Counted from the first letter of the stretch, positions 1-64,000 are shown. The stretch: 64,000 bases of DNA from an uncultured Bacillota bacterium (GCA_963804645.1 CAWDRG010000009.1:1056001-1120000); one strand, 5' to 3'. Notes: generated by a model not told the origin, from the letters alone. Made by a program: numbers and translations.

Positions 1-567
1 CCGACCGCGTACTGGATCCAGCTCCGGCTCCCCCGTCTGCGGCCGCTCGTCGAATTTATCACGCTGCTGCCGCTGGTGATTCCCGCCATCGTCCTTGTGT
101 TCGGCTACCTGCGGCTCTACAACAGCGCGTCCTGGCTGCCGCTGACGGGCAGCGACCGAACCACGGACCTGCTGCTGATGTTCAGCTACGTGACGCTGGC
201 CCTGCCGTACATGTACCGCTCGGTCGACACCGGGCTGCGCGCCATTGACGTGCACACGCTGACCGAGGCCGCGCAGAGCCTGGGTGCCGGATCGTCGACG
301 ATCCTCCTGCGGGTGATTCTCCCCAACGTGCGGGTCGCGGTGGTGAGCGGTGCGTTTCTGACGTTCGCGATCGTCATCGGCGAGTTCACGATGGCGAGCC
401 TGCTGGATCGCCCTGCGTTCGGTCCGTACCTGCAGCTGATCGGCGCGAATCGCGCCTACGAGCCGGCGGCGCTCGCGATCATCAGCTTCGCGATCACGTG
501 GGCGTGCATGGGGTTCCTTCAGATTTTCGCGCGGGGCGCCGCCGGACAGGCGGCCGGGACGCACTAG
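1..567 (+). CDS. ABC transporter permease, PotC/CysW-like (5' end lies outside the window)
   Basis: Hydrophobic ORF with EAA loop (LTEAAQSLGA..ILLRVILP) and IGEF motif; directly upstream of a PotA-like ATPase. Confidence 0.9.
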   Translation, partial: PTAYWIQLRLPRLRPLVEFITLLPLVIPAIVLVFGYLRLYNSASWLPLTGSDRTTDLLLMFSYVTLALPYMYRSVDTGLRAIDVHTLTEAAQSLGAGSSTILLRVILPNVRVAVVSGAFLTFAIVIGEFTMASLLDRPAFGPYLQLIGANRAYEPAALAIISFAITWACMGFLQIFARGAAGQAAGTH

Positions 568-601
568 CGACGGACCACGCCGTGCGGTGGGCGGAGGCGG
601 C

Positions 602-1675
602 ATGACCTTTCTCGAGCTCGCGGATCTGCAGAAGCAATTCGGGACCACCACGGCGGTGAAACACGTCCAGCTCGAGGTTGAGCGCGGTGAGTTCGTGTCG
701 CTGCTGGGACCGAGCGGGTGCGGCAAGACGACGACGCTGCGCATGATTGCCGGGTTCGAGCTGCCGTCGTCGGGCGCAATCCGCCTGGACGGAGTGGACA
801 TCACGCGGACGCCGCCGAACCGGCGCCACGTCGGGATGGTGTTCCAATCCTACGCGCTGTTTCCCAACATGAACGTCGCCGCGAACATCGGATTCGGACT
901 GAAGGTGGCGAAGCGGACCGCCGCGGAGATCAGCGGGCGCGTGGACGAAATGCTCAACCTCATCAAGCTCCCGGAGCTCGGGCATCGCTACCCCTACCAG
1001 CTGTCCGGCGGGCAGCAGCAGCGGGTCGCCCTGGCGCGCGCCCTCGCGATTCGGCCGCAGGTGCTGCTCCTCGACGAGCCGCTCTCAGCGCTGGACGCGA
1101 AGATCCGCATCGCGCTTCGGGCCGAGATGCGCGCGATCCAGCGTGAGCTGGGCATTACCACCATCTACGTCACGCACGACCAGGAGGAGGCGCTGTCCCT
1201 CTCTGATCGCGTCGTGGTCATGAACGAAGGACGCGTCGAACAGATCGGGACGCCGTTTGAGGTGTACAATTTCCCGCACACGGCGTTCGTCGCCTCGTTC
1301 GTCGGTACCCTGAACATCCTGCGCGGCCGGGTGTCCGACCCTGCGCGCGGTGCGATCGCGATCGACGGGCAGGAGGTGTTCGCGCCGAGCGGACTGGAGC
1401 ACTCGCGGCCGGGCGACGCGTGCTCGTTCGCGCTTCGTCCCGAAATCGTCTCGATCGGCGATGCTCCGGGAAACGCGAACCGGATGCAGGGCACGGTTGA
1501 GGACGTGACCTTTCTGGGCTCGATCGTGCGGATCCGGGTGCGCTTCAAAGACAACGCGATCTCGCTCGACACGTTCAGCAACCCGCGGATGTCCCCGCCG
1601 CAGCGGGGTGAAGCGCTCACGGTGAGCTTTTCGCGTGAAGCCATGCTCGCGCTGGAGGCGTCTTCCGCGACCTGA
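602..1675 (+). CDS. ABC transporter ATP-binding protein, PotA/MalK-like, with C-terminal TOBE domain
   Basis: Walker A GPSGCGKT, LSGGQQQR, LLLDEPLSALD, YVTHDQEEA; GGAGG RBS before ATG 602. Confidence 0.95.
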   Translation: MTFLELADLQKQFGTTTAVKHVQLEVERGEFVSLLGPSGCGKTTTLRMIAGFELPSSGAIRLDGVDITRTPPNRRHVGMVFQSYALFPNMNVAANIGFGLKVAKRTAAEISGRVDEMLNLIKLPELGHRYPYQLSGGQQQRVALARALAIRPQVLLLDEPLSALDAKIRIALRAEMRAIQRELGITTIYVTHDQEEALSLSDRVVVMNEGRVEQIGTPFEVYNFPHTAFVASFVGTLNILRGRVSDPARGAIAIDGQEVFAPSGLEHSRPGDACSFALRPEIVSIGDAPGNANRMQGTVEDVTFLGSIVRIRVRFKDNAISLDTFSNPRMSPPQRGEALTVSFSREAMLALEASSAT

Positions 1676-1715
1676 CGCAAGGCACGTTCCGGCGATCGCG
1701 AGTGTGCCAAGACGC

Positions 1716-1748
1716 CAGCCGGGGGCGCCCAGACGACGCCCCCGGCTG
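1716..1748. terminator. GC-rich hairpin between convergent genes (probable terminator)
   Basis: CAGCCGGGGGCG-N9-CGCCCCCGGCTG, perfect 12-bp stem; no U-tract. Confidence 0.55.
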
Positions 1749-1756
1749 CGACACGC

Positions 1757-3232
1757 CTACTTGCCGCGATTCTGGCACGACTGGTTCGACTGACCCTGTT
1801 GGTTTCCGCACTGCTGTCTGGAGTTCTGCTGCGGCTGATGCGCCGGCGTGTTGGTAGGCTGCCGGTACGCAGGCTGCGGCTGATGGACCGGCGTGTTGGT
1901 GGGCTGCCGGTACGCAGGCTGCGGCTGATGGACCGGCGTGTTGATAGGCTGCCGGTAGCAGCTCGGCTTGGACCGGCGTGTTGTGGCTGCCGGTACGCAG
2001 GCTGCGGTTGATGGACCGGCGTGTTGGTGGGCTGCCGGTACGCAGGCTGCGGCTGATGGACCGGCGTGTTGATAGGCTGCCGGTACGCAGGCTGCGGCTG
2101 GTGGACCGGCGTGTTGGTGGGCTGCCGGTACGCAGGCTGCGGCTGATGGACCGGCGTGTTGGTAGGCTGCCGGTACGCCGGCTGCGGCTGATGGACCGGC
2201 GTGTTGGTGGGCTGCCGGTACGCCGGCTGCGGCTGATGGACCGGCGTGTTGGTGGGCTGCCGGTACGCGCGGGCTGCGGCTGGTGGGACCGGCGTGTTGG
2301 TGGGCTGCCGGTACGCAGGCTGCGGCTGATGGGCCGGCGTGTTGGTGGGCTGCCGGTACGCCGGCTGCGGCTGGTGGGCCGGCGTGTTGGTGGGCTGCCG
2401 GTACGCCGGCTGCGCCTGATGTTGCGGAACGCCGTGGGCTGGGAGGCGATGGAGTTCGGCCGCCATCATATGGGCCGGTGCGTCCCAGTGCGGATCTCCC
2501 TGACGGACTGCGGCACTCACATACGTGCTCACATTCGCCCCCGCGTACGGGCGATACGCCGGCCGATAATAGTGCTGCCGATATGGACCCCAGTACGGAT
2601 ACCGATAGACGTGCCCGGCGGGATCACGCGAGACGAGGTATGGATTACCGTCGACCGTCACCGTACCAAGGACGATGCCGACGATCGGCAGGGCGACCGT
2701 AATGATCGCGGCCGACGCAGGATAGAATCCCGTGTATCGCCGGTAGCCGGCATGGTAGTAGTACCGGTAGTAGCCGCCATAGTAGGGATACAGGTAGTAG
2801 TGTCCGTCAGGGGCGTAGACTGCCAGGTAGAGAAGTCCCGTGACCACGACCGTTCCCAGCACGGTACCCCAGATGGGGAGCGGAGCCACGACCTGTGCCG
2901 CGACCGGGGCCACGGCGATGGGACCGGTGACGTTCACAGCCGTGGCGACGCAGCTGGTCTCCGCTAGCTGTGAGCCACACTGTTGCCGGCGCACCGACGT
3001 ACCCCTCGAGGCTGCAGAACGGCAGGTTCGTCGCGTCCACGCTCGCATACGAGTCATTTGACGCGTCAAACGTCTGCTGGCCGCTTGCCGTATTCACGAC
3101 CACGGTCCCGGACTGGCAGTCGACGGCCGCGATCGTCCCGCGCACGGCTACGGTCGATTGTGCGGACGCGACCCCGTTCAATCCGAGGAGTGGAAGCATG
3201 AGGCTCAGCGCGATAGCGATGATCGCTTTCAT
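1757..3232 (-). CDS. Secreted protein with two Tyr-rich modules and a Pro/Gln 15-aa tandem-repeat tail; frameshifted in this sequence
   Basis: AAGGAGG RBS, then signal peptide MKAIIAIALSLMLPLLGLNGVASA; a 1-nt frame break near 2951 joins GDQL to VATAVNV; indels inside the repeat; the repeat frame ends QQNSRQQCGNQQGQSNQSCQNRGK-TAG at 1757. Confidence 0.75.
1830..2420 (-). repeat. About 13 copies of a 45-bp coding tandem repeat (HQPQPAYRQPTNTP[V/A])
   Basis: Unit ggcgtgttggt(a/g)ggctgccggtacgcaggctgcggctgatggacc recurs at a 45-nt period (e.g. 1845, 1890) with no spacers; corrupted units near 1960-1990 and 2270. Confidence 0.95.
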
Positions 3233-3547
3233 GAGGCACCTCCTTGCACGGCCAGTCGCTCGTGAGGCGCTGTCTTGCAATCCCCGGCGTCACCGAACGT
3301 CGGCTGTGCCTCTTTGAGGTTACCCCTCGGACATGAAAACCTAGCGCACGCCGCATGCGGAACTCGTGAAGAGCTAATGAAGAAGCCAGAGGCGACGATG
3401 ACTGCGCGATGTTCGTCGCGGTGGAGCGGGCTGAGCCGTCGACGCGTTGCGTGACGTTCCGAACAGGTGCGGCGCAGCGTCGCGCCCTCGCGGACGCCGG
3501 GCATTCACGATCCAGGGAGGGCTTTCCGGCGCGGCGAAGGAGGCCGC

Positions 3548-4792
3548 GTGACTGCGCGGGGGACGTCGTGCGAGATCAACGGCGAGCGGCTGTGGGCCGC
3601 GCTCATGGCCATGGCCGAAATCGGCGCGACGGCGGACGGCGGGGTGCGGCGGCTCGCGCTGAGCGATGAAGACCGGGCAGCGCGTGAACGCTTGATCTGT
3701 TGGTTCGAGCGCGCCGGCTTGGCGGTCCGCGTCGACGATCTGGGAAACATCTACGGGCGGCGCGCCGGGACAGCGCCGCACGAGGCGTCCGTCGTCATGG
3801 GGTCGCACCTCGACACGGTCCCGACCGGCGGCAGATTCGACGGGGCGCTCGGGGTGCTCGGCGCGCTCGAGGTGGTGCGCGCTCTCGACGATGCCGGGCT
3901 CCGGACGTGGCGCCCGCTCGAAGTCGTCTGCTGGACCAATGAAGAGGGCGTCCGGTTTCCGCCGGCCATGCTCGCCAGCGGAGTCATCTCCGGTCAGTTC
4001 ACACGGGACCAAGTGTACGCGGTCCGAGACGACGCCGGGCGCACCTTTGGCGAGGAACTGCACCGCATCGGCTACGCGGGTGCGGAGGCGTCCCGGCTGT
4101 CCGCCGCCGCGGCGTACCTCGAATTGCACATCGAGCAGGGCCCCGTATTGGAAGAGGCGGGCGCGGACGTCGGCATCGTCGAGGGCGTGGAGGGCATCTC
4201 ATGGAGCCGCATCGAGGTGACCGGCCGTGCGGCGCATGCCGGCCCGACCCCGCTCGCGGATCGTCGGGACGCGCTTCTCGCCGCATCCAGGCTGGTCGTC
4301 GCGTTCCGGGAGATCGCGGAGCGCGCGCCCGGCGTCCGGGCCACCGTGGGACGCCTCGAGGTCGTGCCCAACGCGATCAACGTGGTGCCCGGGACCGTGC
4401 GCCTGACGGCCGACCTCCGCGCGCCGCGAACGGAGGCGCTGGACGAAGCGCTCGCCGCTGTTCGCGAGGCGTGCGCGCGCACGGCCCGCGACGACGGCGT
4501 GACAGTCGAGGCCGCGGAATTCTGGCGGAGTCCGCCGACCCCGTTCGCTCCCGACGTCGTCGCGGTGATCGCCGAGGCGGCGCGGGTGCGCGGATATCAG
4601 GCGCGGCGATTGTGGGCCGGTGCGGGACACGACGCGAAGTACCTCGCGGACCGGTTCCCTTCGGGGATGATCTTTGTCCCAAGCGCGGGGGGCCTGAGCC
4701 ACAACCCGGCGGAATGGACGGCGCCGGACGCGTGCGCGAGGGGGGCCGCTGTGCTGATGGGCGCGGCGCGGGCGCTCGCGGAGCGCGCATAG
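3548..4792 (+). CDS. M20 Zn-dependent amidohydrolase (N-carbamoyl-amino-acid/allantoate amidohydrolase type)
   Basis: GSHLDTVPTGGRFDG, WTNEEG, ELHIEQG, AHAG, GAGHDA, SHNPAE; GAAGGAGG RBS before GTG. Confidence 0.92.
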   Translation: MTARGTSCEINGERLWAALMAMAEIGATADGGVRRLALSDEDRAARERLICWFERAGLAVRVDDLGNIYGRRAGTAPHEASVVMGSHLDTVPTGGRFDGALGVLGALEVVRALDDAGLRTWRPLEVVCWTNEEGVRFPPAMLASGVISGQFTRDQVYAVRDDAGRTFGEELHRIGYAGAEASRLSAAAAYLELHIEQGPVLEEAGADVGIVEGVEGISWSRIEVTGRAAHAGPTPLADRRDALLAASRLVVAFREIAERAPGVRATVGRLEVVPNAINVVPGTVRLTADLRAPRTEALDEALAAVREACARTARDDGVTVEAAEFWRSPPTPFAPDVVAVIAEAARVRGYQARRLWAGAGHDAKYLADRFPSGMIFVPSAGGLSHNPAEWTAPDACARGAAVLMGAARALAERA

Positions 4793-4902
4793 TATGCAAG
4801 GCACGGTCGCAGCGGCGCGGCGCCCGTCGGCGCCGAGGCCGCATCGTGGTGAGCTGCTCCGAGCGGGAGAGTCCTAGGGCAGGTCCGAGCGTACTGCGGC
4901 CG

Positions 4903-5208
4903 TCAGGGGACGACCCGGCGGAGGGACGGTATCCGCAGCAGGATGATCGCGTCCCTTCCATCCACCGCCTTCGTCTGTGACGCGGACGAGAAATTGTAGA
5001 CTCGTCCCGAAACCGGACCGCGCACACTCAAGGGTGCGTCGCCGACGTAGTGCAGGATGACGTGGCCGGGCGGGGCCGGCTTCGTCGTGCCGGCCGATGG
5101 AACCGGCCGTACCGATTGGGGGCCGCTCGGCGCCGCATCCGGATTCGACGTGCGTGCAGCCGGCGGCGGATTATTCCGCAGGGCGGCGCGTTTCTGTCCG
5201 CAGCACAT
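4903..5208 (-). CDS. Small hypothetical protein with N-terminal MCCG motif
   Basis: MCCGQKR start with GGAGG RBS; low-complexity linker then a compact C-terminal domain (YVGDAPLSVRGPVSGRVYNF...VDGRDA); overlaps the upstream gene. Confidence 0.65.
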   Translation of the reverse strand: MCCGQKRAALRNNPPPAARTSNPDAAPSGPQSVRPVPSAGTTKPAPPGHVILHYVGDAPLSVRGPVSGRVYNFSSASQTKAVDGRDAIILLRIPSLRRVVP

Positions 5209-5542
5209 GAGTCGCGCTGTCCTCCGAGAGGTCGGGCATCGATGTCAGTGCGACCGGCGGCTGACCGAGGCGCTCCAGCAGGCATGCCGCGCCCGAGAGT
5301 GCCAGCCACGAAAACAGCCATAGCAGTGGGTCGCGAGTGACGAAGAGCGCCGCGGGAGCGGCGATCCACAAGCTGAGACACTGAAAGCAGTCCATCAGCG
5401 TCGCCGCCCAGCCGTGTCCCAAACTGGCTCGGATGCGCGCGATGACGTCCCCGGGTCCATCCTCGGCCGCCACCAAGTGCGTCACCCGCCACGTGGCGAG
5501 TCCGGCCAGGACGAATCGTGTCCAGAAGCTGACGTCAGCCAT
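5171..5542 (-). CDS. DUF1360-like small membrane protein with CxxC
   Basis: LATWRVTHLVAAEDGP...LMDCFQCLSLW pattern and hydrophobic helices typical of DUF1360-like proteins. Confidence 0.7.
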   Translation of the reverse strand: MADVSFWTRFVLAGLATWRVTHLVAAEDGPGDVIARIRASLGHGWAATLMDCFQCLSLWIAAPAALFVTRDPLLWLFSWLALSGAACLLERLGQPPVALTSMPDLSEDSATHVLRTETRRPAE

Positions 5543-5762
5543 CGCGACGGGTGAAGAAGGCGCCGCGCGGTCCTTGGCCGCGCGTCCGTTACGGGGTGGT
5601 TCGCGCGGCGCGCCCGGTCATCCTGCGGCCGCGCCGCGTGATGCCTCGTCCCCTCCGCGCGCGGCCCGGGGCGTGCCCGCGGGGAGGAGGCGTCTTCGGG
5701 AGCGGGAACAGTTCTAGAGCAGTACGTCTGCGGGATCGTGGTCCGTGCCCCGGAGGGATCTG

Positions 5763-7100
5763 ATGGCCGCGTTTGACGCCCGCCGCATCGCCGAGGATCA
5801 CCGCGACGAGATCGTCGCGCTCGCGCGTGATCTCGTGCGGATCGACACGACCAACACCGGCGTGATGCCGACGGGGAACGAGACCGAGGCGGCGCTCCAC
5901 CTGCAGAAGACGCTGCGGGCCGCTGGCCTCGACGGGGAGGTCCACGGCCGGGTACCCGAGCGCGGCAATCTCTTCGCGTCGCTTGCCGGACGGAGCGGGG
6001 ACACCGCGCTCGTCCTGCTGTCACATACGGACGTCGTGCCCGCGGGGGATCTGAGCCAGTGGACGCACCCTCCGTTTGCCGGGATCGTCGAGGACGGGTT
6101 CCTGCACGGGCGGGGCGCGGCCGACATGAAGGGCACCGTCGCCGCGCAGGCGATGACGCTCATGCTGCTGAAGCGCCTCGGGGTGCCGCTCGAGCACGGC
6201 GTTGGGTTCGTGTGCGTGGCGGACGAGGAGGCGGGCGGCGCGTACGGCGCCGGATGGTCGGCGGCGACGTATCCGGAACGGTTCCGCGCCCGGTGCTGTC
6301 TCTGCGAGGGCGGCGGATCGTTCGTGCAGCTCGACGGGCGGGACTGGTGCCTGCTCGGCGTCGGAGAGAAGGGCCGGTACGAGGTCACGGCGGTGTTTCG
6401 GGGCCGCGGCGCGCACGCCGCCAGGCCGTGGCAGGGGGAGAACGCGTTCTTTAAAGTCGCGGACGCGCTCGCGCGCCTGCGGGACTATGAGCCCGAGCGC
6501 GACGTCGCGGCGCCGATCTTCGACACGCTCGCCCGCGCTCAGAGGCCGGTCACGGCGGCCACCGTCGACAGCGTGATCGCCCGGCTGGCGTCCTCGCACG
6601 GGCGCCTCGCCGACCACCTCCGGCAGGTCTCGCGTCTCGTCATCACCCCCACGCTCGTGTCGGGCGGGGTGAAGTCGAACAGCGTGCCGGATGCGTGCCG
6701 TCTCGTCTGCGACGTCCGCGCGTTGCCTCAACAGGGACCGGCGTACGTCGCGGCGCTCGCCGAGCGTCTGCTGGCCGGGGCCGACGTCCGGGTCGACCAG
6801 ACCGCGGTCGCCAACCAGTCGGCCGCGCCCCGGGATCTCGTGGCGGTCTTCGCCGACGCGCTGCGCGACGCGCTCGGCCGCGACGCCGACGTCGTGCCGA
6901 CCCTGAGCGGAGGGTTTACCGACTCGCGGTTCGTGCGCGAGCTCGGCGTGCCGGCCTACGGGTTCGCGCCGGGGCACCCGGAGAGCGATCCATCGAAGCA
7001 CCGCGCCCACGGGCCGAACGAATCGGTCGCGATCCGAGACCTCGTGGTGCAGACCGCGACGTACCTCGGGATCGCCCACCGGCTTGCCGCGGCGCGCTAG
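5763..7100 (+). CDS. M20/M25/M40 metallopeptidase (ArgE/DapE-like)
   Basis: SHTDVVP, GRGAADMKG, ADEEAGG, CEGG, GAHAA, FTDSRF, AHGPNE. Confidence 0.92.
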   Translation: MAAFDARRIAEDHRDEIVALARDLVRIDTTNTGVMPTGNETEAALHLQKTLRAAGLDGEVHGRVPERGNLFASLAGRSGDTALVLLSHTDVVPAGDLSQWTHPPFAGIVEDGFLHGRGAADMKGTVAAQAMTLMLLKRLGVPLEHGVGFVCVADEEAGGAYGAGWSAATYPERFRARCCLCEGGGSFVQLDGRDWCLLGVGEKGRYEVTAVFRGRGAHAARPWQGENAFFKVADALARLRDYEPERDVAAPIFDTLARAQRPVTAATVDSVIARLASSHGRLADHLRQVSRLVITPTLVSGGVKSNSVPDACRLVCDVRALPQQGPAYVAALAERLLAGADVRVDQTAVANQSAAPRDLVAVFADALRDALGRDADVVPTLSGGFTDSRFVRELGVPAYGFAPGHPESDPSKHRAHGPNESVAIRDLVVQTATYLGIAHRLAAAR

Positions 7101-7129
7101 CCGCGATCGTCACAAAGGAGGGGAGCACC

Positions 7130-7438
7130 GTGTTCACCGCGTTTGTGTTCTTCCAGACCGAGCGGCGCCGCACGCAGGACGTGGCACGGCAGCTGGCCGA
7201 AATCCCGGGGGTCGCGGAGGTGTACTCGATCACGGGGGAGTGGGACATCATCGCCGTCCTGCGCCTCAAAGACTACAGTCAACTGTCCGATACCGTGACC
7301 GGGAAGATGGTGGAGATCCCCGGCATCGTCCGCACGAACACGCATCTCGCGTTTCGCGCATACCCCCAGTCGCTACTCGAGCGGTCCTTCTCGGTGGGGC
7401 TGGAAGACGAGCCGGAGACCGGCGGCCGGGGCACGTAA
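7130..7438 (+). CDS. Stand-alone Lrp/AsnC ligand-binding (RAM) domain protein
   Basis: AAGGAGG RBS + GTG; IPGVAEVYSITGEWDIIAVL...IPGIVRTNT; no HTH. Confidence 0.85.
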   Translation: MFTAFVFFQTERRRTQDVARQLAEIPGVAEVYSITGEWDIIAVLRLKDYSQLSDTVTGKMVEIPGIVRTNTHLAFRAYPQSLLERSFSVGLEDEPETGGRGT

Positions 7439-7536
7439 GCGCGCCGCCCGCGGACCGCGCCTCGGCCGCGATCGGGTTGGGCGCTCCGCGTTCAGCGGTC
7501 CGCCGCGCCACGCACGGACGGCCCGCGCTGCGCGCG

Positions 7537-7545
7537 TGCTACAAT
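7537..7545 (+). promoter_or_regulatory. Extended -10 promoter element for the J-domain gene
   Basis: TGcTACAAT 11 nt before ATG 7557; no RBS, so the mRNA is nearly leaderless. Confidence 0.5.
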
Positions 7546-7556
7546 GGTAGCCGGCG

Positions 7557-7991
7557 ATGCGATTCCGGCCCGAAATCGACTACTACGAGATCCTTCAAGT
7601 GCACCCCCGCGCCTCCCAGGAGATGATCAAGAAGGCGTACCGCACGTTGATGGGCGAGATGCGCGGGCACCCGGATCTTGGGGGGGATCCGGAGGGCGCG
7701 AAGCTGATCAACGAGGCCTATTCGGTGGTGGGCGACCCGGATCTCCGCCGCGCGTACGACCGCGCGCGAGGCGGCCGCGACCCGCGGCCTGCCGTCGGCA
7801 CGACGCCTGCCGGGCTCGACCGCGCCGGCGCGATGTTCAACAAGCTCGTGCTGACGGCCGCGGTGGTCGGCGCCGGCATGATGCTGGCTCGTCTGCTCGA
7901 GAATCCGGCGCTGACGCTTGCCGACGCCGTCGCGATGGTCGCGGTGCTGCTGCGGATCTGGAGTCAGGCCGCGATGACCCGAGGGCGCTGA
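7557..7991 (+). CDS. J-domain (DnaJ-like) protein with C-terminal membrane helices
   Basis: DYYEILQV..IKKAYR..HPD..INEAYSVVGDP..RRAYD, followed by two hydrophobic segments. Confidence 0.88.
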   Translation: MRFRPEIDYYEILQVHPRASQEMIKKAYRTLMGEMRGHPDLGGDPEGAKLINEAYSVVGDPDLRRAYDRARGGRDPRPAVGTTPAGLDRAGAMFNKLVLTAAVVGAGMMLARLLENPALTLADAVAMVAVLLRIWSQAAMTRGR

Positions 7992-8010
7992 TCCGGCCCG
8001 GGCGGAGCGG

Positions 8011-9123
8011 CTACTTCGACGACGCGGCTTGCAGCTTGGCGCACGACGCCTGAATGCGCTGGAACGCGTCCCAGGTGGCGACGTACTGCCCCCGCAGCGC
8101 CTGCTGCTGGCGCTCGATCGACTGATCGTCCGCCTCCCGCTGCTGGCGGAACTTCTCGAGCGTCTGCGCGGCCTGTTCCATGTCGGCGTAGTCGGCGCGG
8201 AAACTCGCGCGGTCCCGCGTGAGCGCGTTTGTGTCGGCGGTGAGGCGCGCCTGCACCTGGTTCATCCGGTCGTCGGCTCTGCGCTCGTAGTCGATCTGCC
8301 GGCTCAGCGCGTCGATCGCCTGCTGGTCGTGGCGGACTTTGACGTCGTCGGCCCCGGCGCGTGCGCGGTCCTGCTGGAGCGTCTGCGAGTCCCGCGTGTC
8401 CTGGGCCCGGAGGGCCTGCATCTGCTGGTCATACGCCCGGTCGTCGCTTTCCCGCTGCGCCCGCTGCTGGACCGTCGCGGTGGTCCCGGTGGTCCCGGTG
8501 CTCTGTCCCATCCCCTGGCCCGTCTGTGCGCCGACGGTGCGTGCCTGCAGGACGTACGTCCGATAGGTGCTCGCCCGCTGCTGCTCGAGCTGCTTCATCG
8601 CCTGCTCGTCTTGCTGGACCCTGGTTTCATCGGCCTGGACCCGCGCCTGATCCTGGGCGAGTGCCTGCGCGTCTTGGTCGGCCTGGGCCTTCAGCGCGGT
8701 CAGCTGCTGCTCGAGGCCCTGGAGATTCGCTGGCCCGCGAAACGCGTCGAGGTCGTGCTGGTCCCGCGCCGCCGTGGCCTCGTCCGCCTGCACGCGCGCG
8801 CGATCGCTCCGGATCGCCTGATCGTCCCGCGCCGCTTGCGCGTAGTACGGCTGCATCTCCTGTTCGATCGTCTGGTCGTCCTGCTTTTTCTGGGCGGTGA
8901 GCTGCAACAGCGACCGGCGCACCTGATCGTGGGACGCCTGATCCGCAGCTTCTTGCCCGAGACACTCTTCGAGCGCGATTTTGGGGGACGCGGTTTGCGG
9001 CTGGGTGGTAGCCGTAGTGGATCCCGGCGTCGCCGGCGTGCCGCCGGAGGCGGCGGCGCCCTGCACGCGCGCGGTCGTTCCGAGCAGCATCAAAATCGCG
9101 ACGACCGCGGGCAGCGTCTTCAT
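8011..9123 (-). CDS. Secreted Gln/Asp/Ala-rich coiled-coil protein
   Basis: Signal peptide MKTLPAVVAILMLLGTTARVQG; long heptad-periodic segments; only two Cys, one near each end. Confidence 0.75.
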   Translation of the reverse strand: MKTLPAVVAILMLLGTTARVQGAAASGGTPATPGSTTATTQPQTASPKIALEECLGQEAADQASHDQVRRSLLQLTAQKKQDDQTIEQEMQPYYAQAARDDQAIRSDRARVQADEATAARDQHDLDAFRGPANLQGLEQQLTALKAQADQDAQALAQDQARVQADETRVQQDEQAMKQLEQQRASTYRTYVLQARTVGAQTGQGMGQSTGTTGTTATVQQRAQRESDDRAYDQQMQALRAQDTRDSQTLQQDRARAGADDVKVRHDQQAIDALSRQIDYERRADDRMNQVQARLTADTNALTRDRASFRADYADMEQAAQTLEKFRQQREADDQSIERQQQALRGQYVATWDAFQRIQASCAKLQAASSK

Positions 9124-9236
9124 GCCAGGGACCCCCTGCGCCGCGGAGCCCCGGTCGGTTCCGCGGGGCGGGCGCAGCACCTGTTATGCCCAGATCGTGC
9201 GGCGCCCAGCCGCGTCCGCCCGTGCCGGACGAGGGT

Positions 9237-10613
9237 CTACAGCGGCGGCGCGTCCCCGGTCCACGGCGTGGCCCCTTCATACGCCGCCGCGACGCGCAGG
9301 ATCTGCAGCTCCTCGAACGGGCGTCCGGCGAGCTGGAGTCCCACCGGGAGACCGCCGCGGGTGCGGCCGCACGGGACCGCGAGGCTCGGGAACCCGAGGA
9401 AGCTGAACGGCCGGTTCATGACCGGCGACCCGGTGGACGCCAGTCCCTCGGGCGCCGGGCCCGGGGCGGCCGGGGTGGCGAGCACGTCGACGTCTTCGAG
9501 CAGCGCCCGCATCTCCCCGATGAGCCGGGTCCGCACCTGCTGCGCTCGGACGTACGTCGGAGCCGGGACCTCGAGTCCGGTTTCGATGATCGCACGCAGC
9601 TTCTCGCCGTACTCCGCCGCGCGCGTCCGGTAGCGGTCGAGGTGCACGGCCGCCGCCTCCACGTTATGGATGAGCTCGTGCGCGTCCATCCCGGCCTCGA
9701 ACGCGTCGGGCAGCCGCACGTCCCGCACCGCGAAGCCGAGTGCACGGAGCAGGTCCACCGCGCGCCGGTACGCGTCGTGCGCCTCCGGGTCCAGTCCGTC
9801 GAAGAAGTAGCGGTCCGGGATGCCGACGCGCAGCATGCGTACGCTCTCCCGCTGGGCGTCGCGATCGTCGAGCGCGGCCGCGTAGCGCGGCGGCGCGGGA
9901 CACGAGAGCGTCGCCGGGTCCCCCGGATCGGGTCCGGCGACAACCTCCAGCAGCACCGCGACGTCGCGGACGGTGCGCGCCATCGGGCCCGGGTGGTCGA
10001 GCGTCCACGCGAGCGGATGCACGCCGTGGCGGCTGACCCGCCCGAACGTCGGCTTGAGGCCGACGATGCCGCAGAACGCGGCGGGCCGGACGATCGATCC
10101 CGACGTTTGGGAGCCGAGCGCGCCCTGGCACATGCGCGCCGCGAGCGCGGCCGCGGAGCCGCTGCTCGACCCGCCCGGCGTGTGCGCGAGATCCCACGGG
10201 TTGCGGGCGGGCGACGGATCGAACGACGCGAACTCGGTGGTGTGGGTCTTTCCCAGCACGACGGCGCCCGCACGGCGCAGCCGCGCCACGGCGGTCGCGT
10301 CGGATGTTGGCACGAACCCGGCCATGATCGGCGAGCCGCACGCCGTCTCGATCCCCGTGGTGTAGAAGATATCTTTCACGCCGACGGGGATGCCGTGCAG
10401 CGCGCCGCGCGTGTCGCCGCGGGACGCGAGCTCGGAGAGGCGCTGCGCATCGCGCCGCGCGTCGTCGCGGCACAGGCGCGCCCACGCGCGCACCCGCGGT
10501 TCGATCCGCTCGATCCGTTCGAGCGTGGAGTCGAGCAGTTCGACCGGCGAGAGCCGGCCGCGGGCGATCGCGTCCGCCGCGTCGCTGAGCGAGAGCGCAT
10601 ACGGCTCACGCAT
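9237..10613 (-). CDS. Amidase-signature family protein (GatA/AtzE-like)
   Basis: GIPVGVKD, GKTHTTEFA, PGGSSSGS, GSQTSGSIVRPA, GLKPTFGRVS, GLPVGLQL. Confidence 0.92.
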   Translation of the reverse strand: MREPYALSLSDAADAIARGRLSPVELLDSTLERIERIEPRVRAWARLCRDDARRDAQRLSELASRGDTRGALHGIPVGVKDIFYTTGIETACGSPIMAGFVPTSDATAVARLRRAGAVVLGKTHTTEFASFDPSPARNPWDLAHTPGGSSSGSAAALAARMCQGALGSQTSGSIVRPAAFCGIVGLKPTFGRVSRHGVHPLAWTLDHPGPMARTVRDVAVLLEVVAGPDPGDPATLSCPAPPRYAAALDDRDAQRESVRMLRVGIPDRYFFDGLDPEAHDAYRRAVDLLRALGFAVRDVRLPDAFEAGMDAHELIHNVEAAAVHLDRYRTRAAEYGEKLRAIIETGLEVPAPTYVRAQQVRTRLIGEMRALLEDVDVLATPAAPGPAPEGLASTGSPVMNRPFSFLGFPSLAVPCGRTRGGLPVGLQLAGRPFEELQILRVAAAYEGATPWTGDAPPL

Positions 10614-10791
10614 CGCGGGGCTGCAGGCGAGGCGCGCCCGCCGGCTCGGTGTCATGCGAGACCGCCGCGCGGTGCACGGCGTCGATCCGGCGGCGTGTCC
10701 GCGCCATCTCTTCGTCAAAGAGTGCGCCGCGCTCGTCCGGCAGCGCCAGCAGCGTGCGCATCGCAGCGACGGGTGAGATGTCTCGGTCCAT
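10606..10791 (-). CDS. Small (61 aa) amidase partner, GatC/AtzG-like (tentative)
   Basis: GAAGGAGG RBS; helical ORF containing HDTEPA near its C-terminus; its 3' end overlaps the amidase start. Confidence 0.55.
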   Translation of the reverse strand: MDRDISPVAAMRTLLALPDERGALFDEEMARTRRRIDAVHRAAVSHDTEPAGAPRLQPRDA

Positions 10792-11074
10792 GCGGGCGCC
10801 TCCTTCGAGCACGATCGCGGCGAGAATACGGAATCGTTGGCGCGAGGCGAAACGTCTTCCTGCCGTCGTGTGGCGATGCCGCGACGGCACCGTTGCGACG
10901 TGCGCGCCGCAGGCTGCCTGGGGGTGCGCGGGCCGTCTCGGAGGACCGCCGCCGCTCCGGAAGGAAGCATCCGGCAGGCGCGGAGAGATTTCGCGCACGC
11001 GCGGCGCGACCCGCCGCTTCGATCACGACAGACCGCACGCATCTCGATTCGATCGCCGGGGGCACAGAGGCCAG

Positions 11075-12034
11075 ATGGCTCATCACCGCCGGTTTCGTTT
11101 TGGAATTCAAGTGCGCGGCGCCGCGACCGCGCCAGCCTGGCTCGCGAAGGCCCGGGCGACGGAGTCGCTCGGATACGCGTCTTTGATGCTCCCCGACCAT
11201 TTCCACGAGCAGCTCGGGCCGATCGCCGCCCTGACGGCCGCCGCGATGGTGACCCGGTCGCTTCAACTCGGCGTGCTCGTGTTCGCGAATGACTTCCGCC
11301 ATCCGGTCGTCCTCGCCAAGGAGCTGGCCACGCTCGACATGGTATCCGGGGGCCGCGTCTGCGTCGGCCTCGGCGCCGGATGGGCGCGGAGCGATTATGA
11401 CCCCGCGGGGATAGCCTACGATCCGGCGGGGACGCGGATCGAGCGGCTCGCGGAGTCGTTGACCGTGTTGAAGGGCCTGTTCGCGGACGGACCGCTTACG
11501 TTTCAGGGTCGGCACTACCGGATCTCGCAGCTGGAGGGCCTGCCGAAACCCGAGCAGCGGCCGCATCCTCCGTTCCTGGTCGGCGGGGGTGGGCGCCGGC
11601 TCCTGTCGCTCGCCGCAAGAGAGGCGGACATCGTCGGAATCAACTCCGCCATAACCGGCGGCGTGGCGGCGCCCGGCTGGGCGCCGGACCGGACCGCCGA
11701 GGCGACCGAACAAAAAATCGAATGGATCCGGGAGGCGGCCGGTTCCCGGTTCGACGATCTCGAACTGTCGGTGATGTGCATGCTCATCGTGATCACCGAC
11801 GATCGCGACCGCGCCGCCGCCGAGCAGGCGGCGCGGTTCGGGGTCGCCGCGGCCGACCTGCTCGAGTCGCCATACGCGCTGTTTGGGACCGTGGAGCAGA
11901 TCGCGGATACCCTCCAGCGGAGGCGCGACCGGTTCGGGATCTCGTACATCATGCACCCTCCCGAGGTGACGTCGCATCCGGCGGCGTCGCTCGAGGCGTT
12001 CGCGCCCGTCGTCGCGCGTCTCGCCGGGCGCTGA
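11075..12034 (+). CDS. LLM-class, probably F420-dependent, oxidoreductase
   Basis: PDHF, VFANDFRHPVVLAKELATLD..SGGR..GLGAGW, PKPEQRPHPP..VGGGG, AREADIV. Confidence 0.9.
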   Translation: MAHHRRFRFGIQVRGAATAPAWLAKARATESLGYASLMLPDHFHEQLGPIAALTAAAMVTRSLQLGVLVFANDFRHPVVLAKELATLDMVSGGRVCVGLGAGWARSDYDPAGIAYDPAGTRIERLAESLTVLKGLFADGPLTFQGRHYRISQLEGLPKPEQRPHPPFLVGGGGRRLLSLAAREADIVGINSAITGGVAAPGWAPDRTAEATEQKIEWIREAAGSRFDDLELSVMCMLIVITDDRDRAAAEQAARFGVAAADLLESPYALFGTVEQIADTLQRRRDRFGISYIMHPPEVTSHPAASLEAFAPVVARLAGR

Positions 12035-12104
12035 GGCGGGGCCGGTGTCGGGCCGCGCCTCACAGAGAGGGCGGCGCCCCGCCGAGGAGAAAGCCTAGAG
12101 CCGT

Positions 12105-13625
12105 ATGACCACAGTGGCCGCCGCGCAGGCGGAGTCTCCGCTCGTCCTGGCGCTCGATCTCGGGAGCTCGTCGGTCCGCGCGATCGCCTACGACCGTCTC
12201 GGCCGCGAGGTGGACGGGGCGGCTGCGCGCACCGAATACGAATGGCGGCGGACGCCCGACGGCGGCGTCGAAGCCGATCCGGACGCGCTGCTGGACGGGA
12301 CGTTCTCGGCGATCGACCGCGCGCTCGCCGCGATGGGCGCGCACGCGCCGCGCCTTCGCGCCGTCGGGATCTCGACGTTCTGGCACAACATCTTAGGGGT
12401 CGGCACCGACGGGCGGCCCGTGACCCCGCTGTACTCCTGGGCCGACGAGCGGAGCGCCGCAGCCGCGGCGGCCCTGCGCGCGCGTTTCGACGAGGAGGCG
12501 GTGCACCAGCGGACCGGGTGCGTGTTTCATCCGAGTTATCCCGCGGCGCGTCTGTTGTGGCTGCGCGGTGCGCATCCCGACGCCTACCGCGCGGCCCGGA
12601 CGTGGCTCAGCATCGGAGAGTACCTGGCGCTGCGCTGCTTCGGCCGCGCCGCGTGCAGCATCTCGATGGCGTCGGGGACGGGGCTCCTCGATCAGCGGCG
12701 GTGCGTGTGGGACGCGCCGCTGCTCGAGGTCCTCGGCCTCACCCCGGACCGCCTGTCGCCGCTCGTGGATCTGGACGACTCGTTCACGGGTCTGGTCCCG
12801 GCGCTGGCGCAGCGCTGGCCGGCGCTCGCCGCAATTCCCTGGTTGCCGGCGGCCGGCGACGGCGCGCTCGCAAACCTGGGGACCGGGTGCGTCGGTCCCG
12901 CGCAGGCGGCGCTGTCGATCGGGACGAGCGGCGCGATCCGCGTGCTCCGGCGAGGTCCCGTGCCGGAGGCGCCGGCGGGGCTGTGGATCTACCGCGCCGA
13001 CCGCGCGCGCGTGCTGCTCGGCGGCGCGCTCAGCAACGGGGGCAGCGTGCACCGGTGGCTCGTGGACCGCGCCGCGATCGTGCTCTCGGGCGACGTGGAT
13101 CGGATGCTGCGCGGGCGGCCCGCCGACGGGCACGGTCTTGTCATGCTGCCGTTTCTCGCGGGCGAGCGCAGCCCGGACTGGCCGCTCGCGGTCCGCGGCG
13201 CAATCGTCGGCATGACGCTGCGTACGGACCCGCTCGACCTCATGCAGGCCGCGCTCGAGGCGGTGGCCTATCGCTTCGCGCTGATCTGGGATCTCCTGCG
13301 CGCGGCCGTGCCGACCGTCCGTGAGATCGTGGCGAGCGGGGGCGCGCCCGCGGGGTCGCCGGCGTGGGTGCAGATTCTCGCCGACGTGCTCGGGCACGAG
13401 ATTGCCGTGTCGGAGGAGGCGGAGGGCAGCAGCCGGGGGGCCGCGCTCGCGGCGCTCGAGGTGCTCGGCACCGCGCGGGCCGAGGATCTTCCCGTCGCGC
13501 ACCGGGCGGTGTACGCGCCCGACGCCGCGCGGCACGCGCGGTATCGCGAGGCGCGCGCCCGGCAGCGCCGGATCGAGGCGGCGCTCGCCCCGCTTCAGCC
13601 TGTCGTCGGAGGGTACACACTCTAG
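12105..13625 (+). CDS. gntK: Gluconokinase (FGGY carbohydrate kinase family)
   Basis: LALDLGSSSVR, WADER, SMASGTGL, GDGALANLG, SIGTSGAIR, GGALSNGG, PFLAGERSP; adjacent to pentose-phosphate genes. Confidence 0.85.
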   Translation: MTTVAAAQAESPLVLALDLGSSSVRAIAYDRLGREVDGAAARTEYEWRRTPDGGVEADPDALLDGTFSAIDRALAAMGAHAPRLRAVGISTFWHNILGVGTDGRPVTPLYSWADERSAAAAAALRARFDEEAVHQRTGCVFHPSYPAARLLWLRGAHPDAYRAARTWLSIGEYLALRCFGRAACSISMASGTGLLDQRRCVWDAPLLEVLGLTPDRLSPLVDLDDSFTGLVPALAQRWPALAAIPWLPAAGDGALANLGTGCVGPAQAALSIGTSGAIRVLRRGPVPEAPAGLWIYRADRARVLLGGALSNGGSVHRWLVDRAAIVLSGDVDRMLRGRPADGHGLVMLPFLAGERSPDWPLAVRGAIVGMTLRTDPLDLMQAALEAVAYRFALIWDLLRAAVPTVREIVASGGAPAGSPAWVQILADVLGHEIAVSEEAEGSSRGAALAALEVLGTARAEDLPVAHRAVYAPDAARHARYREARARQRRIEAALAPLQPVVGGYTL

Positions 13626-13725
13626 CGACGAACGCCGTGCGGATGCGTCGCTCCCGGCCGCCGGCGGCCGGGATGGTGCGCTAACCCTACGCCGCTCGGT
13701 TACAAGAATTTCCGACGCCGTTCGT

Positions 13726-13754
13726 GTGACAGCCGCCGGTCCTCGCCGTACAAT
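13726..13754 (+). promoter_or_regulatory. Sigma70-type promoter upstream of tkt
   Basis: GTGACA-N17-TACAAT. Confidence 0.6.
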
Positions 13755-13817
13755 ATGCGGAGAGTCCTGCGGGCGCTGTGCCAGGCGCCGCGACCGTGCC
13801 GCCCCCTGGAGGAGACC

Positions 13818-15956
13818 ATGGCGATCGAAACCCAGACCCTCGACAATCTGTGCGTCAATACGATCCGGACTCTGTCGATCGACGGGGTGCAGAAGGCCAA
13901 GTCCGGACATCCGGGCATGCCGCTCGGCGCGGCGGCGATGGCCTACGTCCTGTGGACCCGCTACCTCCGCTACAACCCCCACAACGCCGACTGGCCGGAC
14001 CGCGACCGGTTCATCCTCTCCGCCGGGCACGGCAGCATGCTGCTGTACAGCCTGCTGCACCTCACGGGCTACGACCTGACGATCGAGGATCTGAAGCAGT
14101 TCCGGCAGTACGGCAGCCGCACGCCGGGACACCCGGAGCGCCACTGCGCGCCGGGCGTCGAGGTCAGCACCGGACCGCTGGGGCAGGGGGCCGGCAACAG
14201 CGTGGGCATGGCGATCGCGGAGCGGTGGCTGGCCGCCCAGTTCAACCGGCCCGGCCACCAGATCGTCGACCACCGCACCTACGCGATCGTGAGCGACGGG
14301 GATCTAATGGAAGGGGTGGCCGCGGAGGCGGCCTCGCTCGCGGGGCATCTCCGGCTCGGACGCCTCGTCTGGCTGTACGACGCGAATCTGGTCACCCTGT
14401 CCGCGACGACGTCGGTCACCTACACCGAGGACGTCGGCCATCGGTTCGAGTCGTACGGCTGGCACGTGCAGCATCTCGCCGACGGCAACGACCTCGCCGC
14501 GGTTGACCGCGCGCTGGCGGCGGCATGCGCGGCGGAAGATCGCCCGTCGCTGCTGGTGGTGCGCACGCACCTCGGATTCGGCAGCCCGCACAAGCAGGAC
14601 ACGTTTCAGGCCCACGGTGAGCCGCTCGGGGACGACGAGGTGCGCGCCACCAAGCGTGCGCTCGGGTGGCCCGAGGACAAGACGTTCTACGTCCCCGAGG
14701 ACGCGCTGCGGCACTTCCGGGAGGCGGTGCCGCGGGGTGAGGCGCTGGAGCGGGCGTGGCGGGCGCGGTTCGACGCCTACCGCGCGGCGTTTCCCGATCT
14801 GGCGCGCGCGTTTGAGCAGGCCCTCGCCGGCGAGATCCCCGGAGGATGGGAGCGCCTGCTGCCGGTGTTCAAGCCCGAGGACGGACCGCTCGCGACGCGC
14901 GAAGCGTCCGGGAAGGCGATGAACGCGATCGCGGGAGCCGTGCCGACGCTGATCGGCGGCTCCGCCGACCTCGATCCGTCGACGTACACGATGCTGCGCG
15001 GCCTGGGCGATTTCGAGAGCCCCGAGGCGGAGGGCGCAGACCTCGCACAGGGCAAGGCCGGGGGGGTGTGGGGCTACGCCGGACGGAACGTCCACTTCGG
15101 GATCCGCGAGCACGCGATGGGCGCGGCCGTGAACGGCTTGGCGGCGCACGCGGGCGTCCGGCCGTTCGGCGCGACGTTTCTCGTCTTCTCGGACTACATG
15201 CGGCCGAGCGTGCGCCTCGCCGCACTGTCCCATCTCGATTCGATCTTCGTGTGGACGCACGACAGCATCGCGCTCGGCGAGGACGGGCCGACCCACGAGC
15301 CGGTCGAGCATCTCGCGAGCCTGCGTGCGATCCCGAACCTGCTGGTGATCCGCCCGGCGGATGCGAACGAGACCGTCGAGGCGTGGCGGACGGCGCTGCG
15401 CCACACGTCCGGGCCCGTGGCGTTTGTGCTCAGCCGGCAGAAGCTGCCCATCGTCGACCGGACGGGGCTCGGCGCCGCGTCGGGCGCGGCCCGGGGCGGG
15501 TACGTGCTCGCGGACCCCGCGGGGGGCGCCGTGCCGGAGGTGATCCTGATCGCCACCGGGTCGGAGGTGTCGCTGGCGCTTGAGGCACACGCGCGCCTGG
15601 GGGCGGACGGTGTCAAGAGCCGCGTCGTGTCGCTGCCGTGCTGGGAACTGTTCGACGCGCAGCCGCAGGCGTACCGCGACGAGGTCCTCCCTCCCGCGGT
15701 GCGCGCGCGCGTGACGGTGGAGGCCGGCGCGACGCTCGGGTGGGAGCGCTACGCGGGCGACGCCGGCGTCATCATCGGGCTCGACCGGTTCGGGGCTTCG
15801 GGCCCCGGGCCGGTGGTGATGCGCGAACTGGGATTCACCGTCGACCGTGTCGTGGCGGCCGCCAGCGCCGCGCGCGACCGCGCGCGTGAGACGATGGCGC
15901 GCACGGCGAAAACGGCCGGGACGGCGAAGACGACCAAGAAGGCCAAGTCGAGGTGA
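13818..15956 (+). CDS. tkt: Transketolase
   Basis: [56 protein letters not shown]. Confidence 0.98.
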
Positions 15957-15961
15957 TCGAG

Positions 15962-17125
15962 ATGGCCACGGGCGGGCGTCAGGCAGGTGAGAATCCGCTG
16001 CGGGTCCTGCGCGCGGCGGGGCAGAGCGTCTGGCTGGACTTCATCGACCGGCCGCTGCTGCGCTCGGGCGAGCTCGCGCGTCTGATCCGCGACGACGGGC
16101 TGTCCGGCATGACCAGCAATCCGACGATCTTCGAGCGGGCGATCGCCTCGAGCGCCGACTACGACGCCGAGATCGCGGGGATGACCGAGCGCGGCCGGAG
16201 TTCCGTGGAGATCTACGAGACGCTCGTCGTCGCCGACATCCAGGCGGCTGCGGACGCGCTCCGTCCGGTGTACGATGAGGCCCGGGGCCGGGACGGGTAC
16301 GTCTCGGTGGAAGTGTCGCCGCTGCTCGCGTACGACACCCCAGGCACGATCGAGGAGGCCCGGCGGTGGTCGTCCCTGATCGGCCGTCCGAACCTCATGG
16401 TGAAGATCCCGGCGACGGTGGAGGGGATTCCGGCGATCGAGGAGATGATCGCCGAGGGGCGCAACATCAACGTGACCCTGATCTTTTCGATCGAGATGTA
16501 CCGGCGCGTGATCGACGCCTACCTGCGCGGGCTGGAGCGGCGGGCGGCGCTCGGCGGCAGCCTCGCCGAGACCGCGTCCGTGGCGAGCTTCTTCGTCAGC
16601 CGGATCGATACCGAGGTGGACCAGCAGCTCGAGGCGCGCGTCAAGGGCGCCCGGCCCGCGCAGGCCGAGCGGATTCGCGCGCTGTTCGGCAAGGCCGCGA
16701 TCGCGAACGCGAAGCTGGCGTACCAGGCGTTCCGGGACGCGTTTGGCACGGCGCGGTTTGCCGCGCTCGCCGCCCGGGGCGCGCAGGTGCAGCGGCCGCT
16801 GTGGGCCAGCACGAGCACGAAGAACCCGGCCTACCCGGACCTCTTGTACGCCGAGGCGCTGGTGGGGCCCGACACCGTGGACACGATGCCGCCGGCCACG
16901 CTCGCCGCGTTCCGCGATCACGGCCGCGTGGCTCCCCGTGCCGTGATGGACGGGCTCGACGAAGCCCGGGACGTGGTGCGCCGCCTGGGCCCCGCCGGCG
17001 TGCGCCTCGACGAGATTACGGCGCTGCTGCTCGACAAAGGGGTCCAGGCGTTCGCGGACTCGTTCACGCAGCTGCTGGCCAGCATCGACAAGAAGCGCGC
17101 GGCAGCCGCCGCGGCGCCGCGCTGA
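15962..17125 (+). CDS. tal: Transaldolase (long, actinobacterial/plant type)
   Basis: GQSVWLD, TSNPTIF, VSVEVSP, MVKIPAT, INVTLIFS, ASFFVSRID, LWASTSTKNP. Confidence 0.96.
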   Translation: MATGGRQAGENPLRVLRAAGQSVWLDFIDRPLLRSGELARLIRDDGLSGMTSNPTIFERAIASSADYDAEIAGMTERGRSSVEIYETLVVADIQAAADALRPVYDEARGRDGYVSVEVSPLLAYDTPGTIEEARRWSSLIGRPNLMVKIPATVEGIPAIEEMIAEGRNINVTLIFSIEMYRRVIDAYLRGLERRAALGGSLAETASVASFFVSRIDTEVDQQLEARVKGARPAQAERIRALFGKAAIANAKLAYQAFRDAFGTARFAALAARGAQVQRPLWASTSTKNPAYPDLLYAEALVGPDTVDTMPPATLAAFRDHGRVAPRAVMDGLDEARDVVRRLGPAGVRLDEITALLLDKGVQAFADSFTQLLASIDKKRAAAAAAPR

Positions 17126-17171
17126 GCGGGTCGGTCTGCGGACCACGGGGATGACGGAAGGGGGTCCATCG

Positions 17172-18068
17172 ATGAAAGTCGGATTTGTCGGGTTCGGCCG
17201 CATGGCCGGCAACATGGTGACGAGGATCCAGCAGCGAGGCCACGAGGCGGCGGTCTACGCGCGGCGTCCCGAGGTGCGCGCGGAGGTGGCCGCGAAGGGC
17301 GCGGTGCCGGCGGCGTCGGTCGCCGAGCTGGTCGAGAAGCTGGCTCCGCCGCGGGTGGTGTGGATGATGGTGCCCGCCGGTGACGCGGTGGAGCAGACGA
17401 TCGCGGACGTGACCCCGCGGCTCGTCAAGGGCGACATTCTCGTGGACGGCGGCAACTCCAACTACCACGACACGATCCGCCGGGCGGCCGCGGCGAAGGC
17501 GAAGGGCATCTCGTACCTCGACGCGGGCACGAGCGGCGGGATCTGGGGCTTGCAGGTCGGCTACTGCATGATGGTCGGCGGCGAGCCGGACGCCGTCCGG
17601 GTCGTCGAGCCGGTGTTCCGGGCGCTCGCGCCCGAGGGGGGGTACCTGCACGTCGGGCCGAGCGGCGCCGGCCACTACGTCAAGATGATCCACAACGGCA
17701 TCGAGTACGGGATGCTGCAGGCGTACGCCGAGGGCTTCGCGGTGCTGCACGCGGCGCCGTTCAAGTTCGACCTCCGCGCGATCAGCGGGATGTGGAACCA
17801 CGGCAGCGTCGTGCGGTCCTGGCTGCTCGAGCTCGCGGAGCGGGCGTTCGCCGACGATCCGGAGATCAGCCGGATCAAGGGCTACGTCGCGGACTCGGGG
17901 GAGGGGCGCTGGACGGTGCAGGAGGCGATCGATCGCGACGTCCCGGCCCCGGTGATCACGCTCTCCCTGCTGCAGCGCCTGCGCTCGCGCGAGGACGAGA
18001 ACTTCGGTGACAAAGTGATCGCGGCCCTCCGCAATCAGTTCGGCGGGCACGCGGTCAAATCTGAGTAG
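17172..18068 (+). CDS. gnd: 6-phosphogluconate dehydrogenase, decarboxylating (short YqeC type)
   Basis: VDGGNS, DAGTSGG, GAGHYVKMIHNGIEY, DSGEGRW, LRNQFGGH. Confidence 0.96.
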   Translation: MKVGFVGFGRMAGNMVTRIQQRGHEAAVYARRPEVRAEVAAKGAVPAASVAELVEKLAPPRVVWMMVPAGDAVEQTIADVTPRLVKGDILVDGGNSNYHDTIRRAAAAKAKGISYLDAGTSGGIWGLQVGYCMMVGGEPDAVRVVEPVFRALAPEGGYLHVGPSGAGHYVKMIHNGIEYGMLQAYAEGFAVLHAAPFKFDLRAISGMWNHGSVVRSWLLELAERAFADDPEISRIKGYVADSGEGRWTVQEAIDRDVPAPVITLSLLQRLRSREDENFGDKVIAALRNQFGGHAVKSE

Positions 18069-18072
18069 CCCC

Positions 18073-19611
18073 ATGAGCTATCCCGCATCCGCACTGCCCG
18101 AGGGCGTCCGGCCCCGCCGGACCCCGGATCCGTGCGCCGTCGTGATCTTCGGGGTTACCGGCGACCTGGCGCACCGCATGCTGATGCCGTCCCTGTTCCG
18201 GCTGTCGCGCCTCGGCAGAATCGCGCCGAACTGCGCGGTGGTCGGGTACGCGCGGCGCCCCAAGACGAATGAGGCGTTTCGCGAGGAGATGGCGACGACC
18301 GTGCTCGGGGCGTCTCCGTCCGAGGCCGATCTCGCGGCGTGGAAGGCGTTCGCGCCCGGGCTCTCGTACGTGCAGGCGGAGTTCGAGGACAGGCTGGGCT
18401 ACGAGCGCCTCAAGGCGGAGCTCGACCGGCTGGACCGCGAGCGGGGCACGGAGTCGAACCGCGTCTTCTACTTGGCGACCGCCCCCGAGTACTACGGCAT
18501 CATCGTCGAGTCGCTCTTGGAGCACGGGCTCGTGACGCGGCCGCCGTCCGCCGCGTCGGTGCGGCCGTGGAGCCGCATCATCGTGGAGAAGCCGTTCGGC
18601 CGCGACCTCGCGAGCGCGCGCGAGCTGAATCAGACGCTGCTGCAGACGTTCGACGAGAACCAGATCTACCGGATCGATCACTACCTCGGCAAAGAGACCG
18701 TGCAGAACATCCTCGTGTTCCGGTTCGCGAACGGCATTTTCGAGCCGATCTGGAACCAGCACTTCATCGACCACGTCCAGATCACGGTCGCCGAGGGCGT
18801 CGGCGTGGAAGGGCGGGCCGGATTCTACGAGACGGCCGGAGTGGTGCGCGACATCATCCAGAACCACATGATGCAGCTGCTGGCGCTCGTCGCGATGGAG
18901 GCGCCGGTGGTGTTCGAGGCGGACGAGGTCCGCGAGGAGAAGGTGAAAGTGCTGCGGTCGGTGCGCCGGTATACGCCGGACGACGTCGACCGGTACGTGA
19001 TCTTCGGACAGTACACCGCCGGGCACCTCGGGGGGATCGACGTGCCGGGCTACCTGTCGGAGGCGCGCGTGGCGCCGGACTCGCGCACGCCCACGTTCGT
19101 CGCGATGCGCGTCTTTCTCGACAACTGGCGGTGGGCCGGGGTGCCGTTCTACCTCCGCTCGGGGAAGCGCATGCCCCGGCGCGTGACGGAGATCGACGTG
19201 CAGTTCAAGCGCGCGCCGCTCCGGCTGTTTCGCGACGGCGGCCGCGAACCGAATCTGCTCACGCTCAACATTCAGCCCGACGAGGGCATCTCGCTCAAGT
19301 TTGTCGCGAAGGCGCCGGGCAGCCTGATGACGCTGCAGCCCGTCGAGATGGGGTTCGAGTACGAGAAGGCGTTCGACCACGCCGAGGCGCTGTCCGCGTA
19401 CGAGCGCCTGCTGCTCGACTGCATGGTGGGTGATCCGACGCTGTTCACCCGCCGCGACGAGGTGGAGGAGGCGTGGGAGCTCCTCCAGCTTCCCCTGACG
19501 CACTGGGATACCTCGACGGCCTCGCCCCACCCGTACAAGGCGGGCACGTGGGGCCCGGACGCCGCGCGCGTGCTGATCGAGCGCGACGGGCGCCGCTGGC
19601 GGCCCTCCTGA
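18073..19611 (+). CDS. zwf: Glucose-6-phosphate 1-dehydrogenase
   Basis: IFGVTGDL, EKPFG, RIDHYLGKE, RDIIQNH, WAGVPFYLRSGK, AYERLL. Confidence 0.98.
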   Translation: MSYPASALPEGVRPRRTPDPCAVVIFGVTGDLAHRMLMPSLFRLSRLGRIAPNCAVVGYARRPKTNEAFREEMATTVLGASPSEADLAAWKAFAPGLSYVQAEFEDRLGYERLKAELDRLDRERGTESNRVFYLATAPEYYGIIVESLLEHGLVTRPPSAASVRPWSRIIVEKPFGRDLASARELNQTLLQTFDENQIYRIDHYLGKETVQNILVFRFANGIFEPIWNQHFIDHVQITVAEGVGVEGRAGFYETAGVVRDIIQNHMMQLLALVAMEAPVVFEADEVREEKVKVLRSVRRYTPDDVDRYVIFGQYTAGHLGGIDVPGYLSEARVAPDSRTPTFVAMRVFLDNWRWAGVPFYLRSGKRMPRRVTEIDVQFKRAPLRLFRDGGREPNLLTLNIQPDEGISLKFVAKAPGSLMTLQPVEMGFEYEKAFDHAEALSAYERLLLDCMVGDPTLFTRRDEVEEAWELLQLPLTHWDTSTASPHPYKAGTWGPDAARVLIERDGRRWRPS

Positions 19612-19860
19612 TCAGCTCACGCACGGGGCGCCGCCCTGGGACGCGCGGCGGCTCATCGGGTCCGGCTACAGCCGCATGGCATGGAGACGTGGCGGGAGCC
19701 GTCTTCCTCCACGCGGCGAGTGAGCCGATCCGGGCGCGCCGCAGGCGAACCCACCGAAGGAAGGGAGTTGACGCCCCGCCGCCGCATTAGGGCTGCGGGT
19801 GGTGGAATGAAGGCCCTCGGCGGCGGCCCTGGGAAAATGCTGTCGGCGGAGGTAGGATGG

Positions 19861-20724
19861 ATGCGGATTGAAATTGTGCTTGGCGGCGAAGTGTTTCATG
19901 CCACGCTGTTCACCGATTCAGCGCCAAAGACAGCAGGCGCGATGATCAAGGCGCTTCCATTTGAGGGGCGCGCCGTGCACGCGCAGCTCAGCGGCGAGAT
20001 GTTCCGGATGTTCGATCACGCCCCGATCGACGTCGAAGACACGGAGAACCGTGAGTCCTTTCAGTACCCCGGCGAGATCGTGTATTTTCCGCCCATCAAG
20101 GAGATCGCGATTGCGTATGGGGCGGCGCGTTTTCGGGGCACCGCGAGCCCGGTGTACTTGACGCCGCTCGGGGTGATCGATGAGCACGAGATTCCCCGGC
20201 TGGCAAAGGTGGCCGAGCGGTTGCAGTGGGACGGGGCCAAGCCGATCCAATTCCGCCGCGCACAAGGTGCGCCGGCAGCGCCCGCCGTCGAGGCAGCTGG
20301 GCGCCAGATCGTACTCGACATGGATGGGGCCTCGACCGTGGCGTCGCTCCTGGATCTCGCCCCTAAGACCGTTGAGGGGCTCTGGAACGTGCTTCCGCTC
20401 ACTGGACAGGTGACCAACACGACGTGGAGCGGCCAGATGCTGCGCTTCTGGGGCAGCGATGGCAAGCGCGGGGAAGTCCCCATGAAGATCGAGGCTCCGG
20501 AACACGGCGAGGTGCTGCACTGGCCGGGGTACGTGTACTACTACCCGGGGTTACGGGGCATTCGCCTGTGCTATGGACAGGGGCAGTATAGCGGCCCCAC
20601 GAGCGTGTTGACGCTGACGCCCCTCGCCAAGCTCACTGGCGACTGGAGTGCGTTCCGCAAGAAAGCCGCAGCGATCATGTTCGAAGGCGCGAAGACGATG
20701 ACGATACGTCGTAAGGAGGGATAG
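19861..20724 (+). CDS. Tandem DUF3830-like (cyclophilin-like fold) protein
   Basis: Two internal repeats (APKT..ALP..HAQLSGE..PGEIVYFP..IAYG and APKT..VLP..TWSGQ..PGYVYYYP..LCYG); GGAGG RBS. Confidence 0.75.
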   Translation: MRIEIVLGGEVFHATLFTDSAPKTAGAMIKALPFEGRAVHAQLSGEMFRMFDHAPIDVEDTENRESFQYPGEIVYFPPIKEIAIAYGAARFRGTASPVYLTPLGVIDEHEIPRLAKVAERLQWDGAKPIQFRRAQGAPAAPAVEAAGRQIVLDMDGASTVASLLDLAPKTVEGLWNVLPLTGQVTNTTWSGQMLRFWGSDGKRGEVPMKIEAPEHGEVLHWPGYVYYYPGLRGIRLCYGQGQYSGPTSVLTLTPLAKLTGDWSAFRKKAAAIMFEGAKTMTIRRKEG

Positions 20725-20726
20725 CC

Positions 20727-21137
20727 TTGGAATTGCAGTTGGAGCTCTCCGGGGTGACCGGCCGGGTCGCTCTGTTTGAAGACAAGGCGCCCCGGACGGT
20801 CCGGGCGCTGTGGGCGGCGCTGCCGATCGCCGATCGCGGTGTGCAGGTGAAATGGTCGGGCGACGCGTGGCGCACTGAGGGCGACTATGACATCGGCGTC
20901 ACCGAGGTGGAGAACGAGGGCCACGTGCTCGCTCCCGGGGACCTGATCTATTACCCTCGGATGAAGAAGATTGGGCTCGCCTACGGGCGCGCCGAGTGGC
21001 GGCATCCCGACCTGTCAATCGTGCTGCACGTGTCCGTGATCGGCAAGGTGACGACAAACCTCGACGCACTGATCCAGGCGAGCACGCGCGTCTGGATGGA
21101 GGGTGCCCAGCCCATTCGGTTGAGCCGTGTGGGTTAA
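20727..21137 (+). CDS. Single-domain DUF3830-like protein
   Basis: AAGGAGG RBS + TTG; APRT..ALP..KWSGD..PGDLIYYP..LAYG, homologous to both halves of the upstream gene. Confidence 0.75.
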   Translation: MELQLELSGVTGRVALFEDKAPRTVRALWAALPIADRGVQVKWSGDAWRTEGDYDIGVTEVENEGHVLAPGDLIYYPRMKKIGLAYGRAEWRHPDLSIVLHVSVIGKVTTNLDALIQASTRVWMEGAQPIRLSRVG

Positions 21138-21396
21138 CGGTCCGGTCTGACGCGGGAGGCGACAGTCCCCGCCGCTCACGGCTGCATCCCTGGGCGACGC
21201 TGTACGACAGCGGCGCCCAGAACCGTCTTCATCACCCGCGCTGCCCGGGGTTCAGCGCGCCCCGGATGCCGCAAGCCCGGCCTCGTCAAGAGTAGAAGAT
21301 CTGCCGCTCGTTGACGTGCGCGCAGCCGCTGGCCCCGACGCCGAGCGTCCCCAGCGGGCAGGTGTTTGCCGGTGGTGCCCTCCGCCTGCACGGACC

Positions 21397-22056
21397 CTAC
21401 ACGTCCCGAATGCGGACGCGGCGCAGCCACGCCTCGACCTGCGCGAGCGGACGGACCCGCGCGTACTTCTGCGCCATGTCAAACAGGTTCATCCGGTGGG
21501 GAGTGTCAGCGCGGTCGAATACGCATTCCTCCACGACGACCGTCCGGAACCGATAGTCATGCGCGTCGACCACGGAGGCCCGGACGCACCCGCTGGTCGT
21601 GCAGCCGGTGACCAGAACCGTGTCGACGCCAAGCCCGACGAGCTGCCCGGCGAGCGGAGTCCCGAAGAACGCGCTGGCCGCGGCCTTCTGATACACGGCC
21701 TCGCCGCGGCGGGGTGCGAGGGGATGGACGATCTCCGTGCCGATGCGGGCCTCATGCCGTGTGACGTCCGATGTCTTCGGAAACCCGCGTGTGTATATCA
21801 CGGGCACCCCGCGGCCCCGCGCGACGCGCAGCAGCCGCGCGATCTTGGGGATGCTGCGCCATGCCACCTCGCCGCAGCTGTTCCGAAATTTCGCGATGGA
21901 GGCGAGAATCGGCTCCGGCCGGTCCCCGGTGAAGTTGTACTCCATGTCGACGACCAGCACGGCGGGCCGCCGGCCTTCACGCGGCAAGCGCCCATAGCCG
22001 GCGCGTCTGTACACTTCGAGTTCGTCGGCCTCGATGAGTCCATCCCACGCCTGCAT
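21397..22056 (-). CDS. Isochorismatase-family cysteine hydrolase (maleamate/N-carbamoylsarcosine amidohydrolase-like)
   Basis: Asp-Lys-Cys triad: VVDME, YQKAAASAFFGT, GCTTSGCVRAS. Confidence 0.9.
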   Translation of the reverse strand: MQAWDGLIEADELEVYRRAGYGRLPREGRRPAVLVVDMEYNFTGDRPEPILASIAKFRNSCGEVAWRSIPKIARLLRVARGRGVPVIYTRGFPKTSDVTRHEARIGTEIVHPLAPRRGEAVYQKAAASAFFGTPLAGQLVGLGVDTVLVTGCTTSGCVRASVVDAHDYRFRTVVVEECVFDRADTPHRMNLFDMAQKYARVRPLAQVEAWLRRVRIRDV

Positions 22057-22110
22057 TTCGCGACTCCCCTCACGATCCGCTCGTTGGGTACGGTGTGCGC
22101 CCGCGACCCG

Positions 22111-22554
22111 TCAGCACGCTGCGGCCGCCACGGGCAGGCTCAGCGGGCCCGCGGCCGCGCGTCTCGCGCCGACGTCAATCACCTGCTGCTCGATCTTCGC
22201 GTAGAGCTGCTTCCGCACGTTGCGGTCGCAGGTGGAGTTGGCGTCGTCGAGCATCTTGTCCGTGACGTGGTCGTCCGACATCCATTCGACGAACTGATGC
22301 ATGCCGCTGCCGACCGGGTGCCGGCCGAGATCCTTCCCGTATTTCTGCCATGCCGCGGGGGACACGATGAAGCCCGGCCGCTCGACGAGTACCCCCATGA
22401 CGCCCGCGTACGGCCTTTTTAGATGAAAGACGACGGTCGTCGGCCCCTGCGCCTCGCAGCTGGCCAAAAACGGCGAGGGCTGCTTGCCCTGCGGCGAGTT
22501 GTTGGCCGGGTCTAGCATGAAGTCGATGTTCCACTTCACCCACGGATTGGTCAT
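22111..22554 (-). pseudogene. Internally deleted family-5 (peptide/nickel) ABC substrate-binding protein remnant
   Basis: Mid-protein motifs (TVVFHLKRP, HPVGSG..FVEW..DDHVT) fused directly to a C-terminal motif (DKMLDDA..RKQLYAKIEQ); no signal peptide. Confidence 0.75.
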
Positions 22555-22610
22555 GGGACATGCCTCGCGGGTCGATCGAATGTCCACGTGCATCGCGTTC
22601 CTCTCGGATG

Positions 22611-22619
22611 ATTATAACA
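22611..22619 (-). promoter_or_regulatory. Extended -10 promoter element
   Basis: TGtTATAAT on the minus strand, upstream of the SBP remnant and isochorismatase. Confidence 0.55.
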
Positions 22620-22879
22620 GGCGCCTCTTGGTACCATGCCCTGCGTGGCCTCCGATAGGTGCCCGGTTACCGCTTTTGAAAAGTAGTTGCAAAGTTCCGC
22701 GGCGGGCACACCAGGATCTGGCGTACTTCGCCGGTCGATACGCCCGCATGTCGTTGAGTTCGATGTTCGGCTTACACGTCCGTGAGAGCAAACTCTGGAA
22801 CGGCGTATATCCGACGCGGTCGCTGGGACAACGGTGTGCATCGGTGTCCCCACCTGCCGGCCGCCGCGCCGTGCGCGCG

Positions 22880-23980
22880 TCAGTCGCCCAGGAGGACCGC
22901 GGACAGGGCGTCGACGAACCGGGCGTTCTCGGCGGGCGTGCCGATCGTGATGCGCGCCCAGGTCGGCAGCCGCCAAAGGCGGCCGGGCCGGATGATGACG
23001 CCGCGCGGGAGGAGACGCGTCGCGACATCGGCGGCGGGCTGCCCCAGATTCACGAGGATGAAGTTTGCCTGGGTCGGCAGATGCTCGAGGTCCATCTCGG
23101 TGAACGCCCGCGCGAGGAACGCCTTCCCGGTCCGGTTATTCTCGAAGGCGGCGTGCCGGTACGCGTCGTCCTCAAGAACCGCCAGCGCGCCCGCCTGCGC
23201 GAGCCGGTCGACCGCGAACGGCTCCCGCACCTGGTTCATCGACGCGATGAGCTCCGGATCGGCGATTGCGTAGCCGACGCGCAGGCCGGCGAGCCCGTAG
23301 ATCTTCGAAAACGTCCTGAGCACAATGAGATTGCGGTGGCGGCGCACCAGCGCCACCGCGTCGGGGAACGCGGGGTCGTCCGCCCACTCCCCGTAGGCCT
23401 CGTCCATCACGACGAGCGTGTCGTCGGAGACGCGCGCCAGCAGCGTCTCGGCCTCGGCGTGCGTGATGATCGAGCCGGTCGGATTATTCGGGTTGCAGAC
23501 GATCACGGCCTTCGCGCCGTCGGACGCGTCCGCCATCGCCCCGACGTCGAACCGCCAGCCCGCGAGCGGCACCTCGATCGGGATCGCGTCGAGCAGCAGC
23601 GCGAGCGCCGCGTACGCCGTGTACGTCGGCGCGCCGATCACCACCCGGTCACCGGCGTCCAGACACGCGAGCCCCAGGCACGTCAGCACGTTGTCGACGC
23701 CGTTCGCGAAGAAGAGATGTGAGGGGGTCACGCCGAGCCGCGCGGCGACGGCCCCGCGCAGCTCCGTGCATTCGGGATCGGGGTAGTGGTGGATCCGGTC
23801 GATCGCGTCCACGAGGGCCTGTCTGACGCGCGGCGAGACGCCGAGCGGGTTTTCGTTGCTGCCGAGCTTCACGACGTCGGCGAGATGGTAGCGTGCCTTA
23901 ATGTCCTCGGCGGAGAGCCCGGGGATGTACGGCTCGATCGCCGCGAGGGCCTTGCGCGCGAACGGACGCGGCTTGCTCAC
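22880..23980 (-). CDS. hisC: Histidinol-phosphate aminotransferase
   Basis: KLGSNENPLG, YPD, CNPNNPTG, DEAY, RTFSKIYGLAGLRVGY, RITIG; GGAAGGAG RBS before GTG. Confidence 0.92.
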   Translation of the reverse strand: MSKPRPFARKALAAIEPYIPGLSAEDIKARYHLADVVKLGSNENPLGVSPRVRQALVDAIDRIHHYPDPECTELRGAVAARLGVTPSHLFFANGVDNVLTCLGLACLDAGDRVVIGAPTYTAYAALALLLDAIPIEVPLAGWRFDVGAMADASDGAKAVIVCNPNNPTGSIITHAEAETLLARVSDDTLVVMDEAYGEWADDPAFPDAVALVRRHRNLIVLRTFSKIYGLAGLRVGYAIADPELIASMNQVREPFAVDRLAQAGALAVLEDDAYRHAAFENNRTGKAFLARAFTEMDLEHLPTQANFILVNLGQPAADVATRLLPRGVIIRPGRLWRLPTWARITIGTPAENARFVDALSAVLLGD

Positions 23981-24102
23981 GCGTGCTGACTCCTTCCGTG
24001 TGGTCCGTGGTCGTGGGCCGCGGCCGGCGATCTCGTGCGCTGGCGGTGAGGCCGCGCGTTCAGGGTACCGAGAAACTGCCCCCGGTGTCCAGGCCCCGCC
24101 GG

Positions 24103-24633
24103 TCAGCGCGTCCGCGCGCGCGTGACGCCGTTCACCACGAGCTCGGCGTACCGCCGCAGAGCCGCGGCGCCCGCCGTGCTCGTCAGTCCCGCGTGCGCCG
24201 CCCACTCGCGCAGCCGCTTGTCGGTCACCGATGCCACGGCGCTGGCGTACGCGGATGCGGGTTCGGCGACGCGGCCTCCGGGCGCGTGCGCCGCGGGATA
24301 GGCCAGGCGCCGGTCGAGCGCCCGAAGGAGGCGCCGGTGCTCGGCGCTGATCTCCCGCGCGGCGGCGGGCCGGGTGGGCTCGGGGGCCCGCGGGCGCCGG
24401 ACGCCCGCGGGATGGCCGAGGAGCGCGTCGAGCGGGACTCTCAGGACGTCGGACAGACGGACGAGGTCGGACAGGGGGATTCGCCGCTGGCCCATCTCGT
24501 AGCGGTCGATCGCGCTCGGGGAGCGGTCGAGCCGTGCGCCGAGCGCCGCCTGCGAGAGACCGGCGGCCTCCCTCAGCGCCCGCATCCGCTTTCCGAGCCG
24601 CGCATAGTACTGCTGGGATGAGGTCGTTGACAT
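24103..24633 (-). CDS. XRE-family HTH transcriptional regulator
   Basis: LGKRMRALREAAGLSQAALGARLDRSPSAIDRYEMGQRRI. Confidence 0.9.
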   Translation of the reverse strand: MSTTSSQQYYARLGKRMRALREAAGLSQAALGARLDRSPSAIDRYEMGQRRIPLSDLVRLSDVLRVPLDALLGHPAGVRRPRAPEPTRPAAAREISAEHRRLLRALDRRLAYPAAHAPGGRVAEPASAYASAVASVTDKRLREWAAHAGLTSTAGAAALRRYAELVVNGVTRARTR

Positions 24634-24745
24634 TTTGTCACGAGGAACATACCAAACTATTCAGACTATTGCAAGACATCCGTCAGACTGTTCAATGACA
24701 AATTGGTGAGAATGGATTGACAAATCGTCAAGTCATCGCTACGCT
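24628..24745. promoter_or_regulatory. Divergent promoters with candidate TGACA-N3-TGTCA operators between the two XRE genes
   Basis: Leftward TTGCAA(24669-74)-N17-TATGTT(24646-51) with a TG extension; rightward TTGACA(24717-22)-N17-TACGCT(24740-45); palindromes TGACAtttTGTCA at 24628-40 and TGACAaatCGTCA at 24718-30. Confidence 0.7.
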
Positions 24746-24788
24746 GGGCCCAGCCGGAACGGCCCGTACCATCGCGGGGAGCGCGCGA

Positions 24789-25238
24789 ATGCGAGTGCGT
24801 CTCAAGCGTGCAGCAGTCGAGATCGTCCTGGTGCGCCGCAACCTGACCAAGACCGCGCTCGCCCTCCATGCGGGGCTCCACCGGACGCACCTGTCCGACC
24901 TGCTCGCGGGGCGCACCGCCCCCGGGCCGCAGACGCGGCGCCGCTTGCTCGAAATTCTGGGCGGTGAGTTTGACGACTACTTCGAGATCGAGGAGCGGCG
25001 CGGCCGGGCGTCGGACGAGGAGCGGGTGCTGGCGGCGCTGGAGTTCCGCCGCGGGCAGGCCGGCGCGGCGGCGGCTGAGGCCCTGCGCCGTCTCATGTCG
25101 CTGTGCGGCGCGCTGCGGGCCGGGGTCCGGCTGGAAGCGGCCGACCGCGTGTGGATCGAGAGTGAGTGGAAGCACGCGCAGGCGGGACGGCGGACCGCGG
25201 TGGCAGGCCGGCGGGGGGCCCCGCGGCGGGCGAGGTAG
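24789..25238 (+). CDS. XRE/Cro-like HTH protein with C-terminal helical extension
   Basis: RRNLTKTALALHAGLHRTHLSDLLAGRTAPG..RRRLLEIL; GGGGAG RBS before ATG 24789. Confidence 0.8.
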   Translation: MRVRLKRAAVEIVLVRRNLTKTALALHAGLHRTHLSDLLAGRTAPGPQTRRRLLEILGGEFDDYFEIEERRGRASDEERVLAALEFRRGQAGAAAAEALRRLMSLCGALRAGVRLEAADRVWIESEWKHAQAGRRTAVAGRRGAPRRAR

Positions 25239-25243
25239 TGCCG

Positions 25244-26197
25244 TCAGTCCGGGGAGACGCCGGACTCGAGGATGGTGACGATGCCCTGGGTGGCGTCGAG
25301 GCGCGCCCGCACCCCGACCGGCAGGGTGAGATGGTACGCGCCGTGTCCGCAGGCGAGACCGTAGATCGCCGGTTTGCCGAGTGGGACGATGCAGTCGTCC
25401 AGGATCTCGCGCAGCGCTAGGCTCGGCCCCGATTCCGCGGGATAGCGGCACTCGCCGATGATGATCCCGGTCACCTGCTCGAACACGCCCGCGAGCCGCA
25501 GGTGCGCGAGCTTGCGGTCGAGCCGGTAGAGCCGGTCGCCCAGGTCCTCGAGGAACAGAAGCCGTCCCCGAAACTCCGGTTGGTACGGCGTGCCGAGCAG
25601 CGCCGTCAGCAGCGCCGCGTTGCCCCCGATCAGCTCTCCCTCGGCCTCGCCCGCGACCAGCGTCTCGATCTGGGGCGCGCCCGGCGGATTGGCGAGCGCG
25701 CCGAGCGGCTCGGGCCGCGCGACCGCCCGGAGGCACTCGAGGAAATCGTGCGGGTCCGGTTGGGACAGCGCGGTCGTCATCGGTCCGTGGAACGTGACCA
25801 CGTGGCAGTGTGTGTGCAGGGCCAAGTGGAGCGCCGTGATGTCGCTGTATCCAATGAAGACTTTGGGATGGGCGCGGATCAGGTCGTAGTCGAGCGCGTC
25901 GAGCAGGCGGTGCGCGCCGTAGCCTCCGCGGATGCACAGGACCGCGTCCACGGAAGGATCGCCGAACATCACATGGAGATCCGCGACACGGCCGGCGTCG
26001 CTGCCGGCCAGATAACCCCGCGCGTCGAGCGCGTGCTCGGCGATGACGGTGCGGAATCCCACGCTGAGCAGGCGCCGCCGCGCGGCCTCGATGTGCTGCG
26101 GGGTGGTCGCCCCCGCGGCCGTCGTCGGGCCCGAGGGCGAGACGAGCCCGATCGTGTCGCCCGGAACGAGGCGCTTGGGCTTGCGAAGTGCGGGCAT
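25244..26197 (-). CDS. LD-carboxypeptidase (peptidase S66)
   Basis: IGLVSPSG, RGGYG, IGYSDIT (catalytic Ser), HGP, GGN, LFLED, CGH. Confidence 0.92.
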   Translation of the reverse strand: MPALRKPKRLVPGDTIGLVSPSGPTTAAGATTPQHIEAARRRLLSVGFRTVIAEHALDARGYLAGSDAGRVADLHVMFGDPSVDAVLCIRGGYGAHRLLDALDYDLIRAHPKVFIGYSDITALHLALHTHCHVVTFHGPMTTALSQPDPHDFLECLRAVARPEPLGALANPPGAPQIETLVAGEAEGELIGGNAALLTALLGTPYQPEFRGRLLFLEDLGDRLYRLDRKLAHLRLAGVFEQVTGIIIGECRYPAESGPSLALREILDDCIVPLGKPAIYGLACGHGAYHLTLPVGVRARLDATQGIVTILESGVSPD

Positions 26198-26351
26198 GCC
26201 GGGTGTTTCGCGGGCAGCATCCCCGCATCCTCGCTGCTCTCCGAGTGGGGCCGCGAGCTGATACGCTTGAGAGGCGTCCGTGGTGCACGATAACGTATGG
26301 ACCGCGCGCTCCACGGCGCGGTGCAGATGGTATTGGCGTGGCTATCGCGAA

Positions 26352-26386
26352 CACCCGAGCCTAGCGGTGCCCGAGGTGCTCGGGTG
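26352..26386 (+). promoter_or_regulatory. Inverted repeat immediately upstream of the Liv-type SBP RBS
   Basis: CACCCGAGC-N17-GCTCGGGTG, ending a few nt before AAAGGAGG. Confidence 0.4.
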
Positions 26387-26404
26387 GACCAAAGGAGGAT
26401 GTTG

Positions 26405-27607
26405 ATGTTCAGACGTGTCGGCGTGGCTATCGTGGTCGTCGTTGCGGTGGGGCTGATGGGATGGGGGCGCCTCGGAGTCGGTCGGGCGGCGGTGCCGGCG
26501 CCGGGGTCGAGACCGGCGGTCCAGGTGGGGATGGTGTACTCACAGACCGGTGCGCTGTCCGGCTACGGCGCGCAGTTTCGCGAGGGCTTCGAGGTGGGTC
26601 TTGCGTATGCGACGTACGGCACCGGAGCCGTCGGCGGACACAAGATCAATGTCACCTGGAACGATGACGCCGGCGATCCGGCCAAGGCGGTCTCGGAGGC
26701 GAAGGATCTGATCGGGCAGGGCGTTAAGGTGCTGTCCGGTCCCGTGAGCTCCGCCGTGGCGCTTCAGGTAGCGCCGCTCGCCGCCCAGAACCACGTGCTG
26801 CTGATCTCCGGCCCCGCGGCCGCCGACGCGGTCACGGGCGTCAACCGCTACACGTTTCGCTCGGGACGGCAGACCTACCAGGACATCCTGACGGCGAAGT
26901 CGTTCGTCGGCGATCTGCGCGGCAAGAAGGTCATGGTCTTCGCGCAGGACTACGCATTCGGTCAGGCGAACGTGGCCGCGGTTCGCACGGTGCTCGGCGG
27001 CGAGGGCGCGCAGGTGAGCCAAGTGCTCGTGCCGCTGAGCGCCAACGACTTTACGCCGTTCGCGCTGCAGGTCACGCAGGCCAAGCCCGATCTGCTGTTC
27101 GTCGCGTGGGCCGGCAGCACCGCGACGGCGATGTGGCAGACGCTCGACCAGCAGGGCGTGTTCTCGGCCACGACCGTGATCACGGGACTCGACCAGCGGT
27201 CGACGTACGCGACCTTCGGGCCGGTGGCCGCGAAGATCGGCTTCCTCTCTCATTACGTCTATCAGGCGCCGCGCAACGGAGTCAACACGTATTTGGTCGA
27301 TGCGCTCAAGAAGAAGGGCGCCGTGCCGGATCTGTTTGACCCCGACGGGTTCGTCGCCGCGCAGATGATCGCGCACGCGGTGCAGATCGCCGACGGCGAC
27401 GACGTCGACAAGATGATCGCGGCGCTCGAGGGATGGAGCTTCGTCGGCCCCAAAGGGGAGCAGTTGGTCCGGGCCGCCGACCACGCCATGCTGCAGCCGA
27501 TGTTTCAGGTGAAACTGGTGAGCGCGGGCGCCGGGTTTGAGCCGCAGCCGGTGAAGACGCTGCTGCTGCAGGACGTGGTGCCTCCGGTTACGCCCTTCAA
27601 GCCCTGA
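26405..27607 (+). CDS. Liv/HAAT-family ABC substrate-binding protein
   Basis: Signal peptide; SQTGALSGYG, DDAGDPAKA, GPVSSAVA, RYTFR, QDYAFG. Confidence 0.9.
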   Translation: MFRRVGVAIVVVVAVGLMGWGRLGVGRAAVPAPGSRPAVQVGMVYSQTGALSGYGAQFREGFEVGLAYATYGTGAVGGHKINVTWNDDAGDPAKAVSEAKDLIGQGVKVLSGPVSSAVALQVAPLAAQNHVLLISGPAAADAVTGVNRYTFRSGRQTYQDILTAKSFVGDLRGKKVMVFAQDYAFGQANVAAVRTVLGGEGAQVSQVLVPLSANDFTPFALQVTQAKPDLLFVAWAGSTATAMWQTLDQQGVFSATTVITGLDQRSTYATFGPVAAKIGFLSHYVYQAPRNGVNTYLVDALKKKGAVPDLFDPDGFVAAQMIAHAVQIADGDDVDKMIAALEGWSFVGPKGEQLVRAADHAMLQPMFQVKLVSAGAGFEPQPVKTLLLQDVVPPVTPFKP

Positions 27608-27612
27608 GCGAG

Positions 27613-28410
27613 GTGTCCGTCCCGCCGCGCCCGGATGACGGGGGCGCCGCCGCGACGGCGGCGGCGCCGGTCCTGCGGACCGAGCATCTCCGCTTCCATA
27701 TCGGCGGCGTCATGATCGTGGACGGCGTGTCGCTCGACGTCCGGGCGGGCGAGTTGGTGTCTGTGATCGGGCCGAACGGCGCGGGCAAGACGTCGTTCTT
27801 CAACCTGCTCTCGGGACTCTACCGGCCGACCGGCGGCCGGATCGAGCTGGCCGGCCGGGACGTGACCGGCGCGCCGCCGCCGGATCGGGCGCGCGCCGGG
27901 TTGGGCCGGAGTTTTCAGACGGCCAGCGTGTTTCCGGGGCTCAGCGCGTTCGAGAACGTGCGCCTCGCCGTGCAGCTGCGGAGCGGCGGCGGTCCGCCGT
28001 TCCGTCGGCGGCGCGCCGACCGTGAGGAAGCCGCCCAGGCGCACGACGCGCTCGGGCAGGTCGGCCTCGCGGGGCGCGGCGGCGACCGGGTCGGGACGCT
28101 CAGCCACGCCGACCGGCGGAAGGTTGAGCTCGCGATGCTGGTGGCCGCGCGGTTCGACGTGCTGCTGCTCGACGAGCCGACCGCCGGGCTGAGCGTAGAA
28201 GAGATCCCGATGGTGCTGGCCGTCATCAGAGCCGTCCACCGCGACCGGGGCACGACCGTGCTCATGGTCGAGCACCGGATGGACGTCGTCGGCGAGCTCT
28301 CCGACCGGATCGCGGTGATGCATCACGGCCGGCTGCTGAGCTATGGCCCGCCCGCTGAGGTCATGGCCGATCCCGCGGTCCGGGAGGCGTACCTCGGAGC
28401 CGCGCCGTGA
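27613..28410 (+). CDS. Liv-type ABC ATP-binding protein (LivG-like)
   Basis: GPNGAGKT, GRSFQ, LLLDEPTAG, VEHRMD, VREAYLG. Confidence 0.93.
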   Translation: MSVPPRPDDGGAAATAAAPVLRTEHLRFHIGGVMIVDGVSLDVRAGELVSVIGPNGAGKTSFFNLLSGLYRPTGGRIELAGRDVTGAPPPDRARAGLGRSFQTASVFPGLSAFENVRLAVQLRSGGGPPFRRRRADREEAAQAHDALGQVGLAGRGGDRVGTLSHADRRKVELAMLVAARFDVLLLDEPTAGLSVEEIPMVLAVIRAVHRDRGTTVLMVEHRMDVVGELSDRIAVMHHGRLLSYGPPAEVMADPAVREAYLGAAP

Positions 28411-29117
28411 CGGCGCTGCTCGAGGTGCGCGGTCTTCGCGTCGCGCTCGGCGGATCGCGCATTCTCGATGACGTCAGCTTCACCGTGCCCGAAGGCGGCG
28501 TGACGGCGCTGCTCGGCCGCAACGGCGCGGGCAAGACCACGACCCTGCGGGCGATCCTGGGGCTCGTCCCGCGGTCCGGGCAGGTCGTCCTCGCCGGTCA
28601 GGACGTGGGCCGGCTCGCCGCGCACGAGGTCGTCCGGCGAGGGATCGGGTACGTGCCGGAGAACCGGGACGTATTCAGCGGGCTCACGGTGGCCGAGAAT
28701 CTTCGGCTCGCCGAGCGCATGCCGCAGCCGCGCTACGGTCTCGTCTACGAGCTCTTCCCGGAGCTGCGCGATCGCGCCGGGCAGCGGGGCGGCACCCTCT
28801 CCGGGGGCCAGCAGCAGATGGTGGCGATTGCCCGCGCGCTCCTGAATCCGAATCGCATCCTGCTGGTCGACGAGCCGACCAAGGGGCTGGCCCCGATGGT
28901 GGTCAGGCGCGTGATCGAGGTGCTGGCCGAGGCGGCCCGGAACGTGACGGTCCTGCTCGTCGAGCAGAATCTGGAGGCGGCCCGGGGACTCGCCCGGCAC
29001 GCGATCGTGCTCGATCATGGGACGACCGCGTACGCGGGTCCGTTCGCCGCGCTGGCCGGCGACGCCGAACGCATCCACCGGCATCTCGGCGTGGCGCTCG
29101 CACCGGCGGACCCATGA
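28407..29117 (+). CDS. Liv-type ABC ATP-binding protein (LivF-like)
   Basis: GRNGAGKT, YVPENR, LSGGQQQM, DEPTKGLAP, VEQN. Confidence 0.93.
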   Translation: MTALLEVRGLRVALGGSRILDDVSFTVPEGGVTALLGRNGAGKTTTLRAILGLVPRSGQVVLAGQDVGRLAAHEVVRRGIGYVPENRDVFSGLTVAENLRLAERMPQPRYGLVYELFPELRDRAGQRGGTLSGGQQQMVAIARALLNPNRILLVDEPTKGLAPMVVRRVIEVLAEAARNVTVLLVEQNLEAARGLARHAIVLDHGTTAYAGPFAALAGDAERIHRHLGVALAPADP

Positions 29118-30007
29118 CCACGGTCGTCCTCCTCGGGGTGACCGGGCTCGGTCTCGGCGCGCTCTATTTTCTGATGGCCTCGGGGCTCTCGCTGACCTAC
29201 GGCCTGCTGCGCGTCCTGAACTTCGCCCACGGCGTGTTCCTCACAGCGGGGGCCTACACGGCGTGGCTGATCGCGTCGCGGATCGGCGGTCCGGACGGCG
29301 TCCGCGACGCGGCCGCCGTCGCCGGCGCGATCGTGGTCGGGGGGATCCTCGCGGCCGCCGTCGAGCTGGCGCTGATCCGCCCGCTGTACCGGCGGCACAT
29401 CGAGCAGGTGCTCGCCACGGTCGGCGTGGCGCTCGCGCTCGGGGCGCTGGCCGAGGGGATCTTCGGCGCCGACGCGAGACCGGTTCCGGTCCCCGCCTGG
29501 ATGCGGGGCGTGACGCCGGTGCTGGGTGCCGCGGTGCCGAACAGCCGGTTCGTGACGATCGCCGCCGCGCTGCTCGTCCTGGCCGGTCTCGGCGCGTTCC
29601 TGCGCTTCACGCGCTGGGGGCTCGTGGTCCGGGCCGGCGTCGAGAACCGGGAGATGGTGCGGGCCCTCGGCATCGACGTGCAGCGCGCGTTCACCCTCGT
29701 CTTCACGCTCGGCGGGGTCGCCGCCGCGCTCGGCGGCGCGCTGAGCGATGGGTACTTCGGGACCGTGGACCCGCAGCGCGGGACCGCGATGCTCATCTAC
29801 GCGTTCATCGTGGTCGTGATCGGCGGGCTGGGGTCGATCGTCGGGTCGGCGGCGGCCGCGGTGCTGGTCGGGCTCCTCCAGCAGTTCGCCAACTACTACG
29901 GGTCGGTCTGGTGGGGCTTTCCGTCGGCGGGGGACCTCGCGATCGTGCTGCTGCTCATCGTGGTGCTGCTCGTGCGTCCGCGGGGGCTCGCCGGAGGCCC
30001 GGGATGA
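29114..30007 (+). CDS. Liv-type ABC permease (LivH-like)
   Basis: GLSLTYGLLRVLNFAHG, VVVIGGLGS, VRPRGL. Confidence 0.93.
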   Translation: MTTVVLLGVTGLGLGALYFLMASGLSLTYGLLRVLNFAHGVFLTAGAYTAWLIASRIGGPDGVRDAAAVAGAIVVGGILAAAVELALIRPLYRRHIEQVLATVGVALALGALAEGIFGADARPVPVPAWMRGVTPVLGAAVPNSRFVTIAAALLVLAGLGAFLRFTRWGLVVRAGVENREMVRALGIDVQRAFTLVFTLGGVAAALGGALSDGYFGTVDPQRGTAMLIYAFIVVVIGGLGSIVGSAAAAVLVGLLQQFANYYGSVWWGFPSAGDLAIVLLLIVVLLVRPRGLAGGPG

Positions 30008-31065
30008 CGCGCGGCCGCGTGCTGGCCGGTCTCGCGGTGGCGCTCGCGGCGGTGCCGTTCGTGCCGGCGCGCATCCCGGGGATCTTCCCGGCGCCGCTCA
30101 ACGCGCCCGGCACGCTCCAGCTGCTCGCGCTCTGCCTGGTGTTCGGCGCGGTCGCCCTCAGCTACGACCTGCTCTTTGGGTACACCGGCCTGCTGTCGTT
30201 CGGGCACGCCCTGTTCTTCTCCGCCGGTGCGTACGCCGTGACCATCGCGCTGTCCCGCTGGCAGTGGCCGCTCGTGCCCGCGCTGGCGCTCGCCGCCGCG
30301 GTGGGTCTCGTCCTGCCGCTCGCGCTCGGGGCGGTCGCGCTCCGGGTCCGGGGGATCGCGTTCGCGATGGTGACCCTGGCGTTTGCGCAGGCCGGGTCGA
30401 TTCTGGTGTACAGCAACCCCGGGGGCCTGACCGGCGGCGAGGAGGGCCTCGGACTCGTGGTGGACCGGCTGCCCGCCCAGCTCATCGGCGTGGCGAACAC
30501 CCGGTACCTGTACTGGATCGCGCTCGCGTACCTGATCGTCGCGTGCCTCGCGGCCTGGGGCGCCGTCGCCTCGCGTCCGGGCCGCATCTGGCCGGCCATA
30601 CGGGAGAACGAGCTGCGGGTGGAGGTGCTCGGGGCGCACACATACCCGTTCAAGCTGTTGAGCTTCGTCGTCGGCTGCGGGCTCGCCGCGATCGGAGGGG
30701 TCGTGTACGTCCTGCTGGTCGGGGGCGCGTCGCCTTCGATCACGACCGCCGCCCTCAGCCTGGCCCTGCTGGTCATGGTGGTGCTCGGCGGCGCCGGCAG
30801 CCTGTGGGGCGCGGTGCTCGGCGGCGCGCTCTACGAGTACCTCGACTTCCGTCTCGTGGCGCTCGCCGGGTCGTCGGGGATCCACGCGCTGCCGGCGTGG
30901 TTGAGCGTCCCGCTCGGCGAGCCGCTGTTCATCCTGGGGATCTTCTTCATCCTGCTGGTGCTGTTCTTCCCCGGCGGGATCGCGGCGGTGCCGGGCCGGT
31001 ACCGGATGGCGCGTGCCGCCGCCTCGGACGGGCGCCGGGTCCCCGGTGCGAGCAGCGCCCCATGA
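30004..31065 (+). CDS. Liv-type ABC permease (LivM-like)
   Basis: GYTGLLSFGHALF, TLAFAQ, TGGEEGL, AIRENE, MVVLGG. Confidence 0.93.
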   Translation: MTRGRVLAGLAVALAAVPFVPARIPGIFPAPLNAPGTLQLLALCLVFGAVALSYDLLFGYTGLLSFGHALFFSAGAYAVTIALSRWQWPLVPALALAAAVGLVLPLALGAVALRVRGIAFAMVTLAFAQAGSILVYSNPGGLTGGEEGLGLVVDRLPAQLIGVANTRYLYWIALAYLIVACLAAWGAVASRPGRIWPAIRENELRVEVLGAHTYPFKLLSFVVGCGLAAIGGVVYVLLVGGASPSITTAALSLALLVMVVLGGAGSLWGAVLGGALYEYLDFRLVALAGSSGIHALPAWLSVPLGEPLFILGIFFILLVLFFPGGIAAVPGRYRMARAAASDGRRVPGASSAP

Positions 31066-31910
31066 CCGGGGAGCGCGCGGGGCGCGAGATCGATTTCCGG
31101 ACCGGCGGCGGCCGCCTGCACGCGCTGACATGGGGCCCCGCCGCCGGCGATCCTGTGCTGTGCCTGCCCGGACTGACGGCCAATGCCCGCGGCTTCGACC
31201 TCATTTGCGAGCGTCTGGCCGCCGCCGGCCTGCGCGCCGTGGCGCTGGACCTGCGGGGGCGCGGGCGCAGTGAGGTGACGCCGCCGGGAACCTACGGGTG
31301 GGAGGCGCACGCGCGCGACGTGCTGGAGGTCGCGGCGGCGTGTGGGCCCCGGCGCGTCGGCATCATCGGCTGGTCGATGGGCGCGTTTGTCGCGATGCAG
31401 GCGGCGCGGACCGCGCCCGGGCGCATCGCCCGCACCGTCCTCATCGACGCGTGCGGGCAGCCGCCCGACGACGCGATGCCACTGATCCGCCGCGCGGTCG
31501 ACCGGCTGGGCGCGTCGTACCCGTCCGCGGACGAGTACCTCGCGCGGCTCCGGACGCTGGGGACGATCACCCCCTGGCATCCGCTGTGGGACGGGTACTT
31601 TCGGTACGAGCTGGTCACCGCCGCCGACGGCGTGCGCGCCCGCACGAGCGCCGAGGCGGTGCTGGAGGACCTAGCGTACGGAGACGCCCACGACCCACGC
31701 GCGCTGTGGCCGGCGCTCGACATGCCGACGCTGCTGCTTCGCGCCGCGCGGCCGCTGGTGCCGGACGGTCCGTGGATCGTGCCTCCCGAAGATCGCGACG
31801 CGTTCGCGCGAGCCGTACCGGGCGCCGAGGTCCTGGAGGTCGACGCGAACCACTACGGGATCGTCACGCATCCAGCGGCGCCCGAGGCGATCGCGCGGTT
31901 CTTCGGGTAG
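31062..31910 (+). CDS. Alpha/beta hydrolase (lipase/esterase-like)
   Basis: PGLT, DLRGRGRS, GWSMG nucleophile elbow, NHY; overlaps the permease stop. Confidence 0.88.
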   Translation: MTGERAGREIDFRTGGGRLHALTWGPAAGDPVLCLPGLTANARGFDLICERLAAAGLRAVALDLRGRGRSEVTPPGTYGWEAHARDVLEVAAACGPRRVGIIGWSMGAFVAMQAARTAPGRIARTVLIDACGQPPDDAMPLIRRAVDRLGASYPSADEYLARLRTLGTITPWHPLWDGYFRYELVTAADGVRARTSAEAVLEDLAYGDAHDPRALWPALDMPTLLLRAARPLVPDGPWIVPPEDRDAFARAVPGAEVLEVDANHYGIVTHPAAPEAIARFFG

Positions 31911-32057
31911 GAGGGCCGCGCCGCGTAGCCCCGCGGCCGTCGGCGGCGTCAGTGCGAGGCAGCGCCTGCGGGCAAACCGCGCGGCGTCTCCCGTCGGCCG
32001 CGCCGCGGGCATGTATACTTATGGGCGGGCTGTGCTGGCCCGGCTCAGGAGGGAACC

Positions 32058-32756
32058 GTGGCGAACGGGCGGCAGCGATCATCGCCGAGGCGCGCGTCGG
32101 CGAGACGTCGACGGATACCGTGGATCGCGATCTCGCTCCTGACGGCGGGCGCGATCGGGCTCGTCTTTATCTTCGTGCGCCTATTCGAGGGCCCCGGGTC
32201 GACCGCGGACGTGGGACCGGCGGCGTATCCCTACCCGTGCCTGCCGAATGAGGGGACGGCGCAGCACATTCACCCCTACGTGCGGATCGTGCTCGACGGC
32301 GATTCGATCACCATCCCCGCGTATGTCGGCATCCGCGACATCGGCGGCACGGCGTGCTTCGAGCCGGTCCACACGCACGATGCGTCCGGAATCCTGCACA
32401 TCGAGGCCGTGAGCCCGACACAGTTGTTCACGCTCGGCGATTTCTTCGCGATCTGGCGCGATACGTACCGCACCGCCGAGGTGCACAACGCGACCGTCCC
32501 GGTGAGCTATACGGTCGGGGATCTCTTGGGACGCCCGATCGATGCGGGCCATGACGTGCGGCTGCTGGTCGATGGAACGCTGTCTCGCGCCGGCCCGACG
32601 CTGGTGCTCAACGCGCTCGACTACTGCACCGCGGCGATGACGAATCCGCCGTGCTTCCCGACCGCGGTCGCCGATCCGTATCCGCCGTTCCTCGTGCAGC
32701 GATACGGGACCGGCCACGTGATCGTCCTGCAGTACGCGGCGCGCGGCGGGTCCTGA
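32058..32756 (+). CDS. Membrane-anchored hypothetical protein with His-cluster motif
   Basis: N-terminal TM helix; HIH...IPAYVGI...HTHDASGILHIE...FTLGDFF..W; four Cys. Confidence 0.75.
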   Translation: MANGRQRSSPRRASARRRRIPWIAISLLTAGAIGLVFIFVRLFEGPGSTADVGPAAYPYPCLPNEGTAQHIHPYVRIVLDGDSITIPAYVGIRDIGGTACFEPVHTHDASGILHIEAVSPTQLFTLGDFFAIWRDTYRTAEVHNATVPVSYTVGDLLGRPIDAGHDVRLLVDGTLSRAGPTLVLNALDYCTAAMTNPPCFPTAVADPYPPFLVQRYGTGHVIVLQYAARGGS

Positions 32757-32812
32757 CCGGACCGCGTCCGCGTGTCCGGAGGGCCAGGCGGAGCGATGAC
32801 GAATCGGAGAGC

Positions 32813-33748
32813 ATGGTGACTTCGGCCGGTGAGGGTGTGACCCTGAAGCGCCTCCTCGTCCCCCTGGACGGGTCGCGGCTCGCCGAGTCCGTGATCCCGA
32901 TCGTGGTGTCCCTGGCCGCGCACCTCGAAGCCCGCGTCACGCTGCTGTACGTCATGGAACGGCAGACGCCCGCCACGGTGCACGGTGACCGTCACTTGCA
33001 CGGCACCGCGGAGGCCGACGCGTACCTCACGGACCTGTCCGCGCGGATGCTCGCGGCGGGCGTCGTGGCCGACCGCCACGTGCACCCGAACCAAGAAGGC
33101 GACGTCGCCAAGAGCATCGTGGACCACGCCGGCGATCTCGCGGCGGACTTGGTCATTCTCGCCACGCACGGCGGGGGAGGGGCGCGCCGCGTGCTGTTCG
33201 GCAGCGTCGCGCAGCAGGTCCTCCGACGCGGCACGCGGCCGGTGCTGCTCATCCGTCCGCCCGAGACGGCGCCGTCCGCGTCGGCCGCGCCGTTTGACGT
33301 GCGCCGGCTGCTGGTGCCGCTCGACGGGCAGCCCCCCGCGGAAGCCGCGATGCCGTTCGCGGCGACCATCTCCGCGGCGTACGGGGCGGAGGTACTGCTG
33401 GTCCGCGTGGTCCCGACGCTCGCCACCCTCGGCGGCGACCGGGTGAGCGCGGCCCGCCTGACGCCGACCGCGGCCGCGGCGTCGCTGGACTTGGAAGAGG
33501 AAGAGGCGCGCCACTACACCGACACGATGGTGCGCCGGTGGGAGGCGGACCGGCGCCGGGTCACCGCGACGGTCATGCGGGGCGATCCCGCGCAGATCCT
33601 GCTCGACGTCGCCGCGCAGGCGCCGGTCGACATGGTCGTGATGGCCAGCCACGGCCGCGCCGGCCTCGACGCCGTGTTCTCCGGGAGCGTCGCGTCGCGG
33701 CTCGCCGGACGGATCCAGGCGCCGCTGCTGCTCGTCCGGGCGCCGTGA
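32813..33748 (+). CDS. Universal stress protein with two Usp domains
   Basis: Two LLVPLDG starts; ATHG..G..FGSVA and ASHGR.G..SGSVA. Confidence 0.92.
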   Translation: MVTSAGEGVTLKRLLVPLDGSRLAESVIPIVVSLAAHLEARVTLLYVMERQTPATVHGDRHLHGTAEADAYLTDLSARMLAAGVVADRHVHPNQEGDVAKSIVDHAGDLAADLVILATHGGGGARRVLFGSVAQQVLRRGTRPVLLIRPPETAPSASAAPFDVRRLLVPLDGQPPAEAAMPFAATISAAYGAEVLLVRVVPTLATLGGDRVSAARLTPTAAAASLDLEEEEARHYTDTMVRRWEADRRRVTATVMRGDPAQILLDVAAQAPVDMVVMASHGRAGLDAVFSGSVASRLAGRIQAPLLLVRAP

Positions 33749-33782
33749 CCGGCCGGCGCGCGTCCCGCGGCGCGCCTCCCAT

Positions 33783-33811
33783 TTGACACGGTAGAGCGCC
33801 GGGGCTATACT
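33783..33811 (+). promoter_or_regulatory. Near-consensus sigma70 promoter upstream of the prkA operon
   Basis: TTGACA-N17-TATACT. Confidence 0.8.
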
Positions 33812-33816
33812 CGTTC

Positions 33817-34000
33817 AAAAGTTCACACCGTGACGTCCGGAACGCACGAGACACGGTCGCATCAGGGAGCCGATCCAGAAGAGACGCAGCAGCCGACGAC
33901 GGAGCGACGCTGGACCACGATCGTGGTACGGGCCGGACGAGCCACGAAGCTCAGCCGGGGAGCGCCAGACGCTCCCGCGCTGGGCTTCTGCGTTTTGTGT
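33817..34000 (+). ncRNA. Candidate structured leader RNA (riboswitch/attenuator) or sRNA; family not recognised
   Basis: Starts just after the promoter, contains several stems, and ends in hairpin 33946-33988 plus a T-rich tail; 33881-33894 is complementary to 33983-33996. Confidence 0.5.
33946..33996 (+). terminator. Intrinsic terminator-like hairpin inside the prkA leader
   Basis: GAAGCTCAGC..GGGAGCG-ccaga-CGCTCCC..GCTGGGCTTC followed by TGCGTTTT. Confidence 0.6.
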
Positions 34001-34125
34001 AACGGCAGCCGACCGGTGGGAACGGCGCCGGAGTTCGGCACGTAGGTTCTGGGGTAGAACAGGAGCGCGGGCCGGATCGCGCCGCCGGAGTGCGGACGAT
34101 GAAGCCGCGGGGGCGAGTGAGCGGG

Positions 34126-35790
34126 ATGAGCGAAATCACGACGGTCGAAACTTACGTGGCGGCAAGCCGGCAGAACCCGCGTTTGGCCCGCACCACGCTG
34201 CACTACATCGCGGACATGATCGACTACTTCGGCAAGGCGCGCGTGTTCGAAGGCATCTATGGCATGGACCGGCAGCTGGACGACATCGTGGACTTCTTCC
34301 GCGGGTACGCGATGAGCATGGAGCGCCGGCTCCTGCTCCTCGTGGGGCCGCAGGGGTCCGGCAAGTCGATGACGGTCGACAAGCTGAAGCGGCGGCTCGA
34401 GGAGTACTCGCACAAGCCCGACGGTATCCTGTACGCGGTCGCCGGATGCCCGTTTCACCAGCACCCGTTCGATCTGATCCCGCTGGACGCGCGCGAGGCC
34501 GAGGGCATCTGGTGGCACGAGGAAGCCGTGCCGTGTCCGGTCTGCGAGCGGGCGGTGGCCGCGCGCGGCGACTGGCGGACCGTGTCGGTGCGGCCGCTCC
34601 TGATCTCGGCCCGCGACAAGGTCGGGGTCGCGAAGCACACGCCGACCGACCTGCGCCGGGAAGACATCACCAACTTCGTCGGCAACATCAACTTCGCGAT
34701 GCTGAAGGAGCGCGGCTCGACCTATGATCCCGACGCGTACGATTTCGAGGGCAAGGTCATCTGGGCGAACCGCGGGATCCTGGATTGGACCGAGGTGTTC
34801 AAGAGCCGCCGGCAGCTGCTGTCGCTTCTGCTGGAGCTGATCCAGTCGAAGCGCATCGACCTGGCGAACTTCCCGACCGTCCACGTCGACGAGGTCGTGG
34901 TCGGGCACACGAACTATCCCGAGTACAACGTGTTCCTGTCCGAGGACATCATGGAGCCGCTCCGCGGGCGGATCCACAAAGTGGACTTCCCGTATAATGT
35001 GGACATCGGCGGCGAGATGCGGATTTATCGGGGACTCGTCGAGCGCGCGAACCGCGCCCGCGGGGAGCAGAAGCACGTCCCCGGGGACGTGTACGAGCTC
35101 GCGGCGACTTATGCGATCAAGACGCGGCAGGAGTCCGAGGGACTCCGCGGCCTGTCTCCGCGGTTCTTCGAGGACGCGTTCTCGCTGGCGTACACGCGCG
35201 CCAACCGGTGCATCGACCTCGAGGTGATCACGGACGCGATCGAGCAGACGTTCGCGCACCAGTCGATCAAGGACCTCAACCTCAAGGACCTGCTCAAGCT
35301 GTTCGAGGAGACGAAGGTTGAGTTCATCCACAAGAAGGTCGACGTGATCGTCGAGGAGATCGTGCCGAGCCACTTCTACGATTACGGCCAGAATCTCTAC
35401 CTGAACTACCTCGACGTCGCGGCGCGCAGCGTGCTGGGCGAGGCGATGTCGGACGGCGACAAGGAGCTGCTGGACGACATCGAGGGCGTCCTGGTGCAGA
35501 AGCGGCAGATCAGCCGGCAGGGGCGAATCGCGTTCGAGAACGTCCTGCTGGAACGCCGCGACGAGCTGCGGCGCATGAGCTACCGCGACAACGAGCATCT
35601 CGCCGGCGCGATCAACGAGATCGTGTTTAACAAGATCAAGAACTGCCTGCGGTTGTACGACAAGACCGAGGAGATGGACGCGAAGAGCCGGGACCTGCTC
35701 GACGTGCTGCAGCGCAGCGCGATCGAGGAGCACGGCTACTGCGCGTCGTGCGCCAGCGCGCTGTTCAAGGTCATCGGCCGGAGCTTTTAG
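34126..35790 (+). CDS. prkA: PrkA/YeaG-family AAA+ serine protein kinase
   Basis: LLLLVGPQGSGKS, YDPDAYDFEG...ANRGIL..EVFK, DEVVVGHTNYPEY, GLSPRF, C-terminal HGYC..CA; followed by yeaH and spoVR homologs. Confidence 0.88.
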   Translation: MSEITTVETYVAASRQNPRLARTTLHYIADMIDYFGKARVFEGIYGMDRQLDDIVDFFRGYAMSMERRLLLLVGPQGSGKSMTVDKLKRRLEEYSHKPDGILYAVAGCPFHQHPFDLIPLDAREAEGIWWHEEAVPCPVCERAVAARGDWRTVSVRPLLISARDKVGVAKHTPTDLRREDITNFVGNINFAMLKERGSTYDPDAYDFEGKVIWANRGILDWTEVFKSRRQLLSLLLELIQSKRIDLANFPTVHVDEVVVGHTNYPEYNVFLSEDIMEPLRGRIHKVDFPYNVDIGGEMRIYRGLVERANRARGEQKHVPGDVYELAATYAIKTRQESEGLRGLSPRFFEDAFSLAYTRANRCIDLEVITDAIEQTFAHQSIKDLNLKDLLKLFEETKVEFIHKKVDVIVEEIVPSHFYDYGQNLYLNYLDVAARSVLGEAMSDGDKELLDDIEGVLVQKRQISRQGRIAFENVLLERRDELRRMSYRDNEHLAGAINEIVFNKIKNCLRLYDKTEEMDAKSRDLLDVLQRSAIEEHGYCASCASALFKVIGRSF

Positions 35791-35815
35791 CCACGGCCGC
35801 CCGGAGCGCGGGACG

Positions 35816-36955
35816 ATGAAAATACACCGCGGGCGGATCGCCCAGTACAAGCACGACCAGATGCTGCGGGATTACCTCAAGCAGAACCTCAACGAGCTGA
35901 TCCAGCAGAAGGAACTGATCGTCGACGGCCGGGTGAAGACGCAGATCGCCACCCTGGATCTGCCGACGCTCAAGTTCGGCGAGGAGTCGCAGTTTCTCGC
36001 CCAGGGCGGCGGGAGCGGGGCCGGCGCGGGCGGGGGCGCGGCGGGCGCCGGCGGCGAGCAGGTCCAAGCGCTCGGCGGCCTTCTCGGCGGCGATCACCAC
36101 GGCAAGGAGCTGACGGTCGAGCTGGATTTCGATGAATTCGTCCGGCTCGCGCAGGAGGTGCTGCTGGACGAGCTGCGGCTGCCGACGTTTCGCGAGCCGG
36201 CCCGCGCCGGGGAAGTGGAAAGTCAGGATACCTCGGAGCTCGACGACCTGGAGCGCGTCGGCCTGCGCGCGGATCTCAACCTTGAGGAGACGATGACGCA
36301 GAGCCTGCTGCGCAACGCGCGCGAGCGCGGCCGTCTCGACTACGACGTGGACGTCCAGCAGGACGCGTGGTACTTCGTCGAGGATCCCGCGACGTTCCAA
36401 AACCACCGGTCGGTCGAGATCTACGTGCTCGACATCTCGGGCTCGATGCGGGGCGAGTACCTCGCCCTCGTGCGCAAGACGATCTTCGTCCTCTGGCACT
36501 ACCTGGAGCGCCGTTATCCCACGAACCTCCGCCGGTACGTCGTGTTCCAGGACGTGGCGGAGGAGAAGACGCGCGACGAGTTCTTCTGCGTCGAGTCGAG
36601 CGGCGGGACCCACATCAGCACCGGGTTTCGCAAGGCGGTCGAGCTGCTCCGCGGCGTGACGGAGCACGACAAGTTCCTGTTCATCTTCACCGACGGGGAG
36701 ACAAGCTCGGGCGATTTCGACCTCGCGAAGCGCACGTACGAGGAGGCGCTCGAGGCGTTCGACGTGGTGACCTACGGCCACGTCAACCCCGGCGGCCGGG
36801 GCATCGGCGGGTTCAGCGAGCACGCGCAGGAAGGCGTGAAGACACGCGCCAATGCGGTGTTTGCGAATCTCGTGGATCTGGAGACGATTCGGACCGCGAT
36901 GCGGCAGTTTCTCGAGTTTTTCGACACACGGAAGACCGCCGCGTCGCCGCGTTGA
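35816..36955 (+). CDS. YeaH/YhbH (DUF444) family protein with vWA-like domain
   Basis: Gly-rich linker then ELTVEL; DISGSM MIDAS, ESSGGTHIS, FTDGE; canonical position after prkA. Confidence 0.85.
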   Translation: MKIHRGRIAQYKHDQMLRDYLKQNLNELIQQKELIVDGRVKTQIATLDLPTLKFGEESQFLAQGGGSGAGAGGGAAGAGGEQVQALGGLLGGDHHGKELTVELDFDEFVRLAQEVLLDELRLPTFREPARAGEVESQDTSELDDLERVGLRADLNLEETMTQSLLRNARERGRLDYDVDVQQDAWYFVEDPATFQNHRSVEIYVLDISGSMRGEYLALVRKTIFVLWHYLERRYPTNLRRYVVFQDVAEEKTRDEFFCVESSGGTHISTGFRKAVELLRGVTEHDKFLFIFTDGETSSGDFDLAKRTYEEALEAFDVVTYGHVNPGGRGIGGFSEHAQEGVKTRANAVFANLVDLETIRTAMRQFLEFFDTRKTAASPR

Positions 36956-36971
36956 TCGGAGGGCCGGGACG

Positions 36972-38132
36972 ATGATGCAGACCGAGTACGACCAGGTCAT
37001 CTCGCGGATCGAGGGCCTGGCGCGCGACCGCGGGCTCGCGTTCGACCCGGTGATCTTCCGGATGACCGACAGCGACGAGATCGCCGAGGTCGCCAGCATG
37101 GGGCTGCCCAACCGCTTCATCCACTGGTACTGGGGCGGCACGTACAAGGAGCTGGTGACGCAGCAGAGCAAGGAAGTATTCACGATTCTCGAGCTGGTGC
37201 TGAACACCGCGCCCTCGCACGCGTTCCTGCGCAGCACGAATACGTACCTGCAAAACGTGCTCGTGATCGCCCACGTGTTCGGCCACGCCGATTTTTTCGC
37301 GAACAACCACTGGTACCGCAAGTCCAACAAGAACATGCTGAACGCGACCGAGCAGCACGCGCGTCTCATCCGGTCGTACGAGGCGCAGTACGGGCAGGAG
37401 CGCATCGAAAAGCTGCTCGACGCGCTGCTGACCGTGGCGACCTCCGTGAACACCTTCGAGCGGAGCCAGCCGGAGCGGCGGAAGCGCCTGATCTACTACC
37501 TCGAGGAGCGGGCGCCGCTCGAGGAGTTCGAGCGCGTGCTGCTGCAGGCGATCCGCGAGGAGGCCGAGTACTTCGACCTAATCCAGCGGACCCACCTGAT
37601 CAACGAGGGATGGGCGACGTTCATCGAGGCCGAGCTGCTGACGCGCCTCTTGACCGCGCGGGAGTGGGCGAGCCTGTCCGTGCAGCTGTGCAATCGGCCG
37701 GCGCCCTACACGATCGGCTATACGCTGTTCAAGCACCTTCGCGACCGGGAGGGGTTTGCGCGCGCGCTCGAGGTCCGGCGGTTTTACGAGGATGTCAGCC
37801 TCATCGACGTCGCGCTGACCGAGGACCTCGTGCGGCGCCTCGACATCTTCGTGTACGATCCGAAGGAGAAGCAGAAGAGCTACGACCTGCAGAAAGTGAA
37901 GGACATGCTGATCACGCAGAAGCTCTACAAGGGCGAACCGCGGGTCGAGGTGGATCCGGCGTCCCAGGGCCGCGATCTCCTGCTCGCGCACATGGACGAG
38001 GACCGCAAGATCGAGTCCAAGCGCATCGGGCTGTTTCTCAAGTCCGTGTACGCGCTCTGGCGCAACCCCGTGAAGCTCCGCGCGAACGGCAAGGTGTATA
38101 CGTACGATCGGCGGGGGCTGTCGTCGACGTAG
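36972..38132 (+). CDS. spoVR: SpoVR/YcgB family protein
   Basis: GLPNRFIHWYWG, ELVLNT.P, LVIAHVFGHADFF.NN, INEGWATF, PYTIG. Confidence 0.9.
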   Translation: MMQTEYDQVISRIEGLARDRGLAFDPVIFRMTDSDEIAEVASMGLPNRFIHWYWGGTYKELVTQQSKEVFTILELVLNTAPSHAFLRSTNTYLQNVLVIAHVFGHADFFANNHWYRKSNKNMLNATEQHARLIRSYEAQYGQERIEKLLDALLTVATSVNTFERSQPERRKRLIYYLEERAPLEEFERVLLQAIREEAEYFDLIQRTHLINEGWATFIEAELLTRLLTAREWASLSVQLCNRPAPYTIGYTLFKHLRDREGFARALEVRRFYEDVSLIDVALTEDLVRRLDIFVYDPKEKQKSYDLQKVKDMLITQKLYKGEPRVEVDPASQGRDLLLAHMDEDRKIESKRIGLFLKSVYALWRNPVKLRANGKVYTYDRRGLSST

Positions 38133-38177
38133 CCCGACCCCGCAGGGGACGCGCGCGCGGCCCCGGAATCTCCCGGC

Positions 38178-38684
38178 GTGGATGTTCTTGAGGTGAAGCG
38201 CACCCTCCACGGTGAGGAGCGGACGTACGCGTGCCGGGCGGCGGAGTGCTCCCCGGAGCGTGCGGTCCTGCTGTACACGCTGGCGCGCGACGGCCGGGTC
38301 GGCGGGCTGACGCTTCCCGCCGGGACGCTGACCGTTGCCTACTACTGGGCGGCGCGCCCCTACAACGTCTACCATTGGATCGGTCCCGACCGGAATACGC
38401 TCGGATACTACTTTAACCTCAGCGGCCCCGCGCGTATCGCGGGCGACCGGCTCGAGTGGGAAGACCTGGAAGTGGATATCCTGGTGCTCCCTGATGGGCG
38501 GCACGAAGTGCTCGACGAGGACCGGGTGCCGGCCGCCGCGGCGGCGCGGCTGCCCGAGATCGCGGCCGCCCGCGACGCGGTGCTGCGCGATTACCCGGAC
38601 GTTACCCGCGGCGTCGAGGCCGCGTCGCGCGCGCTTCTGGCGCGCGACCCGACGCTGCTCGCCGGGCCCCCGGCGGGCGCCTGA
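38178..38684 (+). CDS. DUF402-like protein
   Basis: YNVYHW...GYYFNL...WEDLEVDILVLPDG...LDED. Confidence 0.75.
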   Translation: MDVLEVKRTLHGEERTYACRAAECSPERAVLLYTLARDGRVGGLTLPAGTLTVAYYWAARPYNVYHWIGPDRNTLGYYFNLSGPARIAGDRLEWEDLEVDILVLPDGRHEVLDEDRVPAAAAARLPEIAAARDAVLRDYPDVTRGVEAASRALLARDPTLLAGPPAGA

Positions 38685-39427
38685 TGCCGCCGCGCGGCCG
38701 CGTCGCCGTGGTCACCGGGTCGAGCCGCGGCATCGGGCGCGCGATCGCGCAGGCGTTCGCGCGCGACGGCTGCGCGCTCGTCGTGAACGCCGCCCGGTCC
38801 GTCGCGGAGGCGGAGGCGGTGGCGGAGGCGATTACGGCCGGCGGCGGCCGTGCGGTCGCGGTGCAGGCCGATGTCGGCGATCCGGCGCAGGCGCAGGAAT
38901 TGATCGCGCGGGCCCTCGAGGAGTACGGGCGCGTCGACGTCCTCGTCAACAACGCCGGGATCGTGGACCGCTCGGATCTGTGGCAGATCGACGAGGCCGG
39001 CTGGGCCGCGATGATGGCGGTGCACGTCACGGGGCCGTTTTTCGCGAGCCGGGCGGCCGCCGAGGCGATGCGCGGGCAGGGAGGCGGCGCGATCATCAAC
39101 ATCGCGTCGATGCGGGGGATCGAGCCGGGGTCGGGGCCGCTGCACTACAACGTCAGCAAGGCGGCGGTGCTGATGCTCACGAAGTGTCTCGCGCGCGATC
39201 TCGCCCCGCACGTGCGGGTGAACGCGATCGCGCCGGGGTACACGGAGACCGGCTTCCACGCCGGCCGGACGATCGCGGAACGCGAGCAGATCAGTGCGAG
39301 GATTCCGCTCGGGCGGTTCGGGCGCCCCGAGGAGGTCGCGCGCGCCGCAGTGTTTCTCGCCTCCGACGGCGCCGCGTATATGACGGGGCACACGCTGGTG
39401 CTCTCGGGCGGCGTGGTGATGGCGTAG
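38684..39427 (+). CDS. SDR-family NAD(P)-dependent oxidoreductase (FabG-like)
   Basis: TGSSRGIG, NNAG, YNVSK, VNAIAPG. Confidence 0.93.
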   Translation: MPPRGRVAVVTGSSRGIGRAIAQAFARDGCALVVNAARSVAEAEAVAEAITAGGGRAVAVQADVGDPAQAQELIARALEEYGRVDVLVNNAGIVDRSDLWQIDEAGWAAMMAVHVTGPFFASRAAAEAMRGQGGGAIINIASMRGIEPGSGPLHYNVSKAAVLMLTKCLARDLAPHVRVNAIAPGYTETGFHAGRTIAEREQISARIPLGRFGRPEEVARAAVFLASDGAAYMTGHTLVLSGGVVMA

Positions 39428-39445
39428 GCGGGCCGCCGTCCCGGA

Positions 39446-39964
39446 CTACGATTCCTCGAGCTTGCTGTCCTTCCGGGGAGTGTCGCCGGCCTGCGTCTGG
39501 CCGAAGTCCGCGGGCCGCACCTGGTCGATAAACTTCTTGAACTCCTCGACCTCGTGCTCGTCGAACGCCTTCTTGAGCGGGATCGCCGCGGCCGCGACCT
39601 TGTCCTCGACGAAGATCGGCGCCTCCGCCCGCAGCGCGAGGGCGATCGCGTCGCTCGGGCGCGAGTCGACGATCACCTCGGCGCTTTTGGTCCGCAGGTG
39701 GATTTCCGCAAAGTACGTGCCGTTCTGGAGGTCCGTGACGACGATCCGGCTGACGCTGACCGTCAGGTGCGTCAGCATCGTGCGCATCAGATCGTGGGTC
39801 ATCGGGCGCGGCATCTTCTGCCCGCGCAGCTCGAGCGCGATCGACTGCGCCTCGCTCTGGCCGATCCAGATCGGCAGCGCCAGCGACTCCGCTTGATCGA
39901 CGAGCAGGACCACCGGGTTCATCTGCTGGTCCATCGCCACGGTGCGCACTTTCACCGAGATCAT
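39446..39964 (-). CDS. Bifunctional nuclease family protein (DUF151)
   Basis: LPIWIGQSEA.SI, RPMTHDL, DSRPSDAIALALR. Confidence 0.92.
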   Translation of the reverse strand: MISVKVRTVAMDQQMNPVVLLVDQAESLALPIWIGQSEAQSIALELRGQKMPRPMTHDLMRTMLTHLTVSVSRIVVTDLQNGTYFAEIHLRTKSAEVIVDSRPSDAIALALRAEAPIFVEDKVAAAAIPLKKAFDEHEVEEFKKFIDQVRPADFGQTQAGDTPRKDSKLEES

Positions 39965-40007
39965 GCGTCGCCTCCAGGGCACCGACCGGGTGCGTCGAGT
40001 TGTTCCC

Positions 40008-40016
40008 ATTATAACA
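40008..40016 (-). promoter_or_regulatory. Extended -10 promoter element for the DUF151 gene
   Basis: TGtTATAAT about 44 nt upstream of the ATG, with a GGAGG RBS in between. Confidence 0.6.
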
Positions 40017-40288
40017 GACGAATCGGATTTGGCCCGGCGCGCGGTGAATCTTTTGAATCATTCTGCGGCGGGCGGGCCGGGGCGAGCGCGCGTCTGGCGC
40101 GAGGAGATCTGGGGCATGTAACGGGTCGGTGCCCCAGGCGGCGTGAATGGGCAGGCAGGAGAACCGGCCGTCGGCAAGAATAGGCTCGGAGTTGATCCGC
40201 GGGGGGGCAACGATCCGGAGGTCGTCCGGATCGGTCCGGCGGCGGGGCGCCCGACGGGCGCCACTGCGGACATCACTGGAGGCGCGGA

Positions 40289-40966
40289 GTGATCAAGTAC
40301 GTCCTGGTGGCGCTGACGTGTGTGTGCAGTGCCGCATTCCTCTCGCTCGTTCCGCATGCTGACGCTTCCTCGGTCTACGTCGTCCGTCAAGGGGACACGC
40401 TCTGGGCCATCGCGGGCCGCCTCGGCGTGAGCGTCGGGCAGCTCGCCTCCGCGAACCACCTGTCGCTGACCGCTACCATCCAGCCCGGGGAGCGCTTGGT
40501 GTCTCCTGGGAGGACGGACGCGTACGTCTCGGCCGGCGCATCCGCGTCCCGCGCCGCAGTCTCGCCGGTGCGCGTGCTGCGCACGCTCCCGTCGCGCGGC
40601 GTGGCGTTCACCTCGTCGGTGGTGCGGACGGCCCTGCGATTTCTCGGCCGGCCGTACCAGTGGGCGGGGATTGGGAACCGCGGGTTCGACTGTTCTGGGC
40701 TGGTCTACCGCGTGTACGCGATGATGCGGCTGTCGGTCCCGCACTCCTCGTTCGACCAGTTTCGTGAGGGCGTCGCGGTGCCGCGCGGGGCGCTCGCGCC
40801 GGGAGATCTCGTCTTCTTCCACACGTACAGCTACGGCCCGTCCCACGTCGGGATCTACGTCGGCGGCAACCAGTTCATTCACGCGTCGACGGACCGCGGC
40901 GTGATCGTGTCGTCGCTGTCGGAATCGTATTACGCGTACCGCTATCTCGGCGCACGCCGGATCTAG
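40289..40966 (+). CDS. Secreted LysM + NlpC/P60 peptidoglycan endopeptidase
   Basis: Signal peptide; YVVRQGDTLWAIA (LysM); PYQWAG, FDCSG, PGDLVFF, SHVGIY, FIHAS. Confidence 0.95.
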   Translation: MIKYVLVALTCVCSAAFLSLVPHADASSVYVVRQGDTLWAIAGRLGVSVGQLASANHLSLTATIQPGERLVSPGRTDAYVSAGASASRAAVSPVRVLRTLPSRGVAFTSSVVRTALRFLGRPYQWAGIGNRGFDCSGLVYRVYAMMRLSVPHSSFDQFREGVAVPRGALAPGDLVFFHTYSYGPSHVGIYVGGNQFIHASTDRGVIVSSLSESYYAYRYLGARRI

Positions 40967-41016
40967 GCGCGGCGTCGCCGCCGCGGGGCTCACGGCCGGG
41001 CGCCGGTAACATGAGA

Positions 41017-41040
41017 AAGGGACACCTGAGGGTGTCCCTT
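41017..41040. terminator. Bidirectional terminator hairpin between convergent genes
   Basis: AAGGGACACC-tgag-GGTGTCCCTT, perfect stem. Confidence 0.7.
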
Positions 41041-41072
41041 CCCATTTGCGCGCGGCGCGTGAGACGGCCGGG

Positions 41073-42356
41073 TCAGGCGGTCGCCACGCTTTCGCAGATG
41101 GCACGAAACTCGTCGATCGTCAAATAGTGCCGGGTGTACGACGTCGCTACCGCGGCCCGGGCCCGGCGGAGGATGGTCTGCCACCCCGCCTCGTCGACGC
41201 GGAGGCCCCATTCCGCGATCAGCTTCTTGAGGAACAGCGGCTCGCTTGTGGTCGCGCTGCTCCGTTCGCGCCCGAAGAGAATCTTCGCGCCGATGCCGGA
41301 CTCGAACCGTCGTCCCAGCACCTCCGGGGCGATGCCGATGGAGGCCTCGGAGACCGTCGCGCCGCTGAGGTGCCCGAGTCCCTCCTCCCGATTCCAGTTC
41401 TCGCCCACGAGCGGTTTCCACGGGGCCAGCGTCACCCCGAACGCTTCGCGGGCGAAGTTGGCCAGGTCGTACAGCGCGTCCAGCCTGATGCCGGTGTGGA
41501 CCCCGTAGACCTCGAGTACTGCGGCGATCTCCTCGAGCGCGCACGTTCCCCCGCGGTCGCCGATGCCGATCACGGTCGCGTCGATCCAGTTCGCGCCGCC
41601 TTCGACGGCCGCCAGCGAGTTGGCGGTCGCGCAGCCGAGGTCGTTGTGGTGCTGGATGTACACATCGCACGTCCCGATCGCCGCCTTGACGCGCCGGACG
41701 ACCGACCGGGAGGCCAGCGGGTTGCTGTTGCCCCGGCTGTCGACCAGGTAGACGCCGTCGGCGCCGGCGCCCGCGATGGCGCGCGCGAACGTGACGACCG
41801 TGCCCACCCGGGTGCGCATCGTGTCGCCGATCCACGGCACCACCCGCACGCCCTGCGCCTTCGTGTAGGCGGTCGCCTCGCTGACGGCGTCGACGATCAT
41901 CTGCTTGCTGAGCTTGCCGGTGAAGTCGGAGACCGTGTCGTCGTACGACCAGTGGTAGATCGGGCAGACCGTCTCGGCGCCCAGGTCGATCTGCTGCGTG
42001 AGGGGCCCGCGCCAATCACCCGACAGCGGGACCGGCACCGCGGGGCCCTTCGCGGCGAGCGGCGTCTTGCACCCCAAGCGGCGGTACGCGCGGGCGAGGT
42101 CCCGCTCGTCCTCCTTCATCGTGTGGCTCGGGAGCGTGATCTCGCCCACCCCCACCGCGTCGAGCCGTCGCATCAGCTCCAGGCGCGTGTTCCAGTTGAG
42201 CTGGTGACCGACGCAGTCGTCGCCCTCGGTCAGGGTGCAGTCGATCACGTGCACCTTGGTCGGCATGCCAGCGCGCTCGGCCAGCACCTCGGGGTCCCAA
42301 TACGCCGGATTGACGAGCCACTGGCCCGGCTTGTGCCACGGTGTGGAACTGGACAT
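41073..42356 (-). CDS. DRE-TIM metallolyase family protein (homocitrate/isopropylmalate synthase-like) with a variant active site
   Basis: IDCTLTEGDD (canonical DxTLRDGxQ), LVDSRG, QHHNDLG.ATANSLAAVEGGA, GIGDRGG, KPLVGEN; the Phe/Leu/Ser-rich extension in the ORF track is the artefact tract. Confidence 0.85.
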   Translation of the reverse strand: MSSSTPWHKPGQWLVNPAYWDPEVLAERAGMPTKVHVIDCTLTEGDDCVGHQLNWNTRLELMRRLDAVGVGEITLPSHTMKEDERDLARAYRRLGCKTPLAAKGPAVPVPLSGDWRGPLTQQIDLGAETVCPIYHWSYDDTVSDFTGKLSKQMIVDAVSEATAYTKAQGVRVVPWIGDTMRTRVGTVVTFARAIAGAGADGVYLVDSRGNSNPLASRSVVRRVKAAIGTCDVYIQHHNDLGCATANSLAAVEGGANWIDATVIGIGDRGGTCALEEIAAVLEVYGVHTGIRLDALYDLANFAREAFGVTLAPWKPLVGENWNREEGLGHLSGATVSEASIGIAPEVLGRRFESGIGAKILFGRERSSATTSEPLFLKKLIAEWGLRVDEAGWQTILRRARAAVATSYTRHYLTIDEFRAICESVATA

Positions 42357-42384
42357 GCGAACAGCGAAATGAATGAAATGGATC

Positions 42385-43495
42385 GTATCGTTAAGTAAGA
42401 GAAGAGAGAGAGAAGAATAAGATTGAGATATAGAGAAGAAGTAGAAAGAGAAGAAAAAAAAGAGAGAAAGTAGAGAGAGAGAGAATAAAATAATAAGAGA
42501 GATGGAAGAGGAGGAGAATAAGAGAGAGAAAAAGATAAAGAGATAAAAGATAAAGAAAATGAGAAGAGAGAAATTTAAAATAGTAGATAAAGGATAAGAG
42601 AAAAAAGGAGATAATAAGGATAAAAATGAAGGAAAGATAGATAAGAAAGAGAAGAATAAAAGAGAGAAAGATAAAAAGGGAGTAAAGAGGAAAGGATGAG
42701 ATAAGTAAGTAGAGATGAGATATAAAAGGAGGAAAGGAGAGAAAGAGAAATATAGTATGTAGAGAAAAAGTATAAAAAAAGAAGGGAAAAGAAAAAAAAG
42801 ATAAAAAAAGAAAGAAAAGTGAGAAAATGAGGAGTATAGAGATGATAGAAACGGGAATAGGAAAAATAGTAGGAGGAATATAAGGAGGAATAGGAAGAAT
42901 AAATAGGAGTAAAAAAAAGGAAAAAGAAGAAGAAAAAGAAGATAAATAGAAGAAGAGATAAGATTAAAAGAGAAAGGAGTGAGATTAGCTAGAGTGGTTA
43001 TGAGAAAAAAGGTAAAGATATGAAAGATAGTACTAAAAGATGATGTAAGAGGGGTGATGGTGAAGGAGAAAAAAAAGATATAAATATAGAGGAAGATAGA
43101 AAAGATAAAGAAGAATAGAGATATAAGGATGTAAGATGAGAAGGAATAGGTATAGAAAAAAGAAGTAGGTAAAAGAATAGAAAGGGTAGGAAAGAATGAA
43201 AAGCAAGGTAGTAAGAGAGAAGGAAAAAAAGGATATATAAAGAAAAGAAGAAAAAGTGAAATAGAAGAGGAAAAGGAAGAAGGAGAAAGATGAAAGAAGA
43301 GAAATATGATGATAAGATGGAATAGAAAGAGGAGAAGAAGAATGTGAAGGAATGAAGGATATATTAGTATAAGAAAATAAAGGTAAGATAGTATTGATAA
43401 TAAAAATGAAGAATGGAAGAGGAAAGAGTAATAAAATAAGGGAAGAAGATACACGTTAAGACTATAGAAAAAGAAAGGCGAGGATATGAAGCTCT
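42385..43495. other. About 1.1 kb A/G-rich, nearly C-free low-complexity tract; probable sequencing or assembly artefact
   Basis: Abrupt switch from very high GC to almost only A, G and T; grades into a recognisable but substitution-riddled recombinase gene. Confidence 0.8.
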
Positions 43496-43929
43496 GCTTC
43501 GGACATTGCGCCCTTCAAGCCGAACAGGAGCTGTCGTTAAAATGTTGCAGATAGTACACGCCGTCGGCATCGATGATCAGCGTGTACGTCAGGTTGCAGA
43601 ATAACAACAATCGTTGGAGGTACGCGGAACTGCGGGCTAACAGCGAGACCTCCAACGACAAGATGGCGCGGACCTCGCGCAGGCACACCAGACTGACGAG
43701 CTCCTGAAAAAGCGCACGGGTGGTGCCGCTGCGACGGACAGGCACAGATCGGCATCGATCACGAGGATCTTGGATGGTAACACCGCAATCGGGTGGCTTA
43801 CTCCGCCAGTGCATACTGCCGGGCGGTAGACTCGGTGTGTTCGCGCACCTGGGTCATAGTGGACTGTAGCACATACACGATTGCCAGACGCTCGCGGTGA
43901 GTGGGCGTGATCGTACTAGCGTCGCTCAT
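43480..43929 (-). pseudogene. Large serine recombinase, N-terminal resolvase domain (corrupted and truncated here)
   Basis: Manual translation across frames: MSDASTITPTHRERLAIVYV(L)QSTMTQVREHTESTARQYAL...VIDADL...FQELVSLVCL.EV.AILSLEVS.LARSS...TLIIDADGVY...FND..LFGLKGAMSEAELHIL. Confidence 0.8.
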
Positions 43930-44014
43930 GCGCGTTAGACACGGCGGCGAGCGCGGCCTCGAGCATGTTGGCCAGCGGCGCCACGAGTTCGCTCGTCGCG
44001 CCGCTGAACCACAC
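43916..44014 (-). CDS. Tiny (32 aa) ORF between DUF6788 and the recombinase
   Basis: Starts right after the DUF6788 stop and overlaps the recombinase ATG (VWFSGATSELVAPLANMLEAALAAVSNAHERR). Confidence 0.35.
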   Translation of the reverse strand: MWFSGATSELVAPLANMLEAALAAVSNAHERR

Positions 44015-44360
44015 TCAGGTCAGCTCGCCGCGGGTCAGCAGTTCCAGGTTGATCGCGGAGATCTCGGCCAGCGTCGCCTCGATGCGGGCGGTGAGCATGA
44101 CAAGGCGGCGTACCGCCGCCGCCAGCGCCGCCGGAATATACAGGAGACGCCGTCGCGTTCGCCGCCGGACCGTCAGGAACACGTACGGACCGTGCAGCTC
44201 CCCCCGCGCGCACCGGCAGCGCGGTTTCCCACACGCCGGTGCTGGATTACCAGCGCGCCGTGCATGACCGCCTCGAGCGTCGGGAGGCTGCGTGCCCGTT
44301 GGGTCCGGCGCGCGCGTAATTGCCTCGTGCTGAGCTTGGCGAGTGGTATCTTTTGTATGA
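44015..44360 (-). CDS. DUF6788-family Cys/His protein (1-nt frame break near 44235)
   Basis: MHGALVIQHRR|CGKPRCRCARGELHGPYVFL...LLYIP...ISAINLELL. Confidence 0.75.
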
Positions 44361-44368
44361 TTGGTACC

Positions 44369-44855
44369 GCCAGGGCCGCGATGTCCTCCGGCCCGACCTG
44401 TCCCGCGGCCAGGGCGTCCAGCATCGCCCGCCCAGACTTGCCTAAAATGTCGCTCACAACTGACCCGAGTTTGATGTTCCCGCCTTCGAGGACCTTCTGG
44501 ATGCGGTTCGCTTCCGCCGCCCGTTCGCTCACCAACGTGATGCGGTACCGGACCAGTTCCCGCAACTCGCGCTGCGGCCGCGACGGAATCAAGCTGGCTT
44601 TCAACAGGCCATGGCGCATTAGATCGCAGATCCATTCCGCATCCTGCACATCGGTCTTTCGCCCCGGGACGGCTTTCATATGCGCCGCATTCACGACGTA
44701 CACCGTCATGCCTGTCGTTTCCAGCAGGTTATAGAGCGGCTTCCAGTACACGCCCGTGCTTTCCATCGCGACGTGTGTCACCTGCAAGGCACCCACCCAG
44801 TCCAGTAGCGTCAGCAAATCCCGAGTCGTCGTACCAAAGGTCCGTGCCTCGCTGT
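44369..44855 (-). mobile_element. IS110-family transposase fragment (DEDD domain)
   Basis: RTFGTTTRDL, HVAMESTGVYWKP, VVNAAHMKAVPGRKTDVQDAEWI, RELRELVRYR, NRIQKVLE, SDILGKSG; lacks the N-terminal GxD motif and the C-terminal half. Confidence 0.9.
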
Positions 44856-44904
44856 GTCCTGGGACCACCCTCCTTTGACGCTGGGATGCGGGTGTGTGCG
44901 GGGC

Positions 44905-45750
44905 CTACATCGATTCCACGTGCCGCGACACGGCGCGCCACTGCCTGGCTCGGCTCCGCAGCCGGATGATCACTTCGTTGCACGCCGCGGTGAGGATCAT
45001 GAGCACGGTCAGGGCGGCGAACACCCCGGCCGCGTCCAGCGTGTTCGCCGAGGTGGCGATGATGTAACCCAGCCCTTTGGCCGACACGATGATCTCCCCC
45101 GCGACGGCGCCGATGAACGCGTAGGGCAGGGCGATCGTCATGCCGGTGACGATCCAGTCGGCCGTGGCCGGGATGATCACCAGGGACAGCACCCCGAGCG
45201 TCCGCGCCCCGAGGATCTGCACCGACTCGATCAGCTCCGAGTCGACGTCGCGGACCCCGTTGAACGTGCTGTAGAACATGAGGAAGAACACGACGACCGC
45301 CGCGAGGGCGATCTTGGACGGCGCGTAGATACCGAAGTACAGCACGAACAGCGGGGCCAGCGTCACCTTCGGGATCGCGTACAGCCCGGTCAGCAGCGGG
45401 CCGACCGCGCGCGACAGCATGCGGAAGACGCCCAGGACGAATCCGGCGACCAGCCCCAGCGAGACGCCGACGCCGTACCCGATCAGCGCCTCGGAGGTGG
45501 TCGCCCATAGGTGCGGCCAGATAAACCCGGTGCCGATCCACTCGGCGAGGCGCGCCGCCACCGCGGTCGGACTGCTGACAAAACGCGCGTCCAGGACGCG
45601 CCCCGACATCCACTGCCACGGCACGATCACGGCCGCCGCGACCGCCGCCCGCCACAGGAACAGGCGGACCCCCGAGAGCCGGCGGGGGACGCCGTCGTCG
45701 GCGATCCGCGCCCCCGGCGCTCCCTCCCCGGTGCCCACCGCGATCGTCAT
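44905..45750 (-). CDS. NitT/TauT-type ABC permease
   Basis: YAIPKVTLAPLF, GVRDVD, IGAVAGEI...GLGY. Confidence 0.92.
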   Translation of the reverse strand: MTIAVGTGEGAPGARIADDGVPRRLSGVRLFLWRAAVAAAVIVPWQWMSGRVLDARFVSSPTAVAARLAEWIGTGFIWPHLWATTSEALIGYGVGVSLGLVAGFVLGVFRMLSRAVGPLLTGLYAIPKVTLAPLFVLYFGIYAPSKIALAAVVVFFLMFYSTFNGVRDVDSELIESVQILGARTLGVLSLVIIPATADWIVTGMTIALPYAFIGAVAGEIIVSAKGLGYIIATSANTLDAAGVFAALTVLMILTAACNEVIIRLRSRARQWRAVSRHVESM

Positions 45751-45778
45751 GCGCGCAGTCCCCCGCGACAGGCGCCCG

Positions 45779-46573
45779 TCACCGTTCGGCCCGGCGCCAT
45801 CCGAGCAGCACCCGCTCGAGCCGTTCCAGCCCGACCGTGATGGCCACGGCGACGATCATCAAGACGCTGAGCGCCGCGAACATGTTGGTCATGTTGAACG
45901 ACCCCTTGGCCCACATGGTCAGGTAGCCCAGGCCGCGGGTCGACGCGATGATTTCGCCGATGACGGCGCCCTGCAGCGCGTAGGGAAACGACGTCTTCAG
46001 GCCGACGAAGATCTGCACCGCGGCGGTCGGGAGGGCCAGGTACCGGACCTCGTCCCAGCGCGACGCGCCCATCAGGCGGACCCCGACGAGGAGATCCTCG
46101 TCGAGCGCGCTCACGCCCGCGTAGACGTTGAGGCAGACGAGGAAGAACACGATGAACGCCGCCACGAGGACTTTGGGGGTCAGGTCCAAGCCGAACCACA
46201 GGACGAACAGCGGGGCGAGCGCGATCTTCGGGATGCTGTACAGCGCAAGGATGTACGGGCTCAGCACGCGCGAGACGTTCTGGTACAGTCCGAGCGCGAG
46301 CCCGGCCGCCACCCCGGTGCCCGCGCCGAGGAGGAACCCGAGGATCGTGGACTCCATGGTGTAGATGAGGTGCGGCCACAGGAATCCGGTCGCGATCCAG
46401 CGCCACACCGTGGGGAATACCAGGGTCGGCTTGCTGACGAAAAACGCCGGGACCAGCGTCCCCGAGACGGCCTGCCAAGCGGCGAGGACCACCCCGACGG
46501 TGGCGGCCTGCATCGCCAGCACGACCGCGGGGCGTTCGTGCCAGGGCGGCGCGGCCAGCCGCACGCGCATCAT
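45779..46573 (-). CDS. NitT/TauT-type ABC permease
   Basis: YSIPKIALAPLFVLWFG, MGASRW, GAVIGEIIASTRGLG. Confidence 0.92.
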   Translation of the reverse strand: MMRVRLAAPPWHERPAVVLAMQAATVGVVLAAWQAVSGTLVPAFFVSKPTLVFPTVWRWIATGFLWPHLIYTMESTILGFLLGAGTGVAAGLALGLYQNVSRVLSPYILALYSIPKIALAPLFVLWFGLDLTPKVLVAAFIVFFLVCLNVYAGVSALDEDLLVGVRLMGASRWDEVRYLALPTAAVQIFVGLKTSFPYALQGAVIGEIIASTRGLGYLTMWAKGSFNMTNMFAALSVLMIVAVAITVGLERLERVLLGWRRAER

Positions 46574-46574
46574 G

Positions 46575-47363
46575 CTACCCGGCCTCGCCCGTCTTGTAGT
46601 CGTCCTCGATCGCCTTCCACAAGATATCGTGCAGGGCGCTGAACTCGGGCGTGAACCGCACGCGGAACACGTCGCGGGGCCGCGGCAGGTTGATCGGCTG
46701 GACGAGCTTCACGGTCCCGGGCCGGCTCGTGAGCACGATCACCCGGTCCGCGAGGGTGATCGCCTCGACGATGTCGTGCGTGACGAACACGATCGTCTTG
46801 CGCGTCGCGGCCCAGATGCGCAGCACCTGGTCGTGCATGATCAGCCGGAGCTGGGCGTCGAGCGCGCCGAACGGCTCGTCCATCAGCAGCGTTTCGGGAT
46901 CGTAGATGAGGCTGCGTGCGAGCAGGACGCGCTTGCGCATGCCGCCCGACAGCTCCGCGGGGTAGTGCCGCTCGAATCCGGTGAGCCCGATCATGCGCAC
47001 GTACTGGTCGATGAGGGTCCGGCGGCGCGCCGGCTCCACGTGCCGGATGCGGAGCGGCAGGCCGATGTTGTCCTCGACCGTGCGCCACGGGAGGAGGTTG
47101 TCCTTCTGGGTCATGTACCCGGTGCGTGTGTTGATGGCCTGGACCGGCTGGTCGTCGTATCGGACCGTCCCGCTCGTGGCGCGCGCGAGTCCCGCGGTCA
47201 TGTGGAGCAGCGTGGTCTTGCCGCACCCCGATGGGCCGAGCAGGGCGACGAACTCTCCGCGCTCGATCGACGCGGAGATCCCGCGGACGGCCTCGACGGT
47301 GCGGCCGTTCTTCTGGAACTGCTTCGTGATGTTCTCCCAGACGATGATCGGTCCGACAGGCAT
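46575..47363 (-). CDS. NitT/TauT-type ABC ATP-binding protein
   Basis: GPSGCGKT, LLPWRTV, LSGGMRKR, LMDEPFGALD, FVTHDI. Confidence 0.94.
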   Translation of the reverse strand: MPVGPIIVWENITKQFQKNGRTVEAVRGISASIERGEFVALLGPSGCGKTTLLHMTAGLARATSGTVRYDDQPVQAINTRTGYMTQKDNLLPWRTVEDNIGLPLRIRHVEPARRRTLIDQYVRMIGLTGFERHYPAELSGGMRKRVLLARSLIYDPETLLMDEPFGALDAQLRLIMHDQVLRIWAATRKTIVFVTHDIVEAITLADRVIVLTSRPGTVKLVQPINLPRPRDVFRVRFTPEFSALHDILWKAIEDDYKTGEAG

Positions 47364-47680
47364 CCTCATCCCTCGCGTCACGGCGAGACGCAGATGCACC
47401 ACTGAATGACGTCGACGACCCCGGTACGTGCGGGGGGTGTGCGGACCGCGCCTGTCGCGCGCGCCTGCGGGACGATGTGCGTTCGACGATCGCGGCGCGT
47501 GGACCCCACGCGCATCCGTCGAGTTCGTCGGACGGCCGACACTTCCTGCCATCCCAGGTAATCGCGCGGTCGCGGAGAATCGGCTACGGTACGGCGCGGG
47601 GACCGGCGGCGTGCTCGATCCCGCCGATCGCCGCGCCGGGAATGACGGCACGCCGCGAGGGCGTGCGAGGGGGTAGACGG

Positions 47681-48796
47681 ATGAGAAGCGGGACCGTGGG
47701 ACGGGCGAGGGCGCGGCCGGCGGCGGTCGTGATCGTGCTGGTCGCGGCCATGTTCGGCGGCGGCACGCTCGCGGGAGGCCCGTTCGGGGGCGCGCCCGCG
47801 GCGCAGGCAGCGGCACCCAATCTCGGCAAGGTGGCGCTGATCGACGCGGGGGTCGGCCTGCTGTACGTGCCCGCGAACATTGCGAAGGCGAAGGGGTACT
47901 TTCAGCAGCAGGGCCTCGACGTCGAGATCTCCGTCGCGAGCACGGGGGCGGGCACCGACGCGACCGCCGCGGTGATCGGCGGCAGTGCGCAGTTTACCGA
48001 TACCGGCATGGCGCAGATCACCGACGCGGTCGATCAGGGCAGCCCGCTGGTCGCGATCGCCGGGTCGATGACGGAATACGGCGTCAGCATCGTCATTACC
48101 AAGGACGCGGCGGCGAAGGCCGGCGTGACCGCGGCGTCGCCGCTCGAGGCGCGGCTCAAGGCGCTGAAGGGACTCCGGATCGGCATCTCCGCGCCCGGAT
48201 CGGCGACCGACCAGTTCATGCGCTACGTCGCCAAGCAGGCCGGGCTCGACGCGGACCACGACATGACGCTCGTCGCGCTCGGCAGCGTCGGGGCGACGCG
48301 CGCGGCGTTTGCGCAGCGCCGGATCGACGGGTTCGTCCGGTCCTCGCCCGACCCCGAGGCCGCCGCGATTCAGGATAACGGGATGATCCTCCTCTCGCAG
48401 ACCGGCGTGAGCGGCCTGCCGTCGATGCGGGGCTTCATGATGAGCGTGTACGCGACCAACAAGACGCTCCTGACGCAGCACCCCGAGCTCGTGCGGGCGT
48501 TCATGGTCGGGCTGACCCAGGGGGAGAAGTTCCTGGCGGCCCGCAGCGACGAGTCGAGCCAGATCTACCGGACCCTCCGCGGCGGCAGCATCCCCACCGA
48601 CATCTGGGACGCGGCGTGGAAGAACAACTATCCCGCGATGGCCAAGGATCCGGTCATCGGGCGGCACAACGTGGACGTGACGTTCTCGATCCTGCAGCAG
48701 ATCGAGGGGAAGGCGCCGGCGACCACGTACGACCAGGTGGTGAACAACTCGTTCGCGCAGCAGGCGGACGCGCTCCTGAAGAACTGGACGCCCTAG
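47681..48796 (+). CDS. NMT1/TauA-like ABC substrate-binding protein
   Basis: Signal peptide; AKAKGYFQQQGLDVE, LKGLRIGISAPGSATD; divergent from the TauT-type ATPase and permeases. Confidence 0.9.
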   Translation: MRSGTVGRARARPAAVVIVLVAAMFGGGTLAGGPFGGAPAAQAAAPNLGKVALIDAGVGLLYVPANIAKAKGYFQQQGLDVEISVASTGAGTDATAAVIGGSAQFTDTGMAQITDAVDQGSPLVAIAGSMTEYGVSIVITKDAAAKAGVTAASPLEARLKALKGLRIGISAPGSATDQFMRYVAKQAGLDADHDMTLVALGSVGATRAAFAQRRIDGFVRSSPDPEAAAIQDNGMILLSQTGVSGLPSMRGFMMSVYATNKTLLTQHPELVRAFMVGLTQGEKFLAARSDESSQIYRTLRGGSIPTDIWDAAWKNNYPAMAKDPVIGRHNVDVTFSILQQIEGKAPATTYDQVVNNSFAQQADALLKNWTP

Positions 48797-48830
48797 GTCA
48801 ACGGCCCACCGCGCGCGAGGAGAACCGACG

Positions 48831-49757
48831 GTGCCGACGGCCGGCCATCGACTGAAACAGCTCATCCGCGCGCCGGAGATCCTCGTGCTCCCGGGGGTGT
48901 TCGACGGCTACAGCGCGCGGCTCGTGCACCGCGCGGGGTTCGCGGCGGCGTTTGTCACCGGCGCCGGATTGTCCGAGGACCGGCTCGGCCGGTCGGACGT
49001 CGGCATCATGGGGTTGGCCGAGAATCTGGACGCCTCGCGGGCCATCGCGGCGTGCACGGACCTGCTCCTGCTCGGCGACGCGGACACGGGGTACGGCAAC
49101 GCCGTCAATGTGTGGTTCGCCGTGCGGGCGTTTGAGCAGGCGGGCCTGGCCGGCGTCATGCTGGAAGACCAGGTCTGGCCGAAGCGCTGCGGACACATGG
49201 CGGGGAAGGAGCTCATCTCGGCCGACGAGATGGTGCAGAAGATCCGGGCGGCGTGCGACGCGCGCGTCGATCCGGATTTCGTCATTAAGGCGCGCACCGA
49301 CGCCGCCGGCCCGCTCGGCCTCGACGAGGCCGTGCGCCGCGCCGTGCGGTACGCCGAGGCCGGCGCGGACCTCGTGTTCGCGGACGCGCTGCTGTCGGCG
49401 CAGGACATCGAGGCGTTCTGCCGCCGCGTGCCCGCGCCGGTCTCGGTTAACATGGGGTTCGGCATCCGCCAGCGCGGCACGACCCCGCTCGTGTCCGCGC
49501 GCGAGTTGCAGGCGATGGGGGTGGCGGTCGTCATTTTCCCCCGGCTGCTGACCGCGGCCGCGGTGCGCGGCATGATCAACGGGCTCGAGGCCCTGCAGGA
49601 GTCTCTTCGCACCGGCCGCGTCGTGGAGCGCCCCGAACTGGCGGTGTCGTTCGAGGAGTTGAACGAGCTCGTCGGGCTTGGGGAGATCCAGCAGCTGGAG
49701 GCGCGCTACCTGACGCCGGCGCAGCTGGACGCGAAGTACGGGCGCGATCGAGGGTAA
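48831..49757 (+). CDS. Isocitrate lyase/PEP mutase superfamily C-C lyase (methylisocitrate/dimethylmalate lyase-like)
   Basis: PGVFD, GDADTGYG, LEDQVWPKRCGH, KARTDA, VNMG. Confidence 0.92.
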   Translation: MPTAGHRLKQLIRAPEILVLPGVFDGYSARLVHRAGFAAAFVTGAGLSEDRLGRSDVGIMGLAENLDASRAIAACTDLLLLGDADTGYGNAVNVWFAVRAFEQAGLAGVMLEDQVWPKRCGHMAGKELISADEMVQKIRAACDARVDPDFVIKARTDAAGPLGLDEAVRRAVRYAEAGADLVFADALLSAQDIEAFCRRVPAPVSVNMGFGIRQRGTTPLVSARELQAMGVAVVIFPRLLTAAAVRGMINGLEALQESLRTGRVVERPELAVSFEELNELVGLGEIQQLEARYLTPAQLDAKYGRDRG

Positions 49758-49866
49758 GCCGCCGGCGGCGGCCGCCGGACCAGCGCATCAGGACGCCGCC
49801 GTCCGTCCCGGGACGGCGCGCCGCGCCGGATGCCTCCGCTGAACGAGGCACCGCAGAGGAGGGCGC

Positions 49867-51180
49867 ATGGGGTACGAGTCACTGGCCGGCGATCTCTCGC
49901 TCGTGCTGACGGGCGAATCGCTGATCACGCGGGCGCTCTCGCCGTTCCGGGAGGACGGTTTCCTGCGGCTGATCGAGCTGCTGCGCGCGGGCGATGTGAC
50001 GTTCACCGACGCCGAGATGCTGTTCCACGACTACGAAGGCTGCCCCGGCGTGGCCCACACCGGTACGTGGATGCGGGCCGATCCCAGCCTGATCGATGAG
50101 CTCAAATGGGCCGGCATCGACCTGTGCGCGACCGCGATGAACCACGCCTACGATTTCGGCGAAACCGGCGTCCTGGTCAACATCGCCAACTTGAAGAAGC
50201 ACGGCATGGTCTACGCCGGCACCGGCGAGAACCTCGCGCTGGCGCGGGCCCCCGGGTACCTCGACACGCCGAAGGGGCGCGTGGCGCTCGTCGCCGCCTG
50301 CGACACGATGCGGGTCCAGGGCGCCAAGGCGGTCGATCAGCGGCCGGACATGAAGGGAAAGCCCGGCGTCAACCTGATCGCTGCGGAGCGCGAGTACACC
50401 GTGGACCACCAGGCGTTCGCGGACCTGACGCGCATCGGCGCGGCGATGGGGTTCGGCGCGGCGGCGCGCGGCTCCGGCGGCGGGGGCGTGTACCGGTTCG
50501 GATCGGGTGCGGTGCGGATGACGATCCGGGAGGGCGATCGGTTCGGCGTGACCACGCTCCTGGACGAGCGGGATCTCGCGGACAACATGAAATGGATCCG
50601 TGAGGCCCGCAAACTGGCCGACTGGGTGCTGTACAGCTTCCACAGCGGGTTCCACGGGGCGGCGTTTGAAGACCCGGCCGACCACGTCGTGGCGCTGGCG
50701 CACGCCGCGATCGATGCGGGGGCGGACGTGTTCGTCGGACACGGCTCGCACTCGGACAAGGGCATCGAGCTTTACCAGGGGAAGCCGATCTTCTACAGCC
50801 TGGGCGACTTCATTCTCCAGAACGACACGGTCCTACGCCAGCCCGCGGACGCTTACGCCCTGTTCGGGCTCGGGGCCGACGCCACCCCGGGCGAGTTCTA
50901 CGACGCGCGAAGCGGCACGCAAACGCGGGGCCAGGACGTGAAGGCGGTCTACTGGCAGACGGCGGTCGCGACGGTGCGGTGGCGGGATCACCGCCTCGAG
51001 GAGATCCGGCTCACCCCCGTCGATCTCGGCATGGGGCTGCCGCGGGGGCAGCGCGGGCGTCCGATGCCGGCGGAGCCGCCGCTCGCGGGCGAGATTCTCG
51101 CACGGTTTCAGCGCATGTCCGCGCCGTTCGGCACGCGGATCGAGATCGCGGGAGACTGCGGCGTCATCACGGCGGGCTGA
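49867..51180 (+). CDS. CapA-like metallophosphoesterase-fold protein (cytoplasmic)
   Basis: AMNHAYDFG, AGTGENL..ARAP, SFHSG, AIDAGADVFVGHGSH, IFYSLGDF; no signal peptide. Confidence 0.85.
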   Translation: MGYESLAGDLSLVLTGESLITRALSPFREDGFLRLIELLRAGDVTFTDAEMLFHDYEGCPGVAHTGTWMRADPSLIDELKWAGIDLCATAMNHAYDFGETGVLVNIANLKKHGMVYAGTGENLALARAPGYLDTPKGRVALVAACDTMRVQGAKAVDQRPDMKGKPGVNLIAAEREYTVDHQAFADLTRIGAAMGFGAAARGSGGGGVYRFGSGAVRMTIREGDRFGVTTLLDERDLADNMKWIREARKLADWVLYSFHSGFHGAAFEDPADHVVALAHAAIDAGADVFVGHGSHSDKGIELYQGKPIFYSLGDFILQNDTVLRQPADAYALFGLGADATPGEFYDARSGTQTRGQDVKAVYWQTAVATVRWRDHRLEEIRLTPVDLGMGLPRGQRGRPMPAEPPLAGEILARFQRMSAPFGTRIEIAGDCGVITAG

Positions 51181-51232
51181 GCGCGCCGGACACGGCGCCG
51201 TGGAGACCGCGGCGCGCGTTTGGGGGGTTGAT

Positions 51233-52006
51233 ATGGCCATTCGGGTGGAGCGGCACGAGCACATCGCCGTGGTGTGCATCGAGCGTCCGGAGGTGCTGAA
51301 CGCGATCGATGCCGTGGACCGAGCCGCGCTTCGGGCCGCATGGGACCTCGTGCGCGCCGACGAGACGATCTGGGTGGCGGTGCTGACCGGGGCCGGGGAC
51401 AAGGCGTTCTGCGCCGGGAACGACCTCCGCAACCCACCGCCCGAGCCGGAGCAGTTCGTCGCCGGCTATCTCGCCGCGGGTCGCGAGAGCATCATCGCGG
51501 GGATGGACATGACCAAGCCGCTGATCGCCGCGGTGAACGGGTACGCGCTCGGGGGCGGGTTGGAGCTCGCCCTCGCGTGCGACATCCGGATCTGCACGCC
51601 GAACGCGCAGTTCGGAGCGGTGGAGGTGAAGACCGGCACGATGGCGGCCGCGGGCTCGACGCAGCGGCTGCCGCGGATCGTCCCGCACGCCGTGGCGATG
51701 CAGATGCTGTTGACCGGAGACCGCCTGACCGCCGACGAGGCGCTGCGCAGCGGGCTCGTGACCGAGATCGTCCCGCAGGAGCGGCTGCGGCTCCGGGCGC
51801 TCGAACTCGGCGCCAGGATCTGCCAGAACGGACCGCTGGCGGTGCGGGCCACCAAGTTCGCCGCGACGCGGGGGATCAACATGCCGCTTGGGGAAGGCAT
51901 GGTCCTCGAGACGCTGCTCTGGGGCCTGCTGCGGGACACCGAAGACCGCCGGGAAGGCCGTCAGGCGTTCATCGACAAGCGGCCGCCGCGGTTCAAGGGC
52001 CGGTAG
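51233..52006 (+). CDS. Enoyl-CoA hydratase/isomerase (crotonase)
   Basis: RPEVLNA, AFCAGND, AVNGYALGGGLELALACD, VEV, EGRQAF. Confidence 0.93.
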   Translation: MAIRVERHEHIAVVCIERPEVLNAIDAVDRAALRAAWDLVRADETIWVAVLTGAGDKAFCAGNDLRNPPPEPEQFVAGYLAAGRESIIAGMDMTKPLIAAVNGYALGGGLELALACDIRICTPNAQFGAVEVKTGTMAAAGSTQRLPRIVPHAVAMQMLLTGDRLTADEALRSGLVTEIVPQERLRLRALELGARICQNGPLAVRATKFAATRGINMPLGEGMVLETLLWGLLRDTEDRREGRQAFIDKRPPRFKGR

Positions 52007-52019
52007 GAGGTTCGTCCGG

Positions 52020-52997
52020 ATGCACGTGCTGACGGGCGAGCACGCGATCGCCGAACTCGACCCGCCGCTGCGCGCCATCGATCCGACCGTCCGCCTGAGC
52101 CCGATCGGTCCGGACGGCGAGCTCGACGGCGACGTCTCGGACGTCGAGGTGCTCTTCCGATTCTTTCCCGGTGAACGCTTCCCGCTCGGCGCGTTGGGGG
52201 GAGATGCGCTGGGCCGGGCGCTCGCGCGTCTGCCGCGGCTCCGATGGATCCACACGGGCGGCGCGGGCGCGGACGGCCTCTTGATCCCGGAGGTGCTCGC
52301 CCGCGATCTGGTGCTGACGAGCTCGACCGGTCTGAACGCGGTCCCCGTGGCCGAGACCGCCGTCGCGCTCCTGCTCGCTCTCGCCAAGCGGCTGCCCGCG
52401 CACCTGGGGGATCAGCGCCAGCGGCGCTGGCAGCGCCATCAGAAGCTCGAACTCGACGGGATGACGGTGCTGATCGTCGGGCTCGGGCGGATCGGGACCG
52501 AGGTGGCGCGCCGATGCGCGGCGTTTGGCATGCGCGTCATCGGGGTGCGCACCCGACGCGGCGCGGAACCCGGTGTGGAGCGGATCGTCGGGCCGGACGG
52601 GCTGATGGCGGCGCTCGGGGAGGCCGACTGGGTGGTCCTCACGGTCGCGCTTACGGACCAGACGCGCGGTCTCATCGGACGCGCGGCGTTCGAGGCCATG
52701 AAGCCCGGTGTGATGCTGATCAACGTCGCGCGCGGCGCGCTCGTCGACGAGCCGGCGCTCTGCGATGCGCTCCGGTCCGGGCGCGTGGGCGGGGCCGCGC
52801 TCGATGTCTTCACGACCGAGCCCCTGCCGCAGACCAGCCCGCTGTACGATTTTCCGAACGTCATGCTCCTGCCGCACAATGCGGCGTCATCGCCGCACAC
52901 GCGCCGCCGGGCGCTCGGACTCTTTGTCGACAACTTTCGGCGCTTCCTCAGCGGCGCGCCGATGCGCAATCAAATCGATCCGCGGCGCGGGTACTGA
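52020..52997 (+). CDS. D-2-hydroxyacid dehydrogenase
   Basis: GLGRIG, MKPG..LINVARG..VDE, LDVF..EPLP, PHNA. Confidence 0.93.
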   Translation: MHVLTGEHAIAELDPPLRAIDPTVRLSPIGPDGELDGDVSDVEVLFRFFPGERFPLGALGGDALGRALARLPRLRWIHTGGAGADGLLIPEVLARDLVLTSSTGLNAVPVAETAVALLLALAKRLPAHLGDQRQRRWQRHQKLELDGMTVLIVGLGRIGTEVARRCAAFGMRVIGVRTRRGAEPGVERIVGPDGLMAALGEADWVVLTVALTDQTRGLIGRAAFEAMKPGVMLINVARGALVDEPALCDALRSGRVGGAALDVFTTEPLPQTSPLYDFPNVMLLPHNAASSPHTRRRALGLFVDNFRRFLSGAPMRNQIDPRRGY

Positions 52998-53084
52998 CCG
53001 CCGCGCCGCGCGGATCGAGAGGCGCGACGCGCGCACTCCGAAACTACGCAGGCGCGCCACGATGCCACGCTCGTGCCGGACGAG

Positions 53085-53600
53085 CACGAGGGAAGGCGGG
53101 GCGAGAGGAGGGGAGGAAGGGGGGGGGGGGGGGGGGGAGGAGAGAAGGAAGGAGAGAGGAGGAGGGAGAGAGGGGGGGGCCTCCGGGTGAGGCTGCTCAG
53201 CGGGGCGCCTTCGCGCGCAGTTCATCCGGCGCGCGCGCCGGATGGGTGCAGACGGAAAGGGGGGCTAGAGGGTGGGGGCGACGAGTAGGGAGGGGGCCGG
53301 GGGAAGGGCCGCGGGGGGGGCGAGCGGGGAGCGGCGGACGCACACGCGAGTAAAGAAGGACGCGCGCCGCGAGCGACACGCGGCGGCCAGAGAGACGCCG
53401 CCGCGCGTCTCAGCGGAATAGGCCGCGGAACGCGCCGCCTAACGCCGCGAAGCTGTTCGAAGATACTACATGAGCCGTCGGGGCAGAGTTTCTGGTGGCA
53501 GGCGGCAACGTGACGTTCCGCTCCGGCGGACGCGACGGCAGTAATCAGATGGTAGTGGCGCCGACCGAGAGTATGGCGTAGGTGGGCGCTCGCGCGGATG
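53085..53600. other. Poly-G / purine-rich low-quality tract
   Basis: Long G homopolymer near 53119-53137 and loss of coding pattern. Confidence 0.7.
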
Positions 53601-53644
53601 CGAATCGTCAGAGTGGCGCGGATGTGGAGGGGAACCGGCATCGC

Positions 53645-54375
53645 GTGGGGGCCGCCGTGGGTGATGCGACGCTCGTCCTGCTGCACCCGGTCGGCCTCGA
53701 CGCGGCATGCTGGCAGTTCCTGGACCTGACATCGCCGGTGGTGCCGGAGTTCCCTGGGCACGGGGCCCGCCCCGGCCCGAGGCGAGCTGGACGCTGGACG
53801 ACGCCGCGGACGAGGTCGCGGCGTCCGTGGAGGGACCGCTCGACGTCGTCGGGGTATCGATGGGCGGGATGGTGGCCCAGCACCTCGCGCTGCGGCACCC
53901 CGGCCGCGTGCGCTCGTTGGTGCTGGCATGTACCTCGGCGCGCGCGCACAGGGCGGCTACGTTGGAACGAGCCGATGCGATCGCGCGCGGCGGGATCGAG
54001 AGCGTGCTGGACTCGACGCTCGCCCGCTGGTTCACTCCCTCGACGCTCGCCGAGCCCCATCACGTGGGGGTGGCGTACGCGCGGCAGCGCCTACGGACGG
54101 ACGATCCGGTGACGTTCGCGCAGACGTGGCGCGCGATGGCCGAGCACGACGTGGTCGAGCGCCTCGGGCGAATCGTCGTGCCGGTGACGGTGATCGCCGG
54201 TGCGCACGACACGGCGTCGCCGGTCGAGCAGCGGCGTGCGGTGCAGCGGAGCCTGCCGAACAGCCGGATGGAGGTCCTCGACGGTCCGCACATGCTGCAG
54301 TTGGAGGTTCCGCAGGTCTTTTCGGACGCGATCCGCCGCCATCTGCGGTGGGTCGTCCGCGGCGGGACGGGCTGA
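53645..54375 (+). CDS. Alpha/beta hydrolase, PcaD (enol-lactonase)-like; frameshift near 53780
   Basis: LVLLHPVGLD..PGHG in one frame; GVSMGGMVA, LARWF, GAHD, GPHM in the next. Confidence 0.75.
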
Positions 54376-54399
54376 GAGGCTTCGAACACAGATAGAGCG

Positions 54400-55500
54400 G
54401 AGAAGCTCAACTGTCGGCCGGTAGGTCTGACCGGCATCGGCCGCCGCTGCTGCGCAGGCGCACGCATTCCACTCGGCACGATGGGCCGTCCGGTTTCGGT
54501 CGCTTCGAGGCATGCGCTTGATCGACGCGTCGTGGCGCGTGCGCGCCGACCGCGTGGTCGCGCCGACGCCGCCACCGAGGTGTCGTCCGAGGCACGGTAG
54601 TGCGGGAGGTGAGTCCACGCTGACTGACGGCGCGTGTGGCGGCTAGTGCGGGCCGGCGTGGCGAGGCCGGGCGTCGGCCGCGGGAGGCCGACCGATGAGC
54701 GCGGCATCGAGGGCCGATTGTGCGGTTGGCCGAGGTGCCGGCCGAGGCGCCGTCCCGGCGGCGCGGGAACCGGCTTACGTGTTGCGCGGCCGGGGTCTGA
54801 GACGCGGTGGATGCGCGTGACGCTGTGCCGGCTGGATCCGGCGGACGGTCGACGTCCGTGACGTGCCGGGGGCCGGCGCCGAGTACGTCTAATACTCCAG
54901 GGCGCGTCCGCGTGCGCCGGACGCGAGGACGACCTGATCCGACACGGCGGCTCCATGCGGAGCGCGTCACGATCCGCGCGGTAAGCGCCGGCGGCGTGCA
55001 CGTCCTCCGGTGGATGCCGGTGCCGCGGAGATGCCGTCGAACGCCGACGGCCGCCCGCCGGCGCCGCCGCGGTCCGCGGCTCGGCGCGCCGAGACCGGAG
55101 CGAACCGGCGTCACCGGCCACATCAACATGAGCGCGTACCGCTTCGCGCGCGCGGGGCAGACCACGCGCTGGCGCACGCGACGCTCGATGTCCTCCGGGA
55201 GGGCGGCGGCACAACCTGCACTACCACGAGGGGATCGATGCGACCAGCCTACATCTGTCCGAGGGACGGTCGAGGCGCAGGTGGCCGGCCGGACGTACCG
55301 CGAGATCGGACCGCACTCGCTGATGGTGTCGAGTCGAAGATCCGCACGGCTCGCGTCGTGGGCGCAGGGGGCGCGAGTGTTGCGGCTGGGCGCGAGCGTC
55401 GGGCGGGACAGGGGGGAGTGGTGCGTGGGGTGTGAGGGAGGGAGGGGGGGGGGGGGGGGGGGGAGGTGGGGGGGGCGTAGGGTGTGGCCCGCAGAGGAGG
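54400..55500 (+). other. Corrupted region, possibly a cupin-domain gene
   Basis: Only fragments are legible (GVTGHINMSAYRF, NLHYHEG, GTVEAQVAGRTYREIGP); ends in poly-G at 55440-55475. Confidence 0.3.
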
Positions 55501-55506
55501 TGTAGC

Positions 55507-56895
55507 GTGGAGGAGACGCGTCAGCTCGCACGGTTTGCGTCCCGGACACAGTATGAGGATCTGCCTCCGGATCTGGTGGCGCAGGCAAAGATCTACATCC
55601 TCGATAACCTCGCCGCCGGGTTGGTGGGGAGCCGGCAGCCGTGGGCGCAGATTGTCATCGGGCTCGTCCGGGATCTCGGGGGCCGCGGGGAGGCCTCCGC
55701 GTTCTGCCAGGCGTGGCAGACGGACGTATCGCGCGCGGCGCTGCTCAACGGCACGATGATCGGGGCGTTCGAGATCGAACACATCGGACACAGCGCGCAC
55801 GCGAGCGGGACCGCGTTCCCGCCGGCGCTCGCCGTGGCCGAGCGCGATCATCGGGACGGCCGGGCGCTCATCACCGCCACACTGGTCGGGTACGAAGTGG
55901 TGTGCCGGATCGGCGCGGCCCAGACCGGCGCGGTCGAGCGCGACCGCGGGTTTCACAATCCCGGCGCGAACGGCCCGTTCGGCGCGGCGGCCGCGGTCGG
56001 CAGCCTGCTCGGGCTCGACGAGACGCGGATGGCCTGGGCGCTCGGGATCGCCGGGTCGAGCGGCGGCGGGCTCACCGAGTTCGTCTGGGAAGGGGCCATG
56101 ACCAAGCGCATCCACCTCGGGCGGGCAGCCCAGCTCGGGCTGGAGAGCGCCCTGCTGGCGGCGCGCGGGTTCACCGGCCCGACCACCGTCCTCGAGGGGC
56201 CGTACGGGTACTTTCACGCGTTCTCGCCGCGCCCCGCGGTCGAGAAGCTGCTCCCGGGGTTGGGGCACGAGTGGCTCTCTCGGCGGCTGACCGTCAAGGC
56301 GTACCCCAGCCACGCGACGACCCAGGCGATCGTGCACGCGGTCCGCGTGTACAAGGACACACACCCGGTTGACCTCTCGACGCTGACCCGCGTCTCCGTC
56401 ACCTCGGGCGGACGGGTCGTGGAGCCGCGGCACTTTGATCGGGCGCCCACCTCCATTCTGGGTGCGCAGTACAGCGTGCCGTACGCGCTGGCCGTCGCGC
56501 TCGTCCGCGACATGTCCAATCCGTTGGTGTTCGGCGTGGACGTACTCGAGGACCCGGCGATCCGCGGCCTCGCGGCCAAGATCGAGGCGCACGAGGACAA
56601 CGAGCGGTTCGGTGACGACCACCATGGGTACGTGTCGGAGATCACGCTTGAGTTCGGTGACAGATCCGTGCGCCTGCTGGCGGATGGATTCCCGGGGGCG
56701 CTCGCGCAGCCGCTCGACTTCGCCGGGATCACCGAGAAGTTTACGCGGTTCGCGACGCCGGTGATCGGACGCGCCCCGGCCGCGGCGATCGTCGAGCGGG
56801 TCGCCGATCTGGAGCGCCTGGGCGACGCGGCCGACCTGGCGGCGCTGCTGCGGGCGCCGCATGTTCCGATCGGACACAGGGGTGACCGGGGATGA
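55507..56895 (+). CDS. MmgE/PrpD family protein
   Basis: ILDNLA, AALLNG, HASG, GYEV, RGFH, KRIHLG, GFTGP..LEG..G, KAYPSHATT, QYSVPY. Confidence 0.92.
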   Translation: MEETRQLARFASRTQYEDLPPDLVAQAKIYILDNLAAGLVGSRQPWAQIVIGLVRDLGGRGEASAFCQAWQTDVSRAALLNGTMIGAFEIEHIGHSAHASGTAFPPALAVAERDHRDGRALITATLVGYEVVCRIGAAQTGAVERDRGFHNPGANGPFGAAAAVGSLLGLDETRMAWALGIAGSSGGGLTEFVWEGAMTKRIHLGRAAQLGLESALLAARGFTGPTTVLEGPYGYFHAFSPRPAVEKLLPGLGHEWLSRRLTVKAYPSHATTQAIVHAVRVYKDTHPVDLSTLTRVSVTSGGRVVEPRHFDRAPTSILGAQYSVPYALAVALVRDMSNPLVFGVDVLEDPAIRGLAAKIEAHEDNERFGDDHHGYVSEITLEFGDRSVRLLADGFPGALAQPLDFAGITEKFTRFATPVIGRAPAAAIVERVADLERLGDAADLAALLRAPHVPIGHRGDRG

Positions 56896-58200
56896 CGGGA
56901 CAGGCCTACACAGCACGGGCGGAGGGCCCGGGCGCTGGTAGAGGACTTGGGGCGGTGGTGGGGAGCGAGCTGATGGTGCTGGACAGCGTGGGGTGGGGCT
57001 CTTGGGAGCGGGGCTGGTGGTCGGTGGGCTGCGGGCGGCGCTGGAAGGGGTGGAAGCGCGGGAGACGTGAGCGTGTGGGAGGGATGAAGCTGTCGGCGCG
57101 AGCGCGGCGCTGGCGAACGGGACGGCGGTGCACGGGTTCGAGTTGGATGATGTGGGGGTGGGGGGTCATAACGGGTCGGTGGTGCTGACGGCGGGGCTGG
57201 GGCTGGCGGAGCACCGGGGCGGGGTGACGGGGAAAGAGCTGCTGGCGGCGGTGGTGGCGGGGGTCGAGACGGCGAGCCGGGTGCAGAACTGCATCGGGCG
57301 GGCGCCGCACGTGAAGATGGGATTTCACGGGCCGAGCGTGATCGGGACGTTCGCGGCGACGGCGGCGGCGAGCCGGGTGCTGGGGCTGAGCGGGGCGCGG
57401 TGACGGACGCGCTGGGGCACGCGGGGCAGCAGACGGCGGCTATGGCGGTGCAGCACGGGGGATGGGGAAGCGGCTCTTGGCGGGGAAGGCGGCGCAGAGC
57501 GGGACGCTGGCGGCGGTGCTGGCGGAGGCGGGGTTCACGAACGTGCGGGACATTTTCGAATGCGAGTACGGGGGATTCTGTTCGGCGTTCAGCGGGGGGC
57601 AGCGGACGTACACGCTGGAGGAGTGGTGAGCGGGCTGGGGACGCGGTGGGACACGCCGGGGGTGAACCGAGATGGGGCGTGCCGGGTGCCGATCCACCCG
57701 GCGCTGGAGGCGCTGCGGGGGCTGCAACGGGAGCACGGGGTGCGGGCGGAGCAGGTGGCGCGGATGCGGGTGTGGCTGGACGAGGGGGCGTACAAGGCGG
57801 TGGGGTTCGGGTGGGAGCCGACGACGGTGACGTCGGCGCAGATGAACTTGCAGTACTGCGCGGCGCAGCTGCTGCTGGAGGGGGACGTGTTCGTGGACCA
57901 GTTCACGGACGCGAAGCTGGCGGCGGTGTTGGATATGGTGCGCCATGAACGATTCACGACACGTCGATGGACCCGCTGCACCGGACTTCCGAGCGCAAGG
58001 TGCGGATGGAAATACAGCTGCGGACGGACGGACGGTCGAGACGACGGCCATGACGCGGGGAGGTCCGGAGAACCCGCTCGGGCCGGCGGACGTCATCGAG
58101 AAGTTTCGCAAGATCGGCCGCCGCTGTCTGTCTCCAACCGTCAGGACCAGTTTCTCACTGTCGACGATGAGGGGGAGTGGGGGGGGGGGCGGCCCACATG
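56892..58200 (+). pseudogene. Second MmgE/PrpD family gene, heavily frameshifted (probably sequence error)
   Basis: HGFELDD..HNGSVVL, GVETASRV, GFHG, FECEYGGF, AQMNLQY, RGGPENPL spread across several frames; strong G bias. Confidence 0.75.
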
Positions 58201-58277
58201 GGTAATCGCCTCGCGGCCGGCGAAGCGGGACGCGCAGGACGGGCACGCGATGCCAGAAACGTGGGGGACCCGAACGG

Positions 58278-59429
58278 ATGAATCCGGCATCGGTGGATCT
58301 TCGCGATAAAACGGCGATCGTGGGCATCGGAGCGACGAAGTTCGACGCGATGTACCGGGATCTCGATCCGGAACGGTCCCCGTACGAGCTCGCCGCGGAG
58401 GCGTTCCGGAAGGCGCTCGAGGACTCGGGGTTGGAGAAGCGGGAGATCGATGGGCTGATCTGCGTGCGCGTCCCCTCGTACCAGCGCATGGCCGACGTGC
58501 TGGGCCTGCCGCGGCTCCGTCTCGTCAACGTGCTCGAAGGCGCCGGCCGGATGGCCGGGGCGGCCCTGCAGTACGCGGTGATGGCGGTCGCGACGGGCCA
58601 GGCCCAGACCGTCGCAGTCGTGTACGGGAACAACGGGCGCTCTGCGGGCGCGCGCTACGGCGGCGCCGTCGATCCGAACGCGACGACCGCATACGACGCG
58701 ATGTACGGAATGACGTCGCCGGGCGCGTACGTGGCGATGATGTTCCGGCGCCACCAGTACGAATACGGTACGACCGAGGACGCGCTGGCGGCGCTCGCGA
58801 TCAACAACCGCAAGAACGGCGCCTTGAACCCCGATGCGGTCTTTCAGAAGCCGATCACGCGCGACGAGTACTTCGCGGGGCGCTACGTGGCGGAGCCGCT
58901 CAGGCTCTACGACTACTGCCTGATCAACGACGGCGGGGTGGCCTTCATCGTGACCTCCGCCGACCGCGCCAAGGGGCTGCGGCACCCGCCGGCGTACATC
59001 GCGGCGACATACGCGGCGACCGAGCTGACCAACTTCTACACGGTGCGGGACTGCTTCTACGGCGCGTGCCAGGACATCGCGCAGCGACTCTACCCGGCGG
59101 CCGGCGTCGGGCCCCGCGACATCGACTGCGCGCAGATCTACGACAATTTCACGCCGACGATACTGTTCAGCCTGGAGGGGTTCGGGTTCTGCCCGCGCGG
59201 GGAAAGCGGCGCGTGGGTGCAGGGCGGCCGGATTGAGCGGGGCGGGGAGCTACCGATCAACACCGGCGGCGGCCACACGTCCGAGAGCTACATGCAGGGG
59301 TTCGCGCTGACGATCGAGGCCGTGCGGCAGATTCGGGGCGAGGCAGGCCCCCGTCAGGTGGCGAACTGCGAGGTCGTCCAGTACATCTGCGTCGCGCCGA
59401 TCTGCAACTCGCACATCCTGCACCGGTAG
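58278..59429 (+). CDS. Thiolase-fold protein, Ltp2/SCPx-like, lacking the N-terminal catalytic Cys (probable aldolase)
   Basis: AIVGIG, NPDA, PLRLYDYC..NDGG, QIYDNF, LEGFGFC, PINTGGGH.SESY, EAVRQIRGEA; adjacent DUF35 gene. Confidence 0.88.
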   Translation: MNPASVDLRDKTAIVGIGATKFDAMYRDLDPERSPYELAAEAFRKALEDSGLEKREIDGLICVRVPSYQRMADVLGLPRLRLVNVLEGAGRMAGAALQYAVMAVATGQAQTVAVVYGNNGRSAGARYGGAVDPNATTAYDAMYGMTSPGAYVAMMFRRHQYEYGTTEDALAALAINNRKNGALNPDAVFQKPITRDEYFAGRYVAEPLRLYDYCLINDGGVAFIVTSADRAKGLRHPPAYIAATYAATELTNFYTVRDCFYGACQDIAQRLYPAAGVGPRDIDCAQIYDNFTPTILFSLEGFGFCPRGESGAWVQGGRIERGGELPINTGGGHTSESYMQGFALTIEAVRQIRGEAGPRQVANCEVVQYICVAPICNSHILHR

Positions 59430-59447
59430 CGGCCAAAGGAGCGGAGC

Positions 59448-59861
59448 ATGGACACGCCGGCCTACTCGAAACCACTACCCGTGTTGACGAAGCTGAACGC
59501 GCCGTTCTGGGAAGGGACGAAGCGCGGCGAGCTCCGGCTCCAGCGCTGCCTGGCGTGCGGGCACGTCTGGTTTCCCCCGTCCACGCACTGCGCGCGGTGT
59601 CTCGCCACGACCTACGAGTGGATAACGGTCTCGGGCCGGGGCAAGGTCTGGTCGTGGATCGTGATGCACCAGCGGTATTTCAAGGCGTTTGATGCCGACC
59701 TGCCGTACATCGTCGCGATGATCGAGCTCGCGGAAGGCCCGATGCTGATGAGCACGCTCGTCGGCATTTCGAAGGCGGAGATTCACTGCGATCTTCCAGT
59801 CAGGGTCGTCTTCGAAGACGCGACGGACGATATGGCCGTGCCGAAATTCACCTCGGGATAG
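59448..59861 (+). CDS. DUF35 Zn-ribbon/OB-fold protein (ChsH2-like)
   Basis: PFWEG, QRCLACG..FPP..CARC, SGRGKVWSW, PY.VA.IELAEGP. Confidence 0.92.
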   Translation: MDTPAYSKPLPVLTKLNAPFWEGTKRGELRLQRCLACGHVWFPPSTHCARCLATTYEWITVSGRGKVWSWIVMHQRYFKAFDADLPYIVAMIELAEGPMLMSTLVGISKAEIHCDLPVRVVFEDATDDMAVPKFTSG

Positions 59862-59872
59862 GGCGCGCTCCG

Positions 59873-61081
59873 ATGACGGCGCTGCTTCCACTTGACGATC
59901 TTGTCGTGCTCGAGACGGGTGAGGGGATCGCGTCGGCCTATGCCGGAAAGCTGCTGGCCGAGGTCGGGGCGACCGTGATCCGGGTGGAGCCGCCGGGCGG
60001 CGGTCCGTTCTTCCAGTCGGCTCCGCTGGTGGGCCGCGACGGCGGGACGCGGGTGGGCGCGCCGTACCTGCACCTGAACCGCGGCAAGCAGAGTGTGGGG
60101 CTCGATCTCCACGGCGCCGGAGGGCCGGAGGCCTTCGGCCGGTTGGCCGCCACCGCGGATGTGCTGCTCGACGGGCTCGGGGTGCGCCCGCTCGCCGAGC
60201 TCGGGCAGTCCCACGAGGCGCTGTGCCGGCGGCATCCCGGGCTCATCGTGGCCGCGATCACGCCGTTCGGCCTGACCGGCCCGTACCGCGATCTCGCAGT
60301 CTCCGACTTCGTGCTCCTGGCGCTCGGCGGCCTGCTGAATATGATCGGGTACCCGACCCGCGAGCCGCTGCAGCTTGGGGGCGCCCAAGTCCAGTACGCG
60401 GGCGGGATCAGCGCGTTTACGGCCCTGATGGCGGCGATTCTGTATCGGATCGCTACCGGGATCGCTCGGCGCACGGGCAGCTCATCGACGTGTCGCTGCT
60501 CGAGTCCGTCGCCTACATAGAATGGAAGAGCGGGGCGTACTTCGACACGGACGGCCGGGTGCGGCGCCGCGGGTCGGACTCCGAGTGGGTGGTGCTGCCC
60601 GCCCGCGACGGCCACATCGGGCTCGTGTATCAGGCTGAGGACTGGGCGGCCCTGAAGGCCTTCCTGCAGCTCGACGGCCTGGAAGACGAGCGATTTGCGA
60701 CGCGGCGCAGCCGGACCGCGCACGCGCGCGAGCTGCAGGCGATCGTGGCGCCGTGGTTTGCGGCGCGGACGAAATCCGAGATCTACCACGAAGGGCAGGC
60801 GCGCGGCGTCCCGCTCGGATACGTTGCGACGATCAGCGACCTGCTCGCCTCGGAGCAGTACGCCGCGCACGGGTTCTGGCAGACCTGGACTATCCCGGGA
60901 TCGGGCCGGCCGCGTACACGGGTCTGCCGTATCGGGCGGCCTGGGCGCCGGTGCCGCGGCGCGCGCCGGTGCCAGGGGAGCACACGCGGGAAATTCTCGA
61001 AGAACGCGCGGGCTACTGGCCGACGAGCTCGACCGCCTGCAGCATGCCGGGACGATCGCGCCGGCGCCGGCCGGCGAATGA
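59873..61081 (+). CDS. CaiB/BaiF (family III) CoA-transferase subunit, frameshifted in this sequence
   Basis: GKLLAEVGATVIRVEPP, LNRGKQS, ITPFGLTGPY, GQLIDVSLLE, PVPGEHTREIL; frame breaks near 60460, 60890 and 61020. Confidence 0.8.
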
Positions 61082-61914
61082 CCGCGCCGGGCTACGGACA
61101 GCTCGTGCTCTTCGAGCGGCACGACGGGGTCGGCCGCATCACCTTGAACCGGCCCGAGAAGCGCAACGCGCTGAGCCGGGCGCTGCAGGAAGAGCTACGG
61201 GCGGCGCTCGATGCGGCGCGCGCCGACTGCCGGGTGCTGGTGCTGACGGGCGCCGGGCCCGCGTTCTGCGCGGGGGTGGATCTCTCCGAACGGCGCGAGA
61301 CGTCCGGCACGACGCGGGTCGCCGCGAGGCGAGCGGCGTCCGGGACGCGGCGCGAGCCGATGCGCGCGATGTGGGTGGAGACGAACGAGGTGATTCGGAG
61401 GCACCCGGCGATCATGATCGCCGCGGTGAACGGGTTCGCGCTTGGGGGCGGGCTGACGCTGGTGCACAACTGCGAGCTGGCGGTCGCGTCCGAACGGGCG
61501 GAGTTCGGCATGCCGGAGGTCGGGTTCGGGATCTTTCCCGCGGTGTCGGGGCCGGCGACGATCCGGCGGCTGCGGCCGAAGCACGCCGCGCACATGATTC
61601 TGACGGCGCGGCGGGTCGACGCTCCGACGGCGGAGCGATGGGGCTTGGTCAATGCGGTCGTGCCCCACGAGCGGCTGCTGGAGGAGGCGGAGGGGCTGGC
61701 GCGGCACATCGCGCAGTTCGATCCGGTGGTGCTGGACTACAGCAAGAAGGCGATGCGGGATCTCGCCCTGATGCCGTGGAGCGAGGGGATCGGGTACGGC
61801 AGGTACGTCAACAGCGCGATCCGGGAGCACTCGCAGGCGTCGCGGGAGGGTGTCGACCGCTTCCTGCGCGGGCAGCGGAATCCTGGCCAGGGCACCGACG
61901 CCGGGGGCCGATAA
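61078..61914 (+). CDS. Enoyl-CoA hydratase/isomerase (crotonase)
   Basis: ITLNRPEKRNAL, AFCAGVDL, AVNGFALGGG, FGMPEV, WGLVN. Confidence 0.92.
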   Translation: MTAPGYGQLVLFERHDGVGRITLNRPEKRNALSRALQEELRAALDAARADCRVLVLTGAGPAFCAGVDLSERRETSGTTRVAARRAASGTRREPMRAMWVETNEVIRRHPAIMIAAVNGFALGGGLTLVHNCELAVASERAEFGMPEVGFGIFPAVSGPATIRRLRPKHAAHMILTARRVDAPTAERWGLVNAVVPHERLLEEAEGLARHIAQFDPVVLDYSKKAMRDLALMPWSEGIGYGRYVNSAIREHSQASREGVDRFLRGQRNPGQGTDAGGR

Positions 61915-61925
61915 TGGAGGGATCG

Positions 61926-63249
61926 ATGGGGCGCGACAGGACGCGGCGCGGCTGGGCCGTTCGGCGGGGACGCGCTGCGGGGACTGCGGATCGCCGACCT
62001 GACGATCATCACGGCCGGCCCGAACGCCACGCAGATGCTCGCGGATCTCGGGGCCGAAGTCGTGAAGGTGGAGTCCGGCCAGCACCCGGATCCATTTCGG
62101 TTCTGGCACGCCCCGTTGGGGAGCGCCGCCGAGGCGGCCCCGGATCCGTGGAACTGGTCCTGTATGTTCAACATGCTCAACCGGAACAAGCTCGGCGTGG
62201 TGCTCGACCTGAAGCACCCGCTCGGCAAGGAGGCGTTTCTCCGGCTCGTCAAGGTGAGTGACGCCGTCACGGAAAACTTCCGGCAGGGCGTGATGGACCG
62301 GCTCGGCCTCGGCTTCGACGACTCCGCCGGGTCAATCCGCGGATCATCCTATTGTCGGTCGGAAGCCAGGGAGTACCGGTCCCGAGCACGGGTACCGGTC
62401 GTACGGGTCGACGCTCGACGCGCTGTCGGGGCTGATGAGCCTGACCGGGTACGAGGATTCGCCCCCGGTATGGTCCGGGCAGGGCATGAACTATCCCGAC
62501 CAGGTCGCATCGATGTTCAGCGCCGGACTGTTGCTGGCCGCGGTGCGCTATCGCGACCGCACCGGGCAGGGATGCTTCCTCGACGTGTCGCAGCGCGAGC
62601 TCGTAACGACGATGATCGGCGAGTACGTCCTGGAAACCACCATCAGCGGCACAACGCCGCGGCCGCGCGGCAACCGCCGTCCGGGGATGGTGCCCCAGGG
62701 ATGCTTCCCGTGCGCGGGCGAGGATGCGTGGGTGGCGATCAGCGTGGAGACCGACGCGCAGTGGCGGGCCCTGTGCGAGGCGATCGGACGCCCGGACTCG
62801 GCGACCGACGATCGCTACCGGACGGCGGCCGCCCGGCGCGCCACACCGAAGAGCTGGAACAGGCGATCGCAGCGTGGACGCGGTAGCGGTCCAAGCACGA
62901 GGCGATGCAGCGCCTTCAGGCCGCGGGGGTGCCCGCCGGCGCGGTGCAGTCGGGCCGCGACATGCTCGAGGATCCGCAGTTGGTGAGCCGCGGGTACTAT
63001 GTGACCGCGCACAACGTGTAGGCGGGCCCGCAGCGGCTCCGGGTGGCGCCCTACCGGATGACGGCGACCCCTCCCGCGATGACCCGCGCGGCGCCGACCT
63101 TGGGACAGGACACCACTACCGTGCTGCGCGACCTACTGGGGTATTCGCCCGACGAGATCACAGAAATGGAGCGGTTGGGCGTGACCACCGTGGGGGCGAG
63201 TCCGGGGAGGCGCTCCCGAACTGCGCGTACCGCACCGGCGTCGAGTTAA
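61926..63249 (+). CDS. CaiB/BaiF CoA-transferase subunit, frameshifted and with internal stops in this sequence
   Basis: LRGLRIADLT..AGP, LADLGAEVVKVE, LNRNKLG, ENFRQG, NYPDQ, DVSQRE, APTLGQDT; GGAGG RBS. Confidence 0.8.
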
Positions 63250-63366
63250 CCATCCCCGGCGATCCGCACGCGCCCGCGAGCCCGGGCGGCGCGGCATCGA
63301 GCTGGGTCGTGCGTGGTGCGTCGATGACGCACCATCCGTTCTGACAGCCGTGGGAGGCGATTCTCG

Positions 63367-64000
63367 ATGACTAGTTCGGCAGCGTCACGCACGCGGCATG
63401 GGCGCTACACTCGGCGGTGGATCCTGCGCGCCGGCGCGGCCGCGGCGGTGGGTCTTGCGGGCGGTCCGGCATTTGCGCCCGATCGGGCGACGGCGGCGGG
63501 CGTAAAGCGTGGCGGCGTCTACTCGGGGTCGCTGGATGCGGATCCGGCGAGCCTGGATCCCTACACGACCGCCAGTGAGGGCGTGGCGGAGTTCGCCTGC
63601 TATTCGTACAGCCGGTTGTTCATGCTGAAGTCCGGCCCAGGGACCGTCAAAGGATCGATCGCCGTTGTGCCGGACGCGGCCGCATCGTACCGGGTCTCGA
63701 AGGACGGACTGACCTACGTGGTGCAGCTCAAGAGCAACGTCCGGTTCCACGCGCCGCTTGACCGCACGATGACCGCTGACGACGTGGTGTTCTCGTGGGA
63801 CCGCATGAACGGCCGAGTGAAGGGGACCAGCCCGAGCATCCGGCTCACGAACCTCAACATGGTGGAGTCTGTCACGGCCATTGGTCCGCTGACGGTGGTC
63901 TTTCTCCTGAAGACGCCGTATCCGTTTTTCACGGGGCGTTTGGCGGATCCGAAGGGGCTTGTGATTTTGCCGAAGGAGGCCTGGACCACGTTCAACCCCA
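63367..64000 (+). CDS. Family-5 ABC substrate-binding protein with Tat signal (runs off the window)
   Basis: Open frame from ATG 63367: TRRWILRAGAAAA, KRGG, DPASLDP, YSRL, SKDGLTY, VRFH..MTADDVVFSW. Confidence 0.88.
   Translation, partial: MTSSAASRTRHGRYTRRWILRAGAAAAVGLAGGPAFAPDRATAAGVKRGGVYSGSLDADPASLDPYTTASEGVAEFACYSYSRLFMLKSGPGTVKGSIAVVPDAAASYRVSKDGLTYVVQLKSNVRFHAPLDRTMTADDVVFSWDRMNGRVKGTSPSIRLTNLNMVESVTAIGPLTVVFLLKTPYPFFTGRLADPKGLVILPKEAWTTFNP

Follow-up and report, generated by a model that had tools for sequence, protein, structure and literature searches.

A conserved leader element with a predicted intrinsic terminator upstream of the prkA-yeaH-spoVR operon in the candidate phylum CSP1-3/Sysuimicrobiota

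The DNA analysed here is a stretch of 64,000 nt (the window) from the 5.3-Mb, 96.8% complete genome of an uncultured bacterium, and the part of it that concerns us is the operon prkA-yeaH-spoVR together with the sequence in front of it (Table 1). PrkA/YeaG, YeaH and SpoVR make up a widespread starvation/dormancy module, the inputs of which are poorly understood; elsewhere, the prkA/yeaG module is controlled by sigmaS and NtrC (E. coli) or by sigmaE (B. subtilis). The ORF listed for prkA (34090-35790) is in frame with the ATG at 34126, and the true start of spoVR is probably later than that of its listed ORF, since the latter overlaps yeaH by ~100 nt. Upstream, a tandem-Usp gene ends at 33748, before the promoter designated P1. 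A first-pass annotation of the same DNA had proposed that the leader between P1 and prkA is a riboswitch or attenuator of no recognised kind; all the strings on which that proposal was built were found in place on reading the window, including the complementary strings ACCGTG (33827-33832) and CACGGT (33852-33857) and the palindrome ACCACGATCGTGGT (33914-33927).

Table 1. Features of the prkA leader and the genes downstream, in coordinates of the window
Feature	Position	Strand	Details
P1, sigma-70/sigmaA-type promoter, TTGACA-N17-TATACT	33783..33811	+	Motif scan and conservation; TTGACA 33783-33788, TATACT 33806-33811, spacer 17 nt
Putative terminated leader RNA, ~179 nt	33818..33996	+	Ends inferred from 7 nt past the -10 element and from the T-run
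P0 5' strand, GUUCAC	33821..33826	+	Inside the most conserved part of the RNA 5' end (AAAGUUC)
P0 3' strand, ACGAGC	33937..33942	+	Just upstream of the terminator
Lineage-specific long-range helix, CGUCCGG/CCGGACG	33834..33840 with 33933..33939	+	Genus alignment
Proposed antiterminator strand, GAGACGCAGCAGCC	33881..33894	+	Pairs with GGCTTCTGCGTTTT (33983-33996), 13 of 14 pairs counting G-U
Conserved core, GACGACGGAGCGACGCUGGACCACGAUCGUGG	33895..33926	+	Holds a small hairpin/palindrome, ACC...GGU
Predicted intrinsic terminator	33941..33996	+	Extended stem 33941-33994, core stem 33946-33988, T-run 33993-33996
P2, ECF-sigma-like promoter motif, GGAAC-N17-CGTAG	34020..34046	+	Between terminator and prkA
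prkA (yeaG-type AAA+/PrkA protein)	34126..35790	+	554 aa from ATG; AAA_PrkA 5.5e-55, PrkA C-terminal domain 2e-16
yeaH/yhbH (DUF444)	35816..36955	+	DUF444 1.1e-26
spoVR/ycgB	36852..38132	+	ORF as listed; SpoVR 1e-58

P1 was described at the outset as a near-perfect promoter ahead of prkA, and the description was borne out: the site is exactly the one returned by our promoter scan, with 11 of 12 consensus matches against a mean of 0.1 sites in shuffled sequence, and its motif is conserved in relatives. The prkA ATG lies 315 nt past the -10 element. The exact string TTGACA-N17-TATACT occurs at only four sites in the genome, P1 among them, and the relaxed form TTGACA-N16-18-TATA[AC]T at 23, at least two of which precede, as judged by eye, apparent tRNA genes.

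Within the genus, blastn located the leader in all six of the genomes compared, directly upstream of prkA in every one, and TTGACA-N17-TATACT is kept in all seven copies (the window included). A covariance model built from this one genus only and run over 23 family genomes gave a single full-length match in each of six genomes of other genera, in all six upstream of prkA, as well as one further weak match that is not near prkA and is probably false; ten of the 23 gave no match to this single-genus model. For a wider view, a prkA-based scan of species genomes yielded 42 loci, 38 of which include the prkA 5' end, and a scan of metagenome contigs added 40 more, of which 38 were examined. Going by their names (ANGP1, CSP1-3, Ca. 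Sysuimicrobium, Ca. Thermofontivivens and Ca. Calidihabitans), the relatives fall within the candidate phylum CSP1-3/Sysuimicrobiota. Counted as TTGAC[N]-N16-18-TA[TC]A[CA]T, a P1-type motif stands upstream of prkA in 35 of the 38 genome loci and 36 of the 38 metagenome loci, that is, in 71 of 76, at 53-550 nt from the ATG in the 35 genome loci that carry it. Together with the window, 72 leaders (64 unique) were assembled, and cutting the RNAs out of them gave 52 unique sequences with a pattern-matched terminator tail, nine exact duplicates and 11 unmatched sequences; most of the last keep the hairpin and T-run by eye, the exceptions being leaders L059, L123, L124 and L066.

Within the genus, TTGACA and the TGTAACG that follows the hairpin stand a fixed 213-216 nt apart in seven of seven members, and the spacing from TGTAACG to the ATG varies between 128 and 289 nt. 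Across the relatives the predicted leader RNA is mostly 160-235 nt long, and ~85-110 nt in some lineages (L063, L082). We take the leader to be non-coding, since indels that are not multiples of three occur within the genus; the one leader peptide considered, from a 71-aa ORF at 33830-34045, has no Pfam match and is broken in frame by indels of 1-2 nt.

The strong hairpin with a T-rich tail that the first-pass annotation had noted is supported. For the segment 33940-34000 a folding energy of -35.0 kcal/mol was computed, shuffled sequences giving -23.4 +/- 2.8 (z = -4.1; 0 of 200 as stable), and a GC-rich hairpin followed by a U-run, with the tail UGCGUUUU, is what is expected of an intrinsic terminator. 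The stability of the whole 313-nt leader is unremarkable (z = -1.41; 7 of 100 shuffles as good). The hairpin was missed by a terminator scan that relies on a simple pattern, because of the internal loops in its stem. In the alignment of 13 family members, 87.8% of the cells of the stem are paired and six pairs have changed on both sides; the covariation score was matched by 3 of 500 shuffles, and controls slid along the alignment were 35-61% paired. RNAalifold, applied to 36 leaders, found six of ten terminator pairs to be compensatory. In 29 of 31 leaders a homologous hairpin with a T-run could be delimited, with energies between -22.7 and -34.8 kcal/mol, our routine giving no hairpin for L051 and L063. 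Two other explanations were rejected: the hairpin cannot be the terminator of the usp gene, as P1 sits between the two, and it is not a genome-wide repeat, the pattern CCC[AG]G..C[TC]GGG..TTTT occurring 26 times against 25 in the reversed control.

Upstream of the terminator, a second helix, P0, appears to join the very 5' end of the RNA to the bases just ahead of the hairpin. In a MAFFT alignment of 36 sequences that was not fitted to any structure, columns 6-11 and 200-205 are paired in 75.9% of cells, and the pair 11/200 occurs as CG (13), UA (8), AU (5) and UG (3). When P0 is taken together with the 3-bp hairpin of the conserved core, 76.4% of cells are paired and the covariation score is 0.271; shuffles gave 71.6% and 0.192, none of 500 reaching either value, and slid controls stand at 33-53%; related sequences without structure may also beat every shuffle in such a control, and the covariation support for P0 is thus good but not conclusive. 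In the same direction, the 5'-terminal 10 nt of the RNA show complementarity to the 17 nt that precede and enter the base of the terminator, the mean helix measuring 4.47 where shuffles gave 3.45. Of the six P0 pairs, only four can form in the window itself (33821-33824 with 33939-33942), and this short P0 is supplemented by the helix CGUCCGG/CCGGACG, formed in the genus alignment by columns 17-23 and 120-126, with three pairs changed on both sides; among the relatives compared, this helix could not be traced outside the genus.

The (near-)invariant positions of the 5' domain (ACG, G, C, CG, C, UG) in the 36-sequence alignment are located in the conserved core, the hairpin of which is paired in 77.5% of cells. 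One subgroup carries, at a single site, an inserted hairpin of very variable length, which is missing from its member L118. Between the families of the phylum the 5' domain is strongly divergent, and a GGAGCG box was seen by eye to recur in other groups. RNAalifold on the 36 leaders retained the terminator alone and gave no consensus structure for the 5' domain; likewise, duplexes formed by the first 70 nt with the 32 nt that precede the terminator were on average no more stable than in shuffles (mean z = -0.44, 29 leaders).

No catalogued RNA family accounts for the element. Rfam searches returned no match at gathering score over the whole 64-kb window; at E <= 10, the region 33600-34300 gave only sR16, a snoRNA model from archaea, which scored 18.7 bits where the cut-off is 70; and at E <= 0.1 the leaders of 12 relatives were empty, the only match being a group II intron upstream in L048. 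The first-pass annotation could not match the leader to a known family, which is thereby borne out, and the loose likeness to the glutamine-II (Downstream-peptide) motif that it had remarked upon found no counterpart, the search giving no match to that family. Among the literature matches listed, nothing concerned a leader RNA of prkA/yeaG. We regard it as confirmed that the prkA leader element is real, conserved and uncatalogued; it represents a new family, so far seen in a single candidate phylum.

The Rfam results bear at the same time on the idea of a 6S-like RNA, which would bind RNA polymerase or a sigma factor and happen to lie upstream of a stationary-phase operon. The 6S model (RF00013) matches nothing in the region or, at E <= 1, anywhere in this nearly complete genome, which counts in favour of the idea; the predicted RNA is ~180 nt long, P1 is very strong, the 5' end of the RNA pairs near its 3' part, and in E. 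coli ssrS (6S) likewise sits upstream of a gene, ygfA. The same model, however, has no match to the leader RNA, and the predicted fold is a closed multi-branch domain of ~125 nt followed by a separate terminator hairpin of 45-55 nt, not a rod with a central bubble. Without its terminator the leader RNA is shorter than the known 6S RNAs, and in the short-leader lineages mentioned above (L063, L082) even the full length is only ~85-110 nt. We therefore consider a 6S-like function very improbable.

Central to the original proposal was a segment of the leader (Table 1) that can pair with the 3' arm and tail of the terminator hairpin, such that terminator and antiterminator would exclude each other. 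The pairing does exist in the window, and within the genus one compensatory change was found by hand (ACGCAG/CUGCGU versus ACACGG/CUGUGU), but outside the genus it is unsupported: over 13 family members 67.3% of its cells are paired, a value close to the 65.1% of shuffles and equalled by 38 of 500, its covariation score was reached by 105 of 500 shuffles, and slid controls were lower, at 40-53%. When the leaders were folded with the 3' arm of the terminator removed, the 5' arm found no conserved distant partner; on average 5.4 of its 20 nt were paired upstream, mostly with adjacent bases, and the partners in the single-sequence folds were inconsistent. As the tests of the antiterminator, of RNAalifold, of the duplex and of the 5' arm were all negative, no self-contained RNA switch could be defined. 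Examined for conservation and covariation as had been suggested, the prkA leaders support the promoter, the terminator and, less conclusively, P0 and leave the antiterminator unsupported. The first-pass interpretation is thus upheld in part: the element is conserved and tied to prkA, and the results argue against the switch model, its alternative pairing not being conserved and the 5' arm of the terminator having no consistent partner.

These results weigh heavily on the reading as a metabolite riboswitch, in which the 5' domain is an aptamer and its ligand decides between the terminator and the pairing of 33881-33894 with 33983-33996. There is something to be said for it: the P0-closed 5' domain abuts the terminator, as in many riboswitches, the core is conserved, a hairpin of variable length is tolerated at one site in one subgroup, and the proposed pairing is present with its single compensatory change. 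Nevertheless, besides being unsupported across the family, the antiterminator takes the 3' arm of the terminator and must compete for it with the adjacent 5' arm, which itself has no consistent partner. The core of an aptamer is expected to be conserved over a wide distance, whereas here the core is conserved at the level of the family and elsewhere only the GGAGCG box is recognisable; the 5' domain is poorly conserved even between families in which PrkA is still 67-78% identical to that of the window. The element, moreover, occurs at one gene only and matches no Rfam family, glutamine-II included. A metabolite-sensing switch is accordingly unlikely, and we would put little weight on it.

A further correction comes from a second promoter, which the first-pass annotation had missed. 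Between the terminator and prkA lies P2, a motif that we take to be of the ECF (group IV) type, judging from the consensus for B. subtilis sigmaW/X/M and actinobacterial SigE/H; it has the form of an ECF promoter, a GGAAC-like -35 and a CGT-like -10 separated by 16-18 nt and placed upstream of a gene. Searched for as GAA[CT]-N16-18-CGT[ACT] between the terminator and the ATG, it occurs in 41 of the 52 unique leaders, where shuffles would give 1.2 hits over the whole set, and in every member of the window's own group. Its end stands only 20-27 nt from the ATG in 13 leaders, which leaves room only for a short 5' UTR with a ribosome-binding site. The 11 leaders without the motif after the terminator are members of other groups, and in all five leaders of one such group (L068, L072, L074, L079 and L126) an ECF-like motif lies inside the leader, ~19 nt past the presumed P1 start and before the terminator. 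Over the whole genome the enrichment of the P2 motif is modest, with 190 sites where the reversed control has 114; the genome has 18 sigma70_r2 genes, five of them with a loose GAA[CT]-N16-18-CGT within 500 nt upstream and none with CGTAC. The possibility that AAAGTTC marks an ECF promoter pointing the other way, on the bottom strand, was also considered and dropped, no -10 element being visible by eye.

With an ECF-like promoter after the terminator, prkA in the window's group would need no read-through, and the module upstream could be a gene of its own. The first-pass annotation had itself stated that its view would fall if the leader were a housekeeping RNA such as 6S and prkA were transcribed from its own promoter; a promoter of its own is now predicted for prkA in P2, and the 6S model has no match in the leader. 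It is the location of this predicted ECF-like promoter that corrects the riboswitch reading.

On another explanation nothing in the leader RNA is regulated at all: the hairpin would insulate or terminate constitutively, and the conserved blocks, for instance the palindrome CCACGATCGTGG, would be DNA operators through which proteins control P1 and P2. The core does contain an inverted repeat, RCCA-N7-8-UGGY, whose covariation fits a DNA palindrome equally well as an RNA hairpin, and no switch structure was found. An operator, on the other hand, leaves P0 unexplained, for P0 joins sites ~115 nt apart and covaries, and it would hardly demand that the distance between promoter and terminator be held as constant as it is within the genus (213-216 nt). 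We judge this explanation improbable.

More serious is the question of whether the leader belongs to prkA in cis or is a gene in its own right. If it were a stand-alone small RNA, P1, the ~180 nt and the terminator would form an independent, highly expressed unit acting in trans by base-pairing or protein binding, prkA would be transcribed from P2, and the constant neighbourhood would reflect shared regulation or history. P1, as one of the genome's four exact sites, and the strong terminator would suit such a unit well, as would a module of fixed length whose spacing to prkA varies within the genus (128-289 nt), a P2 that follows the terminator in most leaders and can stand within 20-27 nt of the ATG, and a conserved core that could be a seed or binding site. 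Against this stands the linkage itself: across the loci of the phylum the leader RNA is always adjacent to prkA and in the same orientation, and in the genomes matched by the covariance model there is one copy and none elsewhere.

The spacing in individual lineages bears on the question too. Only 30-32 nt lie between the end of the terminator hairpin and the ATG in L072, L074, L075 and L079 (31 nt in L075), and in L063 ~25 nt separate the T-run from the ATG, leaving no room for a downstream promoter, so that prkA in some lineages would be reached only through the terminator; in the five leaders with an internal ECF-like motif, that motif too is upstream of the terminator. Set beside L063 and L075, L066 has cleanly lost the leader and terminator but still has P1 and the ribosome-binding region; in L059, L123 and L124, P1 lies 123-124 nt before the ATG and no terminator tail was matched by pattern. 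In these four, P1 is the only visible promoter of prkA. Since the terminator can lie as close as ~20-35 nt to the ATG, and since in one lineage P1 outlived the leader, the sequences indicate that P1 belongs to prkA. A stand-alone RNA is the main rival to control in cis, and we hold it to be the less likely of the two; the two readings are in any case compatible, as a terminated leader can also act in trans.

Sequences from RNA libraries give a first glimpse of the locus. Five short, low-depth contigs were obtained from four libraries of one study (labelled peat metatranscriptomes), and they reveal neither ends nor strand, DNA carry-over being possible. Two contigs, both at least 99% identical to the window, bridge the terminator and so speak for read-through into prkA, one of 229 nt (33837-34065) and one of 199 nt (33938-34136) that reaches the start of prkA; another, of 151 nt, ends at 34000, an end that contigs of this kind cannot equate with that of a transcript. 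The interval 33600-33836 is without a contig in the four libraries, and five contigs so short are uninformative on the start site.

Taken together, the evidence leads us to favour, tentatively, a leader-attenuator, probably under the control of a factor in trans, through which the operon prkA-yeaH-spoVR would be expressed from its ancestral promoter of the sigmaA type. From the conserved promoter motifs, the covarying terminator and P0 and the constant linkage to prkA, we infer the transcript ends, the termination, its regulation and the existence of a regulator in the following way. Transcription from P1 would start near 33818, and the first ~125 nt would fold into a domain closed by P0, the 5' GUUC pairing with the bases before the terminator, and holding the conserved core. 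The terminator would then stop most transcripts, yielding an RNA of ~180 nt, and transcription from P1 would reach prkA only when termination is relieved. As no self-contained antiterminator is conserved, relief would most likely come from a trans-acting factor with affinity for the conserved core, be it a protein or a further RNA. P2 may in addition provide, in the window's lineage, a stress induction of prkA that is independent of the leader. Two bolder thoughts can be attached to this picture. The P0-closed domain of ~125 nt may be the sensor of a phylum-specific switch, by which a starvation signal (a small molecule or a protein of the operon) gates transcription into prkA from P1, one of the strongest housekeeping promoters of the genome, a suggestion that we offer as a long shot; and the terminated RNA, if abundant, could serve in trans as well, e.g., in a hand-over from sigmaA to an ECF sigma factor at the locus.

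Leaders with a terminator before the first gene are familiar from Gram-positive bacteria, where they are governed by TRAP (trp), PyrR (pyr), LicT/SacY (bgl/sac) or, in T-box leaders, by tRNA. The prkA leader is like them in its constitutive-type promoter, its structured and untranslated leader and its terminator ahead of the first gene, and in that a terminated leader would accumulate as a short RNA; it differs in having no definable, conserved set of antiterminator and anti-antiterminator and in having, in the window's lineage, a second promoter between terminator and gene. ANTAR-type dual-hexaloop motifs were not seen in the leaders on a by-eye look. In purine riboswitches, helix P1 abuts or overlaps the terminator, and the prkA leader shares with them a closing helix by the terminator, a conserved internal core and a variable peripheral hairpin, whereas its core is not phylum-wide, it serves a single gene, its alternative pairing is unsupported and it has no Rfam match. 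As for action in trans, SreA and SreB of Listeria are small RNAs derived from the terminated leaders of SAM riboswitches, and the terminated prkA leader, expressed from a strong promoter, could act likewise.

An ECF-like P2 ahead of prkA fits the alternative-sigma control by stress or starvation that is usual for this module in E. coli and B. subtilis. What is added here, and is undescribed among the literature matches listed, is a consensus housekeeping-type promoter with a leader that is predicted to be terminated. In an uncultivated phylum of soils and hot springs, PrkA-YeaH-SpoVR thus appears to be wired to two promoters, with a conserved, structured and putatively terminated RNA between or around them. 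If the terminator is conditional, it offers a concrete and testable route to what turns this module on; if the RNA acts alone, it would be a new abundant small RNA in a phylum without catalogued regulatory RNAs of such kind. Apart from these comparisons, three further possibilities were considered by eye only, namely a Csr/Rsm-like GGA sponge, a sigmaB-like GGGTA box downstream of P2 and, for leader groups B and C, a sigma-54-like motif.

An ECF-sigma-like promoter motif, P2 (GGAAC-N17-CGTAG), is situated between the terminator of the leader RNA and prkA. A motif of the P2 type is kept in 41 of the 52 related leaders, and within the genus the spacing between its -35 element and the T-run of the terminator is a constant 27 nt. 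On the 3' side of the P2 -10 element, a box reading GGGGTAGA(A/T)AC was also noticed by eye here and in the homologues, where it occurs in several subgroups.

At the sigma-70-type promoter P1, upstream of the leader, CGGCTC followed by AAAGTTC is found 3' of the -10 element, both here and in the homologues, and its conservation stands above that of most of the leader RNA. The P1 transcript probably has A residues as its first bases. In B. subtilis, the stringent response favours promoters that initiate with A, and such a start at P1 would suit a starvation operon such as that of prkA.

Features of the prkA region (window positions)
Feature	Position	Remark
CGGCTC-AAAGTTC segment	33812-33824	3' of P1 -10
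P2	34020-34046
GGGGTAGA(A/T)AC box	34053-34062	3' of P2 -10
prkA	34126-35790	554 aa, counted from ATG
yeaH/spoVR ORF overlap	36852-36955	about 100 nt
ORF 3' of spoVR	38335-39531	398 aa, same strand as spoVR

Two relatives from the same phylum show further features at their prkA loci. In one of them (L048), a group II intron (Rfam domain V/VI model, positions 1024-1184 of that locus, 40 bits, E = 1.8e-4) adjoins P1 of prkA on the upstream side. In the other (L075), two tandem terminator-type hairpins, about 90 nt apart, precede prkA in a leader of 284 nt, as measured from the P1 -35 element to just beyond the ATG; these may represent a duplication of the attenuator. Across the whole genome to which the window belongs (96.8% complete), the Rfam 6S RNA model had no match at E <= 1; should this phylum possess a 6S RNA, it has gone unrecognised.

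Downstream of spoVR, the 398-aa ORF gave no match in a Pfam search. As for the operon itself, PrkA looks N-terminally shorter than the Pfam AAA_PrkA profile, since the match starts at profile position 53. The spoVR ORF as listed overlaps that of yeaH, and the real start of spoVR is probably a later codon.
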